This document shows positions 1-64,000 of a DNA stretch of 64,000 bases, piece by piece (position 1 is the first letter of the stretch; each line of letters starts with the position of its first letter). The notes under the pieces are model-generated. The model was not told where the DNA came from, made no database searches, and was given only the letters and a program-made list of their open reading frames with translations. The position numbers and the translations under genes were made by a program. This DNA comes from an uncultured Chloroflexia bacterium (GTDB lineage: Bacteria > Chloroflexota > Limnocylindria > Limnocylindrales > CSP1-4): contig CAWEKG010000002.1 of NCBI GenBank assembly GCA_963809595.1, forward strand, positions 800,391 through 864,390. Reading direction: 5' to 3'.

Positions 1-2
1 TC

Positions 3-395
3 GTCGGCACGAACCATGTCTGGAGCGCAGCCCTGGGTCTGGATCGGGCGGTCGCCTGGTTCCCCTGCTCGCGGACCCGCGCCCCGGACATGGCCGTCTA
101 CCGCTGGGGCTGTGCCGGTTCCGGGAACGTCTACCTGTTGGCCCATGCCGGCGGGCCGTTCCGCAAGCTCCACGACCTGTACCTCCGGGGCGGCCTGCGC
201 CGGGGGATGAGCGTCACCTACGCGGACACCCACGGTCGGATCCATCGCTTCGCGGTGGCCTGGTGGCGGGTCGTCCTGCCGACCCGGGGGGAGTTCGCCT
301 ACGCCGCCCAGAGCCGCTCCTCGATGACCCTCCAGACCTGTGTCGGGGCCGGCGACCGGTATCGCCTGGTCGTCCGGCTCTACGAGACCCGCTGA
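3..395 (+). CDS. Sortase-like protein (class F-like), 5'-truncated by the window edge
   Basis: Frame is open from base 3. It has a sortase-like His-Cys-Arg arrangement: YLLAHAGGPF, TLQTC, RLVVR. Confidence 0.6.
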   Translation, partial: VGTNHVWSAALGLDRAVAWFPCSRTRAPDMAVYRWGCAGSGNVYLLAHAGGPFRKLHDLYLRGGLRRGMSVTYADTHGRIHRFAVAWWRVVLPTRGEFAYAAQSRSSMTLQTCVGAGDRYRLVVRLYETR

Positions 396-399
396 GCGG

Positions 400-1566
400 T
401 CAGACGACCCGCAGACCCAGGATCCGCCGGGCGATGACCAGCCGCTGGATCTGGCTGGTCCCCTCGCCGATCTCGGTCAGCTTGGCGTCGCGGAGGTAGC
501 GCTCCACCTTGTATTCCTCGACGTAGCCGTAGCCGCCGTGGACCTGGATGGCCGCGTTCGTGACTCGCGAGCTGACCTCCGACGCGAAGAGCTTGGCCTG
601 GGCCGCCTCGAGGCCGAAGTCGCGGCCCTGGTCCTTGAGCCAGGCGGCCTTCCGGACGAGACCACGGGCTGCCTCGATCTCGGTGGCCATGTCGGCGATG
701 AGGAAGGCGACCCCCTGGAACGTCCCGATCGGGCGGCCGAACTGCTCGCGCGTCCGGGCGTACGGGACCGCGGCGTCGAGGGCGGCCTGGGCCAGACCCA
801 CGGCCAGGGCGGCGACCGAGATCCGACCCCCGTCGAGGACCTTGAGGAAGGTCCGGAAGCCCTCGCCCTGGGTCCCCAGGAGGTTCGCCGCCGGGACCCG
901 GACGGCGTCGAAGAAAAGCTCCCCGGTGGCCGAGGCATGGAGACCCATCTTCTCCTCCAGCCGGCCGATGCTGAACCCGGGCATGTCCGCGCTGACGATG
1001 AAGGCGCTGATCTGGGCGTCGCCCCGGTCGCCGGTCCCGGTCCGGGCGGTGACGATGTACGTGCCGGCCTGACCGGCGTTGGTGATGAACCGCTTGCTGC
1101 CGTCGATGACCCACGAGCCGCCGTCGGGACCGGCCTCGAAGCGGGCCGTCGTCCGGGTCCCGCCGGCGTCGGATCCGGCTCCGGGCTCGGTCAGGCCGTA
1201 CCCGCCGATGACCTTGCCGGAGGCCATCGGGACGAGGTAGCGGGCCTTCTGCTCGGGGCTTCCGGCGATGTGGAGCGGGCCGCAGCCCAGGCTGGTGTGG
1301 GCCGCCACGATGAGCCCGAGCGAGCCCCAGACCCGGCCGATCTCCTCGATCGCGATGGCGTAGGCCAGGGTGTCCAGCCCGGCGCCTCCCTCGTCCTCGG
1401 GGATCGGGATGCCGAGCCAGCCCATCTCGCCCAGCCGGCGGACCACCTCGACCGGGAAGCGACGGGTCCGTTCGTGCTCGTCGACGACCGGCGCCACCTC
1501 GGCCGCCAGGTACTCGCGGATCGTGTCCCGAAGGAGGACATGCTCGGGCGAGAGGTCGAGGTCCAC
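400..1566 (-). CDS. Acyl-CoA dehydrogenase
   Basis: GTG start at 1566 (VDLDLSPEH). Family motifs GLTEPGAGSDAG, GSKRFITN, EKMGLHAS, QVHGGYGY, RDAKLTEIGEGT. Confidence 0.93.
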   Translation of the reverse strand: MDLDLSPEHVLLRDTIREYLAAEVAPVVDEHERTRRFPVEVVRRLGEMGWLGIPIPEDEGGAGLDTLAYAIAIEEIGRVWGSLGLIVAAHTSLGCGPLHIAGSPEQKARYLVPMASGKVIGGYGLTEPGAGSDAGGTRTTARFEAGPDGGSWVIDGSKRFITNAGQAGTYIVTARTGTGDRGDAQISAFIVSADMPGFSIGRLEEKMGLHASATGELFFDAVRVPAANLLGTQGEGFRTFLKVLDGGRISVAALAVGLAQAALDAAVPYARTREQFGRPIGTFQGVAFLIADMATEIEAARGLVRKAAWLKDQGRDFGLEAAQAKLFASEVSSRVTNAAIQVHGGYGYVEEYKVERYLRDAKLTEIGEGTSQIQRLVIARRILGLRVV

Positions 1567-1572
1567 CGCGGC

Positions 1573-1628
1573 AGGGTACACCCCGGCCCCCGGCCTCGAC
1601 AGCGTCGAAACGGGGCTGGTGCTAGCCT
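1573..1628. promoter_or_regulatory. Divergent leaderless promoter pair with central palindrome
   Basis: Minus strand TACCCT (1578-1573) lies 6 nt before GTG 1566. Plus strand TGcTAGCCT (1620-1628) lies 7 nt before ATG 1636. Palindrome TCGAC-agc-GTCGA at 1596-1608. Confidence 0.55.
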
Positions 1629-1635
1629 TCGGGCC

Positions 1636-2352
1636 ATGCCGGGAACCGAGCGTCCCCCCGATGTCCCCGCGGTCGACGTCGAGCCCGTCAACGGCTCGGG
1701 ATCGAACGGCCATCACGCCTCGCCCACCCTCCGTCGTGACATCGTGGTCCACTTGCGCCAGTCCGGACCGTCGTCACCAGACCAGCTGGCCGTCCAGCTC
1801 GGGGCCAGCCGGACGGGGGTGCTCCAGCAGCTCCGCGCGCTCGAGACCGCCTTCCTGGTGACCCGCCGGACCGAGCGTCACGGCGTCGGTCGGCCGCGTC
1901 ACCTGTACGACGTGACCGCGGAGGCCCAGGACCTCTTCCCCTCGAACTACGACGGCCTGGCCGCCGGGCTCCTGGCGGCCATCGAGGCGGTCGGCGGCGA
2001 CGACCTGCTCGAGGAGGTCTTCGCGGCCCGTCGACGACAGGCCGTGGGACGGATCCGCGAGCGGATGGCCGAGCGACTGGCCCCCGATGCCAGCCTGGCC
2101 GATCGGGTCCGCGAGCTGGCGGTCATCCAGGACGAGCAGGGCTACCTGTGCGCGACCGACGTCGACCCCGACGGGACGATCCGGCTGACCGAGCACAACT
2201 GCGCCATCTTCGGGGTCGCCAACGGGACGCCGGCCGCCTGCCAGGCCGAGCTCGACCTCTTCCGCGAGGTCCTCGGCGTGGAGGTCGTCCGGGACACCCA
2301 CATCGCGGCCGGTGATCGATGCTGCTCCTACCGGGTGGTCCGCCCGGACTGA
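1636..2352 (+). CDS. SufR-like / ArsR-type HTH regulator with C-terminal Cys cluster
   Basis: Winged HTH (LAVQLGASRTGVLQQLRALE, GRPRHLYDVT) plus C-terminal YLC, EHNCAI, AAC, RCC. Confidence 0.8.
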   Translation: MPGTERPPDVPAVDVEPVNGSGSNGHHASPTLRRDIVVHLRQSGPSSPDQLAVQLGASRTGVLQQLRALETAFLVTRRTERHGVGRPRHLYDVTAEAQDLFPSNYDGLAAGLLAAIEAVGGDDLLEEVFAARRRQAVGRIRERMAERLAPDASLADRVRELAVIQDEQGYLCATDVDPDGTIRLTEHNCAIFGVANGTPAACQAELDLFREVLGVEVVRDTHIAAGDRCCSYRVVRPD

Positions 2353-2394
2353 GCCCCCGGGGCCGGCTCGGGTGGGCGGCCCCGATCCGGAGGC

Positions 2395-3444
2395 CTACGC
2401 CTCCTCGCGCTCCACGGCGACCCGCGACGCCGGCGCCACGAGCGGCCGCGGGACGTCGCTGACGTTGCGCACGAAGGACGCCGCGAGGCTGGTCTCGGCG
2501 ACCCGCTGCTGGTCCTCGAGCGACAGGATGCCCAGCCGACCGAGGGTGGCCAGCTCGTCGCGGATGTACGTCTTGAGCATCTCCGGACCGTCCGTGTTGA
2601 TCGTGAAGCGGACCCCGTTGCGCCGGAACTGGTCGAAGATCCAGCGGAACTCCTCCCAGCCCGAGACCACCCGGGTGTTGAGGTTCGAGGTCGGGCAGAT
2701 CTCCAGGACGATGCCCCGATCGGCCAGCATCGCCATCGCCCGGGGGTCGTAGGCGGCCTTGACGCCGTGCCCGATCCGGTCCGGCTCGAGCAGCTCGATG
2801 ACCCGGGCGACCTCCTCGACCGGGCCCGACTCGCCGGTGTGGACGGTCAGCCCCAGGCCGAACTGGCGGGCCCGACGGAAGAGCCGGCGGTAGTCGGCCA
2901 CCCGGAAGGTGGTCGACTCGGGTCCGGCGATGTCGACCCCCACCACGCCGCGGTCGCGCCAGGAGATCGCCTTCTCGACGAGGATCTCGTTGAGCTCGAA
3001 GGGAAAGGCCCGGTCGAGGCAGAAGATCAGGCCCGGCCTGACCGGGTATTCGAGGGTCGCCTTGTCCATCCCGCGGAGGGCCGCCGCGATGATGTGGTCG
3101 AGGTCCTGCTCGCCGCCCCGGTTCCGCTTCATCGGGTTGAAGCGGAGCTCCGTGGTGGTCACGTTGTTCTTGCGGTAGGCGCCGCCGATGACCTCGTAGA
3201 CCGCCCGCTCGACCGCCAGCGGGCTGGACTGGATGAGCTCGGTCCAGTGGAACAGCTGGAGGTAGCCGTCGAAGCTCCGCGCCCGGCGGGGCGAGACGGT
3301 GATGAGGTCGCGGAACTCCCAGTAGTCCTTGGTCGGGAGCTTGATCCCCTGGCTGTGGGCGATCCCCCACATGATCGCGGGGGTCACCGCGCCGCCGAGG
3401 TGGCAGTGGAGCTCGGCGAGGGGTATCTTCCGCGACAGGGGCAT
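2395..3444 (-). CDS. add: Adenosine deaminase
   Basis: ELHCHLGG, TVHTGE, RIGHG, ICPTSN, INTDGP metal-site motifs; ATG at 3444. Confidence 0.88.
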   Translation of the reverse strand: MPLSRKIPLAELHCHLGGAVTPAIMWGIAHSQGIKLPTKDYWEFRDLITVSPRRARSFDGYLQLFHWTELIQSSPLAVERAVYEVIGGAYRKNNVTTTELRFNPMKRNRGGEQDLDHIIAAALRGMDKATLEYPVRPGLIFCLDRAFPFELNEILVEKAISWRDRGVVGVDIAGPESTTFRVADYRRLFRRARQFGLGLTVHTGESGPVEEVARVIELLEPDRIGHGVKAAYDPRAMAMLADRGIVLEICPTSNLNTRVVSGWEEFRWIFDQFRRNGVRFTINTDGPEMLKTYIRDELATLGRLGILSLEDQQRVAETSLAASFVRNVSDVPRPLVAPASRVAVEREEA

Positions 3445-3573
3445 GCCGCGAGGATACCCGATGGCGGGTGACGAACGGCACTGTCCGCCCGGGTCCGGCC
3501 CGGCCGACCATTCGGCGTCTGGGGTCCGGGGCCCGCGACGATCGCCGATCGTCGGCAAGGAGGAGACACGACG

Positions 3574-4500
3574 ATGATCATCACCACACGACGTCTCGCC
3601 GGCCTGGCCGGTGCGGCGCTCTTCGTCCTGGGCGCCTGCTCGACCGGCACCGCGAGCACGGCTCCCTCGGCCGCGCCGTCGGTGGCCGCCTCGGTCGCTC
3701 CGTCGACCGCTCCGTCCGAGGCCGCCTCGGTCGCTCCGTCGGCTCCGGCGATCGTGGTGCCGGCCGCCATCACCGCCGCCGGCAAGCTGGTCTGGTGCAG
3801 CGACGTCAGCTACGCGCCGGAGGAATTCTTCAAGCCCGACGGGACCACGCCGCAGGGCTCCGACGTCGACATCGCCACCGACATCGCGAAGCGCTTCGGG
3901 GTGACCGCTGAGATCGACAACACCGGCTTCGACGGGATCATCCCGGCGCTGACCGCCAAGAAGTGCGACCTCATCATCAGCGGGATGAACGACACGCCGG
4001 CGCGCCGGGCGCAGGTCGACTTCGTCGACTACCTCAAGGTCGGCCAGGGCCTCCTCGTCCCGGCCGGCAACCCCAAGGGCATCAAGACCCTCGAGGACCT
4101 GTCGGGCAAGACCGTCGCCGTTCAGTTGGGGACGACGAACAAGGACGCCCTCGACGCCGCGAACGTGAAGCTCGCCTCGGCCGGCAAGCCCCCGATCGAG
4201 ATCCAGACCTTCCAGCAGGACACCGACGCCTTCCAGCAGCTGAAGCTCGGCCGGGTCGACGCCTACTCGACCGACTCGCCGGTGGTGGCCTACTACAACG
4301 CCCTTCCCGAGAACGCCGGCAAGTTCGAGGTCGGTGGCACGCCGATCGACCCGATCTTGATCGGGATCGCCGTCCGCAAGTCGGATACCGAGCTGAAGGC
4401 GGCCGTCCAGGCGGCCATCGATGCGATGTACGCCGACGGGACGATGAAGACGATCGTCGACGCCTGGGGCATGACCAACGCGGTGGTCCTGCTCAAGTAA
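3574..4500 (+). CDS. Polar amino-acid ABC transporter substrate-binding lipoprotein
   Basis: Lipobox LGAC, S/A/P linker, SBP family 3 motifs (FDGIIPAL, DLIISGM, VAVQLGTT); SD AAGGAGG. Confidence 0.92.
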   Translation: MIITTRRLAGLAGAALFVLGACSTGTASTAPSAAPSVAASVAPSTAPSEAASVAPSAPAIVVPAAITAAGKLVWCSDVSYAPEEFFKPDGTTPQGSDVDIATDIAKRFGVTAEIDNTGFDGIIPALTAKKCDLIISGMNDTPARRAQVDFVDYLKVGQGLLVPAGNPKGIKTLEDLSGKTVAVQLGTTNKDALDAANVKLASAGKPPIEIQTFQQDTDAFQQLKLGRVDAYSTDSPVVAYYNALPENAGKFEVGGTPIDPILIGIAVRKSDTELKAAVQAAIDAMYADGTMKTIVDAWGMTNAVVLLK

Positions 4501-4573
4501 CAGCGACTCGTGAAGGCGGAGGGCGCCGTCGACCGGCACCCTCCGCGTCGTCCCACGTAGCGCGAGCTGGCCC

Positions 4574-5422
4574 GTGAACCACGACGCGTTCCTGGCGGTC
4601 CAGAGCCTGCAGTTCCAGTTCGACCTGAACTTCTTCCTCGACTTCGTCTTCAACCCCAAGCCCGCCCTCATCGGCGGGATGGTGATCACCATCTACGTGG
4701 CCGTGATCGCCCAGATCATGGGGGTGATCCTGGGCATCCTCTCGGCCCTGGCCGGGATGTCGAAGAACCGCGCCCTTCGGGCGATCAGCGGGGTCTACGT
4801 CTGGTTCTTCCGGGGCACGCCGGTCCTCGTCCAGATCTTCCTGGTCTACTTCGGCACGCCGTACCTGTTCGGGGGGGTCGACCTCTTCCCCAACCATATC
4901 CTGATCGGACCCCTGGACCTCCACGGCGCGATCATGGCCGGCCTCGTCGCGCTGGGGATCAACGAGGGGGCGTACATGAGCGAGATCGTCCGGGCCGGCA
5001 TCCTGTCGGTCGACCCGGGCCAGACCGAGGCGGCGAAGTCGCTGGGGATGACCTACCGGCTGACGATGAGCCGGATCGTCCTCCCCCAGGCCCTGCGAGT
5101 GATCGTCCCGCCGCTCGGCAACGAGTTCAACAACATGATCAAGACGACCTCGCTCCTCAGCGTCATCGCGGTCGGTGACATGTTCCGGTTCGCCCAGGCC
5201 GTGAACTCGTCGACGTTCCACTCGTTCGAGGCGTATTTCGGTATCGCCCTCTATTACCTCCTCCTGACGACGATCTGGAGCTGGATCCAGAGCCGGATCG
5301 AGCGTCGTCTCGGCGAGAGCACCCGGGGCGAGGAGCAGACCTCGTTCTGGGGACGGCTGACGGGCTTCGGCCGGAAGGCGGTCCCTCCCGAGGACGCGAC
5401 CGGCGTGGGGTTCCACGAATGA
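4574..5422 (+). CDS. Amino-acid ABC transporter permease
   Basis: [20 protein letters not shown] and EAA loop ([11 protein letters not shown]). Confidence 0.93.
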
Positions 5423-6243
5423 GCGCCGGCGTGCCCGTCCCGACTCTCCTCGACGCGATCGGCGGCGTCCCGCGCCCGACCGGGGACATCGTGGTGGACG
5501 CCCGCGACGTCGAGAAGTGGTTCGGCAAGCTCCACGTCCTCAAGGGCGTCTCGATGGAGGTGAAGCGCCAGGAGGTCGTCGTGATCATCGGTGCCTCGGG
5601 CTCGGGCAAGACGACCTTCATCCGCTGCATCAACCACCTCGAGCGGATCCAGAAGGGTCGCATCTTCGTGAACGGCCACCTCATCGGCTACCGCGAGGAG
5701 AACGGCAAGCTGGTCGAGGACAAGGAGCAGAACATCGCCAAGCAGCGCGAGGACATCGGGATGGTGTTCCAGCGCTTCAATCTCTTCCCCCACATGACCG
5801 CCCTGGAGAACGTGGTCGAGGCGCCGATCCGGGTCCGGGGCGTGCCCCGGGACGAGGCCGTCCGGATCGGCAAGGCGCTCCTCGAGCGGGTCGGGCTGGG
5901 TCTCAAGAACGACACCTATCCGGGCAAGCTCTCCGGCGGCCAGCAGCAGCGGGTGGCGATCGCCCGGGCCCTGGCCATGAAGCCGGCCCTGATGCTCTTC
6001 GACGAGCCGACCTCGGCACTCGACCCGGAGATGATCGGCGAGGTCCTCGAGGTCATGAAGGAGCTCGCCCGCGAGGGGATGACGATGATCGTCGTGAGCC
6101 ACGAGATGGGCTTCGCCAGGGAGGTCGCCGACCGGGTCCTCATGATGGACGACGGCCGGATCATCGAGGAAGGGACGCCCGAGCACTTCTTCACCAACCC
6201 GACCCACGAGCGGACGAAGAACTTCCTCTCGAAGATCCTCTAG
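5419..6243 (+). CDS. Amino-acid ABC transporter ATP-binding protein (GlnQ-like)
   Basis: [35 protein letters not shown]; ATGA overlap with the permease. Confidence 0.95.
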
Positions 6244-6288
6244 GCCCAGTCCCGGGGCGGCGAGCGACCCGGACCCGCCCTCAGGCGA

Positions 6289-7362
6289 TCAGCCGGCGAG
6301 CGACCCGGGTACGACCCGACCCTCGGCGTCGATCGTCGCCTGGCGGCGGAGGCGCCTGAGCTCGGCGCCGGGGACCTGGTCCCGGGCGTGGTAGCTGGAG
6401 CGGACGAGCGGCCCCGACTCGACATGCCGGAACCCGAGCGCCAGGGCCTCCGCCTTCATCTCGGCGAACTCGTCGGGGTGGACGTAGCGGATCACGGGCA
6501 GGTGCTCGGGCGAAGGCCGCAGGTACTGGCCGATGGTGAGGATGTCGCAGTCGACCGCGCGCAGGTCGCGGAACGTCTGCGAGAGCTCAGGGCGCTCCTC
6601 GCCGAGACCCACCATCAGGCTCGACTTCGTGTGGACCGTCCAGCCGTCGGCGGCGGCGAACGTCTTCGCCCGCTCGAGCACGCCCAGCGAGCGCCCGTAG
6701 CGGGCCCGCTTGCGGACCGGCTTCTGGAGCCGCTCCACGGTCTCGACGTTGTGGTTGAGGATGTCGGGGCGGGCGTCCATGACCGTCCGGAGCGGCCCGT
6801 CGCTGCCGTCGAAGTCCGGGATGAGGACCTCGACGCCCATCCCCGGGCACGCGTCGCGGAGTCGGCGGATCGTCTCGGCGAAGACCCCGGCCCCGCCGTC
6901 GGGCAGGTCGTCCCGGGCGACCGAGGTGATGACGACGTGGTCGAGGCCGAGTTGGGCCACCGCCTCGGCGACCCGGCGCGGCTCGTCGTCGTCGAACCAG
7001 GTGGGTCGGCCGGTCTTGACCGCGCAGAAGCCGCAGGCCCGGGTGCAGGTGTCGCCCAGGATCATGATCGTGGCGGTCCGCTGGTCCCAGCACTCCGACA
7101 CGTTCGGGCAATGGGCTTCCTCGCAGACGGTGTTGAGGGTCAGCCCGCGGAGCAGACCCTTGAGGTCGTGGTAGGCCTCGCCCGAGGGGATCCGGGCCCG
7201 GATCCAGTCGGGATGGCGACGGAGCGGGAGCGACCCGTCGGCGGCCGGCTCGCTGAACGAGCCGCCGCTCAGAGCGATGGTCGACGGGAGGCCGGAGCGG
7301 TCTGCGTGGCCGTGGCCCGAAGGGTCGTCCGGCGGGCTGAACATCGGGAGCTCGCGGGTCAT
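6289..7362 (-). CDS. lipA: Lipoyl synthase
   Basis: CEEAHCPNVSEC, CTRACGFC and C-terminal RSSY; ATG at 7362. Confidence 0.95.
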   Translation of the reverse strand: MTRELPMFSPPDDPSGHGHADRSGLPSTIALSGGSFSEPAADGSLPLRRHPDWIRARIPSGEAYHDLKGLLRGLTLNTVCEEAHCPNVSECWDQRTATIMILGDTCTRACGFCAVKTGRPTWFDDDEPRRVAEAVAQLGLDHVVITSVARDDLPDGGAGVFAETIRRLRDACPGMGVEVLIPDFDGSDGPLRTVMDARPDILNHNVETVERLQKPVRKRARYGRSLGVLERAKTFAAADGWTVHTKSSLMVGLGEERPELSQTFRDLRAVDCDILTIGQYLRPSPEHLPVIRYVHPDEFAEMKAEALALGFRHVESGPLVRSSYHARDQVPGAELRRLRRQATIDAEGRVVPGSLAG

Positions 7363-7382
7363 GGCCGGGAGTGTACGCGGGG

Positions 7383-7946
7383 CTAGGGTGCCACGCTGCC
7401 GCCGGGCGAGGCGGGCCCGGCCGGGACGCCGCTCCCGCTCGGGGCGTCGCTGCCGGGCGGGCTGGGCGGGTCGCTGGGACCGGGCGTGATGGCCGGATCG
7501 ATGGTCACCGGCCGGACCGCGGTCTGGAAGACGGTCGGCCCGCTGGGCCACAACCCGATGAGCACCAGGTACCACTGCGGGCTGGCCTCCAGGGCCGCTC
7601 GCCGGGTCGCGTCGAGCCGCCCGAACCCGAGAGCGGTCACCAGCCCGTGGCTCGAGTCCTTCCGGCCGTACGACTGGCAGCTCTCGTCGAGCTGGATCGT
7701 GCCGGCGTCGGCCAGATCCGAGGCGGTCTTCGTCGGCGCGACCGGGCAGAGGTAGACGATCGTCGTCGCCGGGTTCCAGGTCGGCGCCTCGACCGTGAGG
7801 CCGTCGGGACGCGTCCCGACGATGACCTGGGTGGCGCCGGGCTCGCTGACCGCCTGGAGCTGCGCCTCGCAGCCGGTGGCGACGAACGTCGCGGCCGCGA
7901 GCAGGGCGACGATCGCGACCCGGGAACAGGCCCGCCGGTCGGTCAC
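7383..7946 (-). CDS. Hypothetical lipoprotein with Pro/Ser-rich tail
   Basis: Hydrophobic N-terminus ending ATGC; coding-like codon usage; no recognised family. Confidence 0.6.
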   Translation of the reverse strand: MTDRRACSRVAIVALLAAATFVATGCEAQLQAVSEPGATQVIVGTRPDGLTVEAPTWNPATTIVYLCPVAPTKTASDLADAGTIQLDESCQSYGRKDSSHGLVTALGFGRLDATRRAALEASPQWYLVLIGLWPSGPTVFQTAVRPVTIDPAITPGPSDPPSPPGSDAPSGSGVPAGPASPGGSVAP

Positions 7947-7983
7947 ACCGCCTCGGTCGGGGGGTACCGCATCCGATCCCGTG

Positions 7984-9354
7984 TCAATAGAGCGGCGTCT
8001 CCGGACCGACCGCCTCGAGCCAGGCCTTCACGTCGCGCAGGAACGCCGCCCCGCCCGCCCCGTCGTTGGCCCGATGGTCGATCCCCAGGACCATGTTCAT
8101 GATCGAGCGGATGGCCAGCACGTCGCCCTGGGGCGTCTCGACCACGACCGGGCGCTTGGCGATCGCCTCCATCGTGAGGATGGCGACCTCGGGGACGTTG
8201 ATGATCGGCATCGTCAGGTTGGAGCCGAGCCAGCCGGTGTTGTCGACGGTGAACGTGCCGCCCCCGAAGTCGTCGAGCCGGAGCTTGTTGGCCCGGGCCC
8301 GGGCGGCGACCTCGGCGATGGCCCGGTTCAGGCCGCTGATCGAGAGTTGGTCGACATCGCGGACGACCGGGACGATGAGCCCCTCGTCGACGGCCACGGC
8401 CACCCCCACGTTGATCCGGCGCTTGGCCAGCAGGCCGGCCTCCGTCCAGTGGGCGTTGAAGGCGGGGAAGCGCTTGAGCGCCTCGACGGAGGCCTTCACG
8501 ACGAACGGGACATAGCTCAGGGAGAGACCCTCGCGGGCCTGGAAGTCGCGCTTCTGCGACTCGCGAAGCCGGACGAGCGAGGTGACGTCCACCTCCATGT
8601 GGACGTAGGCGTGGGGCACGGCCAGGGCCCGGGTCATCTGGGCGGAGATGCCCCGGCGCATCTGGGTCATCGGGACGAGGACCTCGTCCGCCCCCACCGG
8701 GAAGACGATCGTCGAGTCACGGCCGGCGCCGGTGGCCGGAGCCGGATGCGTGCCGCCCAGCGGGGCCGGCGACATCGGGACCGCGACCGTTGCGCCGCCG
8801 GCCGCCGCCGGCGCAACGCCCGGCGACTGGCTGCCGACCGGGCGGCCGGTCCGGACCGCCTCGACGTGGTCGATGACGTCCTCGCGGGTGATCCGCCCAC
8901 CGCCACCGGTCCCGACGATCATCTCGGCGGTCAGCCCGTGCTCGCGAAGGAGGCGCCGGACGGCCGGGGTCATCCGGGCGTCGGCCCGGCCGGGAGGCGG
9001 TCCCGCGAGCCCGGCCGCGGCCGGGGACACCGCCGCCGGGGCGGGTCGCTCGTCTGAGCCCGCCGGCCCGTTCGCCGGCTCGACGGCAGAACGGTCGGCG
9101 AGCGGGGCGGCTTCGTCGTCCACGGCGTCGATGACCGCGATCTCCGCGTTGTTCGGGACCGTCTCGCCCTCCTGGACGAGGATCTCGGTCAGGGTGCCCT
9201 CGAACGGCGAGGGGACCTCGGCGTTGACCTTGTCGGTGATGACCTCGAGCAGCGGCTCGTACTTGGCGACGTGGTCGCCCGGCTTCTTGAGCCACTTGCC
9301 GATCGTGCCCTCTGCCACGCTCTCGCCGAGCTGAGGCATCGTCACCTTCGCCAC
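7984..9354 (-). CDS. bkdB: 2-oxoacid dehydrogenase E2 (dihydrolipoamide acyltransferase)
   Basis: Lipoyl domain (TDKVNAEVPS), E3-binding domain (TPAVRRLLREHG, GTGGGGRIT), catalytic DHRANDG. Confidence 0.9.
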   Translation of the reverse strand: MAKVTMPQLGESVAEGTIGKWLKKPGDHVAKYEPLLEVITDKVNAEVPSPFEGTLTEILVQEGETVPNNAEIAVIDAVDDEAAPLADRSAVEPANGPAGSDERPAPAAVSPAAAGLAGPPPGRADARMTPAVRRLLREHGLTAEMIVGTGGGGRITREDVIDHVEAVRTGRPVGSQSPGVAPAAAGGATVAVPMSPAPLGGTHPAPATGAGRDSTIVFPVGADEVLVPMTQMRRGISAQMTRALAVPHAYVHMEVDVTSLVRLRESQKRDFQAREGLSLSYVPFVVKASVEALKRFPAFNAHWTEAGLLAKRRINVGVAVAVDEGLIVPVVRDVDQLSISGLNRAIAEVAARARANKLRLDDFGGGTFTVDNTGWLGSNLTMPIINVPEVAILTMEAIAKRPVVVETPQGDVLAIRSIMNMVLGIDHRANDGAGGAAFLRDVKAWLEAVGPETPLY

Positions 9355-9654
9355 GGGTTTCGTTCCTCCTCCGAGGTCAGCTGGGGCGCTGCCCGTCCGC
9401 GTTCCTGACGCTATCTTCGTTCATCTGGGACAATGCGGTCACGCGGACGTGGCCGCCCCCGTTGCCCGGGAACACCGGGGTCGCCGCCTCCAACCCGCGC
9501 GGACCTCACCGGATGCCATCCCGGGCGCCGTCTTCGACAGTACGTCGGGTCGACCGGTAGAGGGACGTTCGCGGGATCGTGCGGGCCGTCGCATCGTCCC
9601 ATGCTCGGGCTGCCCGCAACGTCCAGCCCACGCGTACCTGCGGAGAGCCTTATC

Positions 9655-10629
9655 GTGATTCACCCCCGACGCCGCCTCACGCTGGTCGGGCCCAGCGTCC
9701 TGCTCGTCGCCCTCCTCGCGACCGGCCTCGCCGGACCCGCCGGCGCCGCCACCGGCGACACCCTCGGCAGCCAGCTCATGCGACTCACCAACCTCGATCG
9801 GACGGCCCGGGGCATGGCCGCCCTGGCCGAGGATCCTACCCTCGTCGCCTTCGCCCAGGGCAAGGCCTGGACCTGCCCCGGGACGACGATGGTTCTGGCC
9901 GGTCGGTCGTCGGACATGGCCCGCCGGGACTACTTCAGCCACTCGGTCAAGAGCTGCCTGAAGTCGAGCGGAGGGACCTACAGCTCGCTCGACGTCATGC
10001 TCATCTCGTTCCATTACGCCACCACGCGCGGCGAGAACATCGCCTGGAACAAGGGGTACTCCACCACCTCGACGGTGACCTATGGGACCGGCTGCGCGCT
10101 CGGGGCCGGAGGCACGAACCCGAGCTCCGGCTGCAAGGGCTCGGAGCCCGGAGTGATCTACTCGGTGGCGATCGCCCAGCGCGGCTTCATGAACAGCTCG
10201 GGGCACCGGGCCAACCTGCTCGGCGACTACGACCGGTTCGGCTGCGCGTCGGCCATCGCCTCGGATCATGGCGTCTACTACACCTGCGTCTTCTCGAAGG
10301 GCGGGCCGGCGGTCGCGGTGACCGATGCGGTCCTGCCGAGGGTCACCAGCGAGACCGGCAAGGGCGCGACCTTCCCTCGGGGTCGGGCTCACACGTTCTA
10401 CGCCACCCTCTCGGACAACGCCGGGTTGCGGTCCGGCTACGTCAGCCTCGACGGGGTCCGGCTCAAGAGCTGGAGCTTCGCCGGAACGGTGCGATCGGCG
10501 CGCGTCTGGGTCCGGGTCTCGGCGTCCCGGATGAAGTCCGGGTACCACACCCTGATCTGGCACAGCGGCGACACGTCCGGCCTCGCCTCGACCTACCAGG
10601 ACGGCCGGGTCCGCATCCGGGCGCACTGA
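9655..10629 (+). CDS. Secreted CAP/SCP-domain protein with C-terminal beta domain
   Basis: Signal peptide (LLVALLATGLAGPAGAA); CAP motifs LTNLDR, DMARRDYFSH, GENIAW, FMNSSGHRANLL. Start could be 9601. Confidence 0.8.
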   Translation: MIHPRRRLTLVGPSVLLVALLATGLAGPAGAATGDTLGSQLMRLTNLDRTARGMAALAEDPTLVAFAQGKAWTCPGTTMVLAGRSSDMARRDYFSHSVKSCLKSSGGTYSSLDVMLISFHYATTRGENIAWNKGYSTTSTVTYGTGCALGAGGTNPSSGCKGSEPGVIYSVAIAQRGFMNSSGHRANLLGDYDRFGCASAIASDHGVYYTCVFSKGGPAVAVTDAVLPRVTSETGKGATFPRGRAHTFYATLSDNAGLRSGYVSLDGVRLKSWSFAGTVRSARVWVRVSASRMKSGYHTLIWHSGDTSGLASTYQDGRVRIRAH

Positions 10630-10668
10630 CCGACCGCGGCGACCCGACCGGGCGATGGACCGGCCCGG

Positions 10669-11652
10669 TCAGTAGGCGGCGAGCGTCCGGATCCCGTCGG
10701 CGATCTTGACCGGGTCGACCATGAACCAGTCCTCCAGGACGTGGTTGTAGGGGACCCCGGGCACGTCCGGGCCGGCGACCCGGCTGACCGGACCGTCGAG
10801 GTAGTCGAACGCCTCGTCGGCGACGATCGCTGCCACCTCCGCGCCATACCCGCCGAAGCGGTTGTCCTCGTAGACGATCAGGCATTTGCCGGTCTTGCGG
10901 ACCGATGACAGGACCGTCTCCTTGTCGAGCGGACGGAGGGTCCGCAGGTCGACGACCTCGACGCTGATCCCCTCCTCCGCGACGCGGTCGGCGGCCTCGA
11001 GGGCGTAGTGGGCCATGAGCCCGTAGGCGATGACCGTCACCTGGGAGCCCGGCCGGGTGACCCTCGCCCTCCCCAGCGGGATCGTGAAGTCGCCCTCGGG
11101 CACCTCGCCCCGGACCGAGCGGTACATCTTCTTGTGCTCGAAGAAGAGGACCGGGTCGTCGTCCCGGATCGCGCTCCGGAGGAGCCCCGTGGCGTCGTGC
11201 GGGGTCGAGGGCACGACCACCTTGAGACCGGGGACGTGGGTGAAGAAGGCCTCGACCGACTGGGAGTGATAGAGCGCCCCGTGGACGCCCCCGCCGTAGG
11301 GAGCCCGGATGGTCATCGGGACGGCCACCGCGTTGTTCGAGCGGTAACGCATCCGGGCCGCCTCGGAGACGATCTGGTTGAAGGCCGGGAAGATGAAGTC
11401 GGCGAACTGGATCTCGGCCACCGGCCGGAGCCCGTTCACCGCGGCCCCGATCGACGCGCCGACGATCATCGATTCGGTCAGCGGGGTGTCGATCACCCGG
11501 TCGTCGCCGAACTCCGCCCAGAGCCCGTCGGTGGCCAGGAAGACACCGCCCTTCTTGCCCACGTCCTCGCCCAGGACGATGACCGACGGGTCGCGCCGCA
11601 TCTCCTCGGCCAGGGTGTCCCGGATGGCCTCGATGAACGTGCGCAGGGCCAT
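10669..11652 (-). CDS. bkdA2: Branched-chain 2-oxoacid dehydrogenase E1 beta
   Basis: MALRTFIEAIRD, GEDVGKKGGVF, DTPLTES, EIQFADF, HSQS; TGATG coupling to E1 alpha. Confidence 0.9.
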   Translation of the reverse strand: MALRTFIEAIRDTLAEEMRRDPSVIVLGEDVGKKGGVFLATDGLWAEFGDDRVIDTPLTESMIVGASIGAAVNGLRPVAEIQFADFIFPAFNQIVSEAARMRYRSNNAVAVPMTIRAPYGGGVHGALYHSQSVEAFFTHVPGLKVVVPSTPHDATGLLRSAIRDDDPVLFFEHKKMYRSVRGEVPEGDFTIPLGRARVTRPGSQVTVIAYGLMAHYALEAADRVAEEGISVEVVDLRTLRPLDKETVLSSVRKTGKCLIVYEDNRFGGYGAEVAAIVADEAFDYLDGPVSRVAGPDVPGVPYNHVLEDWFMVDPVKIADGIRTLAAY

Positions 11653-12732
11653 CAGCCGGCCCCCCCGTGTCCGAAGCCCCACGGCGGCGGGGTCTCCGAC
11701 GGCCACTCCTCGGCGAAGACCCAGCGGGTGGCCGTGGCCGGATCGGGATCGGGCTCGGCCTCGGCGAAGTCGGTCGCGTCGGTCACCTCGGCGACGAGCT
11801 CGGCGGCCAGGGCGGCCTCGATCGCGTCGGTCAGGACCCCGGCCGCGTCGGAGCTCGTCGCGGAAGCGCGGGAGCGGGTCGCGCAGTCGCTCCGAGGCGA
11901 GCTCCTCGTCCGAGCGGTACTTCGTCTGCTGGTCGTCCGACGAGTGCCCGGTCAGCCGCATCACCTTGGCCTCGATCAGGGTCGGTCCGCCGCCCGACCG
12001 GGCCAGGTCGACCGCCGCCCGCGCGGCGCGGTAGCAGGCCAGGACGTCGGAGCCGTCGACGACGACGCCCGGGATCCCGTAGCCCGAGGCCCGCATCGCC
12101 ACGTCCGGGACCGACACCTCGCGGGCGGCCGGGACGCTGATCGCGTAGCCGTTGTTCTCGACCAGGAAGACGAACGGCAGCTTGTGGATCGCGGCGAAGT
12201 TGAGCGCTTCGTGGACGTCGCCCTGGTTGGACGACCCCTCGCCCATCGCCGCCAGGGCGACCTGCCCGGTGCCCCGGATCTTGGCCGCCAGGGCGATCCC
12301 TACGGCGTGGAGGATCTGGGTCGCTACCGGTGAGCTGACCGACAGGAGGTTGCGCTTCCGGTCGCCGTAGTGACCGGGCATCTGACGACCGCCGGACGAG
12401 GGGTCGCTCGACTTGGCGTACTGGGCCAGCATGATGTCCCGGGCGCTCATCCCGAAGGTCATGCACATCGCGATCGAGCGGTAGAACGGGGCGATCCAGT
12501 CGTGCCCACGCTGGAGCGCCCAGGTCACCCCGACCTGCGCCCCCTCGTGACCCTGGCCGCTGATGACGAAGGGGATCCGGCCGGCCCGGTTGAGGATCCA
12601 CATCCGCTCGTCGAGGGCCCGGGCGAGCGCGACGTGGCGGTACATCGCCAGGAGGTCGGCCTCGGTCAGGCCGAGGTCCGCGCCCAGCCGGTCGCCGGGC
12701 GTCGCCGCGTTCGCCGGGTCGCTCGCCGTCAT
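11652..12732 (-). CDS. bkdA1: Branched-chain 2-oxoacid dehydrogenase E1 alpha (one frameshift near 11850)
   Basis: RIPFVISGQGHEGAQVG, TPP motif GEGSS...ENN, GHSSDD. The natural C-terminus (AGVLTDAIEAALAAELVAEV...GAG*) is in another frame and ends TGA at 11654-11652. Confidence 0.88.
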
Positions 12733-12763
12733 GTGGCCTCCCTCGCCGTGGGTCGGAGCTCGG

Positions 12764-14206
12764 TCAGAAGTTGATCGACCGGCCGTCCACTGCCAGGGCG
12801 GCCTCGCCGAGGACCTCGGAGAGCGTGGGATGGGGATGGGTGGCGCCGCCGATCTCGCCCGGGGTCGCCTCCAGGTCGAAGCCCAGCGACGCCTCCGCGA
12901 TGAGGTCGGTCGCGTGGGGCCCGACGATGTGGACGCCCAGGGTGTCGCCGGTCCGGGCGTCGCCGATGACCTTGGCGAAGCCCTCGTACTCGCCGCCGAT
13001 GACCGCCTTGGCGATCGCCTGGAAGGGCATCTTGCCGACGCTGATCTCGAGACCGCGTTCCTGGCACTGGGCCTCGGTCAGCCCGATCGAGGCGATCTCG
13101 GGACGGCAGTAGGTGGCCCGGGGCTGCTTCGTGTAGTCGATCTCGTGGACGTCGGTGTCGCCGGCGATGGTGTGGGCCGCGACGATCCCCTCGTGACCGG
13201 CGGTGTGGGCCAGCCACAGCCCGCCGACGATGTCGCCGATCGCGTAGATGTGCGGCTCGCGGGTGCGCATCCGGCCGTTGACCTTGATCACGCCCTGCTC
13301 GACCTCGACCGTGGTGGTCTCGAGCCCGATCTCCTCGACGTTGGCCGCCCGACCGGTGGCCACCAGCATCACCTCGGCCGCGATCTCCTCCACGGCGCCA
13401 CCTTCGGGCCCGACCTGGAGCGGACCCCGTCGGGGCCGGTCAGCACGGCCGCCGGGTCGAACCGGGCGTTGGTCATGACCCGGATGCCGCGCCGGGTGAA
13501 GCTCCTCTCGAGGAGCTGGCTGACCTCGCGGTCCTCGAGCGGGACGATCCCGGGCAGATACTCGAGGAGGGTCACCTGGGTCCCGATGTCGTGGAAGAAG
13601 CTGGCGAACTCGACCCCGACCGCGCCGGCCCCGACGATGACGATGCTGGCCGGTGCCGATCCTCGGCGGAGGACGTCGTCGGAGGTGAGGATCCGCTCGC
13701 CGTCCGGGACGAGACCGGGCAGGCTCTTCACCCGGCTCCCGGTCGCCAGGATGATGTCGGTGGCCTGGAGGAGCCGCTCGCCCCCGGCCCCCGGGGCGCC
13801 GTCCTCGCCGGGCTGGGAGACCCGGATCCGACCCGGACCCTCGAGCCGGCCGCGGCCCTGGACCCAGGCCACCTTGTTCTTGTCGACCAGGCTCTTGAGG
13901 CCCGTCCACATCCGCTTGACGACCTGGTCGCGACGCTTGCGCCATCGCCGCGTAGTCGACCGCCGGCTCGCCGGGCAGGACCACCCCGTACTCCTTGAGA
14001 TGGCGGGCCCGGTTCATCATCTCGGCCGACTCGAGGAGCGCCTTGGTCGGGATGCAGCCCCGGTGGAGACAGGTGCCGCCGATCTTGTCGTCGTCGACGA
14101 GGGCGACCCGGAGACCGAGCTGGGCGGCCCGGAAGGCGGCCGTGTAGCCACCCGTGCCGGCACCGAGGACGACGAGGTCGAAGTCGTTGCTGGAGCCGAC
14201 GGCCAT
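12764..14206 (-). CDS. lpdA: Dihydrolipoyl dehydrogenase E3 (two compensating frameshifts near 13940 and 13420)
   Basis: GAGTGG, GGTCLHRGCIPTK, NAD-binding GAGAVGVE in the intervening frame, C-terminal HPHPTLSE. Confidence 0.92.
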   Translation of the reverse strand: MAVGSSNDFDLVVLGAGTGGYTAAFRAAQLGLRVALVDDDKIGGTCLHRGCIPTKALLESAEMMNRARHLKEYGVVLPGEPAVDYAAMAQASRPGRQADVDGPQEPGRQEQGGLGPGPRPARGSGSDPGLPARRGRRPGGRGRAAPPGHRHHPGDREPGEEPARSRPGRRADPHLRRRPPPRIGTGQHRHRRGRRGRGRVRQLLPRHRDPGDPPRVSARDRPARGPRGQPAPREELHPARHPGHDQRPVRPGGRADRPRRGPLQVGPEGGAVEEIAAEVMLVATGRAANVEEIGLETTTVEVEQGVIKVNGRMRTREPHIYAIGDIVGGLWLAHTAGHEGIVAAHTIAGDTDVHEIDYTKQPRATYCRPEIASIGLTEAQCQERGLEISVGKMPFQAIAKAVIGGEYEGFAKVIGDARTGDTLGVHIVGPHATDLIAEASLGFDLEATPGEIGGATHPHPTLSEVLGEAALAVDGRSINF

Positions 14207-14320
14207 GGGTCTGACGGGCCTCAGGGTGCGGGATGGGCGGGCGATCGCGAGGTGCGGATGACCTCGGCGCGATGGTACGCGCCGCGTCCCGACGGGCGCA
14301 ACCGAGGCCGGCCGGGCCGG

Positions 14321-14329
14321 TGCTATGCT
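14321..14329 (+). promoter_or_regulatory. Extended -10 element upstream of plsY
   Basis: TGcTATGCT in the lpdA/plsY divergent gap. Confidence 0.4.
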
Positions 14330-14390
14330 GCCGTTCCGGCGTCCCGCGCGGAGGGACCCGGGCGGCGCCACGGAGGTCACGCTCGAGCCG

Positions 14391-15044
14391 ATGGAACCGA
14401 TGACCGCGGTCCTGCTCATCGGCCTGGCCTACGTCATCGGGTCGATCCCGTTCAGCGTCATCGTCTCCAAGCTGACCGGCGCCCCGGACCCCCGGACGAT
14501 CGGCTCCGGCCGGACCGGCGGCACGAACGCCCTCCGGGCGATGGGCCCGAGGTGGGCCCTGATCGTAGTGACCGGCGACCTGGCCAAGGGCGCCCTCCCG
14601 GTCCTCATCGCCCGGGCGGTCACCGGCGGCGAGCCGGCCGTCGAGGCGGCCTGCGGGGTGGCCGCCGTCATCGGCTCGGCCCGGTCGATCTTCCTGCGCT
14701 TCCACGGTGGTCGGGGGGTCGCCACCGGCGTCGGCACGATGCTGGTCATCCAGCCGATCGCCGTCCTCCTGGCCGCGCCGGTCTTCATCGGGGTGGTCCT
14801 GATCACCCGGTACGTGTCACTCGGCTCTCTGCTCGGCTCGGCGACGATGATCCCGGCGGTCGCCCTCGTCTTCCTCGTCGTCAGCGGCACCGTGCCGCCG
14901 GCCTACCTGGTCTACGCGGTGGCCGGGGTGGCGGTGGTCTGGATCGCCCACGCCGACAACATCGACCGGCTCATCCACGGAACCGAGCGCAAGTTCGACC
15001 TCCGGATGCTCGGCGGCCGGGGCAGCGGTGGCGCCGCCGGGTAG
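14391..15044 (+). CDS. plsY: Glycerol-3-phosphate acyltransferase PlsY
   Basis: YVIGSIPF, GSGRTGGTNALR, DLAKG, FHGGRGVAT, YVSLGSL, HADNIDRL. Confidence 0.92.
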   Translation: MEPMTAVLLIGLAYVIGSIPFSVIVSKLTGAPDPRTIGSGRTGGTNALRAMGPRWALIVVTGDLAKGALPVLIARAVTGGEPAVEAACGVAAVIGSARSIFLRFHGGRGVATGVGTMLVIQPIAVLLAAPVFIGVVLITRYVSLGSLLGSATMIPAVALVFLVVSGTVPPAYLVYAVAGVAVVWIAHADNIDRLIHGTERKFDLRMLGGRGSGGAAG

Positions 15045-15089
15045 CGTCTCGCCGAGCGCCGCGACCTGGTCGACCGGCCGCGCCTCGCG

Positions 15090-15575
15090 TCAGTTCTGGC
15101 TGAAAGCCAGGATCGTGGGACCGCTCAGGATGAGCTTGACCGGCGACAGGACCCGGATGCCGCTGGGGAGCGGGACGTCGTCGGCCGAGGTCGCCTGCCA
15201 CGAGGTCACCGCGGCGAGCGCGGTCCGGTAGGCGTCGGCCGCCGCCTGGGTCACCGGTGCGCAGACCTGCGAGGTGGCCGAGACCGCGATCCCGGTGATC
15301 GCGATCGTGCTTCCGCTCGTGGTGAACGAACCCGTGAAGTTGGCACAGCCGTCGTTGCCGCTCAGGCTCCCGTCCGTGCCGAAGACGAGGGTCGCCGGGT
15401 TCGTGGCGGCGGGCGCGGTGCCACCCTGGACACCCAGGGTCCAGGACGTGCCGGGGAGGGCCGACGGTGGGGTGGGTCGCGCGGTGGGAGTGCTCGACGA
15501 GCCGCAGGCGGCGATCAGGACGGCGACGACGACGAGCCCGGCAAGCGCCGCGGCTCGGCCCGACCTGTTGACCAT
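15090..15575 (-). CDS. META-domain lipoprotein (HslJ-like)
   Basis: Lipobox IAAC; LPGTSWTL, LSGNDGCANFTGSF, T-x-x-x-C pattern of META domains. Confidence 0.75.
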   Translation of the reverse strand: MVNRSGRAAALAGLVVVAVLIAACGSSSTPTARPTPPSALPGTSWTLGVQGGTAPAATNPATLVFGTDGSLSGNDGCANFTGSFTTSGSTIAITGIAVSATSQVCAPVTQAAADAYRTALAAVTSWQATSADDVPLPSGIRVLSPVKLILSGPTILAFSQN

Positions 15576-15813
15576 CGGGGCGACCTCCAGGGACGCGCTG
15601 CGTGGTGACGAGGCGATCGTAGCAGCGGCACGGACGGCGCCAGCCGCGCGACGGGCGAGTGCGCCCGCGGCCCGAATCGGCGCGTGAGGCCCGCTGGCCG
15701 CCTGGGCGGGACCTCTCCTCATGCGCGACCTCATGACAGGAGCATGCCGCCGGGTGGTCGGAATCGAACGACCCGGTCCGAGTCGATCGGGCCGGGTCGA
15801 AACGATTGACTCG

Positions 15814-15843
15814 GGTGGCGGGGCTGACGAACCGCCACCTTTT
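15814..15843. terminator. GC hairpin immediately after the zinc-ribbon gene
   Basis: GGTGGCGG / 10-nt loop / CCGCCACC, with TTTT on the plus side, 5 nt past the minus-strand stop at 15848. Confidence 0.5.
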
Positions 15844-15847
15844 CGGA

Positions 15848-16239
15848 TCAGGCGCCGCGCATGCTCCGGAAGCAGTCGCTGCAGTAGACGGGCTTGCCAC
15901 TGGTCGGGCGGAACGGCACCTGGGCCTCGCGGCCGCAGTTGCTGCAGGTCGCCGTGAACATCTCACGGGGACCCGGTCGCGCGAGCCGCCGTAGCTGCTC
16001 CCGCCACCACCGTTGCCGTAGCCACCGGCGCTGTACGAGCCACCGGCGCCGTAGCCACCGGAGCTGTAGCCACCGCCACCACCGGAGTCGGCGTTGCGTG
16101 CGGCCTTGCGGCTGGCCCGACAGCTCGGGCAGCGGCGCGGCTCGGTGAAATTGCGCTGCGCGTAGAAATCCTGCTCGCTGGCAGTGAAGACGAACTCCTG
16201 CCCGCAATCCGCGCAGGTCAGGTTCTTGTCGTTGTACAC
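15848..16239 (-). CDS. Zinc-ribbon plus CxxC-x17-CxxC protein with Gly/Tyr/Ser linker (frameshift near 15975)
   Basis: DKNLTCADCG...RRCPSC, then GGY-rich linker, then REMFTATCSNCG...PVYCSDCF in an adjacent frame; one G missing in a G run. SD GAGGAG. Confidence 0.85.
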
Positions 16240-16661
16240 CTAAACGAAAACTCCTCTGTGTAGCCGCGCGATCCGTCGTGTTCTCGCGTCAGCCGTGAGA
16301 GGAGTCGGTCGTCGTGCTACGTGCTCTGGTCGCGGCCGTGCCGTGACGTTTGACCGGGGGAGTGTAGGCCCTGTTCCCGGACCTGTATAGGGGGCATTTT
16401 GAGCGTGGACGCGGGCGACCTGAGCACGGCCGCGCCCGAGGCGCCGAACGGCCCGGTTCCGCGTCGCTTGTGCCGCGGAGGCTACAGGCGTCCGAACCGG
16501 CCCCGCCCGCCGCTCGCGGGGTCTGTCGCGGTGCCGCGGAGTCGGGACGCGGTGGCGCGGTCCGGCCGGCTACCGGCCCAGGTGCCACGGATGTGGGTGC
16601 GGAGTTCGGCGCCGCCGAACGGGCGGGCTCGGCGCCGGCACCGCCCACGTGCGAGTTCGCG

Positions 16662-16833
16662 GTACTACGGACATTCGTAGCAGGGGCACAAGACCGCGCG
16701 ATCCGGGCCGTCGAGGCCCGAACGACGGCGTTACGGGCCGTGCTACTCATGGTCGTCGTGATCCGGGCGTCACGCGGCCGCTCGGAGCCTGCTCTCGTCG
16801 CGCCAGGACGACTCCTACGAATGCCCGTAGTAC
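16662..16833. repeat. MITE/REPIN-like element with 19-bp terminal inverted repeats
   Basis: GTACTACGGACATTCGTAG (16662-16680) pairs with CTACGAATGCCCGTAGTAC (16815-16833), one mismatch. Confidence 0.6.
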
Positions 16834-16892
16834 GGAGCTCCGCCGGCCGTCGGTACGTCGGTGCGAAGCTGCTCCGGGGCGTCGGACAGGGG

Positions 16893-16985
16893 GCGGCACC
16901 GGCGGCTTGGGCCGAGACCGTCGACAGGGGGCGGCTCATGGCGGCACCGGCGCCTTGGGCCGAGACCGGCGACAGGGGGCGGCTC
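16893..16985. repeat. 45-bp direct repeat, two copies, period 48
   Basis: 16893-16937 and 16941-16985 differ at 2 positions; a partial copy GACAGGGGGCGGC is at 16885-16897. Confidence 0.75.
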
Positions 16986-17004
16986 TGGCTTTGGGGGGCA
17001 CGAC

Positions 17005-17069
17005 GGACGCGGGCTCGCGGCGCGGGACGCGGGCTCGCGGGCTCGCGGCACGGGACGCGGGCTCGCGGG
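17005..17069. repeat. Short imperfect tandem repeat (GGACGCGGGCTCGCGG)
   Basis: Three full units plus a half unit just downstream of the glpK stop. Confidence 0.7.
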
Positions 17070-17084
17070 CTCCGCCGGGCCGCC

Positions 17085-18584
17085 TCAGCCGAGCGGCTCG
17101 ACCCAGTTTCGCGACCGCTCGACCGCGCGGTGCCAGCCGCGGACGAGCTGGTCGCGTGCCGAGGCGGCCATCGCCGGTTCGAAGCGCCGTTCGACGGCGT
17201 GGATCGCGGCCAGCTCGTCCAGGCCGCGCCAGAAGCCGACCGCGAGCCCGGCCAGCATCCCTGCCCCGATGGCCGTGGTCTCGGCGTGGACCGGCCGCTC
17301 CACGGGCACATCCAGGAGGTCCGCCTGGAACTGGCAGAGCCGGTCGTTGGTGGCGGCGCCGCCGTCGACCCGGAGGACCTCGAGGCGAACGCCGGCGTCG
17401 GCGACCATCGCCCCGACCACGTCGGCCACCTGGTAGGCCATCGCGTCGATGGCGGCGCGGGCGATCTCGGCCAGGCCGGTCCCTCGGGTGATCCCGACGA
17501 GGGTGCCCCGGGCGTAGGCATCCCAGTAGGGCGCGCCGAGCCCCACGAACGCCGGCACGAGGTAGACCCCCCCGGTGTCGGGCACGGTCTCGGAGAGCCG
17601 GGCGATCTCGGCCGCGTCGCGGCCGGCCTTCAGTCCGTCGCGGAGCCATTGCACGGCGGCCCCGGCCACGAACGCCGAGCCCTCGAGGGCGTAGGCGGGC
17701 CGGCCCTCCCCCAGCCGCCAGCAGACCGTCGTCAGGAGCCCGTTCGACGAGGCCATCGGCCGCTCGCCGGTGTTCATCAGGAGGAAGGCGCCGGTCCCAT
17801 AGGTCGCCTTCGTCGCCCCCGGCTCGAAGCAAGCCTGACCGAAGGTCGCCGCCTGCTGGTCGCCGGCACAACCCGCGATCGGGACCGACCGACCGAACAG
17901 GTCCGGGTCGGTCTCCCCGAGGATCTCCGACGACGAACGTACCTCGGGCAGCATCCCCGGCGGGACCCCGACGATCGCGCACAGCTCCTCGTCCCAGGCC
18001 AGGCGGTGGATGTCGAAGAGGAGGGTCCGGCTCGCGTTCGAGACGTCGGTGGCGTGGACCCGGCCGCCGGTGAGTCGCCAGATGAGGAAGGCGTCGACCG
18101 TCCCGAAGGCCAGCTCCCCGCGCTCGGCCCGCGCCCGGGCGCCGGGCACCCGGTCGAGGATCTCGGCGATCTTCGGGCCGCTGAAGTAGGCGTCGATCGG
18201 CAGCCCGGTCCGCTCCAGGAACTTGGGGCCGTGCCCGGCCGACCTCAGGGCGTCGCAGCGTGGCGCGGTCACCCGGCTCTGCCAGACGATCGCATCGTCG
18301 ATCGGCCTTCCGGTGGCTCGGTCCCAGACGATCGTGGTCTCCCGCTGGTTCGTGATCCCGATCGCGGCGATCTCGACGGGATCGGTCCCGGCCAGGACGC
18401 GCCGCGCCGACCGCAGCTGGCTCTCCCAGATCGCCTCGGGGTCGTGCTCCACCTCGCCAGGCGCCGGGTAGATCTGAGGCAGCTCCTCGGATGCGCCGGC
18501 GACGATCCGGCCGTCGTGGTCGATGACGACGGCCCGGGAGGAGGTGGTCCCCTGGTCGAGGGCGAGGACGACCGAACGGGGCAT
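17085..18584 (-). CDS. glpK: Glycerol kinase
   Basis: [43 protein letters not shown]. Confidence 0.96.
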
Positions 18585-18598
18585 GAGGCGGTCCCGGG

Positions 18599-20383
18599 TC
18601 AGCTGCTGGTGGCGACCGGGGTCGTGGCTTCGGCCTCGGTCGGGGAGACCGCCACCGGGTCGCCGACGGACGCGATCGCGACCCGGGCCGGCGCGGGATC
18701 CGTCCCGGGCACGTCGTACTCGCGATGGGCCGAGGCGAGGTAGGCCTCGATCGCCGCGGACTGTTCCGCCACCGACCAGCCGAGCTCGCCGCCGAGCAGC
18801 TGGGCGACCCGGGGCGCGATCGAGGCGCCGCGGTCCGGGAGCTCCTGCGCCAGCCGGGTCCGCCGGGCCAGGACGTCGTCGAGCGAGAGGGCGGACTCGG
18901 AGCGAACGGCCCGGACGACCTCGGCCTCCAGGTGGGCGATCTCGGGACCGAGCGGTCGGAGCAGGTCGAGCTCGCGGCCGAGAACGACCAGGTCGGCGGC
19001 CTCCGTGCCGTGACGGGCGACGAGGCGCTCGGCCCGGGCTCGATCGAGCCCGGTCTCAGCCGTCAGCCGCGCCGCCAGCCGGCCCAGATCGTCGAGCGGG
19101 GCCGCGCCGACGATCGGGAGCTCGGCCGTCGCCGAGGGTCGGGTCTTCGCCGTCTTCGGTCCCAGCGCGGCATCCACCGTCTGGGCGGCCATCAGCCGGT
19201 ACGTCGTGTACTTGCCGCCGCCGATCCGGACGAGACCGTTCGGGTCGGTCCGGATGCGGTGCTCCCGGGATGCCTTGACCGTGGAGCCGGGGTGGCCGCC
19301 GGGATCGGTGGCCAGCGGCCGGAGGCCCGTGTAGGCGCCCATGAGGTCGTTCCGACGCAGGTCGATGTCGAGGGTCGCGTTGACGTTGCCCAGGATGTTG
19401 TCGATCTCGGCCGCGGTGGGGATGGGTCGATCGGGCGGCCCGTCGTCGTCCAGGTCGGTCGTCCCGATGACCCAGCGATCCGGCCACGGCACCAGGAAGC
19501 AGACCCGTCCCGGGATCCGCAGGGTCAACCCGTCGCGGCTGGGGATCCGGTCGCGTCGGACGACGATGTGGGTGCCCCGACTCGGCCGGACCGCCGTGCC
19601 GCCGTCCGTGACCGGGAAGGGCCCGTCCGCCCGACCGGACCAGACGCCGGTCGCGTCGATCAGCCGGTCGGCGTGGACCGGGAAGGTGGCCCCGGACCGC
19701 TCGTCGCGCACGGTCGCGCCGGCGATCCGGCCGCCCTCCTCGATGGCCGTGAGGGCGCTCACCCTGGTCAGGGCGAGGGCGCCGCGGGCGACGGCCGTCC
19801 GGGCGACGGCAAGGGTGTACCGGGCGTCGTCCTCCTGGCCGTCGTGATAGACGAACGCGCCGCGCAACCGCCCCCGGCGCAGGACCGGGGTCGCCTCGAG
19901 CGCCTCGCCCACCGAGAGGTGGCGGTGACGGCCGCCGTCGGCCGAGGCGCCGAGGAGGTCGTACATCGTCAGTCCGGCGTCGAAGAACGGCCGGGTCAGC
20001 GGGCCGCCGTAGATCGGGAAGAGGAACGGCTCGATCCGGACGAGGTGGGGCGCCAGCTGAAGCAGCCGGCCGCGCTCGGCGAGCGCTTCGCGGACCAGCC
20101 CGACGTGGAACTGCTCCAGGTAGCGCAGACCGCCGTGGATGAGCCGCGAGGAGCGGCCGCTCGTGCCGACGGCGTAGTCGTCGCGCTCGACGAGGGCCGC
20201 CTTCAGTCCGCGGCTCGTCGCGTCGAGGAGGATCCCGCTGCCGGTGATCCCGCCGCCGACGACGAGCAGGTCCCAGCGCTCGGCCGACAGTCGCGCCAGG
20301 TCCTGCCGGCGGGCGACCAGGATCGGCGGCTCGGTCGACGTCGGGACGGCCGGGGCGAGACCCGGGTTCGCGGTCCCGGTCAC
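18599..20383 (-). CDS. glpD: FAD-dependent glycerol-3-phosphate dehydrogenase
   Basis: [37 protein letters not shown]. Confidence 0.93.
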
Positions 20384-20592
20384 GGCTGGGGAGGGCGCCG
20401 GACGAGCCGCAGGAGCACCAGGGCGGTGCCCGCGACGAGGATGACGATCAGGAGCGGGGTCCGGAAGACGAGCCGCTGGGCATCCGCCGGGAGCAGGCTC
20501 GTTCCGACGGCCAGCCCCAGGACGACCCCGGCGACGACCGCCCCGACGAGGAGCGCCTCACGCCAGCCGAACGTCCGGGCGCCCTCAGCCAC
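20380..20592 (-). CDS. Small two-TM membrane protein
   Basis: GTG start overlapping the nnrE stop, two hydrophobic helices, GTGA overlap with glpD. Confidence 0.65.
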   Translation of the reverse strand: MAEGARTFGWREALLVGAVVAGVVLGLAVGTSLLPADAQRLVFRTPLLIVILVAGTALVLLRLVRRPPQP

Positions 20593-21385
20593 GGTCCGCT
20601 TCCGGGGGGATCCCGATCGGGGCGACGAGGACACGCCCGGCCAGGGCTGCGCCGCGCTTCGTCAGCAGGCCGGTCTTGGGGCGATGGAAGGTCACCGTGA
20701 GGTCGGCCCGGGCCACCGGGTCGGAGAGCTCGCCGCTGGTCAGGTCGACCGCCGACGGGGTGTCGACCGCCACGACCGGGACCATCGCCTCGCGGGCCCG
20801 ACCGATGAGCTCGACCGCCGAGCGGATCGGCTCGCGGATCGCGCCGTGGACGCCGGAGCCGAGCAGGGCGTCGACGACCACGCTCGCCTTCTCGACCCCC
20901 TGGCCCAGGATGGCCACGTCCCGGGGGACCGCGGCGTGGATCCGGGTCACCGTCCGCTCGCCGGCGAGGCGATCCCAGTTGCGTGCCGCATCGGCGGTCG
21001 TCGGCCGCGCCTCGGTCGCCACGAGGACGGCCACGACCGTCAGCCCGAGATGCCCGAGCCGGCGCGCCGCCACGAGCCCGTCGCCGCCGTTGTTGCCGGG
21101 TCCGCACAGGACGAGGACCGGGCCCTTGCCGAGCCGCTCCTGGTCGGCGGCGACGGCCCGGACCGCGGCTGCAACGGCGGCACCGGCGTGCTCCATGAGC
21201 CGGGCGCCGGGGATCCCCAGGGCCTGGGCCCGGCGGTCGGCTCCGATCATCGCCTCGGCCCCGATCGGGGCGAGGTCCTTCGTGGCGGACCAGCGCCGGA
21301 CGAGCTCGCGCAGATCGGCCGTCATGAGGTCCGGATCGTCGGCCGGAAGGGGGTCGGCCGCCGACCGCTGGAGGGTCGCATTCAC
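20585..21385 (-). CDS. nnrE: NAD(P)H-hydrate epimerase (stand-alone YjeF-N domain)
   Basis: LMEHAG, LCGPGNNGGDG, VDALLGSG, AVDTPS, TVTFHRPK. Start approximate (GTG 21385 or ATG 21326). Confidence 0.88.
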   Translation of the reverse strand: MNATLQRSAADPLPADDPDLMTADLRELVRRWSATKDLAPIGAEAMIGADRRAQALGIPGARLMEHAGAAVAAAVRAVAADQERLGKGPVLVLCGPGNNGGDGLVAARRLGHLGLTVVAVLVATEARPTTADAARNWDRLAGERTVTRIHAAVPRDVAILGQGVEKASVVVDALLGSGVHGAIREPIRSAVELIGRAREAMVPVVAVDTPSAVDLTSGELSDPVARADLTVTFHRPKTGLLTKRGAALAGRVLVAPIGIPPEADRG

Positions 21386-21431
21386 CGTATCAGCGTAGCC
21401 GGACTCGGATGGACCCGTCGATGCCGTCGCC

Positions 21432-22487
21432 TCAGGAGAGCGGGAGCCGGGCCTGCGGCGGGTCCCCGGATCGAAGCTCGAGCAGCCCCTCGCGGGCCAG
21501 CCCGGCCAGGGCCTCGTCGATGGCGACGCGGTCGTGGATCCCCAGCTCACCGTCGACCTCGACCCACTCATCGCCGTGGGCGGCGCGCAGCCGGTCGAGG
21601 ATCCGGCCGCGGAGCCAGCGGCTGGTGTGCTCGAACGGCTGGCGAGGTTCGCGGGTGGCGGGGCCGGAGATACCGACGACGACCGGCCCGTCGGTACCCG
21701 GTGCAGGCGTCGTCGGCGAGGCGGTGACGGTCGCCGCGGACGCCGTCGCGGACGCGGACGCTGCTGCCGCGCCCCGGCACAGAGCGGAGACCGGGCACGC
21801 GCCGCAGCGCGGTGCCCGAGGACGACACAGTGCCGAGCCGAGGTCCATGAGCGCGTGGGCCCAGTCGGCCGACCGGTCCGGCGGCACGACCGCGTCCGCG
21901 ACGGTCTGGAGGTCCCGACCCGGCAGCGCTCCGAGCTTGCCCCCGACCGCCCGACCGAGGACCCGCCGGACGTTCGTGTCGACGGCGCCGACGGGCGTCC
22001 CGAAGGCGATCGACGCGACCGCCCTGGCCGTATACGGCCCCACCCCGGGCAGCCGCTCGAGACCCGCGACGTCGGTCGGGAATCTGCCGCCGAAGTCGTC
22101 CGCGATCATCCGCGCGGCCCGGTGGAGGTTCAGCGCCCGCCGGTTGTAGCCGAGACCCCGCCAGGCTCGGAGCACGTCGGCCGGGGTCGCCGCCGCGAGC
22201 GCCTCGACGGTCGGGAAGCGGGTCACGAACGCCTCCCAGGCGGGGGCGCCGCGCGAGACCTGGGTCTGCTGGAGGATCGTCTCGGAGACGAGCACGAGGT
22301 ACGGGTCGGTGGTTCCCCGGAACGGGAGGGCCCGACCCTGGGCGTCGTACCAGGCGAGGACGGCCGAACGGAACCTGGCGACGTCGAACCCGTCGAGGGC
22401 GGCCGGGGCCGCGTCGGCCCGTTCGGCGGCGGCGGGACCAGGCGCACGGCCGGGCCGGGAGGCCACCGGGCGAAGATCCCAGCTCAC
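21432..22487 (-). CDS. mutY: A/G-specific adenine glycosylase
   Basis: [20 protein letters not shown], Hh[18 protein letters not shown], Fe-S motif [18 protein letters not shown]. Confidence 0.92.
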
Positions 22488-24007
22488 CGCCCCGGCTCCC
22501 CTGCCCCATCCCCTTCGATCAGCCGGCGCATCCCCTCGTGCGGAGCCCAGAGCCACTCCGGGAGGTAAGTGGCGGCATAGACGAATTCGTCGCACTCCTT
22601 GGCGACTTCGAGCGCGACCAGGAGCCGCTCGTCGAGGGCGATCCTCGAGCCGGCCCGCCGGAGCCCGGCGCCGTACGACCGCAGGAGCCGCTCCCGAGAG
22701 CGTCGCCGCCAGGCCGCGAGGTCGAGGCCGCTGTGCTCGTCGGGCGTCCAGCCCCGCGCCCGGGCCCGTCGTTCGGCGCTCGTCGAGACGTGGTCGAACG
22801 AGCGCAGGAGGGTGGCCAGATCGCGCATCGGCGAGTCGAGCTCGCGGCGTTCCTCGATCGGCCGCATCGGCTCGCCCTCGAAGTCGACCAGGACGAAGCC
22901 ACCCGGCGTCCGGAGGATCTGCCCGAGATGGAGGTCGCCGTGGATCCGGGTCAGGAGGGGCGGCGCGGTCGGCCGCTCGAGGTCGGCCAGGCGCTCCCGG
23001 ATCGCCGGCGCCCAACGGGCCAGGTCCGCATCGACCCCGGCGTCGTCGCCGGGCAGGAGCCCGAGCGCCGTGTCGAGGCGGACCCCTGCGGCGCCACGCC
23101 AGGCCCTGAGATCGTCGGCGGTCGCCTCGCGCGGGGCGAAGTCTTCGAGGGCGTCGGCATCGGCGAGGGCGGCGTGGAGCTCGGCCAGGGCGGACCCGAG
23201 CGCGGCGGCGTCCTCGGTGGCGTATTCCAGGGCCACGACCCCCGGCGCGGCCACCCACCCGGCCAGCCGCTCGGCGGTCGACTCGTAGGCGTCCTCGGCG
23301 TCGGGTACGAGCTCCTCGAGCATCGCGATCGTGGAGACCCGTCCGTCGGGGCCGACGTGCTCCGCGGCGCCGGCCAGGGCGGGCACCAGCCGCGAGCCTC
23401 GCTCCTCGGCCAGGTAGGCGGTCAGCTCGAGGTCAGGGTTGAGACCGGGAACCACCCGCCGGTAGGCCTTCAGGAGGAGTCGCTCGCCGAGGACGGCCGA
23501 GCTGTTCGACTGGTCGGCGTCGAGCGAGCGCTCGGACCAGCCGGCCAGCTCGGCGGCACCGCCCGGGGCAAAGGTCGCGAGCGCCAGTCCGGGTCGGCAG
23601 ACGAGGGCACCCCCGGCTGCGGTCGGGAGGACCCGGCCCTCGGCCATCGCCACGGCGAGCGACCGCCAGGCGCCGTCGCCGTCGTGGGCCTCACGGGCCG
23701 GGGCGGTGCCATCGCCCACGATGAACGGGACGAGGTAGCGGTCCGATCCCCCGTCGGCGTCATCCAGCTCGACGAGGGCGAGGACAGCCGAACCGCGACG
23801 CGCGCGGCCGGCGTCGACGGCACCGGCCTGGGTCTCTGCCACCGGCCCCAGGCCGGTCGACCCGAGCCCGGCCGGTGCGAGATCGAGCGGCCCGAGATCC
23901 ACCGTGTCCACCAGCCGGAGCCGGGTGACGACCCTCCCCTTCCCGCCGTACCAGCGCCGGCCCTCGAAGAGGTCGAGGGTCAGCGCGGCCTCGATCGCCG
24001 GGTTCAG
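22484..24007 (-). CDS. Maltokinase-like phosphotransferase (Mak/Pep2 family)
   Basis: [37 protein letters not shown]. No ATG/GTG/TTG before the RWY motif; in-frame CTG at 24007 overlaps the patD stop. Confidence 0.8.
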
Positions 24008-25458
24008 AGCTTGATCATCACGTGCTTGACGACCGTGTAGTCCTCGACCGCGTACATCGACTGGTCCTTGCCGTAGCCGGATTCCTTGAACCCGCCGTGG
24101 GGCATCTCGGAGACCAGGGTGAAGTGGTCGTTGATCCAGACGGTGCCGAACTGGATCGCCTTGGCGACCCGCATCGCCTTGCCCACGTCGCCCGACCAGA
24201 CCGAGGCGGCCAGGCCGAAGCGGACGTCGTTGGCCCAGGCGACGGCCTGGTCCTCGTCCTTGAAGCGCTGGACCGTGACGACCGGTCCGAAGACCTCGTC
24301 CTGGACGATCTCGCTGTCCTGGGCCGGGCCCGCGATGACCGTCGGCTCGAAGAAGGCGCCCGGTCGATCGGGCCGATGGCCGCCGGCGACGATCTCCGCG
24401 CCGCCGGGACCGCGGTCGGCCCGCTCGACCATCCCCTGGACCTTGTCGGCCTGGGCCTTGGCGATGAGCGAACCCATCTCGATCTCGTCGCCCTCGGCCG
24501 GGTCGCCCCACTTGATCGTCTTGACCTGGCCGGCCAGGTCGGCCACGAAGCGCTCGTAGACCTTGGGCCCGGTGATCACCCGACACGGCGCAGTGCAGTC
24601 CTGGCCGCTGTTCCAGTACGAGAAGACCTTGAGGTTCTCGATGACCGCGTCGAGGTCGGCGTCGTCGAAGACGACGACCGGGGCCTTGCCGCCGAGCTCC
24701 AGGTGGAGCCGCTTGACCCGGTCGGCCGCGGTCCGGGCGATGTGCTTGCCGGTGTCGGTGTCGCCGGTGACCGAGATCATCCCGACCTTGGGATGGGCGA
24801 CGAGGAGATCGCCGATCCCGGCGCCGGTCCCGGTGACCACGTTGAGGACACCGGGGGGAAGGATCTCGGCGGCGATCTCGGCCAGGACGAGGGCCGTCAG
24901 CGGGGTCCTTGCCGACGGCTTGAGGATGACCGTGTTGCCGGCCATGAGCGCCGGCCCGATCTTCCAGCCGGCCATCATGATCGGGTAGTTCCAGGGCGCG
25001 ATCGAGGCGACGACCCCGACCGGCTCGCGCCGGATCAGGCTGGTGTGACCGGCCACGTACTCGTTGGCCGCCTTGCCCTCCAGGACCCGACCGGCGCCGG
25101 CGAAGAAGCGCAGGTTGTCGACGACCACCGGGACCTCGTCGATCGCCGCCCCGACCGGCTTGCCGGCGTTCTGGCTCTCGAGCCGGCCGATCTCGTCGAC
25201 CCTGGCCTCGATCGCGTCGGCCAGCTTGAGCATGAGCAGGCTGCGGTCCTGCGGCGTCGTGTGCTGCCAGGTCTCGAAGGCCTTCGCGGCCGCGTCGGCG
25301 GCCCGATCGACGTCCTCGGCGCCGGAGGCCTGGACGTGGGCGATGACCTCGCCGTTGGCCGGGTTCTCGACGGCCAGCGTCTCGCCGCTGGCGCTGTCGA
25401 CCCAGGCGCCGTCGATGAACTGCTGGTACGTCTGGACTCGCGAGATCGTCTCGGTCAC
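24004..25458 (-). CDS. patD: Gamma-aminobutyraldehyde dehydrogenase
   Basis: [37 protein letters not shown]...[15 protein letters not shown]; closely matches the PatD/YdcW pattern. Confidence 0.85.
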
Positions 25459-25604
25459 GGTGCGGTCCCTCCGGTGCTCGCGACGGCGCGGGGCCGTCGC
25501 TTGCCTGGACGTCGTCTGGGGTCGGGTGGAACGTCATTGTGCGCCGCGCCGGGAAGCCCGTCGCGGCAGGTGGTGCCGGGGCTCGTGGCGGGGCTCGGTC
25601 GAGG

Positions 25605-26926
25605 TCAGCCGCCGAGGACCGGCTCCCCCGTCCGTGCCACCCGCTCGATGAGGTCGGCCGCCCGGACGGTGCCCGGGTTCGCCTTGAGCCGGGCCGAGAT
25701 CGCGTCCAACCGCGCCTTGCAGGCCGACGTCGCCGAGCAGCCCGGACGATCGCCGCGTCCATCTCCGCCTCGCTGAACGCGTACGTCCGCAGCCGGACCC
25801 CGAAGCCGGTCTCGTGGACCCGCTGGGCGTTGTCGTACTGGTCCCAGAAGAGCGGCAGCAGGATCATCGGCTTGCCGTTGTGGAAGCACTCGGTGACGGT
25901 GTTGTTGCCGCCGTGGGTGATGACCAGGTCGACCATCGGCAGGATCGAGGGCTGGGGCAGGAACTCGGCGCCTGACCATGTTGTCGGCCAGCTCGTACTC
26001 GGTCGTGCTGGGGACCCTTCGAGACGACGAACCGGTGGGGCGTCCGGCCGAGGACGTCGACCAACCGGCGCATCAGCTCGACGTCGGCCGAGCCGAGGCT
26101 GCCGAGGCTGAGGTAGACGAGCGCCCCCGGGCGGTCGGCCAGCGGGTCGGGCAGCTCCCAGGTCGCCTCGGTCGCCCGGACGCACGAGTCCAGCCGATGC
26201 CAGGTCGGGGCGAGCGGACGCGCCCGCGGGTAGTCGACCTCGGCCGGGTAGAGATAGAGGTTCAGGAACGGCGACTCGTGGATGAAGGCCGGGCCATCCC
26301 GGACCGTCGGGCAGGCCCGGGGCACGGTGGTCCCGGCAGAACGCGTCGAAGTCCGCCCACAGCCCGCCATGAACGCGCCGGTACTCCGCCCGGAACGCGG
26401 GCCAGCCGGACCGATCGTCCGCGGCATAGCCGGAGAAGACCGGCGGCACGTCGGGGTCGAGCAGCTCGGCCGGGTTGCACGAGGTGATCCGGACCCACGG
26501 CCGGCCCGAGGCGGGCAGGGCCGGGAAGGCCACCACGTTGTCCTCCACGATGACGTCCGGCCCGAGCTCGTCGAAGATCTCCAGGAGCCGCGGATGGACG
26601 TACTTCGCGCCGTCGACGAGGGCCCCCCAGGTCGGCTGGATGAACCCGCTGAGCTGCTCGATCGTCGGGGTCCGGAAGACCGGAGCGGTGTCGCGGATGA
26701 AGTCCTTCCAGAACTGGCCCGGGACCTCGGGGATCTCGGGCGGCGGACCGAGGCGCATGAGCCGCTCCTCGAAGCCCTTCGCCTCGAGCGTCCCGGCGAA
26801 CGACTCCTCGACGACGAAGACCACCCGGTGGCCACGATCGCGCAGGACGGCACCGATCCCGACGCAGTTGTTGGTCGGGCCGAAGGCCCCCTCGGGGAAG
26901 AAGACGATCGTCCGTGGTTCGCTCAT
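25605..26926 (-). CDS. GT1/MGT-family UDP-glycosyltransferase (3-4 frameshifts)
   Basis: [46 protein letters not shown] spread over three frames; C-terminus ADLIERVA...GG* at 25605. Confidence 0.8.
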
Positions 26927-26976
26927 GGCCGCTAGGATGCCATGCAGCGACGATCGGACGGAGGAGGTTCCGCAGC

Positions 26977-27792
26977 GTGACGTCTGGACCCTGGGCGGAG
27001 GTCGGCGACCGGGTCTTCGTTCGCCGCTACGCGTTCTTCGACCAGGACATCGGGGCGATCCTGACCGCCGACGGACCCGTCGTCATCGACACCCGGAGCA
27101 CGCCGGCGCAGGCCCGCGCGATCCTCGACGACCTCCGTTCGCTCACCGCCCAGCCGGTGGCCGCGGTGATCGACACCCACCATCACTTCGACCACTCCTT
27201 CGGCAACCGTCAGTTCCGACCGGCGCCGATCTGGGGTCACCTTCGATGTGCCGAGCGGATCCGGGCGATCGTGCCGGCCGACTTCGCGGAGCTCGCCGCG
27301 GAGAACCCCGAGATCGCCGGCGAGCTCGGCGAGGTGGAGCTCGACCCGCCCGACCGGACGTTCGGCGACGAGGGTGTCGACATCGAGGTCGGTGGCCGAC
27401 GGCTCGAGCTGCGCTGGCTCGGCCGAGGCCACACCGACAACGACATCGTGGTCCGGGTGCCCGATGCCGCGGTTCTGTTCGCCGGCGACCTGCTGGAGAA
27501 CGGCGCCACGCCCTATTTCGGCGACGGCTATCCGCTCGACTGGCCGGCCACGGCGACGACCCTCCGGGCGCTCGTCGACGGCGCGGTGGTGCCGGGCCAC
27601 GGCGACGTCGCGGGCCTCGACTTCGTCGATCGCTCGATCGAGGCGTTCCGGGCGATCGCGGGCCTGGCCGGGCGCCTCCATGCCGGCGAGCTCGACCTCG
27701 AGGCGGCGATCGCCCTGGCACCCTACCCGGCGGCGGACGCGGTCGAACCACTGGAGCGCGGGCTCGCCCAGCTCAGGGGCGAGCTCGACTGA
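26977..27792 (+). CDS. MBL-fold metallo-hydrolase
   Basis: [26 protein letters not shown]; SD GGAGGAGG before GTG. Confidence 0.88.
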
Positions 27793-27834
27793 GGGCCGAA
27801 TGCCGAGGGACGGGGCCGACGTCGGCCCGCCAGG

Positions 27835-28110
27835 CTACCGGTGGCCGAACAGGGTCCGGAGGAACCGCTTCAGGGGACCGTCGCGGAGCGCCCTGACGCC
27901 CGGGTCCGTCGCGCCGGTGGAGACTGCGTCCGGTCCATCGCCGGCCGCCGACCCGCCGTAGAGCTCGGCATGCTCGAGCTCGCGGATCTCCTCCTCGTCG
28001 TACACCGCCCGCTCGAAGTCGAGCTCGTTTCGACCCGCGGCCTTCGCCTGCTCGGGCGTGAGCGCCCGATAGGTCGCATCGGCCGGGATCGGATTGGGTC
28101 CCATGCTCAT
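27835..28110 (-). CDS. Small hypothetical acidic protein
   Basis: 91-aa ORF with TAGCAT 6 nt before the ATG. Confidence 0.6.
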   Translation of the reverse strand: MSMGPNPIPADATYRALTPEQAKAAGRNELDFERAVYDEEEIRELEHAELYGGSAAGDGPDAVSTGATDPGVRALRDGPLKRFLRTLFGHR

Positions 28111-28212
28111 TGCCCGATGCTACGCCGGCCCAGGCTGGCGTCAACGGGCCGACCGGTCCGGTCACACCCGTTTCTCATGACCGTCTCAGAGGTGGCCCGT
28201 CAGACTCGGGCC

Positions 28213-28890
28213 ATGACCACGATCCCAGTCATCCCAGCACGCCTCGGCGCGATCGCGGGAGCCCTCATCCTCGTTCTCGTGGCCGCCTGCGGATCGGGTG
28301 CGACCTCGGGCGCGCCGGCGAGCCCATCGACCGCCCCTCCAGCCGCCGTGCCATCCGACGCCGTGTCTGCGAGCGGCTCTCCGACCGTCGGATCGACCAC
28401 CGCCACATCGGTCTGCACCGCGCCCGCCACCCCGACCACCGCCCAGACCGAGGGTCCCTACTTCAAGGCGGGCTCGCCCGAGCGGTCGGTCCTCGCCGAT
28501 GCGAGCACGCCGGGTACCCACCTCACCCTCGAGGGGACGGTCGTCGGAACCGACTGCGCACCGATCGTCGGCGCGGCGATCGAGATCTGGCAGGCCGACA
28601 CGAGCGGCGCCTACGACAACACGGGATACGGCTTCCGCGGGCACGTCCTGACCGACGCGAACGGCCGGTTCACCGTCGAGACGGTCGTCCCCGGCGAGTA
28701 CCCCGGCCGGACACCCCACATCCATCTGAAGCTGACCCCACCGGGCGGGTCGACCCTCACCACCCAGGTCTACTTCCCCGACTCGAACCTCAACGCCGAG
28801 GACGGCATCTTCCGCCCCGAGCTGCTCCTGGACGTCACCGCGAACGGTGACGCGAGGGTCGGGACCTACACCTTCGTGCTGGGCGGCTGA
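28213..28890 (+). CDS. Intradiol ring-cleavage dioxygenase-like lipoprotein
   Basis: Lipobox VAAC; TEGPYF, EIWQAD, GAYD, PGEYPGRTPHIH (Tyr/Tyr/His/His ligands), TTQVYF. Confidence 0.85.
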   Translation: MTTIPVIPARLGAIAGALILVLVAACGSGATSGAPASPSTAPPAAVPSDAVSASGSPTVGSTTATSVCTAPATPTTAQTEGPYFKAGSPERSVLADASTPGTHLTLEGTVVGTDCAPIVGAAIEIWQADTSGAYDNTGYGFRGHVLTDANGRFTVETVVPGEYPGRTPHIHLKLTPPGGSTLTTQVYFPDSNLNAEDGIFRPELLLDVTANGDARVGTYTFVLGG

Positions 28891-29753
28891 GGCTCGGCTT
28901 CGGAGGTCGGCTCGCCGGCCGGCGCGTCCGGCGGCGCGACCCGCGACCCGATCCAGACCGCCATGTCGGCGGCGACCTGGGGTCCTTCGGGCTCGTTGAG
29001 CGACTCGTGGCGGAGTCCCCGGTAGACCTTCCGCTGCGCGTCAGGCAGCCGGGTGAAGAGCTCCGACGAGGCGACCGGCACGAGCGGATCCTCGCCGCCG
29101 TGGACGACGAAGAGCGGGACGCGGACCCGATCCACCTCGGCCACGGCCCGCTTCTGGGCCGCGATGACCTCGCGGCCCAGCCCGAACGTGATCCGGTGAT
29201 AGGCCAGCGGGTCGGCCGCGTAATCGATCCCGACCTGGGGGTCGCGTGACAGGGCCGCGCCGTCGAGGCCGTTGGCGATGGAGATCGTCGGCACGATCCG
29301 GCCGAGGACCCCGACGATGACCCGCTGCGACTCGGGGACGACGGTGTCGGCGATCCACGGCGCGCTGAGGATGAGCAGATCGGGCTGCGGTCGATCGCTC
29401 TCGGCGTAGGTCAACGCGACGAGCCCGCCCATCGAATGACCCATCAGCACGACCGACAGCGGATCGATCGCGCCTCGCAGGGCGCTCAGACGATCGGCGA
29501 CGTCGTCCAGCCAGACGTCCCAGCTCGCGACGTAGGCCCGACGACCGCCCGACGCACCGAACCCCTGGAGGTCGAACGATGCGACCTCCAACCCGGTGGC
29601 CGCCAGGATCGACCCGGTCCGCTCGTAACGACCGGAGTGCTCGGCCAGCCCGGGGACGATCAGGACGCCGGCCCGGGCCGTGCCCACCGACGACCAGCTC
29701 CGGGTCAGGATCGGGACGCCCGTCCGGCCCTGGACCGTCTCGGTGGTCGACAT
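28866..29753 (-). CDS. Alpha/beta hydrolase (lysophospholipase/monoacylglycerol lipase-like)
   Basis: GLAEHSGRY, GFGASGG, nucleophile GHSMGG, HGGED, HESLNE. Confidence 0.88.
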   Translation of the reverse strand: MSTTETVQGRTGVPILTRSWSSVGTARAGVLIVPGLAEHSGRYERTGSILAATGLEVASFDLQGFGASGGRRAYVASWDVWLDDVADRLSALRGAIDPLSVVLMGHSMGGLVALTYAESDRPQPDLLILSAPWIADTVVPESQRVIVGVLGRIVPTISIANGLDGAALSRDPQVGIDYAADPLAYHRITFGLGREVIAAQKRAVAEVDRVRVPLFVVHGGEDPLVPVASSELFTRLPDAQRKVYRGLRHESLNEPEGPQVAADMAVWIGSRVAPPDAPAGEPTSEAEPQPPSTKV

Positions 29754-30838
29754 CAGCGCGAAACCTCATGTGTTTCGTGGTGTGCCCGCCCGGTCGGATC
29801 CGCGCCGCGAGCGGCGGCGACCATCTTGAGCACCCGGCAGGCCCGGAGCGTGACCCACCGGCTCGGGGCACCAGGCTCGTCGATATCGAGGTGCATCTTG
29901 CCCCGGTACGGATAGCGGTTCTTCCAGCGCCCGCCGGCATCCTGCTGGGCGAGCAGCCGGGAGACCGAGGTGCCGAGCCGGGGATCGGCACCCGCACCGG
30001 CCTCGCAGACCGCTTCCATCACCTGGAGCACGTCGGCGACGTACCCGCTCGGGAAGCCCAGCTTGAACCACGAGGCGTTCGGGTTGGTGTTGCCCCAACC
30101 CATCGGATACATGGCGGTCGAAGGGTCCACCGAGAGCAGGAACTCGACGCCCTGGGCGAGGGCGTCGTCGACCGCCCCGCTCCGCGCCGCCGCCGGTACC
30201 CGCGCCAGGGCGAGGACCGCCTTCACCGCGCCCCATCCGCAGGGCAGGCCCTGGTTCACCCCGCAGCGAAAGCCCGGTCCCGGGGTGATGGCGTACCACC
30301 GGCCCTGGCCTTCGCCCGTGATCGCCGCCGCCTCCCAGGCCAGCGCCCGCTGGACCCGCTCGTCGTCGAGTCGGCCGAACCCGATCAGCGTTCGCAGGAG
30401 GTTGCCATTCAGGCAGTGCGCGACGCTCGACGGTGGCGGCGGAGTCCGGGACCCACCCGAGAAGCTGAAGCCGCCGCTCGACGCCTGGGCGTGCCGGAGC
30501 ACGTACTCGCATCCCCGGGCGATCCGCGGATCGGCTCCGTCCGCCCCGAGCTGGTCGAGGAAGATGAGCGACCAGACCGTGCTGGTGTACTTCGGCGAGT
30601 AGCCGACCCCCGGCTTGACCCACCAGCCCTCCGGATCCTGTTCGGCGATGATCGTGGCGATCGGGTCGGTCGTCATCGCGGCCCGGCGGGCCTCGACCAC
30701 CTCGGGGTCGTCGAGCGGTCGGTCCAGCAGCTCGACGAGGGCTCGATGGCGGACCGCGGGTGTCGCCGGGTCGAGCAGCCAGGGCAGTGGATCATCGTTC
30801 AGCCCGGCGCGCCAGTCGCCCATCGTCGCGGTCATCAC
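29753..30838 (-). CDS. Prenyltransferase/squalene-oxidase-repeat-like alpha/alpha-barrel protein, unknown function
   Basis: QW-like repeats (EQDPEGWW, QQDAGGRW), YSPKYTST, SRWVTLRA. Confidence 0.65.
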   Translation of the reverse strand: MMTATMGDWRAGLNDDPLPWLLDPATPAVRHRALVELLDRPLDDPEVVEARRAAMTTDPIATIIAEQDPEGWWVKPGVGYSPKYTSTVWSLIFLDQLGADGADPRIARGCEYVLRHAQASSGGFSFSGGSRTPPPPSSVAHCLNGNLLRTLIGFGRLDDERVQRALAWEAAAITGEGQGRWYAITPGPGFRCGVNQGLPCGWGAVKAVLALARVPAAARSGAVDDALAQGVEFLLSVDPSTAMYPMGWGNTNPNASWFKLGFPSGYVADVLQVMEAVCEAGAGADPRLGTSVSRLLAQQDAGGRWKNRYPYRGKMHLDIDEPGAPSRWVTLRACRVLKMVAAARGADPTGRAHHETHEVSR

Positions 30839-30883
30839 CGGGTCATCGTCCGCCCCGGATCGACGAGCCGCAAGGGCCGTCGG

Positions 30884-31888
30884 TCAGCCGCCGACCCGGA
30901 CGACCCAGCGACCGCGGGCGCGACCGGCCAGGATCCCGTCGAGCGCCGTCTCGAGCCCGTCGAGGTCGACCTCGGTGACCGCTTCGCCGAGTGCCCGCGG
31001 CCGGAGGTCGGTCGCGACCCGCTCCCAGAGCCGCTGGCGCTCGTCGATCGGGAGCTGGGCCGAGTCGATCCCGAGCAGCGAGACGCCCCGCAGGATGAAC
31101 GGGAAGACCGTGGTGGTGAACGGCGCGCCGCTCGTGTTGCCGCTCGAGGCGACGGCTCCGCCCCAGCACAGGGTCCGCAGGATGTACGGCAGGGTCGTGG
31201 CTCCGACACAGTCGACCGCGGCCGCCCAACGCTCGCTCTCGAGCGGCCGCGGGCTCTCGGCGGTCACCTCTTCGCGGGACAGGATCCCCGTCGCACCGAG
31301 GGTCAGGAGCTCGTCGTGGGCCTCGGTCTTGCCGGTCGATGCCCAGACCTCGTAGCCCCGCTCGGCGAGGATCGCCAGGGCCGTCCGCCCGACGCCCCCG
31401 CTGGCGCCGGTGACCAGGACCGGGCCGTGATCGGGGGTCAGCCCCTGGGCCTCGAGCCGGGCCACCGACATCGCCGCCGTGAAGCCCGCCGTCCCGACCG
31501 CCATCGCCTCCCGGGTCGTGAGCCCGTCCGGCAGCGGGACGACCCAGCCGGCCGGCACGCGCTCGTACTCGGCATAGCCGCCGTGCCGGGCGACCCCGAG
31601 GTCGTAACCGTGGGCGAGCACTTCGGAGCCGGGCGCGAGGTCAGGGTCCTCGCTGGCGACCACCGTGCCGGCCAGGTCGATGCCCGGGATGAGCGGGCTG
31701 ATCCGGGCGACCTTGCCGGTTGGGATCGTGGCCAGCCCGTCCTTGTAGTTGACGCTGGACCAGGCGACCCGGATCTCGACCTCGCCCGGCGACAGGTCCG
31801 CCTCGGCGAAGTCCCGCACGCCGCGGGTCACCCCGTCGTCGGTCTTCTCGGCCACGAATGCGCGGAAGGTCGAGGGGATGGCGCTCAT
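30884..31888 (-). CDS. acuI: YhdH/AcuI-family MDR oxidoreductase (acryloyl-CoA reductase-like)
   Basis: SSVNYKD, PGIDLAG, GTAGFTA, VTGASGGVG, FPFILRG, LLGIDS. Confidence 0.8.
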   Translation of the reverse strand: MSAIPSTFRAFVAEKTDDGVTRGVRDFAEADLSPGEVEIRVAWSSVNYKDGLATIPTGKVARISPLIPGIDLAGTVVASEDPDLAPGSEVLAHGYDLGVARHGGYAEYERVPAGWVVPLPDGLTTREAMAVGTAGFTAAMSVARLEAQGLTPDHGPVLVTGASGGVGRTALAILAERGYEVWASTGKTEAHDELLTLGATGILSREEVTAESPRPLESERWAAAVDCVGATTLPYILRTLCWGGAVASSGNTSGAPFTTTVFPFILRGVSLLGIDSAQLPIDERQRLWERVATDLRPRALGEAVTEVDLDGLETALDGILAGRARGRWVVRVGG

Positions 31889-32101
31889 CGCCCGATTCTA
31901 GGTTGCGGTCCGGCCCGACGCTTGACGGCGGCGGCGTCTGCCGGTGGGATGCGTCCGGCTCGGTGCGGCTCTCGGTCGCCACTCGGCCCCGGCGTTCCTG
32001 ATCCCCTCCCGTCCCGGGCCCTCGGTCTTGAGCCTCCTCGTGCTCGGTCCCCTCTTCTGGTTTCACCTCCCTGGCTCTCCTTCTTGGCCATGCGGTCACC
32101 G

Positions 32102-32236
32102 GGGGAACGTTGGGACGCACGCAGCGCCGCCCACAGGCGCGGCGCACCTCTGACCTGTACCGCCCCACGCTCACGGCGGGACAAACCGGGCGCTGGCTGG
32201 CCGTCCCCGACCCGATCGCTCGACCCAACGTTCCCC
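32102..32236. repeat. MITE/REPIN-like element with 13-bp perfect inverted repeats
   Basis: GGGGAACGTTGGG (32102-32114) pairs with CCCAACGTTCCCC (32224-32236); extendable a few bases with mismatches. Confidence 0.55.
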
Positions 32237-32392
32237 GGGTGCAAGTCTGGCCAGGTCCGAGCCCACCCTGATGGACCACGGGCACCGCGGCGACTCGCAG
32301 CGGCGAGCGCCTCGTGGACGGATGGCCGCGCCCGCCGGACGCGGCCCGGGAGCTCTCAACGCTGTGGCACGTCCTCACACTGGTGGCACGTC

Positions 32393-32420
32393 TTGACAAC
32401 CGTACGTTCATCCGTACGCT
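32393..32420 (+). promoter_or_regulatory. TA promoter with tandem palindromic operator
   Basis: TTGACA (32393-98), 16 nt, TACGCT (32415-20); CGTACG-N6-CGTACG at 32401-32418; ATG 7 nt downstream. Confidence 0.7.
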
Positions 32421-32427
32421 GTACCAT

Positions 32428-32703
32428 ATGAAGACCATCGGGGTGACCGAGCTCCGACAGCGGACGGCCGAGATCCTGCGCGAGGTCCGCGACAGCGAGG
32501 AGCCGGTCGCGATCATCCAGCGCTCGGAGAAGACCGCCTACCTGGTGGATGCCGAGCGCTACGACGCCGAACGCACCGAGCTGCGGGTCGCGAGGCGGTC
32601 GCTCTTCCTCCGCGAGATCCGCGAGGCGGAGGCCGAGTACAGCGCGGGTGAGGCGACGACCTACGACGACGTCGAGGCGCTCCTGGACGACCTGCGGACC
32701 TGA
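32428..32703 (+). CDS. Type II antitoxin, Phd/YefM family
   Basis: MKTIGVTELRQRTAEILREV...PVAII N-terminal fold and acidic C-terminus. Confidence 0.85.
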   Translation: MKTIGVTELRQRTAEILREVRDSEEPVAIIQRSEKTAYLVDAERYDAERTELRVARRSLFLREIREAEAEYSAGEATTYDDVEALLDDLRT

Positions 32704-32720
32704 TCGCAGGCTCTGCCACG

Positions 32721-32975
32721 ATGCGTTTCGTCGTCTCGAGTCGCTTCCACCGCCGTGCCGCGAAGCTGGATGACCGCCGCGGTGCACTCCTCAGGGCAGC
32801 TCTGCGGCGCTTCGCCGTCGACCCGCGCGACCCGCTGCTCCGGACCCACAAGCTGAAGGGCGAGCTTGCGGGCTACTGGGCGTTCACCGTCGACGACGAC
32901 CTGCGCGTTCTCTTTCGGTGGGACGGGACCGTGGCATTCCTCGTGAACCTCGGCTCGCACGACGAGGTGTACTAG
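32721..32975 (+). CDS. Type II toxin, RelE/YafQ-like mRNA interferase
   Basis: [32 protein letters not shown]. Confidence 0.87.
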   Translation: MRFVVSSRFHRRAAKLDDRRGALLRAALRRFAVDPRDPLLRTHKLKGELAGYWAFTVDDDLRVLFRWDGTVAFLVNLGSHDEVY

Positions 32976-33841
32976 GGCGCGGTCGGTGTCGGCGCCTCGG
33001 TCGGGGTCGGCGCCTCGGTCGGGGTCGGCGCCTCGGTCGGGGTCGGCGCCTCGGTCGGGGTCGGCTCCGGCGTCCCCGCCGGGGTCGGGGTCGGGATCGG
33101 CGCGTCCTGGAGCGACCAGAGGACCTGGCGGAGCGTCCGACGGCTGTCGTGGACCTGTTTCGCGAGGTCCCGCCCGACGTAGCGGTAATGCCACGGCTCG
33201 TAGGCGTAGCAGGTGAGCGAGCGCTTGCCGGCCGGGTAGCTCATGACGAACCCGTAGCGCCAGGCGTTTCGGGCCAGCCAGGCGCCCTCGCGGGTCCGGA
33301 CCCAATCGCCGTAACGCCACGGGGCCGCGCCGCCGGAGGTCTTGAAGTCGACGGCCAGGCCCAGCTGGTGCTCCGAATGCCCGGGCCGGGCGCTCGTCGC
33401 CAGTGCACTCGCCCGGCCGCCTACGCGGGCCCAGTAGGCGAAGGTCCAGACCTGGGTGGCGTAGCTCCGGTAGGCCGACTCCACGGCCAGACGAGCCCCG
33501 GCGATGCGGCTCGCGCGGACCAGCGCCCGGAGGTCGGCGAGGGCGACCCGGCGGATCGAGCCGCCGCCGGACAGGCCGGCGCTCGAGACGGCGACGAGTC
33601 CGATCGGCCGATAGGAGCGCCGGACCCGGAAGCTGGTGTCGAGCAGGGTCCGCTGCCAGTCGGCCGGGGCGCTCCACTTCGTCAGGACGTCGCCGATCCG
33701 ACAGGACGGCAGGGAGCCTGCCTCGGCGCCCGGGGCCTCGAACGCGAACGATCCGAGGAGGATCGACAGCGCCGCGAGGATCGCCGTCACCGGACGCTGA
33801 CGAGCACGGATCAGGGAGCGGACCGACCGGGGCTGGTTCAT
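32972..33841 (-). CDS. M15B D-Ala-D-Ala carboxypeptidase (VanY-like), exported, with PT-rich tail
   Basis: [39 protein letters not shown]. Confidence 0.88.
32991..33062. repeat. Coding tandem repeat, 4 x 18 bp (PTPTEA)
   Basis: GGCGCCTCGGTCGGGGTC repeated four times without mismatch. Confidence 0.9.
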
Positions 33842-33957
33842 CGAGCCGATGCTGAGGGTACCGCCATTCCGGCCGCCTTCCCCCGAAGGTACCGGGCCCG
33901 CTGAAGGTACCGGGCCTGGTAGACAGGGCCCGGTGCGCTAGAATGCGCGTCGGTCGC

Positions 33958-34032
33958 TGGCGCGTGGCTCAACGGTAGAGCACCTGACTCTGGATCAGGG
34001 GGTTCCAGGTTCGAATCCTGGCGCGCCAGCCA
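33958..34032 (+). tRNA. tRNA-Gln(CTG), copy 1
   Basis: Acceptor TGGCGCG/CGCGCCA, anticodon arm CCTGA-CTCTGGA-TCAGG, GTTCGAATC, encoded CCA; TAGAAT at 33939. Confidence 0.95.
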
Positions 34033-34104
34033 ACTCCTCCCGGGAGCATGGTGCGTCCTCGCCTGAGTCGCGACTCCTCCCCACCGCTCGCAGGAGCCGC
34101 GCCG

Positions 34105-35817
34105 ATGACCAGCAAGACGAGCGAGACGACGACCGCCCCCAACGTCTTCGTCGAGACGCCTGAGCGACGCGACTTCATCCGCGACATCGTCGCCGCCGAC
34201 ATCGCCGCCGGCCGGATCAGGGCCCCCGTCACGCGCTTCCCGCCCGAGCCCAACGGCTACCTCCACATCGGCCACGCGAAGTCCATCTGTCTCAATTTCG
34301 GCATCGCCGCCGAGTTCGGCGGCCACTGCAACCTCCGGTTCGACGACACCAACCCGGCCAGGGAGGAGCAGGAGTACATCGACGCCATCGAAGCCGACGT
34401 CCGATGGCTGGGCTTCGACTGGGGCGACAACCTGTTCCACGCGTCGGACTACTTCGAGCAGCTGTACGCATGGGCCGTCCACCTCATCGAGCGCGGGCTC
34501 GCGTACGTGGACGACCTGTCCGCCGACGAGATCCGCGAGACGCGCGGCACGCTGACTGCGCCGGGGACGAGATCCCCATGGCATGACCGTCCGGTGGCGG
34601 AGAACGTCGACCTGTTCGCGCGGATGCGGGCGGGCGAGTTCCCGAACGGGGCCCGGGTGCTGCGCGCGAAGATCGACATGGCCTCGCCCAACATCAACCT
34701 CCGGGACCCCGTGCTGTATCGGATCGTCCACGCGGGCCACCCGCGCACCGGCGACGCCTGGTGCATCTACCCGACCTACGACTTCGCCCACGGCCAGTCG
34801 GACGCGATCGAGGGGGTGACCCACTCGATCTGCACCCTCGAGTTCGACGCGCACCGACCGCTCTACGACTGGCTGGTCGAGCACCTCCCGGTGCCCTCGG
34901 TCCCCCACCAGTACGAGTTCGCGCGGCTCAACCTCACCTACACCGTGCTGTCGAAGCGGATACTGAAGCGGCTGGTCGACGAAGACCACGTACGGGGCTG
35001 GGACGACCCGCGGATGCCGACGATCTCGGGTCTCCGACGGCGCGGCTTCCCGGCCGAGGGCATCCGCGAGTTCGCGGCGATGATCGGGGTGGCGAGGACG
35101 GACTCGGTGATCGAGGTCGGCCAGCTCGAGTATGCGGTGCGGGGCGTGCTCAACCGGACCGCCCAGCGGCGGTTCGGGGTGCTCGACCCCCTGAAGGTGG
35201 TGATCACGAACTGGCCCGAGGGCCGGGTCGAGATGTTGGAAGTCGTCAACAACCCCGAGGACCCGGCTGCAGGGACGCGGGCGGTCGAGTTCTCGGGCGA
35301 GCTGTGGATCGAGCGCGACGATTTCCTGGAGGAGCCGCCGCCGAGGTTCTTCCGGCTGGCCCCCGGGCGCGAGGTGCGGCTGCGGAACGCGTACTTCGTC
35401 ACGTGCCAGGAGGCGGTCAAGGACGGGGCAGGCCGCGTCCTTGAGCTGCGGTGCACCTACGACCCTGCGACGCGAGGGGGTGACTCGCCCGACGGTCGGC
35501 GACCCAAGGCGACGCTCCACTGGGTGTCGACGACGTGCGCCGTGCCGGCCGAGGTGCGTCTGTACGACCATCTGTTCAGCCGCCCGGACCCGGGTGCCGA
35601 CGGCGACCTGTTCGCGGATCTCAACCCGGCGTCGCAGGCGATCGTGCGCGACGCGATGCTGGAGCCGGCATTGACGGAGACGCGGCCCGGCGAAACGGTC
35701 CAGTTCGAGCGCCTGGGTTACTTCACGCCGGACACGGACTCGCGCCCGGACGCGCTGGTGTTCAACCGGACGCTTACCCTGAAGGATACTTGGGCGAAGC
35801 TGCAGGCCAAGGCATAG
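34105..35817 (+). CDS. glnS: Glutaminyl-tRNA synthetase
   Basis: [35 protein letters not shown]-equivalent [20 protein letters not shown]; SD AGGAG. Confidence 0.95.
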
Positions 35818-36112
35818 CCCACCGACCGGACCCGCAGTCGCTCGGGCGACCGTAGCCGTCCGCACGGCCCCGGCGAGGTCGACAGATCGTCGACGTCACT
35901 CGAGGCGCCAGGCCCCGTCGGCCCGGCGAGGCAGACGGGTTCGTCCCCCAGTACACTCCGGCGGGCGTGTCGTTCCGCCTCGACGCTCGGGCGAGCGGAC
36001 TGGTGCGCAGCACGCTTTGGGGGATGCTGACTCGAGACCCGGATCGGGACGGCGCAGCGCATCGGATCCGAGACCGACGCCGCGGCCCGCGGCGTGGGAT
36101 CGGGTCCGTCAC

Positions 36113-36187
36113 TGGCGAGTGGCCAAGCGGTAAGGCGCCTGACTCTGGATCAGGAGATCGAAGGTTCGAATCCTTCCTCGCCAGCCA
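36113..36187 (+). tRNA. tRNA-Gln(CTG), copy 2 (integration target)
   Basis: Acceptor TGGCGAG/CTCGCCA, D-arm GCC-AAGCGGTAA-GGC, same CTG anticodon arm, encoded CCA. Confidence 0.95.
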
Positions 36188-36416
36188 ACACCACAACATC
36201 GTCGGGCCCGATCCGTTCAAACCACCAGATGATGTGGTTCTGAGCGTGACGGACGGCATCTCCAAGGAGGCTCGGAGATGCGAAGTGCGCCTGACTCTAC
36301 CCCCCACTTGTGCGCGGCGTCGGCGCCGCAAGGGCGATCACGAGCTCCAGCCACACAACGACCGGGATGAGCGGCGCGGGATCCCCGTGGCACAGAAGGG
36401 CGCCGGCGCTCCCGCG

Positions 36417-36938
36417 TCACCGGGTGTACGTGATTCCGTCCAGCACCGCGGACCGCCCCCCGCAGGGATCGGGCTCGATCGACGTGAACGTGAGGGAGCC
36501 CTCGTGCAGCGACCAACGATAGGTGCCGGTGCCGTTACAGCTGATGCTGCTGATGCTGCGGTAGAACGCGATCTCGTCCCCCTGGACCGCGATCCTGCCC
36601 GGCTGGCCCTCCGGACCTCTGGTGATGCCGTAGAGGTCCTCGTGGAGCCGGAGCTCCACCTGGTCGGTCTCCGACAGGGCCGTATGCCACACGCCGGTGA
36701 GCTCTGGGGGTGCGGGGCCGCCGGGCGGCGCGGGTGGACTTGGCGAAGGACTAGAGCGCGGGGATGGACTCGCAGGCAGGGGCGTCGCGGGTGAGGGCGA
36801 CGGAGTGACCGTCGCGGCACCTGACGAAGCCGTTGACGGAGGCGGCTGGGTGCCGGCGCAAGACGCCGTCATAAGGAGCAGGGCCACCGTAGCTACGGCC
36901 CGAACGAGGTGGCCAACTCGGAGCGGCGAAGCAGCCAA
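36417..36938 (-). CDS. Hypothetical lipoprotein (islet cargo)
   Basis: Lipobox TASC, S/P linker, beta domain with two Cys (LTGVWH...CNGTGTYRW...DPCGGR). Confidence 0.7.
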   Translation of the reverse strand: MAASPLRVGHLVRAVATVALLLMTASCAGTQPPPSTASSGAATVTPSPSPATPLPASPSPRSSPSPSPPAPPGGPAPPELTGVWHTALSETDQVELRLHEDLYGITRGPEGQPGRIAVQGDEIAFYRSISSISCNGTGTYRWSLHEGSLTFTSIEPDPCGGRSAVLDGITYTR

Positions 36939-37290
36939 TCGCGCACCTACCGTGACATCCTCGCCGAAGTATGCAAACCGTACGGCTGGATGCCGAAAGG
37001 GTCAAGCGGGCTGCCCGGTCAGCGCGGCGATGGTGCTCCGGACCGGGCGGTTGAGCTCATGGGCGAGGTCCGGACGTCCTCCGGCTCAATGCCCCCGCGA
37101 CCCTCCACGTCGTGATTGAAACGAGGCTCAGGAGTGAGATCTGGATGCGCGGCGACTTCGCTTGACTCATGGGCGAATCCGCTAGTTCGCATGACTCTTC
37201 TGGGAATGTTCGCCTGACACTCCCGGATCAACACGGCGCGAGGCGCCGAGCTGAGCTCAAAGATCGGCTGGAAAACCTGATTCGCGTCGT

Positions 37291-37340
37291 CTGACTCTGG
37301 ATCAGGAGATCGAAGGTTCGAATCCTTCCTCGCCAGCCAA
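37291..37340 (+). repeat. att-like copy of the tRNA-Gln 3' half
   Basis: Begins in the anticodon stem (CTGACTCTGG), runs through CCA, and lacks the 5' half. Confidence 0.9.
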
Positions 37341-37437
37341 TCCCCCGGATCATGGACGGATGGCTCTCCTGATTCAGCCCTGAGCCGGGCGGCACGGTGA
37401 GAGGGAGCGACCGGGGGGTCTCCTTCCGGGCGGTCGC

Positions 37438-38106
37438 CTACGGCTCGGGCGGGCCCATGTCGTGGCTGGCCATGAAGGCGAAGACCTGGGCGCGTCGTTC
37501 GAGGTCCAGCTTCGTCAGGATCGAGCTGACGTAGTTCTTGACCGTCTTGTCCGAGAGCGAGACCTCCGTGGCGATCTCGCGATTCGTCTGGCCGGCCGCG
37601 ACCAGTGGCAGGATCTCCCGTTCGCGCGGAGTCAGTCCGAACACGTTCTCCGCCTCGCTGTGGCTCGCGATGTACCGGATCCGCTCCAGGACCATCCCCG
37701 TGACGGTCGGGTCGAGCAGCGACTCGCCGCGCCCGACCGCCTCGAGGGCACGAACGAGTTCGGCACCGCGTGTCTGCTTGAGGACATAGCCCCGAGCGCC
37801 GGCGAGGATCGCCGAGAAGACGTCGACCTCCTCGGGCGAGCTCGTCAGGAAGACGACCGCCATCGCCGGGAACTCGTCGCGCACCATCCGGCACGCCTCG
37901 ATCCCCGACGCGTCGGGCAGGCGGACGTCCATGAGCACGATGTCCGGGACGAACCGACGCGCGCCGGCGACGGCCTCCGCAGCGGAGCCGGCCGAGGCGA
38001 CCACCTGGAACTGCCCACGACGATCGAGGAAGGCGATGAGACCCTCCCGGACGACCTCATGGTCATCCACGACGAGCACGCGGAGCGGTCGGTCGGGTTC
38101 GGGCAT
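37438..38106 (-). CDS. NarL/DevR-type response regulator (orphan)
   Basis: VVDDHEVVREG, LMDVRLPD, YVLK, LuxR HTH (LTPREREI...TVKNYVSSILTKL). Confidence 0.92.
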   Translation of the reverse strand: MPEPDRPLRVLVVDDHEVVREGLIAFLDRRGQFQVVASAGSAAEAVAGARRFVPDIVLMDVRLPDASGIEACRMVRDEFPAMAVVFLTSSPEEVDVFSAILAGARGYVLKQTRGAELVRALEAVGRGESLLDPTVTGMVLERIRYIASHSEAENVFGLTPREREILPLVAAGQTNREIATEVSLSDKTVKNYVSSILTKLDLERRAQVFAFMASHDMGPPEP

Positions 38107-38298
38107 GACCGTGCGAGGATGCGCGCCCACAGGGTCGACCGCAACAGACGACCCGCCCCGAGAGATGGACGTATCAGCCGTCAGTCGCGGTCAGCCCTGG
38201 CCCGCGCCGCCCCGACCGTTGGCTGACCCGCGCCGACCCGACGCAGGTAGGCGTGGCCCTGCTGCCCGAGCGTGACGCCGTCTCGGGCTGAGGGCCGG

Positions 38299-38583
38299 CT
38301 AGCCTGACAAGCGGCGCCCGATCTCACTCTCGTAGTCGGGGAAGTACCTGCCGATCACGGTAAGGTCGAACTCGCTCAGGATCGACTCCTTCGGCTCGTG
38401 CTCCAGCAGGAATGCGAAACTCGCCTGCACGAGGTCGACGGGATCGGATGCACCCGGAGCCAGCCGGGCGAGGTCGCTTCGGGCCACGCGGACCCGGTGG
38501 TGCGTCTCGCTGCCATTGCGGACCGTGACGATGCACTCCCAGCCACCTCCTGCGGCTGCAGCGATGACCTCGATCCTGCTCAT
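38299..38583 (-). CDS. Small conserved-looking hypothetical protein
   Basis: 94 aa, SD GAGGAGG, motif FLLEHEPKESILSEFDL.VI.RYFP.YE. Confidence 0.75.
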   Translation of the reverse strand: MSRIEVIAAAAGGGWECIVTVRNGSETHHRVRVARSDLARLAPGASDPVDLVQASFAFLLEHEPKESILSEFDLTVIGRYFPDYESEIGRRLSG

Positions 38584-38803
38584 GCCGTCCTCCTCGCTGG
38601 TCAAGCTGGTGACCCACCCTCGCCCGTTCCGTATCGGCGCGGCGATCCATATCGCCCAGCTCCACCTCGTCGCGAACTCCAGCCGGGTGCCACACGCCCT
38701 ATCAGGTGCCCCCGGGCACCATGACCACGGATTGGGGGCTGTCCGCCGAGTGCCCCGCCGTGCATGATGCCCACTCCGGGCCAGTACCGATGGGGGAGCT
38801 CGG

Positions 38804-39628
38804 GTGGAGAACGGGAGGACTATCGTCACAGTGCGAGCACGGCGCGTGCGCCTCGTTTGTGCCGCGGCCACGGGCGTCGCGCTGGCCCCCGTCGCGCTAT
38901 TCCTGCTCGGCGGCTGGGCCCATCTCGTTCGGGTCTACGGTGGGGTCGACTACGCCCTCTACATGGATGCCACCCGCCGGTTCCTGGCCGGCGGCGCATT
39001 CTACGAGCCGTGGCAGGTCGCCGGTCCGTACACGACCTCGTTCGGGGCGATCCTCTATCCGCCCAGCGCGCTGCCCCTGCTGGCGATCTTCGCCGTCCTG
39101 CCCGCCGTCCTGTGGTGGGCGATCCCGCTGGGTCTGACCGGCTACGCCATCCGCCGGCTGCGCCCCGCGCCGTGGGCCTGGCCGCTGATGGCGCTCTGCC
39201 TGGCCTGGCTGCCCGCCCTGCTCAGGATCGTGTCGGGCAACCCGGTCATCTGGGCGATGGCCGCCCTGGCCCTGGGCACGCTCCACGCCTGGCCATCCGC
39301 GTTCATCGTGCTCAAGCCGAGCCTCGGGCCGTTCGCGCTGTTCGGGATCCGCCGTCGCTCATGGTGGATCGCCCTCGGCGCGCTCGTCGTCCTGAGCATC
39401 CCCTTCACCACTCTCTGGCTCGACTGGGTCGCCGTCATCCGTCACTCCGGGCTCGGGTTCGCCTACTCGATCCACGAGGTCCCGCTGATGCTCATCCCGC
39501 TCATCGCCTGGGTCGCCCGGGACCGGGCGACGCTCCGAGCGACCGACCGGCCGATCGTCGAGCCGGCCGAGGTCGGCGCCGGGCTGCGGACGATCACGGT
39601 CCCGATGCCGCTGAACGGGCCCGCCTGA
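38804..39628 (+). CDS. GT87/DUF2029-like polytopic membrane glycosyltransferase
   Basis: DYALY, ILYPP, GN-containing TM segment, LKP motif. Confidence 0.7.
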   Translation: MENGRTIVTVRARRVRLVCAAATGVALAPVALFLLGGWAHLVRVYGGVDYALYMDATRRFLAGGAFYEPWQVAGPYTTSFGAILYPPSALPLLAIFAVLPAVLWWAIPLGLTGYAIRRLRPAPWAWPLMALCLAWLPALLRIVSGNPVIWAMAALALGTLHAWPSAFIVLKPSLGPFALFGIRRRSWWIALGALVVLSIPFTTLWLDWVAVIRHSGLGFAYSIHEVPLMLIPLIAWVARDRATLRATDRPIVEPAEVGAGLRTITVPMPLNGPA

Positions 39629-39751
39629 CCCTCGGTCGTGGACATCCTGACGGGGATGGCCCGTGCCCGGTGGCGATAGACCGCCGCGCTCGGTCGGGAT
39701 CGATCGTCCGCTCGAGGCAGCACGGCTGCTCCGGGCCGCCGGGGTCGGGGA

Positions 39752-41941
39752 CTACCCGGCCGGCGTGCGACGCCTCCTCAGGGGCGCCTCCCGGAGCTCC
39801 CAGTCCGGGCGGATACGGGGCAGGCCCTGGACCGTCCAGGCGATCCCATACCACACGTCCGCGCTGCCGGACCAGCGTCGGATCCTGATCGTATAGGTCT
39901 CTCCCGGGCGCGCGTCGAACTCCGCGATCTCATAGCTGTTGTCCCACGAGCCGCTGTACCCGACCAGCGAGCCGCGGCTGTCGTAGACCTTCAGGTCGAG
40001 ATCGAGCTGGAGGGTGTCCCAGCCGACCTGGATGAAGAGGATGTCCTGGATCGTCGCCAGGCTGTCCCACGCGAGCGCGACCTTGACCCTCGGCGTGAAG
40101 AACAGCGCCGGCACGGTCACCTGGTAGACGAACGTCGTCTCGCCGTTCGCCCCGATGTCGCTCGATCGGAGTGTGCCGACGTCCCAGCCGCGGCGGGTCC
40201 CGGCCGAGCCGCGAGACCGACGGCTCTGCGCGATCCGCACGCCTTCCAGGGCGTCGACGGCGCCGGAGCCGTCGGAGGCGTCGATGCCCGCGCTGCGGTC
40301 GGCCCACCAGGTCGCCCCGCCGACATTCCGACTGGCACCCGCGAGCAGGATGGCCCGGCAGCCCTCGGGCCAGGACTGCAGGGTGGTGCTGGCTTCCTGG
40401 AGCAGAGCCGTGCAACCGGCCGCGGCGGGCGCCGCCATGCTGGTGCCGCTCAGGGTCAGCTTGACCGCCGTGACCGCCATCCCGTTCGCGGCGATCTCCG
40501 GCGACTCGCGGTCGCCGTGCGCGGACGCGGCGTTGCGAAAGACAGAGTCGCTGGCCATCGCCGTGGCGGTGTCGTTGTGACTGCCGACCGCGAGGCTGTT
40601 GAAGCCCTTGTGGTTGACGTACTCCGTGCTCGTGCCGTTGCCGGCCGCCTGGAGGATGGTGGGGTACGGCCAGTGCAGGACCAGCCAGTCCTTGTACATG
40701 TCGTCGAACGACAGGCCGGAGTCCGTCTGCTCGGCCTCGCGATGGAAGCTCTGACTGATGACCGTGCAGCCGCGGGTGCGGGCCGCCCAGCTGATCGCCG
40801 CGAGCGCCATGGTGTTGGCCGAATGCAGGTTGCACCCGGACGCGTGCCCGTTGGGCAGGCCGGCCTCGGTGTTCCTGATGATCCCGTGGGTGTGGCGCGA
40901 GTGCTGCGTCGTCGCCGGGCTGGTCGTGAAGGAGGCCGCGATCGCGAGATCGGCGGTGCTGTCGGGGCCGTCCTCGTAGACGGCCACGTTGACCCCGCTA
41001 CCGGTCAGACCCAGGCTCGACTGGACCGTGTCCGACTGGGCGATCGCCATGGAGTCGGAGAGGTCGAGTCGCCCCTCGGTCTCGTGCAGGAAGAGCGCGG
41101 CGATCTCCGGGTACTCCTCGAGCCGGCGGATGCTCGCGACGGGCAGGCCGGCATACACCACGGGTGCGTGCAGATCGGGCTCGACGTCCTCCGCGCCGTG
41201 CTCGCGCAGGATCCTGGCGACCCGCTCGGCCGCCTTCGCCGCACTGCCAGCTCGCTCGATCTCCGCCGGCGGCGGCTTGGTCGTGGCGCCCCGCTGACGC
41301 TTGGCGTGAAGCTTGGCCGGGGGGAGCTGGAGCCAGACCGCCACCGGCAGACGCTCGTCGTCGCGGCGCTCCTCGACCGCCCGGTGCAGCGTCGGATGCA
41401 TCTTGCCGAACGTGCCCTGGCGATCCCGGACGATCCGGGCGAAGACCTCATCCGGGTCGATCCTGGCGCCGTCCTGGTCGAAGGCGAGCTCGACCGGCTT
41501 GCCCGTCCGCCGGTCGACCGCCTTCATGATCTCGATGAACGGCCCGTCGGGCCGGGCCGGTTCCGGCAACCTGACCGTGCCCAGACGCTCGACGCGGAGA
41601 CGCACCAGGGTCTCGATCCGCAGCGACGACCCGACCTTCGCCACCGAGTCGCTGACGAAGAACGGCACCCCCAGGCGATCCCCGAGACGCCTGCCCGTGG
41701 TCGAGACCAGCTCATCGACGGTCAGGATGTGTGGCCCCGGTGGCAGGTCGTCGTCCGGTATGGCGGTGACCGTGCGCCCGTCGTCCGAGAGCGCGACGGT
41801 GAGGTGGTGCTGGCCGAGGCCAAGCGCTCCTCGAGCGGTCTCGGGATCGAGCGGGGCGTGTGCCCGGACCTCGAGCCGAGGGGATCCGAGCACGATCTCG
41901 TACGGCTCGACGCTGACCTCGACGGGTCGCCGGTCGGGCAT
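39752..41941 (-). CDS. S8 subtilase with N-terminal Ig-like and pro regions and C-terminal jelly-roll domain; Glu in place of the catalytic Asp
   Basis: VAVYEDG, HSRHTHGII, AAGNG, SGTSMAAP, C-terminal DLDLKVYD; SD GAGGAGG; no signal peptide seen. Confidence 0.88.
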   Translation of the reverse strand: MPDRRPVEVSVEPYEIVLGSPRLEVRAHAPLDPETARGALGLGQHHLTVALSDDGRTVTAIPDDDLPPGPHILTVDELVSTTGRRLGDRLGVPFFVSDSVAKVGSSLRIETLVRLRVERLGTVRLPEPARPDGPFIEIMKAVDRRTGKPVELAFDQDGARIDPDEVFARIVRDRQGTFGKMHPTLHRAVEERRDDERLPVAVWLQLPPAKLHAKRQRGATTKPPPAEIERAGSAAKAAERVARILREHGAEDVEPDLHAPVVYAGLPVASIRRLEEYPEIAALFLHETEGRLDLSDSMAIAQSDTVQSSLGLTGSGVNVAVYEDGPDSTADLAIAASFTTSPATTQHSRHTHGIIRNTEAGLPNGHASGCNLHSANTMALAAISWAARTRGCTVISQSFHREAEQTDSGLSFDDMYKDWLVLHWPYPTILQAAGNGTSTEYVNHKGFNSLAVGSHNDTATAMASDSVFRNAASAHGDRESPEIAANGMAVTAVKLTLSGTSMAAPAAAGCTALLQEASTTLQSWPEGCRAILLAGASRNVGGATWWADRSAGIDASDGSGAVDALEGVRIAQSRRSRGSAGTRRGWDVGTLRSSDIGANGETTFVYQVTVPALFFTPRVKVALAWDSLATIQDILFIQVGWDTLQLDLDLKVYDSRGSLVGYSGSWDNSYEIAEFDARPGETYTIRIRRWSGSADVWYGIAWTVQGLPRIRPDWELREAPLRRRRTPAG

Positions 41942-41954
41942 GACTGCCTCCTCG

Positions 41955-42599
41955 CTACGGGAAGATCTCGCCGACGAACCAGGTACTGGCGGAGACCCAC
42001 TGGTTGCCGGCACCGCCCCAGCCCTGGTCAACGTAGAACCAGCGGTCGTAGACCGTGGTGTCCCAGCACCAGATGAAGCAGGTCCGGACGGTGCGCTCCT
42101 GGTAGGCATAGCCGAACGCCATCGGGTAGTGGCTGAGCCAGCCGGTGCCGATGACCGCCGGGGTCGCCCGGTACCGGATGCTGTCGCGAGCTCGGTCGCG
42201 GATCCAGTCCTGGCACCAGCCGATGCTGTTCCAGCCGGCTCGCAGGCTGGTGTACGACCGACCGGTCAGGTAGTGCCAGGCGTCGGCCATGCGCCATGGC
42301 CAGGTCGCGCCCGAGCCGGCGATGCAGAACGTTCCCACGTAGCCGTGGATCTCGCGGATGACGTTCTCCACCCCGGCGTCCTGGTTGACGGGCGCCAGTG
42401 CGTCGGCGCCGTAGCCGCCGTTCTGGCGATAGAGGCCGTTGCGGGGTGCCCAATAGCCGTTACCGAGACCGGCCTGGCGGTCGGCCCAGCCGAAGAGCAT
42501 CGCCCACGCGACGGGTCCGCAGCCCACGGCGCAGCCGCCAAAGGGGAACTGGTAGTAGTTCGGGACCGGGGGCGGAGCCCACCAGTACGAGTAGGCCAC
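41955..42599 (-). CDS. Papain-fold cysteine protease catalytic domain (C10 streptopain-like)
   Basis: Q17, GC27GPVAW, SH157YPMAFGY, FYVDQGWGG; SD AAGGAGG 9 nt before GTG. Confidence 0.75.
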   Translation of the reverse strand: MAYSYWWAPPPVPNYYQFPFGGCAVGCGPVAWAMLFGWADRQAGLGNGYWAPRNGLYRQNGGYGADALAPVNQDAGVENVIREIHGYVGTFCIAGSGATWPWRMADAWHYLTGRSYTSLRAGWNSIGWCQDWIRDRARDSIRYRATPAVIGTGWLSHYPMAFGYAYQERTVRTCFIWCWDTTVYDRWFYVDQGWGGAGNQWVSASTWFVGEIFP

Positions 42600-42601
42600 G
42601 G

Positions 42602-43699
42602 CTACCGCCCTCCTTCGGTCGAGGTCGTTCGCTGGTTCGACGGTGACCCGGACGCGACGAGGAAGAAGCGCAGTCGCTCGTCCGTGCCGTCGGGGTAGCG
42701 GATGTCCACGAAGAGGTCGATCTCGCCGGCGATCGCGGCACCCCCTTTCACCGTCAGGACGAGCGCCGGGATCCCCGGTGTCTCATCGAGCCGGGCGACG
42801 ACATGCCGGGCGCCCTCGCCACTGAGCTCCACCGCGGCTTCACGCTGGAGCAGGGCCACGCGATGGGTCTCCCCTTCATGGATGCCCTCACCGAACTCCT
42901 CGATGAGCGCCTCCACCTCCCAGGCGCGGGCCGCCTGCCGACGCAGCTCGTCGAGGAACGGCCCGAACGAGTCGGCGTAACGCTCGCGGAACGACCCCCA
43001 GTCGTCCGCCTCGATGGGCTTGAGGTCCGGGACCCGGTCCTCGGTCCGGGTGACCTGGTGTTCCACGCCCTCGGCCTGATCGTCGGACTTCACCTCCCCG
43101 GCCGGCGTTGCTTCGAGGGTCGACCGATCGCTCGCGGAGCGCCGCAGGTCGTGGGGCAGCCCGGTGACGAGGCCGGGCATCTGGCCGACCCGTCCCACCA
43201 GCGTCCCGTCCTTCGCCTCGGCGACGTAGGCCAGGGCGTCGAGGCGGTAGATCCGCTCGATCTCACCGCCCTTCTCCCCCGCCGCCCGGAGCTGTCCGCT
43301 GATCGGAGGCAGGTCCAGGCTCCAGTGCGGAATGGGGAAGTCATGCGGCCCGGTCGAGACGACGATGAACCCGCGATCCGACGAGGGGGGCGGTTCGGGA
43401 CGGCCCCTGAGACCCAGCTCGGACCGCTTCGGGCGGGCACCGGTCGTCCTGCGTTCGGTGGCCAGCAGCGCGGAGAGCTCGGCTGCCGAGGTGACCAGCC
43501 GGGTCGGCGAGGAACCCAGGTCCACGGCGAACTCGTAGTAGGCCACCTCCTCGAGATCGGGGCGATGGATCGGCCAGGCCTCGTCGGCCAGCTTGGCCAT
43601 GCCAGCGTTCGGCGCCATCGGCGTCCCGCGGATGGACTCGAGGTGCTGGGCGGCTTTGCGCCGGATCGGCACCGGGACCCTGGACAGCTCGATCGACAT
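42602..43699 (-). CDS. Spi/I69-like pro-domain or inhibitor protein with C-terminal beta-rich extension
   Basis: YYEFAV...GFIVVSTGPHDFPIPHWS resembles the C10 propeptide pattern; SD AGGAG; no signal peptide seen. Confidence 0.55.
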   Translation of the reverse strand: MSIELSRVPVPIRRKAAQHLESIRGTPMAPNAGMAKLADEAWPIHRPDLEEVAYYEFAVDLGSSPTRLVTSAAELSALLATERRTTGARPKRSELGLRGRPEPPPSSDRGFIVVSTGPHDFPIPHWSLDLPPISGQLRAAGEKGGEIERIYRLDALAYVAEAKDGTLVGRVGQMPGLVTGLPHDLRRSASDRSTLEATPAGEVKSDDQAEGVEHQVTRTEDRVPDLKPIEADDWGSFRERYADSFGPFLDELRRQAARAWEVEALIEEFGEGIHEGETHRVALLQREAAVELSGEGARHVVARLDETPGIPALVLTVKGGAAIAGEIDLFVDIRYPDGTDERLRFFLVASGSPSNQRTTSTEGGR

Positions 43700-43951
43700 G
43701 ACGCCCCGCTCCTGGCTGATCCGAGTCGAGCGGCGACCTGTCTCGCCCTCGAGGGTGACAGCCACGAGGGGGTTGTCGAATCGCGAAGGGACGCAGAACG
43801 GGACTCGCCTGGATCAACTTCGCCGGCCCCGTCGGCGCCCCGGTCCGCGTGTTCGGCGCGGCAGTCGTCGACCCGAGTCTGCGCCCGAAGTGGGAGCGGT
43901 CAAGTCCTGATCGTGCCGGTACTTTGGGGCCCGCGCCGGCCGTACCGGGAC

Positions 43952-43980
43952 TTGACAACTTACTTAGTGACTGCTAAGTT
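43952..43980 (+). promoter_or_regulatory. tetR promoter with overlapping palindromic operator
   Basis: TTGACA, 17 nt, TAAGTT; ACTTAG-N6-CTAAGT at 43962-43979; ATG 7 nt downstream. Confidence 0.8.
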
Positions 43981-43987
43981 ACACGGC

Positions 43988-44548
43988 ATGAACACGAGAC
44001 TCACCGCCGACGAGCGCCGCGACGAGGTGATCGCGGCCGCGACCATCGAGTTCGCGGCCGGCGGCTTCGCCGGCACCTCCACGAACGCGATCGCCCGCCG
44101 GGCGGGGGTATCGCAGCCCTACCTCTTCCAGCTCTTCCGGACCAAGCAGGAGATCTTCCTGGCCGCCGTCCGGGGGTGCTTCGACCGTACCGGCCGGGTC
44201 TTCGAGGAGGCGGGCCGGGCCGCCCAGACCGCCGGTCTCGACAGCGAGGGGATCCTCATGCGGATGGGCGAAGCCTACGTGAAGATGCTCCTGGCCGACC
44301 GCAACAGCCTCCGGCTCCAGCTCCACGCCTACGCGGCCTGCTCGGACCCGGATGTCCGGGCCGTCGTCCGGGATGAGTTCTTCGCCCTGTGGCACCGGGT
44401 CGCCCGGCTGTCCGGAGCTGACGTGTACGGGCTCCACGCCTGGTTCGCCCAGGGGATGCTGATCAACGTCATCGCCAGCGTCGGCGACGCGCGGACCGTC
44501 GAGGAGTTCAACGCGACGCTGCTCGGAGGTGTCGCCGCCCGGAAATGA
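43988..44548 (+). CDS. TetR/AcrR-family regulator
   Basis: HTH: FAAGGFAGTSTNAIARRAGVSQPYLFQLFRTK. Confidence 0.93.
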   Translation: MNTRLTADERRDEVIAAATIEFAAGGFAGTSTNAIARRAGVSQPYLFQLFRTKQEIFLAAVRGCFDRTGRVFEEAGRAAQTAGLDSEGILMRMGEAYVKMLLADRNSLRLQLHAYAACSDPDVRAVVRDEFFALWHRVARLSGADVYGLHAWFAQGMLINVIASVGDARTVEEFNATLLGGVAARK

Positions 44549-44573
44549 CCGACCGCTTTTCTTTGCCCGCTGG

Positions 44574-44591
44574 ACTTAGCGACTACTCAAT
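44574..44591 (+). promoter_or_regulatory. Second TetR operator-like site before the MFS gene
   Basis: ACTTAGCGACTACTCAAT matches 14 of 18 positions of ACTTAGTGACTGCTAAGT. Confidence 0.55.
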
Positions 44592-44636
44592 CATCCAACA
44601 GGAACCCACCACCGACCGGAACCCAAGGAGCCTCCG

Positions 44637-46067
44637 ATGACCCGCCGATCCTCAGCCACCTGGACCTTCATGATCACCGCGCTGGCCCTGTTCATGGTCA
44701 GCCTCGACAACCTGGTCGTGACGATGGCGCTGCCCGTGATCCGCCTGGATCTCGGTGCGTCGCTGGCCGACCTCGAGTGGACCGTCAACGCCTACACCCT
44801 GACCTACGCGGCCCTCCTCCTGTTCGGCGCCGCGCTCGGCGACCGGTTCGGGAGACGGCGGGTCTTCGTCATCGGCCTGGCGATCTTCACCCTGGGCTCG
44901 GCCGCGGCAGCCCTCGCGCCGACCAGCACCGCGCTCATCCTGGCTCGTGCGACGCAGGGCCTCGGCGCCGCCTTCGTAACCCCGCTGAGCCTGACCATCC
45001 TGTCCGCCGCCGTCTCGCCGGCCCGACGGCCGCTGGCGCTCGGCGCCTGGGGCGGCATCTCGGGCCTGGCCATCGCCATCGGTCCGGTCGTCGGCGGTGC
45101 CATCACCCAGGGCGCCGACTGGCACTGGATCTTCTGGCTCAACGTCCCGATCGGGATCGTCGGGGTGATCCTGGCCGCCCTCCGGCTCGACGAAAGCCGC
45201 GGGCCGGACCGCGCCCTCGACGTGCCCGGGGTGGCCCTCGCCGGGGCCGGGCTGATCGGCATCGTCTGGGGCGTCACCCACGGCAACGGCCTGGGCTGGA
45301 CCGATCCCCAGGTCCTCGCCGCGATCGCCGTCGGGACGGCGCTCATCGCCGCCTTTATCGCCTGGGAGGCCCGGACGGACCAGCCGATCCTGCCCCTCCA
45401 GGTCCTCGGCCGACGCGGTTCGGTCGTCTCGAACGGCGTCTCGTTCCTGATGTCCTTCGGGATGTTCGGCTCGATCTTCCTGCTCTCGCAGTTCTTCCAG
45501 GTGGTCCAGGGCCTCAACCCGTTCGAGGCGGGCCTCCGGGTCCTGCCATGGACAGCGATGCCCATCTTCGTCGCCCCGATCGCCGGGGTCGCCTCGGCCA
45601 GGATCGGCGCTCGCCCGATCATCGCCGCGGGGCTCGCCCTGATGGCCGTCGGCCTGGCCTGGATCGCCGCGGTCAGCTCGACCACCGTCGCGTACTCCAG
45701 CCTCGTGCCGGCGTTCATCCTCAGCGGCGTGGGCATGGGCCTCTTCTTCGCCCCGATCGCCAACGTCGTCCTGTCGGCCGTGCCGCGGGAGGACGAGGGC
45801 AAGGCGTCGGGGGCCAACAACACCATCCGCGAGCTGGGCGGGGTCTTCGGGGTGGCGGTCCTGGCCGCGGTCTTCTCGGCCAACGGCTCGTACCAGTCCC
45901 CGGCCCAGTACGTCGCGGGTCTCACCCCCGCGGTCGCCGTCGGCGCCGCCGTGCTGGCCCTGGGCGCCGTGCTTGCCCTTGCCCTCCCCCGCTACGTGAG
46001 GGGCATGCGGCTCGCCGAGCCGGAGACGAGCGTCGCCTTCGGGGACGCGGAAGGGGCAGCGGCCTGA
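44637..46067 (+). CDS. DHA2 (14-TM) MFS efflux transporter
   Basis: LDNLVV, W..NAYTL, GDRFGRR, GP.VGG, IF..NVPIG. Confidence 0.92.
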   Translation: MTRRSSATWTFMITALALFMVSLDNLVVTMALPVIRLDLGASLADLEWTVNAYTLTYAALLLFGAALGDRFGRRRVFVIGLAIFTLGSAAAALAPTSTALILARATQGLGAAFVTPLSLTILSAAVSPARRPLALGAWGGISGLAIAIGPVVGGAITQGADWHWIFWLNVPIGIVGVILAALRLDESRGPDRALDVPGVALAGAGLIGIVWGVTHGNGLGWTDPQVLAAIAVGTALIAAFIAWEARTDQPILPLQVLGRRGSVVSNGVSFLMSFGMFGSIFLLSQFFQVVQGLNPFEAGLRVLPWTAMPIFVAPIAGVASARIGARPIIAAGLALMAVGLAWIAAVSSTTVAYSSLVPAFILSGVGMGLFFAPIANVVLSAVPREDEGKASGANNTIRELGGVFGVAVLAAVFSANGSYQSPAQYVAGLTPAVAVGAAVLALGAVLALALPRYVRGMRLAEPETSVAFGDAEGAAA

Positions 46068-46227
46068 CCGCGGGCAACGGAACCCCGCCCACCGCGGGAC
46101 CGCGAGTGTCTTCGTCGGCAGGCCGGCTCGAGCCGGCCTGCCGACTCCCACGTCCACGACGGTGCAACAATCCCGGTCGATCGGCGTCCTCCTGACGGGA
46201 ACGCAGACAGCCGTGAGGTAGCGGGCG

Positions 46228-46809
46228 ATGACGCTGACCGAGCAACCGATCGACCCGGGTGGCGACCGCCCCTCGGCCCCGTCGGCGGACGCGCCGGCCC
46301 AGGCACCCGAGCCCGGGCCGCCGGTCGGGACGTCCCCCACCCGGATGATCGCGATCGCGCTGGCGGCCGTCGGCGTACTCGTCGTGCTGTCCGTCGTCGT
46401 GATCCTCGCCTTCGGCGCCGGGGGCGTCCGCGAGTACCCGACGGGCACGCCCGAGGCGACCGTCCAGGCCTACGTCCGAGCGACGGACTCGGGCGACCTC
46501 GCCGGCGCCTACGGCCTGCTCAGCGCCCGGCTCAAGGCGACCCTGACGGAGTCCGGCTACGTCGATCGGGTGACGATGTACGGCTACACGGGCGGCGACG
46601 GTCCGAGTCGGGTCGCCCGGATCGACCGGACCGACATCCGCGACGATCGGGCGACCGTGATCCTCACCCTCGAGCAGTACTCCGGCGGTGGCGGGCTCAC
46701 CCCGAACCGCAACACGTTCCACCCGACGCTCCTGCTCGTCCGCGAAGGCGGGACCTGGAAGCTCGATCAGCTCTACGTCGGGCCCGAGCTCATGCCCGAA
46801 GCGCCGTAG
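46228..46809 (+). CDS. Hypothetical single-TM protein with NTF2-like ectodomain
   Basis: One TM helix, then TPEATVQAYV...AYGLLS...EGGTWKL. Confidence 0.65.
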   Translation: MTLTEQPIDPGGDRPSAPSADAPAQAPEPGPPVGTSPTRMIAIALAAVGVLVVLSVVVILAFGAGGVREYPTGTPEATVQAYVRATDSGDLAGAYGLLSARLKATLTESGYVDRVTMYGYTGGDGPSRVARIDRTDIRDDRATVILTLEQYSGGGGLTPNRNTFHPTLLLVREGGTWKLDQLYVGPELMPEAP

Positions 46810-46824
46810 CAGGGAGACATCCCG

Positions 46825-48601
46825 ATGCAGACCGCACGGCGGACCTACCTCTACCTGCTCTCGGCGATCGGCCTCACCGTCGCGGCGGTCGGGCTGTGGA
46901 ACCTCCTGACCCTGGCCTTCGAGCGCATCTCGGGTCAGCTCTCGGGCTCGGTCATCGGCTCGATCAGCCAGGCCGACACGCGATCGCAGCTGAGCCTCGC
47001 CCTCGCCCTCGTCGCGGTGGCCGGACCGCTGTGGGCCATCCACTGGTGGTTCGTCGGGTCGAGGCGTCCGCTCCCCGGTCAGCGGTGAGGCCGAGAGGAC
47101 GGCCCCGATCCGCGCCTTCTACCTCGCCCTGGTGGAGCTGGTCGCCCTGGGGCTCGTCCTGGTCAACGGCTCGGCCGTCGTCACGAGCGCGATCCGCGGC
47201 GCGATCGGCCGACCGGCGGAGTTCGGCGGGGCGCCCGAAGGATCGCTCGCGGCCGTCCTCGTCGCCGGCGGGATCTGGGCGTTCCATGCGCTCACCCGGC
47301 GCGACGACGAGCGAGTCGGTCCGATGGAGGGCCCGGCGGCCTGGTGGCCCCGGCTCGCCTGGTACGCCCTCGTGGCCGGGGCGCTCGTCATGCTCTGCTC
47401 GAGTGCAACCGAGCTCATCCGGACCCTGCTCGACGTTGCGGTCGGCCGCTCGTCGATCGTCGGCGCGACCGATCCCTGGCTCGCGCCCGTCGCCGGCAGC
47501 TTCGCCGGCATCCTCGTCGGCGGCTGCGCCTGGCTCGGGCTGTGGCTCGGGCTCGACCGACGGCTCCGGTCGCCGGGCTGGATCGGGCCGAGCGAGCGCG
47601 CCTCGGCGGTCCGCAAGGGCTTCCTGGCCGGCGGGATCGTCGTCGGTGCGGCGACGACCCTGCTCGCGGTGAGCGGCGGCCTGGCCGTCGCCCTGGCCTG
47701 GCTGCTCGGAGCCGCCGAGACGACCGACCCGTCACGAGCCTTCCAGGACGCGGTAGGCCCGCCGATCGCCATCCTGCCCTTCACCATCGTCTGGTGGTGG
47801 AGCCGACGGCGCCTGCTGGCCGAGGGTCCCTGGGCCTGGCCGCGGGACGGGGTCGTGGCCGCCCGTCGGTTGAGCAGCTACGCGTCGGCGGCCGTCGGGC
47901 TGGCCTTCGCCGCGGTCGGCGCGGGCTGGCTGGTCGGGTTCGTCGTCGACGTCGCCCTCGGTGGCGAGCGAACGATCCTCGCCGGCTCGGACGTCTGGCA
48001 TCGGGAGGTCGCCACCTACCTGGCGTACCTGCTGGTCGGGACGCCGCTCTGGCTGTGGAGCTGGATCGTGGCCACCCGCCGCTGGGCGACGATGCCCCAG
48101 CTCGAGGCCGCGGCGACCCAGCGACGGGTCTACCTCTACCTGGTCCTCGCCACGACGCTCATCGCGTCGATCTCCGGGCTCGCCGTGATCATCTACCGTC
48201 TGTTCGGCGTGCTCCTCGGCGCGACCGCGCCGTCGAACGTCGTCTCCGAGCTCAGCCAGCCGGTCGGCGTCGTGCTGGTCGGCGCTCTCGTCGTCGCCTA
48301 TCACGGGCTCGCCCTGCGGACGGACCTGGCCCTCCGGGAGCCCGCCGCCGCGGGCCCGGCCCCGGCCATGACCTGGGCGACCGACGCGACGACCGCGACC
48401 GCGACCGCGGTGACCTCTACCGCCGCAGGTACGGCCACGCTCCGACCGACCGGCCCGCCCGTCGAGCTCTCGGTCGTCGTCGTCGGACCGCCGGACGCGG
48501 ATCCCGACCAGGTCCTGGCGACCCTTCGGGACGCCCTGCCGGCGGGCTACGCGATCCGACCGTCCAGCCCCGCACCCGACGCATCGCCCGGTCCGGCCTG
48601 A
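46825..48601 (+). CDS. DUF5671-like multi-pass membrane protein (frameshift near 47070)
   Basis: Repeated RR.YLY modules (ARRTYLYL, IRAFYL, QRRVYLYL) and W..HW motif; the two ORFs join with one indel. Confidence 0.7.
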
Positions 48602-48785
48602 CCCCGTCGGTCCCGTCGGCCTCGACAACAGGGCCATTCGGCCCGGCGCAGGTGAGCCGCCTTGGCACGGCGAGGGGGCGCGCAGCGGACCGATAATCGA
48701 CTCCCGGTCCTGCCCCCAGGGGCAGGGCGGCCCGGACCTGCCACGAATACGCCACCGACCCGATCCGCGAAGGGAGTCCCCGCCC

Positions 48786-52432
<3,647 letters not shown>

Positions 52433-52436
<4 letters not shown>

Positions 52437-53479
52437 CCGTCGACCTGAGCACCCGCTATCTCGGTCTCGAGCTCCGCTCGCCGATCGTCGCGTCGGCCGC
52501 CCCGCACAACGGGGAGCCGGCCACCGCCAAACGTCTCGAGAACGCGGGGGTCGGCGCCATCGTCCTCCCCTCGTTGTTCGAGGAGGAGATCCTGGCTGAG
52601 GAATGGGAGCTCGACCGGGCCCTGAACCAGGGCACCGAGCAGTTCGCCGAGGCCCTCGACTACTTCCCGGCGGTCGAGACCTTCCTGGGCGCGGCCGATC
52701 GCTACGTCACCTCGCTCGAACGGGTCAAGAAGGCCGTTTCGGTGCCGGTCGTCGCGAGCCTGAACGCGAGCACGGCCGGCGGCTGGGTCCGCTACGCCCA
52801 GCGGCTCGAGGAGGCCGGCGCCGACGCCCTCGAGCTGAACCTCTATCACTTGGCCGCCGATCCGCGTCGGACCGCCGACGAGATCGAGGCGGCCGACCTC
52901 GAGCTGATCGCCGCAGCGCGTCTCGCGGTGACGATCCCGCTGGCGGTCAAGCTGAGCCCGTTCTACTCGGCGCTCTCGCACTTCGCCGCCGCGGCCACCG
53001 CGGCCGGCGCCGACGGTCTCGTCCTGTTCAACCGCTTCTACCAACCCGACCTCGACCTCGAATCGCTCGAGGTCGTGCCGCGGCTGGAGCTGAGCCAGGC
53101 CTGGGAGCTTCGGCTGCCGGTCCGCTGGATCGGGATCCTCCGGCCCCAGCTCGGGCCCGACGTCTCGCTGGCGGCGACCTCCGGCGCGCAGACCGGGGGC
53201 GACGTGGTCAAGGGGCTCATCGTGGGCGCCGACGTGGTGATGATGACCTCGGCCCTGCTCCGCCACGGCCCCGAGCACGTCGCGACGGTCGAGGCCGAGC
53301 TGCGGTCCTGGATGGCCGAGCACGAATACGTCTCGGTCGAGCAGCTCCGGGGGAGCGCCAGCCAGGCCACGGTCGAGAACCCGTCGGCCTTCGAGCGGGC
53401 GAACTATCTCCAGACGCTCCGCTCGTGGGTCACGCCGCGCGAGCTGACCTCGACCTCGCCCACCCGTTCGAGGGGCTGA
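52433..53479 (+). CDS. Dihydroorotate-dehydrogenase-like FMN protein
   Basis: DLSTRYLGLEL.SP, VKLSP, VLFNRF; the SCPN loop is replaced by LYHL. GTGA overlap with nifJ. Confidence 0.85.
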
Positions 53480-53483
53480 CGCC

Positions 53484-54620
53484 TCAGGGGAGCGCGTCCA
53501 GGACCCGGGTGGCCTCGGCCTCGCTCATCGCGGCGACGGCGTAGAGCAGCTCGCCCTTCGGGTAGTACCAGACCGGCCAGGCGCCGTATTCCACGTACGT
53601 CGCCGCCCGACCGCCCAGGGAAGCGCTCGACACCTTGGCGTCGGGGATCGTCTTGAGCATCGCGGCCAGGAGCTGGTCGGCCGGCACCCCGCGGACGCGC
53701 TCGACCGCGAGGAGGAGGAGCGGCGGCTCAGTCGGGCTGGCCGTCGCGCTGGCGAAGTCGGCCGGGTGCTTGCCGAGGGCGGCCAGGATCGGGTCCTTCT
53801 CCGTCATGCCCATCCCCTCGCCGGTCCTCGACTGCTTCGTCAGTGTTCGGCCCTCGAAGCTGTCCGGGAGGAGCGCCTCGAGACCGGGATCCTCGTGGTG
53901 CGTCGCGACCGGCTCGGGCGAGCCGTACTTGTCGTACTGGGTCGGCGATGGCGCCGGCGTGGCGCCCGGCGGCAGACTCACGACAGGGTTGCCGGTGACC
54001 TTGAACGTGGCCATGAGCTTCTCGACTTCGGCCAGGCGATCAGTCTCTGCCGGCCAGCTGAAGACGACGTTGACCGGGTCGAACTCGCCCATGACCTGGT
54101 AGCCGACGACGGTCCGGGCGCTCGGCGTGCCGCTGCCCCAGTCGAGGGTCTGGGTCCAGCGGAAGCGGGCGGCCTTGGCCTTCTCCCCCACCCCGACCAG
54201 GTCGCCGACCGGGATCTCCTTCACCCCAGGCATGGCGGCGATCGCCTCGCCGTCCTGGAGCGGACCCGCGGTCGTGGAGTCCCAGGTGGACGGTGGGTTG
54301 ATGGCGAGCCGCAGGCCGGCTGCACCCGGCCGCGGCTCATAGGCGCGGAAGGCGTTCGGTCCGACGAGATCCAGCCGCTTGAGCCAGTCGGCCACGTCCG
54401 GCGTCTTGTCGCTCGTGGCGTCGTATGAGGCCGAGGAGCCGAGGGTGACCCAGTCGGCCGGCAGGTCGAGCCGATAGGTGAGGTCGCCGAAGGCGCCGCT
54501 CGACGGGGCGACCGAAGCGGGCGTGGCCGGGGCGGAGGGAGTCGCCCCGACCGTGCAGGCCGCGATCACGACGATGAACGGCGTCACCACGAGGAGACGC
54601 CGAAACCGCCTGATCGCCAT
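53484..54620 (-). CDS. Hypothetical two-domain lipoprotein
   Basis: Lipobox IAAC and two P/S/T linkers. Confidence 0.65.
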   Translation of the reverse strand: MAIRRFRRLLVVTPFIVVIAACTVGATPSAPATPASVAPSSGAFGDLTYRLDLPADWVTLGSSASYDATSDKTPDVADWLKRLDLVGPNAFRAYEPRPGAAGLRLAINPPSTWDSTTAGPLQDGEAIAAMPGVKEIPVGDLVGVGEKAKAARFRWTQTLDWGSGTPSARTVVGYQVMGEFDPVNVVFSWPAETDRLAEVEKLMATFKVTGNPVVSLPPGATPAPSPTQYDKYGSPEPVATHHEDPGLEALLPDSFEGRTLTKQSRTGEGMGMTEKDPILAALGKHPADFASATASPTEPPLLLLAVERVRGVPADQLLAAMLKTIPDAKVSSASLGGRAATYVEYGAWPVWYYPKGELLYAVAAMSEAEATRVLDALP

Positions 54621-54712
54621 CGCCAACACCCCACCCGATCGGGACGCCCGATGGTGAGACGTCGACGGCGGCCGAACGTTGCACCTCCACGCGCTCTGGC
54701 GTCACAGCGACG

Positions 54713-56146
54713 ATGAAGGTCAAGCTGATCCTGCCGGCCCTGCTGGAAGCGACCGACCCCGGGTTCCGCCCGATCAAGTACGCCCTCTTCCCACCACTCG
54801 GACTGGCGGCGCTGGCGGGCTATCTCGACCCCGACGACGAGGTCAGCCTCGAGGACGAGCACGTCATGCCGCTCCACCTCGACGATCGACCGGACCTGGT
54901 CGTCATGTCGGTCTACATCACGGCCGCGAAGCGGGCCTACCGGATCGCCGATGCGTACCGGGCTCGAGGCACGCACGTCGCCCTCGGCGGCCTCCACGTC
55001 AGCTCGAGACCGGACGAGGCGGCCAGGCACGCCGACAGCATCTTCATCGGGCCCGGCGAGGACACCTGGCCGGCCTTCCTCGCGGACCTCCGACGCGGCG
55101 AGCCGGCCGCCCGCTACGTCTCCCGACGCCGAACGCTCGACGGCGCGCCGCCGATCCGGCGCGACCTGTTCGACCGGCGGCGCTACCTCTGCCCGAACTC
55201 GATCGTGGTCTCGCGGGGCTGCCCCCACCACTGCGACTTCTGCTACAAGGACGCGTTCTACGAGGGCGGCGTCTCCTTCTACACCCAGGCGGTCGACCGG
55301 GCCCTGGCCGAGATCGAGCGGATGCCCGGACGGCACGTCTACTTCCTCGACGACCACCTCCTGGCCAGCCCGCGCTTCGCCACGGCCCTGTTCGACGGGA
55401 TGCGCGGGATGGGCCGCGTGTTCCAGGGCGCGAGCACGGTCGACGCGGTCCTCCGGCCGGGCCTCCTCGAGCGGGCGGCCGAAGCCGGCATGCGCAGCGT
55501 CTTCGTCGGGCTCGAGACGATCAACCCGACGAATCTCGCCCTCCACGCCAAGCGTCAGAACCTCGCCCGCGACTACGAGGCCGCGATCCGCCGGGTCCAC
55601 GGCCTGGGGATCATGGTCAACGCCAGCTTCGTGTTCGGGCTGGACGACGACCAGCCCGACGTCTTCGATCGGACCGTCGACTGGGCGGTCTCGCAGAGCA
55701 TCGAGACCGCGACCTTCCACATCATGACCCCCTACCCGGGCACCGCCCTGCACGACCGGGTCGCCGCCGAGGGCCGGATCACCGACACCGACTGGGACCA
55801 CTACGACACCCGTCACGTCGTCTACCGACCGAAGCGGATGACGCCCGACGAGCTGCTGGCCGGCTACCGGCGGGCCTACCGCGACTTCTACGCCTGGGGC
55901 TCGATCCTGCGCGGGGCCGCCGGCCAGGCCACCCTTCATCGGCAGGCCCGCCACCTGGCCTACGCCGGCGGATGGAAGCGGCTCGAACCATTCTGGGACG
56001 CGGTGATTCGCTCGCGCCGGGTCGGCGCGATGCTGCCGCTGCTCGAGGCTACCCTCGACGCGTACGGGCGGGCACGGGCGGGGAGAGGGGCGAGCTCACC
56101 CGCGACCGCGCCGACTTCCGCCGTCGAGGTCGCACCGGATGCCTGA
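54713..56146 (+). CDS. B12-binding-domain radical SAM protein
   Basis: N-terminal cobalamin-binding domain (PPLGLAALAG, LGGLHVS), SRGCPHHCDFC, TPYPGT. Confidence 0.9.
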   Translation: MKVKLILPALLEATDPGFRPIKYALFPPLGLAALAGYLDPDDEVSLEDEHVMPLHLDDRPDLVVMSVYITAAKRAYRIADAYRARGTHVALGGLHVSSRPDEAARHADSIFIGPGEDTWPAFLADLRRGEPAARYVSRRRTLDGAPPIRRDLFDRRRYLCPNSIVVSRGCPHHCDFCYKDAFYEGGVSFYTQAVDRALAEIERMPGRHVYFLDDHLLASPRFATALFDGMRGMGRVFQGASTVDAVLRPGLLERAAEAGMRSVFVGLETINPTNLALHAKRQNLARDYEAAIRRVHGLGIMVNASFVFGLDDDQPDVFDRTVDWAVSQSIETATFHIMTPYPGTALHDRVAAEGRITDTDWDHYDTRHVVYRPKRMTPDELLAGYRRAYRDFYAWGSILRGAAGQATLHRQARHLAYAGGWKRLEPFWDAVIRSRRVGAMLPLLEATLDAYGRARAGRGASSPATAPTSAVEVAPDA

Positions 56147-56250
56147 CCGCGAGCCGGGCTGGCTCGAAGACCGGGATGCCGCGGTCCGCTCGGGGGACCG
56201 GTTTGCCAGACGGCCATGCGAGGCCGCGCCACTCGGTCTTGACCGAGGGA

Positions 56251-56865
56251 TCAGGGCGCTGCGTGACCTGGCTTCGGCGAGGGTCGGAGCAATCCGTCCA
56301 GCAGGTCTTCGTCGGTGACGACCCGCATCCAGTCGACCAGGTCACGGTTGACGATCATCGTTCCGCTCGACTGCTGAGCACGCTCGCCGCCCGACCAGTA
56401 TTCGATCCAGGCGTCGGTCAGGGGGACCATCAGCGGACGTTCACCCATGCTCGCGACCGGGTCGCGACCCGGCGCGACATGGAGATACCCGCCGATCAGG
56501 TAGTCGCCCGACTGGAGCGCGATCGGGTGGGTCCGGGTCGGTTGGCGGCGCGCCTCGTTGCCTCGGGGCCCGCTCGCATGGACGGCGATCAGCTCGCTGC
56601 AGCGGATCAGGACCTCGTCGACCGAGCGTGTCGCACCGTCCTCGAGGCTTTCGACCTCGACCTCGGTGAGCAGCAGCTCTTCGTGAGCGTTCAGGAGGTC
56701 CGTCAGCCGATCGGCCCTCAGGCGGATCCAGCCGAACACTCGGTGATGCCGGCCGTAGGCGTCGAACCGGACGAGAGGCGCCTCCGATACGTAGTCCGGC
56801 TCGAAGACCTCCTCGAGCGTCGGCTGGAGGATGAAATGGAGACGACCCGGCGCTTGGGGCAGCAT
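56251..56865 (-). CDS. Hypothetical protein with two similar beta-rich halves
   Basis: GWIRL.ADRLTDLLN...LTEVEV and GYLHV.PG.DP...LTDAWI. Confidence 0.7.
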   Translation of the reverse strand: MLPQAPGRLHFILQPTLEEVFEPDYVSEAPLVRFDAYGRHHRVFGWIRLRADRLTDLLNAHEELLLTEVEVESLEDGATRSVDEVLIRCSELIAVHASGPRGNEARRQPTRTHPIALQSGDYLIGGYLHVAPGRDPVASMGERPLMVPLTDAWIEYWSGGERAQQSSGTMIVNRDLVDWMRVVTDEDLLDGLLRPSPKPGHAAP

Positions 56866-56929
56866 CGACCAGGCACGGTAGGGTCTGGACGCCGCAGGCG
56901 CAATCGCCCGAAGGTACTTCGAGCCTCCC

Positions 56930-59900
56930 CTACACCACCCGAGCCGGGCACATCGCCCGGAAGTCGCACCAGCCGCAGATCTTGCTCGTGGGCGTCGCGG
57001 CGAAGTCGCCCGAGCGGAGGCGGGCGGCCCGGGCGAGGAGATCGGCGCGGGCGGCGTCGAGTTGCTCGTCGGATCGGTTGGTGGTCATCCGGGTCGCCGA
57101 CTCGGTGAAGTAGAGGGTCACCGTCTCGGGCGTCCCGAGGCCGAGCGCGTCGCGGCAGGCGAGGGCATAGATCGACAGCTGGAGACTCTCGTCGACACCC
57201 TTCTGGGAGCTCGGCCGACCCGTCTTGTAGTCGATGACCTCGAGACCGCTGGACTCCAGCCGGTCGATCCGGTCGATCGAGCCGTGGACGACGACCGCGG
57301 GTGATCCGTCGCCGGGGTCGAGGGCCAGCTCGAAGCCGAGCTCTTCGTAGTCAACGGTCCGCGCCCCGTCGGCCAGCTCACCCTGGTAGAACGCGTCGAT
57401 GAGTGGCCCCGTCCGCGCCCGGTAGCCGGCCTCGGCGGTCCGGTCGCCGTACTCGCCGGGCTTCCACTCCTCCTCGAAGAACCGGGCCAGGTCCTCGCGG
57501 GTCGGCGGCGGGTCGCCCCGGGCGGCGGCCTCGCGACGTTCGCGGGTGAAGCGCTCGAAGGCGGCGTGGGCGGTGGAGCCGAAGCTCAGCGCCGCCCGAC
57601 CGGCGGGCTCGGGGAAGCGGTAGACGTGCTTGAACGCGTACTGGAGAGGGCACTTCTCGTAGACGTCGAACTGGCTGTAGCTGAAGCTCGAGGGCAGCGG
57701 CGCCACCTCGAGCAGGTTCGCCCCGGCGCCACCCTCGACGGCGATCGCCCGCATCGTCAGGGGGTCGAGCCCGCGCTCCCGGGCCCCATCGGCGGTCAGC
57801 GCGGCCGCCTCCCCCACCGTGACCAGCTGGGCCGCCAGGGCGGCACGGGCGTCGGCGGTCTCGGGATCCTCGGGGTCCGAGGCCTCGATGAGGCCGAGGA
57901 TCTCCGCGGCGCGGACCCGGAGCGCGACCCGGTGCTCCCGGGTCGTGGGCAGGGGCATGACCTGGCGGACGGCGGCTGCTGTCCGACGAGCGGCGGCACC
58001 GGCGCCGGCGGTCGGGGCGGCGGCTGTCGCGTCCGCGCCCGGGCCTGTGCCGGCCGCCGCGGCCTCCGCCGCCGCGGCGCTCGAGGTGACGTCGTGCAGC
58101 TCGACGCCGGCCCCGGTCCGCAGCTCGACGACGAACGGCGAGAGGTTCTTCTCGATCGCCGGCCCGGCCTGGGTCGTCAGCGTGAGGCGCTCCTGGGTCC
58201 GGGTCATCGCGACGTAGAGGAGACGACGCTCCTCTTCCATCAGCAGGTCACCGGCCGGGACGGGCTCGCGGAGGAGCTCGCGCGGGAGGGCCTCGCCGGT
58301 CTCGCGACTCACCGGCCACTCCCCGTCGAGCAGGAACGGGACGAAGACGCACGGGAACTCGAGCCCCTTGGCCTGGTAGAGGGTCATCAGCCTGACCCCG
58401 TCCACATCCTCGGTCAGCTCGACGCTCGTCGGCAGCTCGCCGCCGGCGGCCTGGTAGGCATCGAGGTAGTCGACGAAGCCGGCCAGCGACCCCTGCGGGT
58501 GCTCGGCCTGCCAGTCGAAGGCGAAGCGCAGGAACGAGGCGATGTTCGTCGCGGCGCGCTGCGACTCGCGGGTGTCGGCGGCGATGAGGTCGAGGACGGT
58601 GCCGGTCCGCTCGAGCAGCCGCTCGAGGATCGTGTGGGGGCCGTCGCGCCAGGTCATCGGCGCCAGCTCGTCGATCGTCTCGAGGACCCGGCGCAGTCGG
58701 GTCCGGGTGATCGGCGCGACCTCGCGACCGTTGGTCGGACTGGTCGACGCGGGCGCGGCTGGCTCGGTCGAAAGCGGCTCGGTCGGCGCGGGCTCCGGGG
58801 CGGCGGGGGCGGCGGCGTCCCAGATCGATGGGGCGACCAGCGCGTTCGTGGCGGTCGACGGCGCCTCGGCACGTCCACCGATCTTCTCGATCACCTCGAT
58901 CTCGCCATCGGCCAGGAGGTCGAACGTCCGCGGCTGGAGGCTCGTCCCGCCCGCGTCGTGCCCGTTCGTCTCGTCCGGCTCGGCGCCGTCGCCCCCGACC
59001 GGGCGCGACCCCAGCGGTCTGGTCGACGGCGACCCGGCCCGACTCGACGACCTCGCGGATCGCCTCGATGAGGTGGCGCCGGTCGTAGCGGGCCATCCGG
59101 GCGACCGCCAGGATCTCGAGCGCGTCGAGCCGCCACGGCGCCGCCGAGAGCATCCGCACGAGGGCGATGTCCTGGTGCGGATCGGCGATCGCCCGGAGGG
59201 TCTGCTCGAGGTCGCGGATCTCGGGCGTCTCGAAGAGCGACAGCCCGCCGACCACCGTGTACGGGATGTCCTCGTCGCGGAGCCGGGCGACGATCGCCTC
59301 GCGGTGCTTGTGCTTGCGGTAGAGGATCGCGATGTCCGACCAGGGCCGGCCGGGGGCGGCACCACCTGCGAGGGCCGCGGCGGCGCCCGTCGCACGGGGC
59401 GCGCCGCCGCTCGAAGGCGCGGTCGTCAGGGCCCGGATCCGGTCGGCGATCGTGACCGCCTCGTCGGCCGGGCCGGCGCAGACGATCAGCTCCACCGGCA
59501 GCCCGGCGCCGCGCTTGGTGACGAGGCGCTTGTCCGGCTCGTAGCGCATCACGTTCCGCTCGATGATCCGGTTGGCGGCCGTCAGGACGTGCCCACCGGA
59601 ACGGTGGTTCTCCTCGAGCCGGAGGCGGGTCGGCGGTCCCGGCGGCGTGGCGTCCGGATCGTGGGTCGGGGCCAGGGCGAACCGGCGGTCGAACTCGGCG
59701 AAGGCGGCGTAGCTGGCGCCCCGGAAGCGGTAGATCGACTGGTCGTCGTCGCCCACGACCATCACGTTGTCGGGCCGGTCGGGCGTCCGCCCGAGCATCT
59801 CCACGAGCTCGATCTGGGCGACGTTCGCGTCCTGGAACTCGTCGACCAGCAGGTAGCGATACTGGCGCTGGTAGCGCCGCAGGACGTTGGGCCGGGCCCG

Positions 59901-60944
59901 GAAGAGACCGATGACCGCGGCGATCTGCTCCCCGAAGTCGAGCGCTCCGCGCCGCGCCAGCTCGGCCTGGTAGGCCCGGTAGACGAGGGCCAGCTCGCGG
60001 AACCGGAGGACCTCGAGGGCTGCTCCGTCGACCACGTAGGTGTCGGCGAGCTCCGCGATCTCGTCCTGCTCGTCGGGCGTGAAGCGCTTGATGTTCCGGG
60101 CGGAACCGGTGCCGTCGACGGTCCGTCGGGCCTCCTTGTCGGCGGTCTTTCGGACACCCTCGTCGGTCGGCTCGAGCGCGAACGCTCGTCCCTCCTGGGC
60201 CCGCACGTCCGCCCGGTAGCGGGCGTAGTCCTTGCGCACCGCGCGTGCCGGCCCGAGGTTGCCGAGGCCACGCAGTCGCTCGATCGCCGGCTCGACCGGG
60301 CCGTACTCGGCCTCGAAGGCGGCACCCTCGGAGGCGGCGAACGCGTCGGCCCGGTCCGGCGTGACGAGCTCGTCCTTGGCCCGGTTGATGAACGCGACGA
60401 ACTGGGCCAGCCACCAGCCCCCGTCGCCGCCCCGGCTCGAGTGGTAGGTCAGCGGCAGGTCCGGCCACAGGTCGCGCAGGAGGAGGAGCTGGCCGACCCC
60501 GTCGAGGACGTCCGGCCGGCCCTGGAGCCCGGCCTCGGCGGCGTGTTCGGTCAGGACCCGGTGGCAGAAGCTGTGGAAGTTCGAGACGGGCAGACGCGCC
60601 CGGGCCGCCGGACCGAGGGCGGCCTCCAGGCGCTCCGACAGCTCCCGGGCCGCCTTGACGTTGTAGGTCAGGACGAGGACCTGTTCCGGGGCCAGCGGGC
60701 CCTCGAAGGGCGCATCGTGACGTCCGGGCTCGGCGGGGATCGGGTCGCCGGCCGCCGTCCAGGCGGACTCGCCGCGGGTCTCGAGGAGATACCGGACGCG
60801 CTCGACGATGACCCGGGTCTTGCCGGTGCCCGCTCCCGCGATGACGACGAGCGGCCCGTCGCCCCACTCGACGATCGGGCGCTGCTCGTCGGACAGCTCG
60901 AGAGCGGCGCGGGGCTCCATCATCCCGGTCGGCGTCTCCCCCAT
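56930..60944 (-). CDS. UvrD-family helicase fused to a PD-(D/E)XK nuclease with Fe-S Cys (frameshift near 59010)
   Basis: AGAGTGKT, LVDEFQD, VVGDDDQSIYRFRGA, MTLYQAKGLEF, EERRLLYVAMTR, GSIDRID, IDYKTG, CP...C..C.F...CP. Confidence 0.88.
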
Positions 60945-61093
60945 CTCCGTCGGACCTCCTCCGCCACGGTACGCGGCACCGGGATCGTGCCCGCTCCTCG
61001 TGACAGCTCCGATGGCACGGGCCGTGCGAGCGCGGGCCTCACGTCCATGCTACGCGACGGAACCCGCTGAGAACCTCCCGGTCGGCGGATGCG

Positions 61094-61267
61094 ATGATCG
61101 CCGACATGAGGCTGACTCGGAGAGACGTCGCTGCAGCGGTCCGCGCGGCACTGCGTCGGACCGGCTTCGGCGCGCGTTCACGGCCAGCGGCGAGGCTCGG
61201 TCTGAAGGTCGACGTCACCAACGTGGCCGAAGCGCTCGAGATCCTCGACGGTCCGAGCGCGCCCTAA
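61094..61267 (+). pseudogene. VapB-like antitoxin remnant (57 aa), no adjacent toxin
   Basis: My translation: MIADMRLTRRDVAAAVRAALRRTGFGARSRPAARLGLKVDVTNVAEALEILDGPSAP*. Confidence 0.45.
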
Positions 61268-61396
61268 GGGCCCGTGTGTGAAACCCGAGAGCGGTCGGGT
61301 AACGGTGTAGCGTTCCGGACCAGCACAGGTTCGCGGTCTTGACGTCTGGCAGAGCGTCGGGCAGCGTGCCCAGGCCAACCTGCGAGGAGAGCACCA

Positions 61397-61819
61397 ATGG
61401 AGCAAGCTCGACCGATCGTGGTCCGGCCAGATGAGGGGACCCCGCCAGCCGGGCCACCCACGCCCGGAATGGACCGCCGACAGCTCTTCGACCACGAGGA
61501 TCGCTGGGTGGGCTGGGTGCGGACCGACGCCGGACTCGCGGGCGGCTGGCACCACCATGGAGCGCGCGACTCCTACATCTACGTTCTCCGCGGAAGGGTG
61601 ACGATCGAATCCGGTCCCGCCGGGCGCGAGCAGGTGACGGCGGTGGCCGGGGACTTCATCTTCACTCCCGCCCGGATGGTGCATCGCGAGATCACCGCCC
61701 CCGACGATGCGGCAGAGTTCTTCGTCGTCCGCGTCGGGACCGGCCCGCAGAACGTCAACGTCGACGGCCCCGATGCCGATCCGGACGGCCTGCCGACTCA
61801 GGTGTCCGCGCCGAGGTAG
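61397..61819 (+). CDS. Cupin-domain protein
   Basis: GWHHHG, SYIYVLRG, GDFIFTPARMVHRE; SD GAGGAG. Confidence 0.85.
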   Translation: MEQARPIVVRPDEGTPPAGPPTPGMDRRQLFDHEDRWVGWVRTDAGLAGGWHHHGARDSYIYVLRGRVTIESGPAGREQVTAVAGDFIFTPARMVHREITAPDDAAEFFVVRVGTGPQNVNVDGPDADPDGLPTQVSAPR

Positions 61820-62463
61820 GCCAGGACCGCCAGGACGCGGCGGTGGTCGTTCTCCGAGTCGGGCAGGTCGAGCTTGCCGAAGATGTTGCTGATGTGCTTC
61901 TCGGCGGCGCCCTCGCTGATGCCGAGGGCGGCGGCGATCCCCACGTTCGTGCGGCCCTCGGCCATCGCGTTGAGGACGTCCCGCTCGCGGGGGGTGAGTG
62001 CCGTGAGCCGGTCGTCCTGACGGCGCCGGACCATGAGCTGGGCGACGACCTCGGGGTCGAGGGCGGTCCCGCCGGCGGCCACCCGGCGCAGGGCGTCCAT
62101 GAACTGGTGGACGTCGGCGACCCGGTCCTTCAGCAGGTAACCCACCCCTCCGGCGCCGTCGGCGAGGAGCTCGCTGGCGTACTGCCGCTCGACGTACTGG
62201 CTCAGGACGAGGACCGGCGAGGCGGGGACGAGCCGGCGGGCCTCGATCGCCGCCCGGAGCCCCTCGTCGCGCTGGGTCGGCGGCATCCGGACGTCGACGA
62301 CCGAGACGTCGGGCCGATGCTCCACCACCGCCGCCACGAGTGACGGACCGTCGCCGACCCGGGCGACCACGGTCGCGCCCGAATCCTCGACGAGCCTGAC
62401 GAGACCCTCGCGCAGGAGGACCGAGTCCTCGGCGATGACCACCCGGAGCCCGGCGTCGCTCAC
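61798..62463 (-). CDS. NarL-type response regulator (orphan)
   Basis: AEDSVLLREG, DVRMPPT, GYLLKDRV, LuxR HTH; GTG start. Confidence 0.92.
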   Translation of the reverse strand: MSDAGLRVVIAEDSVLLREGLVRLVEDSGATVVARVGDGPSLVAAVVEHRPDVSVVDVRMPPTQRDEGLRAAIEARRLVPASPVLVLSQYVERQYASELLADGAGGVGYLLKDRVADVHQFMDALRRVAAGGTALDPEVVAQLMVRRRQDDRLTALTPRERDVLNAMAEGRTNVGIAAALGISEGAAEKHISNIFGKLDLPDSENDHRRVLAVLAYLGADT

Positions 62464-62631
62464 GTGTCGATGATGCACCGCCCGGCGGGCGACCGGGCCG
62501 TGCCCGGGAGCGCCCTGCCGACCGATGGTGGGGATAGCCCCACCCCGAAGACGCCGGCTGCCCGGCTTGGCCGGGAAGGGTCGGGACCGTAGCGTCGGAG
62601 GCGACGAAACGTACTCCTGAAAGGGGACACC

Positions 62632-63564
62632 GTGAAACGCCTCTTCGCCGTCCTGGCAACGGCAGCCTTCCTCCTCGGCATCGGCGCGCCGGTCGCCCTC
62701 GCGGCCGAGCCCCGACCCAACGCCGAGAGCGTCCTCATCTCCGTCACCGGTCCGGTGACCGTCGCGGCGGGCGATCACCTCGACACGCTGGTCGTGATCG
62801 ACGGCGACGCCCGGATCAGCGGCGATGTCGGGACGATCGTCCTGGTTCGGGGCACCGCAACGCTCTCGGGCGCCACGGCGGGCTCGCTCCTCGTCGTCGA
62901 CGGCCATGCCGACCTGGCGGCCGGGACGACCGTGCGGGGCGACGTCCGAACGCTGAACGGGACGGTGACCCAGGCCACGGGCGCCACGGTCCGCGGATCG
63001 GTCACGACCCTCGACGGCGACCTCGCCGCCCTGGGCGTGCTCCTCATCCCGGCCTTCATCCTGCTGGCCATCGGGTTCGGGCTCGTCGCGATCGCGGTCG
63101 CCCTGTTCGTCGCCGCCTTCGGCGCGCGCCAGGTCCGCTCGGTGGAGGGACTCATCCGCCGGGAGCCCGGCCAGGTGCTCATCGCGGGCATCGTCGGCTC
63201 GGTGGTCCTGCCGCTCAGCGCGATCCTGCTGATCGCGACGATCGTCGGCGCCCCGATCGGTCTCGCCGTCCTGTTCGTCCTGCTGCCGGCCCTGGCCTTC
63301 CTGGCCTGGATCGTGGCGGCGATCTGGATCGGCGACTGGATCGTCGCCCGGCTCCGCGGCGATGTCGAAGCGGATCGTCCGTATCTCGCGGCGGGGCTCG
63401 GTGTCGTCGCCCTCGCGGTCCTCGGGGTCATCCCCTTCGTGACCGCGATCGCCACCCTGTTCGGCTTCGGGGCGCTCCTGCTGGCGGCCTGGCGGACCTT
63501 CCGCCACGACGCGCCGCCGCTCGGCGACGCCGGCTCGCCGCAGCCCGCCCCGAGCGCGAGCTGA
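62632..63564 (+). CDS. Exported beta-helix/bactofilin-like domain plus multi-TM membrane protein
   Basis: Signal peptide, repeated G-D/S-V beta-solenoid units, then several TM helices. Confidence 0.7.
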   Translation: MKRLFAVLATAAFLLGIGAPVALAAEPRPNAESVLISVTGPVTVAAGDHLDTLVVIDGDARISGDVGTIVLVRGTATLSGATAGSLLVVDGHADLAAGTTVRGDVRTLNGTVTQATGATVRGSVTTLDGDLAALGVLLIPAFILLAIGFGLVAIAVALFVAAFGARQVRSVEGLIRREPGQVLIAGIVGSVVLPLSAILLIATIVGAPIGLAVLFVLLPALAFLAWIVAAIWIGDWIVARLRGDVEADRPYLAAGLGVVALAVLGVIPFVTAIATLFGFGALLLAAWRTFRHDAPPLGDAGSPQPAPSAS

Positions 63565-63637
63565 ACGGATCCACCACCTGGGCCGACGACCGGGACTTCC
63601 CCGGTCGCGGCCCTCACTCATGAGAGAGGGAAGAACG

Positions 63638-64000
63638 ATGCGACTGCTCCGCGACCTCGGACGACGAAAGGTCCGAACGACGCTGACGATCCTGGGGATC
63701 ACCATCGGCATCTGGGCCCTGGTCGTCTTCGGCTCGATGGCCAACAAGATCGACGCCCTGGTGGCCGGCGGGAGCGACTTCTACCAGGGCAAGGTGACCG
63801 TCTCGGCGTCGGCTGGGTCGATGGCCCTCGGCAGCCCGATGGCGCTCTCGACGGCCGATCGGGTCGCCGCGCCTCGGCAGCGTCGACGTCGTCGTCCCGG
63901 GCGTCTCGATGCTCATGTCCGACGAGATGAGCGGCGTCTCGATGGGCGTGCCCCAGATGATCATCGGCCAGGTCGCCGGCGCGGACCATGGTCGGGAGAC
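63638..64000 (+). CDS. MacB/FtsX-type ABC permease, 3'-truncated (frameshift near 63870)
   Basis: RRKVRTTLTILGITIGIWALV; periplasmic part continues in an adjacent frame (VDVVVPGVSML). Confidence 0.75.
   Translation, partial: MRLLRDLGRRKVRTTLTILGITIGIWALVVFGSMANKIDALVAGGSDFYQGKVTVSASAGSMALGSPMALSTADRVAAPRQRRRRRPGRLDAHVRRDERRLDGRAPDDHRPGRRRGPWSGD

Follow-up and report, generated by a model that had tools for sequence, protein, structure and literature searches.

Do three closely spaced, protease-related genes in the genome of an uncultured Chloroflexia bacterium constitute one proteolytic system? The genes, here called A, B and C, lie in a 64,000-nt stretch of DNA (the window, from whose first letter all positions are counted), and an initial annotation had proposed that they could form a cascade of two proteases plus a chaperone or inhibitor working in trans, acting in anti-phage defence or exported by a non-classical route.

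Gene layout and surroundings

Direct reading of the sequence bore out the layout as claimed, with three co-directional genes separated by gaps of 2 nt and 13 nt, each with its own Shine-Dalgarno site. The region contains the following features:

43700..43952, minus strand: leader/promoter region upstream of A (~250 nt; from DNA alignment)
43699..42602, minus strand: gene A, putative pro-region-like partner (365 aa, ATG start; open reading frame and Shine-Dalgarno site)
42599..41955, minus strand: gene B, predicted streptopain-like cysteine peptidase domain (214 aa, GTG start; open reading frame)
41941..39752, minus strand: gene C, S8 subtilase (729 aa, ATG start; open reading frame and Pfam S8 match)
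36113..36187, plus strand: tRNA-Gln(CTG) (ARAGORN)

The TAG stop of A is followed by 2 nt and the GTG of B, upstream of which lies GGAGGG, and between the TAG stop of B and the ATG of C lie 13 nt, cgaggaggcagtc. Upstream of the start of gene A we read AGGAGCGGGG; the leader, 43700..43952, matched no Rfam family, and its conservation in DNA alignments is limited to the two nearest relatives, loci L005 and L006. DNA homology with L005 is confined to positions 41932-43952 of the window.

On the other side, the tRNA-Gln gene and a 53-nt repeat of its 3' half (37288-37340, 52/53 identical; repeat family D1) delimit an islet of 1.1 kb that lies upstream of the region. The genes had been placed just past a tRNA-Gln att scar; the repeat is indeed present, 2.4 kb before them, but they lie outside the islet that it bounds.

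Gene C is an independent neighbour

Gene C matches Pfam PF00082 (Peptidase_S8) with E 1e-10 and 41.9 bits (cut-off 21.8), over residues 376-537 only. The Ser motif GTSMAAP (S501) and the His residues H350/H352 are invariant. Where the Asp motif is normally found, two acids never vary, E323 and D327, and position 324 can be D, N or S. In PADLOC, C hits the generic 'subtilase' model only (E 2.3e-6). It belongs to a conserved family of proteins of ~725 aa without signal peptides, with 789 homologues at E <= 0.001 and 54-82% identity among the 120 listed.

A single system made up of A, B and C would be in line with their co-directional, tight spacing in this genome and with the absence of signal peptides from all three. 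It would also fit a comparison with the closest congener found (G104), whose flanks match to 39631 and from 43951, while nothing in A, B, C and the leader matches. The conserved triplet nevertheless failed the linkage test: C stands beside the A-B pair in 0/69 loci, and was found in none of the 22 other genomes carrying A-B and in none of 38 relatives of this genome. Its homologues occur by themselves in three unrelated settings (L070-L072), and homology to the nearest A-B loci breaks off exactly at the B stop codon. C is an independent accessory gene that adjoins A-B in this genome only; as it is an unrelated neighbour, there is no three-gene protease system to account for, and we regard the cascade as highly improbable. 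Lying 13 nt past B with its own Shine-Dalgarno site, C is possibly co-expressed locally, and a lineage-specific functional link with A-B is possible.

A and B are linked or fused across phyla

Gene A lies immediately upstream of B, or is fused to it, in 64/65 species loci from about eight phyla (Chloroflexota, Actinomycetota, Pseudomonadota, Bacteroidota, Verrucomicrobiota, Acidobacteriota, Myxococcota and Planctomycetota). The split genes are translationally coupled, the stop of A and the start of B lying -4 to +5 nt apart at 30 of the 34 split loci.

When 1.84 billion representatives were searched with a profile, 513 clusters scored E <= 0.001, and in 130 of the best-scoring 150 of these 513, A and then B are encoded in one polypeptide. 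Most single-chain relatives carry hydrophobic N-terminal leaders, and some fusions bear additional, extracellular domains (VWA, LamG, Big_5, CHB_HEX_C, CarboxypepD_reg). On a tree of the B domains, 2 changes suffice to account for the split state, against a mean of 36.7 in shuffles. The form in the window is a derived, split, signal-less clade within a family of secreted single-chain enzymes.

Gene B has a predicted streptopain-like fold

The initial annotation had described B as a bare cysteine protease domain, and structure prediction (AF2 pLDDT 90.4, pTM 0.88) agrees, giving a papain fold that begins at the catalytic domain, with no pro-region of its own and no signal peptide. Foldseek against the PDB placed streptopain first (6uqd_A, E 4.3e-4, prob 1.0, TMq 0.50) and IdeC and IdeS next, with UfSP1 and viral PLpro among the weak matches. 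Gln17, Cys27, His157 and Asn/Asp191 are each kept by 96% or more of the 271 homologues; including W194, the conserved residues occur in 254-264 of the 271 sequences. The codons of two of them are:

42519..42521, minus strand: Cys27 codon, predicted nucleophile, motif GCGPVAWAM (C in 259/262 aligned homologues)
42129..42131, minus strand: His157 codon, predicted general base, motif WLSHYPMAFGY (H in 264/266 homologues; codon read directly)

Alignment with hhalign paired the Cys27 motif with the C10 motif 'TGCVATAMAQ' and the His157 motif with 'GGHAFVxDGY'. When 93 A-B proteins were compared with canonical I69-C10 zymogens (8 sequences), the Cys, His and 'NWGWGG' motifs aligned in the same order (E 1.3e-3, probability 18%).

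The further assignment of B to family C10 holds at the level of fold and colinear motifs but not by sequence alone: B had no Pfam match at E <= 1, searches of NCBIfam and PDB profiles found nothing, and PF01640 (Peptidase_C10) was touched by 1 of 48 family members, at E 0.29. None of the more than 215 close homologues of B has a functional name. On the structural model, B is best described as a clan CA peptidase domain that is remotely streptopain-like (C10-like) and has a full Gln-Cys-His-Asn/Asp set.

Gene A resembles a pro-region by domain order

The model of A (AF2 pLDDT 86.5) starts with an alpha/beta part, continues with a long helix (aa 234-269) and has an Ig-like beta-sandwich towards the C-terminus. 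Searches of Pfam, NCBIfam, PADLOC and PDB sequences gave no match to A. Two parts of the protein could be delimited:

43319..43543, minus strand: A residues 53-127, beta-hairpin region 'AYYEF...GFIVVSTGPHDFPIPHWS' (conserved columns; hhalign against I69)
42650..42892, minus strand: A residues ~270-350, Ig-like (Rib-like) beta-sandwich (Foldseek against PDB and BFVD)

The most conserved residues of A (A53, Y54, E56, G110, F111, H119, D120, P122, H125 and S127) fall in the hairpin region, which bears a suggestive resemblance to the core of Inhibitor_I69, the family of the C10 pro-domain and of Spi. Against eight canonical I69 domains, hhalign aligned 36 columns of the A N-terminus (E 3.8e-4, probability 36%), and a less diverse profile gave 16 columns (E 0.017); PF13734 (Inhibitor_I69) was matched by 0 of 48 family members in Pfam. 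The sequence-level tie of A to I69, like that of B to C10, is weak. The best PDB match of A in Foldseek was 6s5w, 'Rib Long' (E 9.7e-4), and Pfam RibLong matched three family members weakly. Among the 50 PDB and BFVD matches listed, which come without residue ranges, all were Ig-like and none was a pro-domain, so that the case for A as a pro-domain, chaperone or inhibitor comes from domain order together with a short motif. In that respect the earlier description of A as pro-domain-like gained support, as A is fused N-terminally to B in most relatives.

A reading in which B has the papain fold but is no A-latent protease, acting instead as an amidase, transferase or isopeptidase, or in which A is a substrate or cargo processed by B, is quite improbable. 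It draws on the fold-level nature of the similarity to C10 and the many chemistries of the papain fold, UfSP1 and viral PLpro being cases in point among the weak matches above, and on the invariant polar residues of A (R46, D48, E56, H119, D120, H125, D154 and E161), which perhaps go beyond a binding surface. Against this, the best structure and profile matches of B are streptopain and IdeS-type peptidases, its Gln, Cys, His and Asn motifs are colinear, and signal peptide, pro-region and catalytic domain follow one another in the classical zymogen order.

The split genes lack export signals

No hydrophobic signal segment was found at the N-termini of A, B and C (3/3), in agreement with the initial annotation, and a search for an upstream signal-bearing start came up empty for A and B in this genome. 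The alternative GTG start of A at 43765 adds 22 residues, none hydrophobic in character, and B has no start codon upstream of its GTG. Across 39 homologous loci the Met start is conserved, with either no in-frame upstream start or a non-hydrophobic extension; the sole exception is L035, with a 117-residue N-terminal extension that scores 10/12 on the hydrophobicity measure. The motif 'VPxxxRRRAAxxLE' forms the N-terminus of split A and is internal in secreted fusions, indicating a structural element rather than a Tat motif.

Both proteases had been called Trp-rich, which is true of B (18 Trp, 8.4%; also Gly 13.1%, Tyr-rich, 6 Cys) but not of C (2.1% Trp). Beside Cys27, the non-catalytic Cys23 and Cys92 of B are conserved. 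These two cysteines and the Trp-richness are traits of the secreted relatives and would be compatible with non-classical export.

An extracellular protease released non-classically, through lysis, vesicles or an unlinked secretion system, would explain why B keeps these traits within a family of which the bulk is clearly secreted. We nonetheless consider it improbable. Signals are missing from both genes in 39 split loci of monoderm and diderm phyla, so that no single alternative secretion system fits all of them, and no linked secretion genes were seen in the A-B neighbourhoods examined. Moreover, the loss of the signal peptide is a derived trait common to a whole clade, on which purifying selection is strong.

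A probable two-gene zymogen-like protease

We consider it likely that A and B together make up a zymogen-like cysteine protease whose two pieces come from separate genes, A serving B in trans as its chaperone or inhibitor. The cytoplasm is the most likely site, because neither protein has an export signal. The prevailing form in the family is a secreted chain comprising a signal peptide, optional adhesin-type domains, A and B; in the derived form seen in the window, this chain is divided at the A/B linker between two coupled genes, with loss of the signal peptide. A would correspond to a large pro-region made up of an I69-like hairpin part, a long helix and an Ig-like domain. Produced in equal amounts, A and B may form a non-covalent complex, within which A would aid the folding of B and hold it latent, like the SpeB pro-domain or Spi, until removal or degradation of A renders B active. 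What the data show directly is that A and B are linked and fused, the fold, the conservation of the catalytic residues, the lack of signals, the derived position of split A-B and the independence of C; complex formation, inhibition or chaperoning, the cytoplasmic site and the physiological role of the pair are what we infer with this model.

Distribution and relation to defence systems

Within the genus, B is present in 1 of 18 congeners, and it occurs in 0 of 42 further relatives; across phyla, the A-B pair shares 56-90% identity. The pair forms a self-contained accessory module with a patchy distribution that probably reflects horizontal transfer. Co-location with defence, T7SS or contractile-injection genes, which the initial annotation had put up for testing, was not seen in the neighbourhoods examined, and A and B had no match in PADLOC-DB 2.0.

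The same distribution bears on a further reading, that split A-B is a toxin-antitoxin-like or abortive-infection module in which A restrains B, an intracellular protease toxin, and in which loss of A through stress or phage-induced turnover would let B attack cellular or phage proteins. Such a module would account for the lack of export signals on A and B, for coupled genes with the putative neutraliser first, for the very patchy distribution of a pair so similar across phyla, and for a unit that moves alone, with homology stopping at its borders. It would also suit the transposases, integrases or toxin-antitoxin genes found close by in several A-B loci and the much higher conservation of B than of A (mean column identity 73% vs 42%). 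We hold it to be rather unlikely, given that PADLOC is negative for both proteins, that B matched nothing in 72,556 plasmid and 50,697 phage records, that the neighbourhoods are for the most part housekeeping or miscellaneous with no defence-island pattern, that no conserved third gene was seen beside A-B in those examined, and that A, at 365 aa, is large for an antitoxin. This reading refines the two-gene zymogen model functionally and does not contradict it.

Comparison with known systems

By genetic layout only, A-B fits a type II toxin-antitoxin system, as a coupled two-gene mobile module with the putative neutraliser upstream; however, A and B match no known toxin-antitoxin or defence family, and the proteins are much larger.

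Papain-like peptidase domains (Tox-PL1 and others) occur at the C-terminus of secreted polymorphic toxins (PMC3482391). Fused A-B relatives are likewise large, secreted, multidomain proteins with the papain-fold domain at their very C-terminus. What stays constant in them is the C-terminal A-B unit and what varies is the N-terminal portion, the opposite of the polymorphic-toxin arrangement, and no immunity gene, RHS or other trafficking domain, or linked secretion system was seen with A-B.

In Bacteroides fragilis, the C10 protease Bfp is co-transcribed with staphostatin-like inhibitors, Bfi (PMC2873492). Staphopain-staphostatin and Bfp-Bfi resemble A-B in that a two-gene operon combines a cysteine protease of clan CA with a dedicated inhibitor, and we count the location of some pairs on mobile elements as a further likeness. 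In those pairs the inhibitors are small, lipocalin-like proteins (Bfi 116-138 aa) with no relation to pro-domains, and the partner proteases are exported; in Pfam and Foldseek, staphostatin-type inhibitors showed no similarity to A.

Family C10 enzymes such as SpeB are pre-pro-enzymes with a signal peptide, an Inhibitor_I69 pro-domain and a Peptidase_C10 domain. Streptopain is the best structural match of B, its Gln, Cys, His and 'N-W/Q-G-W-G-G' motifs succeed one another as they do in B, and the single-chain relatives of A-B show the same succession of signal peptide, pro-region and catalytic domain. A carries a hairpin, 'GF-hydrophobic-VS...P-x-x-aromatic-S', that is suggestive of I69. By contrast, A-B proteins lack a Pfam C10 or I69 match; the pro-region of A is three times larger (~320 aa, with the long helix and Ig-like domain); B is smaller (214 aa), carries its nucleophile in a 'GCGP' motif and has an inserted beta-hairpin ahead of the NQGWGG motif; and in the window, pro-region and enzyme are separate genes, both without a signal peptide.

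The SpeB-Spi pair offers a parallel to separate genes. In the account given in PMC2873492, citing Kagawa et al. 2005, Spi is a pro-peptide analogue whose gene adjoins speB, is co-transcribed with it and whose product inhibits SpeB. As with A-B, a pro-domain-like protein is encoded separately beside a C10-type protease and co-expressed with it, and is proposed to shield the producer's cytoplasm; SpeB, however, retains a covalent pro-domain and signal peptide, Spi being an extra small copy, whereas here the sole pro-region is the separate, upstream-encoded A, and B is without a signal.

Gene arrangement at the locus

The initial annotation had described a cassette of three protease-related genes, here A, B and C, encoded in the window beside an att-like repeat of a tRNA-Gln gene:

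43699..42602, minus strand: gene A, ORF of 365 aa, pro-region-like protein
42599..41955, minus strand: gene B, ORF of 214 aa with a GTG start, predicted streptopain-like cysteine protease
41941..39752, minus strand: gene C, ORF of 729 aa, S8 subtilase
36113-36187: tRNA-Gln; its 3' half recurs as a 53-nt copy at 37288-37340 (52/53 identical)

Direct reading of the window confirmed this layout. The TAG stop of A is separated by 2 nt from the GTG of B, and the TAG stop of B by 13 nt from the ATG of C, with a purine-rich Shine-Dalgarno site before each of the three starts. A hydrophobic signal segment is missing from the N-termini of all three proteins, as had been noted, the reported richness of B in Trp, Gly and Cys was borne out (8.4% Trp, 13% Gly, 6 Cys), and the genes lie 2.4 kb past the 53-nt repeat copy. 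The locus is flanked by a divergent TetR/MFS pair on the upstream side and, downstream, by a LuxR-type response regulator and a membrane protein.

The tRNA-Gln 3' half and its copy bound a 1.1-kb islet (window 36188-37340) containing a 173-aa lipoprotein-like ORF (36417-36938, minus strand) without a Pfam match. At a locus from a Chloroflexia MAG whose B is 80% identical (L008), a tRNA-Gln nearly identical to that at window 36113-36187 lies at L008:4634-4708, roughly 200 nt ahead of gene A, so that at least two genomes have the A-B module close to tRNA-Gln.

A and B, without C, form the conserved unit

Close homologues of gene B, about 215 aa long, number more than 215, and none is functionally named or contains a Pfam domain. 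Scanning one genome per species yielded 65 B loci, spanning Chloroflexota, Actinomycetota, Pseudomonadota, Bacteroidota, Verrucomicrobiota, Acidobacteriota, Myxococcota and Planctomycetota, and in 64 of these tblastn placed an A homologue either directly upstream of B or in one fused gene with B. A conserved A-B-C triplet, put forward as a test by the initial annotation, did not emerge: tblastn recovered a C homologue in the flanks of 0 of 69 loci, and C was found in none of 22 other A-B-carrying genomes and in none of 38 relatives of the window genome, a search in which the same query did recover the window copy. All-against-all clustering of flanking ORFs likewise revealed no conserved third gene beyond lineage-specific synteny. 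In the window's nearest relatives, where B is 88-90% identical, homology to the window covers only 41932-43952 (A, B and a leader of ~250 nt) and stops exactly at the stop codon of B. Since C shows no linkage to A-B in other loci and genomes, we conclude from these comparisons that the real unit is A-B and that the three-gene cassette is a local juxtaposition, and the annotation is corrected so that subtilase C is not read as a component of the system.

C belongs to a well-conserved family of its own (~725 aa; the 120 listed homologues are 54-82% identical), whose members were solitary in three unrelated contexts. The family is patchy to the same degree as A-B, judged by its absence from the 38 relatives, and most aligned members begin with 'MPxRxS...' and have no signal peptide. 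In the usual catalytic Asp motif of the family ('VAVYEDGPD') the invariant acid is Glu323, followed by D, N or S, and D327 is also invariant.

The ~250-nt leader of A (window 43700-43952, minus strand) is shared with the two nearest relatives, at L005:4650-4900 and L006:4660-4900, and is not conserved in more distant split loci, those in which A and B are separate genes. It includes 'CAGGACTTGACCG', and an Rfam scan of the locus including this leader gave no match; it could be a promoter/operator or reflect recent common descent alone.

We also compared the locus with G104, the congener genome with the closest flanking genes, which shares DNA homology at 38698-39631 and 43951-46057 in a different block order. 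The window segment 39632-43950, which holds C, B, A and the leader, has no counterpart in the 18.8 kb of G104 that were compared, and B and C were not found anywhere in that genome. A simple insertion of 39632-43950 relative to G104 was considered and rejected; with rearranged blocks on either side, the comparison shows no more than that the segment is absent. The locus region is variable, and A-B and C were, on sequence comparison, acquired independently in the wider record. In the compared stretch of G104 (L089, G104:C2), blocks 38698-39631, 43951-46057 and 48577-53466 are all present, in opposite order with the same internal orientation, and window 46058-48576 is missing; the block order points to a hot spot for rearrangement or else to an artefact of the MAG assembly.

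B is a remote streptopain-like peptidase and A resembles its pro-region

Neither A nor B matched Pfam, NCBIfam or PADLOC models, Pfam hits were likewise without significance across all 48 family members scanned, and the A and B alignments, used as profiles against PDB sequences, found chance matches only. The AlphaFold2 model of B was confident (pLDDT 90.4, pTM 0.88, from a 50-sequence alignment); the AlphaFold2 alignments contained N-terminally shortened Anaerolineae fusion rows, which left the modelled window proteins unaffected. Foldseek against the PDB ranked streptopain (6uqd_A) first for this model (E 4.3e-4, probability 1.0, TMq 0.50), followed by the related IgG-degrading enzymes IdeC and IdeS. 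Additionally, hhalign of a profile of 93 A-B proteins against a small set of eight canonical Inhibitor_I69-Peptidase_C10 zymogens from Bacteroidota genomes was colinear over the catalytic domain (E 1.3e-3), pairing 'GCGaTAWAM' with 'TGCVATAMAQ', 'HYPLAyGY' with 'GGHAFVxDGY' and 'FYVNQGWGG' with 'FHINWGWGG'. At least 96% of 271 B homologues keep Q17, C27, H157 and N191, the last of which is D in the window. The fold match, the colinear motifs and the retained catalytic residues together identify B as a remote, streptopain-like clan CA cysteine peptidase, whose activity is predicted from sequence and model; by sequence criteria it falls outside Pfam C10. The Inhibitor_I69 model PF13734 had no match in the six A-B-carrying genomes examined, and the canonical zymogens came from other genomes.

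For A, the AlphaFold2 model (pLDDT 86.5) predicts three parts: alpha/beta structure at the N-terminus, then a 36-residue helix, and a beta-sandwich at the C-terminus. Foldseek against the PDB and BFVD returned only generic Ig-like (Rib) folds and no pro-domain among the matches listed. The most conserved segment of A, 'AYYEF...GFIVVSTGPHDFPIPHWS', resembles the I69 core 'YvF...GFvvVSADDr.PvLGYS', and a targeted hhalign of A against I69 gave a modest match with the eight-sequence set (36 columns, E 3.8e-4, probability 36%).

Most relatives are secreted single-chain proteins

When 1.84 billion cluster representatives were searched with a B-domain profile, 513 clusters scored E <= 0.001. In 130 of the best 150 of these, one polypeptide carries an A region immediately before B, and B is nearly always C-terminal. 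Most A-B fusions start with a hydrophobic leader; the shortest (~520-640 aa) consist of signal peptide, A and B, and longer ones add VWA, LamG, Big_5, CHB_HEX_C, FG-GAP or CarboxypepD_reg-type domains. The Anaerolineae, Thermoflexales and Planctomycetota loci of the species scan are of this secreted single-chain type when full ORFs are read. An assignment of the Anaerolineae fusions as ~560-aa proteins was discarded as having the wrong N-terminus, the full ORFs being longer with a signal peptide at the start. A Tat signal at the 'RRR' motif of A was also rejected, as no hydrophobic segment follows the motif, which is internal in secreted fusions. Because most fusions carry a leader and A before B, most of the sequence diversity in the family consists of secreted, zymogen-like proteins. 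We thereby define an unannotated family of at least 513 clusters (50% identity), without a Pfam or NCBIfam model or a functional name in any source. Its members are streptopain-like cysteine peptidases that carry a large pro-region, conserved and made of three parts, and they are widespread among bacteria from soil and water.

Several secreted single-chain relatives (L049, L052, L054, L058, L061, P0241, P0242 and P0244) have a hydrophobic '(Y/F/W)LP(L/M/V)(I/V)' motif in the A-B linker, after the Ig-like domain and before the low-complexity linker and catalytic domain, which may be a processing or recognition site; a remnant is seen in some split A proteins, for example 'ALPPLF' in L001. A subgroup of the single-chain relatives, from Planctomycetota and Brocadiaceae MAGs (L053, L056, L059 and L065), has a shortened A region of ~170-200 aa without the Ig-like domain, and these loci have neighbouring genes in common.

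The split form may have a single origin

On a tree of 199 B-domain sequences, inferred with FastTree only, the split state is tightly clustered (2 changes vs 36.7 in shuffles), and it may have had one origin. Within the split clade A always begins at the domain boundary, and most loci have no in-frame start upstream of it. In 30 of 34 split loci A and B are spaced by -4 to +5 nt, the Shine-Dalgarno site for B often lying inside the last codons of A, and mean column identity is far higher in B (73%) than in A (42%). In view of own starts, Shine-Dalgarno sites and strong conservation at the split loci, a reading of the split pair as pseudogene fragments of a fused gene was rejected. A-B is an unannotated streptopain-like zymogen family, of which the split, signal-less form is unusual.

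Distribution, possible roles and comparison with SpeB-Spi

The A-B module is very patchy (1 of 18 congeners, 0 of 42 further relatives), and B had no match in plasmid and phage collections. Cultured carriers include Pseudoduganella violaceinigra DSM 15887, Elioraea tepidiphila DSM 17972, Microbulbifer sp. SA54 and Microbacterium sp. C7. Seven annotated contexts were mutually unrelated, including uvrB, smpB/RNase R, chemotaxis genes, IS elements and a PemK toxin, and showed no secretion or defence pattern by precomputed Pfam annotation. Co-location with defence or secretion genes, which the initial annotation had raised, was not seen in these contexts. The annotation's pairing of a pro-region-like protein with a bare C10-like protease stands, while the three-gene cascade and the linkage to defence or secretion fall away.

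A signal-less, strongly conserved and patchy clade from a secreted family raises the question of an intracellular protease function, for which addiction, defence or regulated self-proteolysis are candidates. An addiction or defence role is conceivable in view of the patchy and probably horizontal spread, a layout of two genes that is self-contained, and the IS elements often found nearby, although PADLOC and the A-B neighbourhoods lend it no direct support. We consider it improbable that the split pair is a mobile intracellular toxin-antitoxin-like or abortive-infection-like protease module, derived from the secreted zymogen by signal loss and a cut at the linker, spread by horizontal transfer over at least seven phyla, and with the former pro-region serving as trans-acting antitoxin or sensor of a cytoplasmic streptopain-like protease. 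Still less probable is non-classical export of A-B, which conserved extra cysteines and Trp-rich composition, inherited from secreted relatives, would allow.

Together the results are consistent with a zymogen made from two genes, A being the pro-region. Both proteins have lost export signals in a clade that covers monoderm and diderm phyla, which makes the cytoplasm the most economical place for them to act. Translational coupling would supply A and B in stoichiometric amounts, A would most likely bind B as a folding aid and inhibitor, by analogy with covalent C10 pro-domains, and a trigger such as removal of A would free B; complex formation, inhibition, the freeing trigger and a physiological role are what we infer here. 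The split pair would represent a natural zymogen with separately encoded pro-region and enzyme, and could serve as a model for pro-domains acting in trans as chaperones or inhibitors. In PMC2873492 (and references therein), Spi is a separately encoded pro-peptide analogue for SpeB, offering a comparison as folding aid and inhibitor, and we propose that A acts on B likewise.

Follow-up and report, generated by a model that had tools for sequence, protein, structure and literature searches.

That the pro-region of a protease chaperones and inhibits the enzyme of which it is a part is textbook knowledge. To our knowledge, the action of a pro-region in trans is known almost solely from engineered constructs, and the natural free propeptide homologues that we know of, such as Spi, are extra copies that stand beside a protease retaining its own propeptide. 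Among the described systems, the free propeptide analogue Spi is encoded next to the protease SpeB, according to PMC2873492, which cites Kagawa 2005, and the staphopain–staphostatin and Bacteroides Bfp–Bfi operons each pair a protease with a dedicated protein that controls it (PMC2873492). The lipase-specific foldase Lif is a steric chaperone made from a separate gene, and the classic examples of such chaperones are the pro-regions of subtilisin and alpha-lytic protease (PMC3352829).

The locus described here lies in a window of 64,000 nucleotides (the whole stretch of DNA that was analyzed) from an uncultured Chloroflexia bacterium, in which two adjacent genes, A and B, appear to encode the pro-region-like and the catalytic part of a distantly C10-like cysteine peptidase. 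Their features, and the gene that follows them, are:

42602..43699, minus strand: gene A, 365 aa, a detached pro-region-like partner without signal peptide
43295..43699, minus strand: N-terminal subdomain of A, residues 1–135, candidate counterpart of the C10 propeptide (I69)
43319..43372, minus strand: motif GFIVVSTGPHDFPIPHWS, A residues 110–127, the most conserved stretch of A in the alignment of its homologues
42656..42889, minus strand: Ig-like beta-sandwich of A, residues 271–348, from AF2 strands and Foldseek
42597..42616, minus strand: coupling junction, with the Shine-Dalgarno (SD) sequence GGAGG within the last codons of A, TAG, a 2-nt spacer and the GTG of B
41955..42599, minus strand: gene B, 214 aa, a papain-fold, distantly C10-like cysteine peptidase domain
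42549–42551 and 42519–42521, minus strand: codons of Q17 (putative oxyanion Gln) and C27 (putative nucleophile)
42129–42131 and 42027–42029, minus strand: codons of H157 and of D191, the latter with the D/N-Q-G-W-G-G motif
39752..41941, minus strand: S8 subtilase-like gene, 729 aa, 13 nt downstream of B, with its own SD (Pfam Peptidase_S8, 1e-10)

An earlier note on this DNA had read the two genes as a split streptopain-like zymogen, with the caveat that an indel might have created the split. Its reading of the junction was borne out: gene A ends GGAGGGCGG-TAG-CC-GTG with the SD inside its last codons, the minus strand from the end of A to the start of B being GAAGGAGGGCGG-TAG-CC-GTG. Ahead of the B start, the frame does stay open for about 61 codons (275 aa for the frame, 214 aa for the ORF), so that a single indel could fuse the A and B frames, and the split would then be a sequencing or assembly artefact or a recent pseudogenising frameshift in one true gene. 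We assign this explanation a negligible probability, and the caveat falls away in the face of the comparative data. Independent assemblies of near relatives (L012, L013 and L014), whose A proteins are 71–93% identical, retain the identical stop, 2-nt spacer and start, and close homologues are two polypeptides from separate genes. The two-gene layout occurs in 56 of 80 species-level genomes, with −4 to +20 nt between the A stop and the B start; these 56 species share the type of junction, display all three frame relations, and have their own start codons and SD sites (50 of the 56 have an SD-like site within the last part of A). In addition, the B homologues share one start residue in the alignment, and dN/dS values well under 1 (0.27–0.50 for A, 0.02–0.18 for B) indicate purifying selection on both genes. 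The two-gene split is real and inherited, and is not an indel artefact. Recoding of the two frames into a single chain was also ruled out, because all three A–B frame relations occur across these gaps. The pattern as a whole is far beyond chance, with 215 B homologues (181–221 aa, 58–92% identity) and 120 A homologues (210–408 aa, all annotated “hypothetical protein”) of matching separate lengths, and the split pair is found in at least 8 phyla (Actinomycetota, Chloroflexota, Pseudomonadota, Bacteroidota, Verrucomicrobiota, Gemmatimonadota, Acidobacteriota, Fibrobacterota, Myxococcota). Gene A evolves at 2 to 20 times the rate of B, which was counted in favor of the pro-region reading; pro-regions and inhibitors are typically fast-evolving.

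A three-gene cassette that would include the S8 subtilase was considered and rejected: of the loci L001–L094, only those of the near-identical relatives L012 and L013 have the S8 gene downstream of B. Clustering of the flanking ORFs of 81 loci yielded no recurrent family as a third conserved gene beside the pair. The S8 subtilase is a lineage-specific neighbor outside the conserved module. GC content is flat at about 0.70, with no compositional island, and the promoter and terminator scan came back empty.

Gene B starts with GTG (MAYSYWW) and encodes neither a propeptide nor a signal peptide, its start lying 2–3 residues ahead of the first conserved strand. The residues Q17, C27 and H157 and the VDQGWGG sequence named in the earlier note were all found at their positions; the first three are invariant in 36 of 36 aligned B sequences, and at position 191 the window copy has D (FYVDQGWGG) where at least 90% of sequences have N. 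In their order, Q...C...H...N/D-x-G-W-G-G, these residues carry the signature of papain/C10 proteases. The AF2 model of B (pLDDT 90.4) is papain-like, with C27 beginning helix 27–44, H157 just ahead of strand 160–174, and D191-Q-G-W-G-G after strand 178–191. In other words, the predicted structure has the Cys at a helix N-terminus, the His before a strand and the N-W-G-W-G-G-type motif following, as the fold would have it. Searches of Pfam, NCBIfam, PADLOC, PHROGs and PDB sequences returned nothing significant for B.

How closely B is related to streptopain is a separate matter, and here the term “streptopain-like” used earlier holds for a distant relation only. The Peptidase_C10 HMM (PF01640, cut-off 26 bits) did not match B at E ≤ 1, no family matched B at E ≤ 10, and an HMM search of the window's whole own genome found PF01640 absent. 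Sub-threshold PF01640 matches were obtained for 4 of 36 split and 14 of 45 fused relatives (best E 4.4e-4), and the four relatives viewed in detail scored 10–16 bits against the cut-off of 26. Because C10 genes were found neither in the window's phylum nor in five genomes that host the split pair, the reference C10 domains were drawn from Bacteroidota genomes. Using hhalign with relaxed settings, 183 B domains aligned with 13 of these Bacteroidota domains at a probability of 91.9% (E 6.9e-7, 173 columns), with a score of 50.2 versus 13.3 ± 2.6 (maximum 23.2) for shuffled profiles; with the split clade alone, the probability was 24% (P 8e-4). The profile alignment pairs the Cys (C27 with the Cys of G-C-V-A-T-A), the His and the N-W-G-W-G-G motif. 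Against a closer kinship, no C10 structure appeared among the top 50 Foldseek matches of the B model in the PDB, where the best solved matches were UfSP1/2 (probability 0.90–0.96, E 6e-3, TM ~0.41, 11–15% identity), and the C10 trait of being a secreted zymogen with a covalent propeptide is absent in split B, though present in the fused relatives. As a comparison of profiles, the B–C10 match supports a superfamily relation rather than family membership.

Gene A starts with ATG (MSIELS), a start that the homologues favor over a longer GTG start at 43765. Its AF2 model (pLDDT 80.7) consists of an N-terminal alpha/beta subdomain, a long helix (residues 234–269) and a C-terminal Ig-like sandwich. 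The last part resembles Rib, PAD4-Ig and Siglec-type Ig domains in Foldseek (probability 0.99–1.0, E ~1e-3 to 1e-2); a search with the whole of A gave generic Ig-like matches only, confined to the C-terminal part, and neither Pfam, NCBIfam, PADLOC and PHROG nor PDB-sequence searches matched A. The size of A and its Ig-like domain would fit a substrate-binding subunit too. An enzymatic role for A was considered and dropped, because the split and fused A regions share no invariant set of catalytic-looking residues.

The earlier description of the upstream protein as I69-like is no more than suggestive. The motif on which it was based is present, and no other block of A is as conserved: F111, D120, P122, H125, W126 and S127 are invariant within the split clade. 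The Inhibitor_I69 HMM (PF13734) matched neither A nor its 38 split homologues at E ≤ 10, had no match in three genomes at the same threshold, and matched 1 of 45 fused relatives at E 0.17; moreover, A is a three-part protein of 365 aa and not an inhibitor of about 100 aa. Profile comparison by hhalign between A and C10 propeptides gave P values of 0.023 for the whole of A, 0.0042 for the full chain, where the match is colinear with the catalytic one, and 0.0034 for the N-terminal subdomain. The subdomain scored 23.7, compared with 9.9 ± 2.0 for shuffled profiles (0 of 200 as high), 7.7 for the reversed one and 12–13 for cross-controls, at an HHsuite probability of just 2–10%. The best alignment lands on the flagged motif, GFIVVSTGPHDFPIPHWS, set against the G-f-v-i-v-S-a-D-d-R..i-l-G-Y-S block of C10 propeptides. 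The colinearity of the propeptide match of A with the catalytic match of B was counted in favor of the pro-region reading. These profile scores are suggestive of homology between the N-terminal subdomain of A and the C10 propeptide.

The wider family puts the pair in perspective. It comprises 478 clusters at 50% identity, in which every named member is a “hypothetical protein”. Its dominant form is a single secreted chain in which a signal peptide, in some cases followed by further domains, precedes the A region, and a short linker leads from there to the C-terminal B: among 121 family representatives with a length of 450 aa or more, 117 have A immediately ahead of B, joined by a linker with a median of 23 aa (range −9 to 51 aa), and fused examples with signal peptides occur in the window's own phylum. 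By a crude hydrophobicity rule, an N-terminal hydrophobic signal is present in 79 of 105 fused proteins versus 0 of 120 split A proteins, and split B likewise has no signal peptide. The motif region of the A N-terminal subdomain was found in 116 of 122 fused representatives, 15 of which keep it while being devoid of the Ig-like part; residues 1–135 are thus the part of A most constantly retained beside B across the family. The clade to which the window belongs has this chain severed within the linker into two translationally coupled genes, neither of whose products has a signal peptide. On the B-domain tree, the split forms fall on one side of a single branch (1 change; 0 of 500 shuffles as low), a branch whose own support is weak (SH-aLRT 10). 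The core of the split-zymogen claim made earlier is supported, both by the single-chain form that dominates the family and by the conserved two-gene version in the window; its mechanistic part, an obligate trans pro-domain resembling a toxin/antitoxin pair, is something that we infer.

Most likely, A folds and/or masks B in trans. The fuller reading, of an unnamed C10-like family that is naturally split and in which A is the detached pro-region chaperoning and/or masking B, strikes us as somewhat better than evenly probable. A would be made first, from an mRNA shared with B, and would bind nascent B non-covalently via its conserved I69-like N-terminal subdomain, serving as the private folding chaperone and/or active-site mask of B; B would cleave its substrates only within a regulated A–B complex, or once A is removed. 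Since neither protein carries an export signal, this action would probably take place in the cytoplasm. A possible but unlikely alternative is that A stays with B for good as a non-catalytic subunit that recognises substrates or scaffolds or localises the enzyme, and is neither chaperone nor inhibitor, so that fission simply produced a heterodimer. The large size of A (365 aa), with a C-terminal Ig-like subdomain of a kind used in binding, is what such a subunit might look like; A is also kept, under purifying selection, in all split genomes, and the linkers of the fused relatives, even at up to 51 aa, have no recognisable conserved cleavage site. Weighing against this, the best-conserved part of A resembles a C10 propeptide and not a binding module, the 15 fused subfamilies without the Ig-like part still have the propeptide-like part, and A evolves much faster than B.

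The chaperone and/or mask reading also has to be weighed against two proposals about B itself. In one, which we regard as quite improbable, the pair is a switch like a toxin–antitoxin or abortive-infection system, with B as a cytoplasmic protease toxin and A as a labile antidote derived from B's own propeptide. The pair has the layout of a type II toxin–antitoxin system (adjacent and translationally coupled, with the putative protective gene upstream), and other traits agree: the lack of export signals on both proteins, the patchy presence (3 of 301 genomes of the window's phylum, 0 of 16 same-family genomes), variable neighbors that at one locus include PemK and an integrase, and the decay of a B copy without A (L077) into a truncated remnant without the catalytic Cys, a finding that was counted in favor of the main reading as well. 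Yet tblastn searches of 72,556 plasmids and 50,697 phages came back empty, PADLOC gave no match, and no DNA-binding domain (HTH, RHH or AbrB-type in Pfam) was found in A, which is far bigger than typical antitoxins; in 5 of 6 inspected neighborhoods, the surrounding genes are ordinary housekeeping or metabolic ones. A related and bolder formulation, that a normally extracellular C10-like protease was moved to the cytoplasm as an intracellular proteolytic switch and lies latent under its detached pro-region as a labile antidote, we consider about as improbable. If it were true, B would be let loose on targets in the cytoplasm once A was lost or its removal was triggered (e.g., by stress or by attacking phages), a toxin–antitoxin or abortive-infection logic built from a zymogen. 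The other proposal, in our estimate very unlikely, makes B some other papain-fold thiol enzyme (an amidase, small-modifier deconjugase, acyltransferase or transglutaminase-like enzyme) to which A presents the substrate. The best solved structural matches of B, the Ufm1-specific deconjugases UfSP1/2, would agree with it, as would the fact that no curated peptidase model scores above threshold. It is at odds with the profile homology to C10 endopeptidases, in which Cys, His and GWGG are aligned, with the protease-like order of the conserved residues, and with the secretion of the fused relatives in the manner of C10 proteases.

It appears, then, that evolution itself made the cut between pro-region and catalytic domain here, and that the split arrangement has been long kept and passed between at least 8 phyla. 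Given that the two-gene form is genuine, heritable and present in no fewer than 56 species, the pair offers a natural model in which to study a protease pro-domain in trans, and a system for asking whether an untethered pro-region serves in folding, in inhibition or in targeting. The function of a C10-like protease in an intracellular setting can be addressed with it as well. Carriers of the split pair include the culturable, non-pathogenic Elioraea tepidiphila, Pseudoduganella violaceinigra, Massilia eburnea, Tateyamaria omphalii and Microbacterium spp. More broadly, a sizeable protein family outside all curated models has now been defined and tied to C10.

Compared with known systems, the fused relatives are built like the C10 zymogens (streptopain SpeB, interpain, Bacteroides Bfp/Btp), with signal, pro-region and papain-fold catalytic domain in that order; the catalytic Cys, His and N-x-G-W-G-G align, and the putative propeptide motif aligns at the same relative place. 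The A–B family differs in scoring below the Pfam C10 and I69 thresholds, in having its Gln 10 residues ahead of the Cys, and in a pro-region of about 340 aa with an extra helix and an Ig-like domain, A being three times the size of known C10 propeptides; in the window's clade, moreover, the pro-region has a gene to itself, and export signals are absent from both proteins. UfSP1 and UfSP2 (family C78) are the best solved structural match of B and share its papain-like fold, but the TM score is only ~0.41 and no sequence-profile link was seen. Their catalytic order is Cys...Asp...His, unlike that of B. Lif resembles the role proposed for A, as a private trans folding helper encoded next to a single client and doing the job of a propeptide; it differs in not being derived from its client's propeptide and in being periplasmic with a lipase as client, and it has no sequence or fold relation to A. 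The staphopain–staphostatin and Bfp–Bfi operons likewise co-transcribe a clan CA cysteine protease with a partner, which in their case controls the protease in the producer cell; staphostatins, however, are small, lipocalin-like, unrelated to propeptides and encoded downstream, and the proteases are secreted zymogens. SpeB–Spi shares with A–B a free protein, a homologue of the propeptide in the case of Spi and a candidate one in that of A, which is encoded beside, and co-transcribed with, a cysteine protease. SpeB retains its covalent propeptide and Spi is an extra, cytoplasm-guarding copy, whereas B has no propeptide at all, so that A, encoded upstream and translationally coupled to B, would be its sole pro-region.

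The pro-region-like gene A and the peptidase-domain gene B lie in tandem on the minus strand, as one copy in their own genome, with the following features in and around the pair:

39752-41941, minus strand: S8 subtilase-like gene, 729 aa, co-oriented and 13 nt after B
41955-42599, minus strand: gene B, 214 aa, GTG start (MAYSYWW...), directly 3' of A
42602-43699, minus strand: gene A, 365 aa, ATG start (MSIELS...)
about 43988-44548, plus strand: TetR-family regulator gene, divergent, upstream of A
44637-46067, plus strand: MFS transporter gene, divergent, upstream of A

All sequence details that the earlier note had listed were found in the window: B carries Q17, C27 and H157 together with FYVDQGWGG, residues 110-127 of A read GFIVVSTGPHDFPIPHWS, and the junction reads GAAGGAGGGCGG-TAG-CC-GTG, with a Shine-Dalgarno GGAGG inside the last A codons and 2 nt between the TAG stop and the GTG start of B. 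Translation of B is coupled to that of A. Upstream of its start, the B frame does stay open for about 61 codons.

The surroundings of the pair vary. The TetR start lies about 288 bp from the A start, and the TetR and MFS layout is matched in the near-identical locus L012 and absent from more distant carriers. The S8 gene, which has its own GAGGAGG site, no N-terminal hydrophobic segment, a Pfam S8 match spanning residues 376-537 only and a weak PPC-like C-terminus, follows B only in near-identical L012 and L013. When the flanking ORFs of 81 loci were all clustered, no recurrent third gene family emerged, and the other neighbourhoods are unrelated (TyrRS, UvrB, AraC regulators, FeoAB, chemotaxis genes and, at one locus, PemK with an integrase).

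The earlier note had cautioned that one indel would fuse the two frames, and the comparative evidence makes such an artefact very unlikely. Close homologues are two polypeptides: among 215 B homologues, the matches listed are 181-221 aa long with 58-92% identity and a common start residue, while the 120 A homologues (210-408 aa) include no protein of fused length, and gene-by-gene inspection of six public contigs found an A homologue directly upstream of the B homologue. The stop, 2-nt spacer and start are retained in L012, L013 and L014, near relatives from independent assemblies. In a sample of 80 species-representative genomes encoding a B relative, 56 carry separate A and B genes and 19 one fused gene, with 5 undecided. 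The distance from A stop to B start in the 56 split genomes is -4 to +20 nt (-4 to +5 in 49 of them), B starts with ATG in 50, GTG in 5 and TTG in 1, and 50 have an SD-like site ahead of B. All three kinds of frame relation between A and B occur among these genomes, which argues against programmed recoding into a single chain. Compared with relatives, B has a dN/dS of 0.02-0.18 and the faster-evolving A one of 0.27-0.50; both genes are maintained. We therefore consider the chance that the split is an artefact to be negligible.

The B profile, searched exhaustively against 1.84 billion cluster representatives, matched 478 proteins at E<=1e-3. The stand-alone form makes up one single cluster at 50%, and nearly all other matches are proteins of 450-2130 aa with a C-terminal B domain. 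Of the 121 representatives that reach 450 aa or more, 117 place an A region immediately before B in the chain, with a median linker of 23 aa. Two fused examples come from the Chloroflexota, the phylum of the window (846 and 639 aa), each with an N-terminal signal peptide. A simple and crude hydrophobicity rule finds a signal-like N-terminal segment in 79 of 105 fused proteins and in none of 120 split A proteins, and B has no room for a signal peptide; an export signal is absent from both split proteins. A-B is a two-gene module that is conserved and stands on its own, has intact catalytic residues, and descends from a secreted zymogen-like protein of one chain. The earlier note's reading is thus partly supported, in the split and in the zymogen-like ancestry. 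Three giant fused-family representatives, P0242 (1846 aa), P0374 (2130 aa) and P0245 (1462 aa), have 900-1900 extra N-terminal residues ahead of the A-B unit.

In a maximum-likelihood tree built from 183 B domains, a single branch separates split from fused forms, which amounts to 1 change, compared with a mean of 48.7 in label shuffles (0/500 as low), although the branch itself has weak support (SH-aLRT 10). Because the fused forms show much greater diversity and have the same order as C10 enzymes, pro-region then catalytic domain, the direction was likely one fission followed by horizontal spread of the split form. The distribution is patchy, with a B domain in 3 of 301 genomes of the phylum and in none of the 16 genomes that belong to the same family as the window; by record titles, the split form reaches Actinomycetota, Chloroflexota, Pseudomonadota, Bacteroidota, Verrucomicrobiota, Gemmatimonadota, Acidobacteriota, Fibrobacterota and Myxococcota. 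Base composition is even, with GC at about 0.70.

Searches of Pfam, NCBIfam, PADLOC, PHROG and PDB sequences gave no significant match for B. Its confident AF2 model (pLDDT 90.4) shows the marks of a papain-like fold: helix 27-44 begins at C27, H157 lies just ahead of strand 160-174, and N/D191 ends the next strand, followed by Q-G-W-G-G. Among solved structures, Foldseek ranks the papain-fold UfSP1/2 highest (probability 0.90-0.96, TM ~0.41), and no C10 structure is among the top 50. Pfam Peptidase_C10 matched 4/36 split and 14/45 fused relatives below threshold (10-16 bits, where the cut-off is 26, for four matches seen in detail; best E over all relatives 4.4e-4), and the long matches are colinear across profile positions 5-193 of 194. 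Using hhalign with 13 bona fide C10 domains from Bacteroidota genomes, the broad B profile scored 50.2 (91.9%, E 6.9e-7) against the catalytic domains and 13.3 +/- 2.6 (maximum 23.2) against column-shuffled C10, while split-clade-only B scored 30.2 (24%, P 8e-4). The alignment, 173 columns under relaxed settings, pairs C27 with the G-C-V-A-T-A cysteine, H157 with the catalytic His, and N-Q-G-W-G-G with N-W-G-W-G-G. These scores and aligned residues make B a distant relative of C10 in clan CA that falls outside the C10 family by curated thresholds, so that the label "streptopain-like" holds at superfamily level and fails as family membership. Two cysteine pairs of B (window 41955-42599, minus strand) vary together within the split clade: C23 and C92, invariant in secreted fused forms, are replaced jointly in three aligned homologues, and C173 and C177 (C-F-I-W-C) in about four others. 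These look like disulfides that are dispensable in some cytoplasmic split forms.

A matched no curated family in the same searches. Its AF2 model (pLDDT 80.7) has three parts: an N-terminal alpha/beta subdomain (residues 1 to ~230, disordered insert 86-106), a long helix (234-269) and a C-terminal beta-sandwich (271-348) for which Foldseek found generic Ig-like domains only. The I69 HMM did not match A and matched 1/45 fused relatives (E 0.17). The best hhalign match of A to the propeptides that belong to the 13 C10 domains above falls exactly on the motif that had been flagged as Spi/I69-like, pairing A-Y-Y-E-F / G-F-I-I-V-S-t-G-x-H-D-x-P-I-x-H-W-S with y-x-F / G-f-v-i-v-S-a-D-d-R-x-x-i-l-G-Y-S. 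Whole A scored 22.2 (P 0.023) and the N-terminal subdomain 23.7 (P 0.0034), against 9.9 +/- 2.0 for column-shuffled propeptides (maximum 16.8, 0/200 as high), 7.7 for reversed propeptides and 12-13 for non-cognate comparisons; with the full fused chain against full C10, a second match (32.3, P 0.0042) is colinear with the catalytic one. Since HHsuite's own probability is just 2-10%, we regard the I69 likeness of the subdomain as suggestive. The fused-form architecture is independent support for the match: 116 of 122 fused representatives contain the motif region and 104 the Ig-like part, and 15 have the former without the latter. In L035, a locus of an Elioraea sp. MAG (2139-3606), only the N-terminal part of A (profile positions 1-162) precedes B and then overlaps its frame, either a natural deletion retaining just the propeptide-like subdomain or an assembly error. 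Near the C-terminus of split-clade A proteins (window 42602-42650, minus strand) lies a T-P-S-N-[RK]-R motif, with P353 and S354 kept in at least 90% of sequences and a variable, low-confidence tail after it; the motif could dock on B. No catalytic-looking residue set is invariant across split and fused A regions, so A is probably not an enzyme.

We lean, with modest confidence, towards A being a detached pro-region, which would bind nascent B through its I69-like subdomain and, in the cytoplasm, would help B fold as its dedicated chaperone and/or mask the active site. Other readings, which overlap in part, have to be weighed against it. A may be a permanent substrate-binding subunit, a possibility we hold as doubtful. 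A toxin-antitoxin-like switch, a special case of the inhibitor idea, seems improbable to us: A-B has no PADLOC match and none among 72,556 plasmids and 50,697 phages. That B is a non-peptidase thiol enzyme is about as improbable. One B-like frame stands without A, that of L077 in Sulfitobacter sp. DFL-14 (2917-3525). This frame covers profile positions 42-217, is missing residues 1-41, the catalytic Cys among them (no Q17/C27 equivalent), has no A gene within 3 kb upstream, and is probably a decayed remnant.

All database names seen for A and B relatives are "hypothetical protein", no curated model covers the family, and our literature searches found no account of it or of a natural split C10-type zymogen. 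The fused relatives resemble C10 zymogens in how they work, and the split pair recalls SpeB-Spi, where the gene next to the protease codes for an unattached analogue of the propeptide, as well as the staphopain-staphostatin and Bfp-Bfi operons (PMC2873492). In those systems, however, the protease keeps a covalent propeptide and is secreted. As a separately encoded private folding helper, the closest functional analogue is the lipase foldase Lif, a steric chaperone in the same class as the pro-regions of proteases (PMC3352829) but unrelated to its client.
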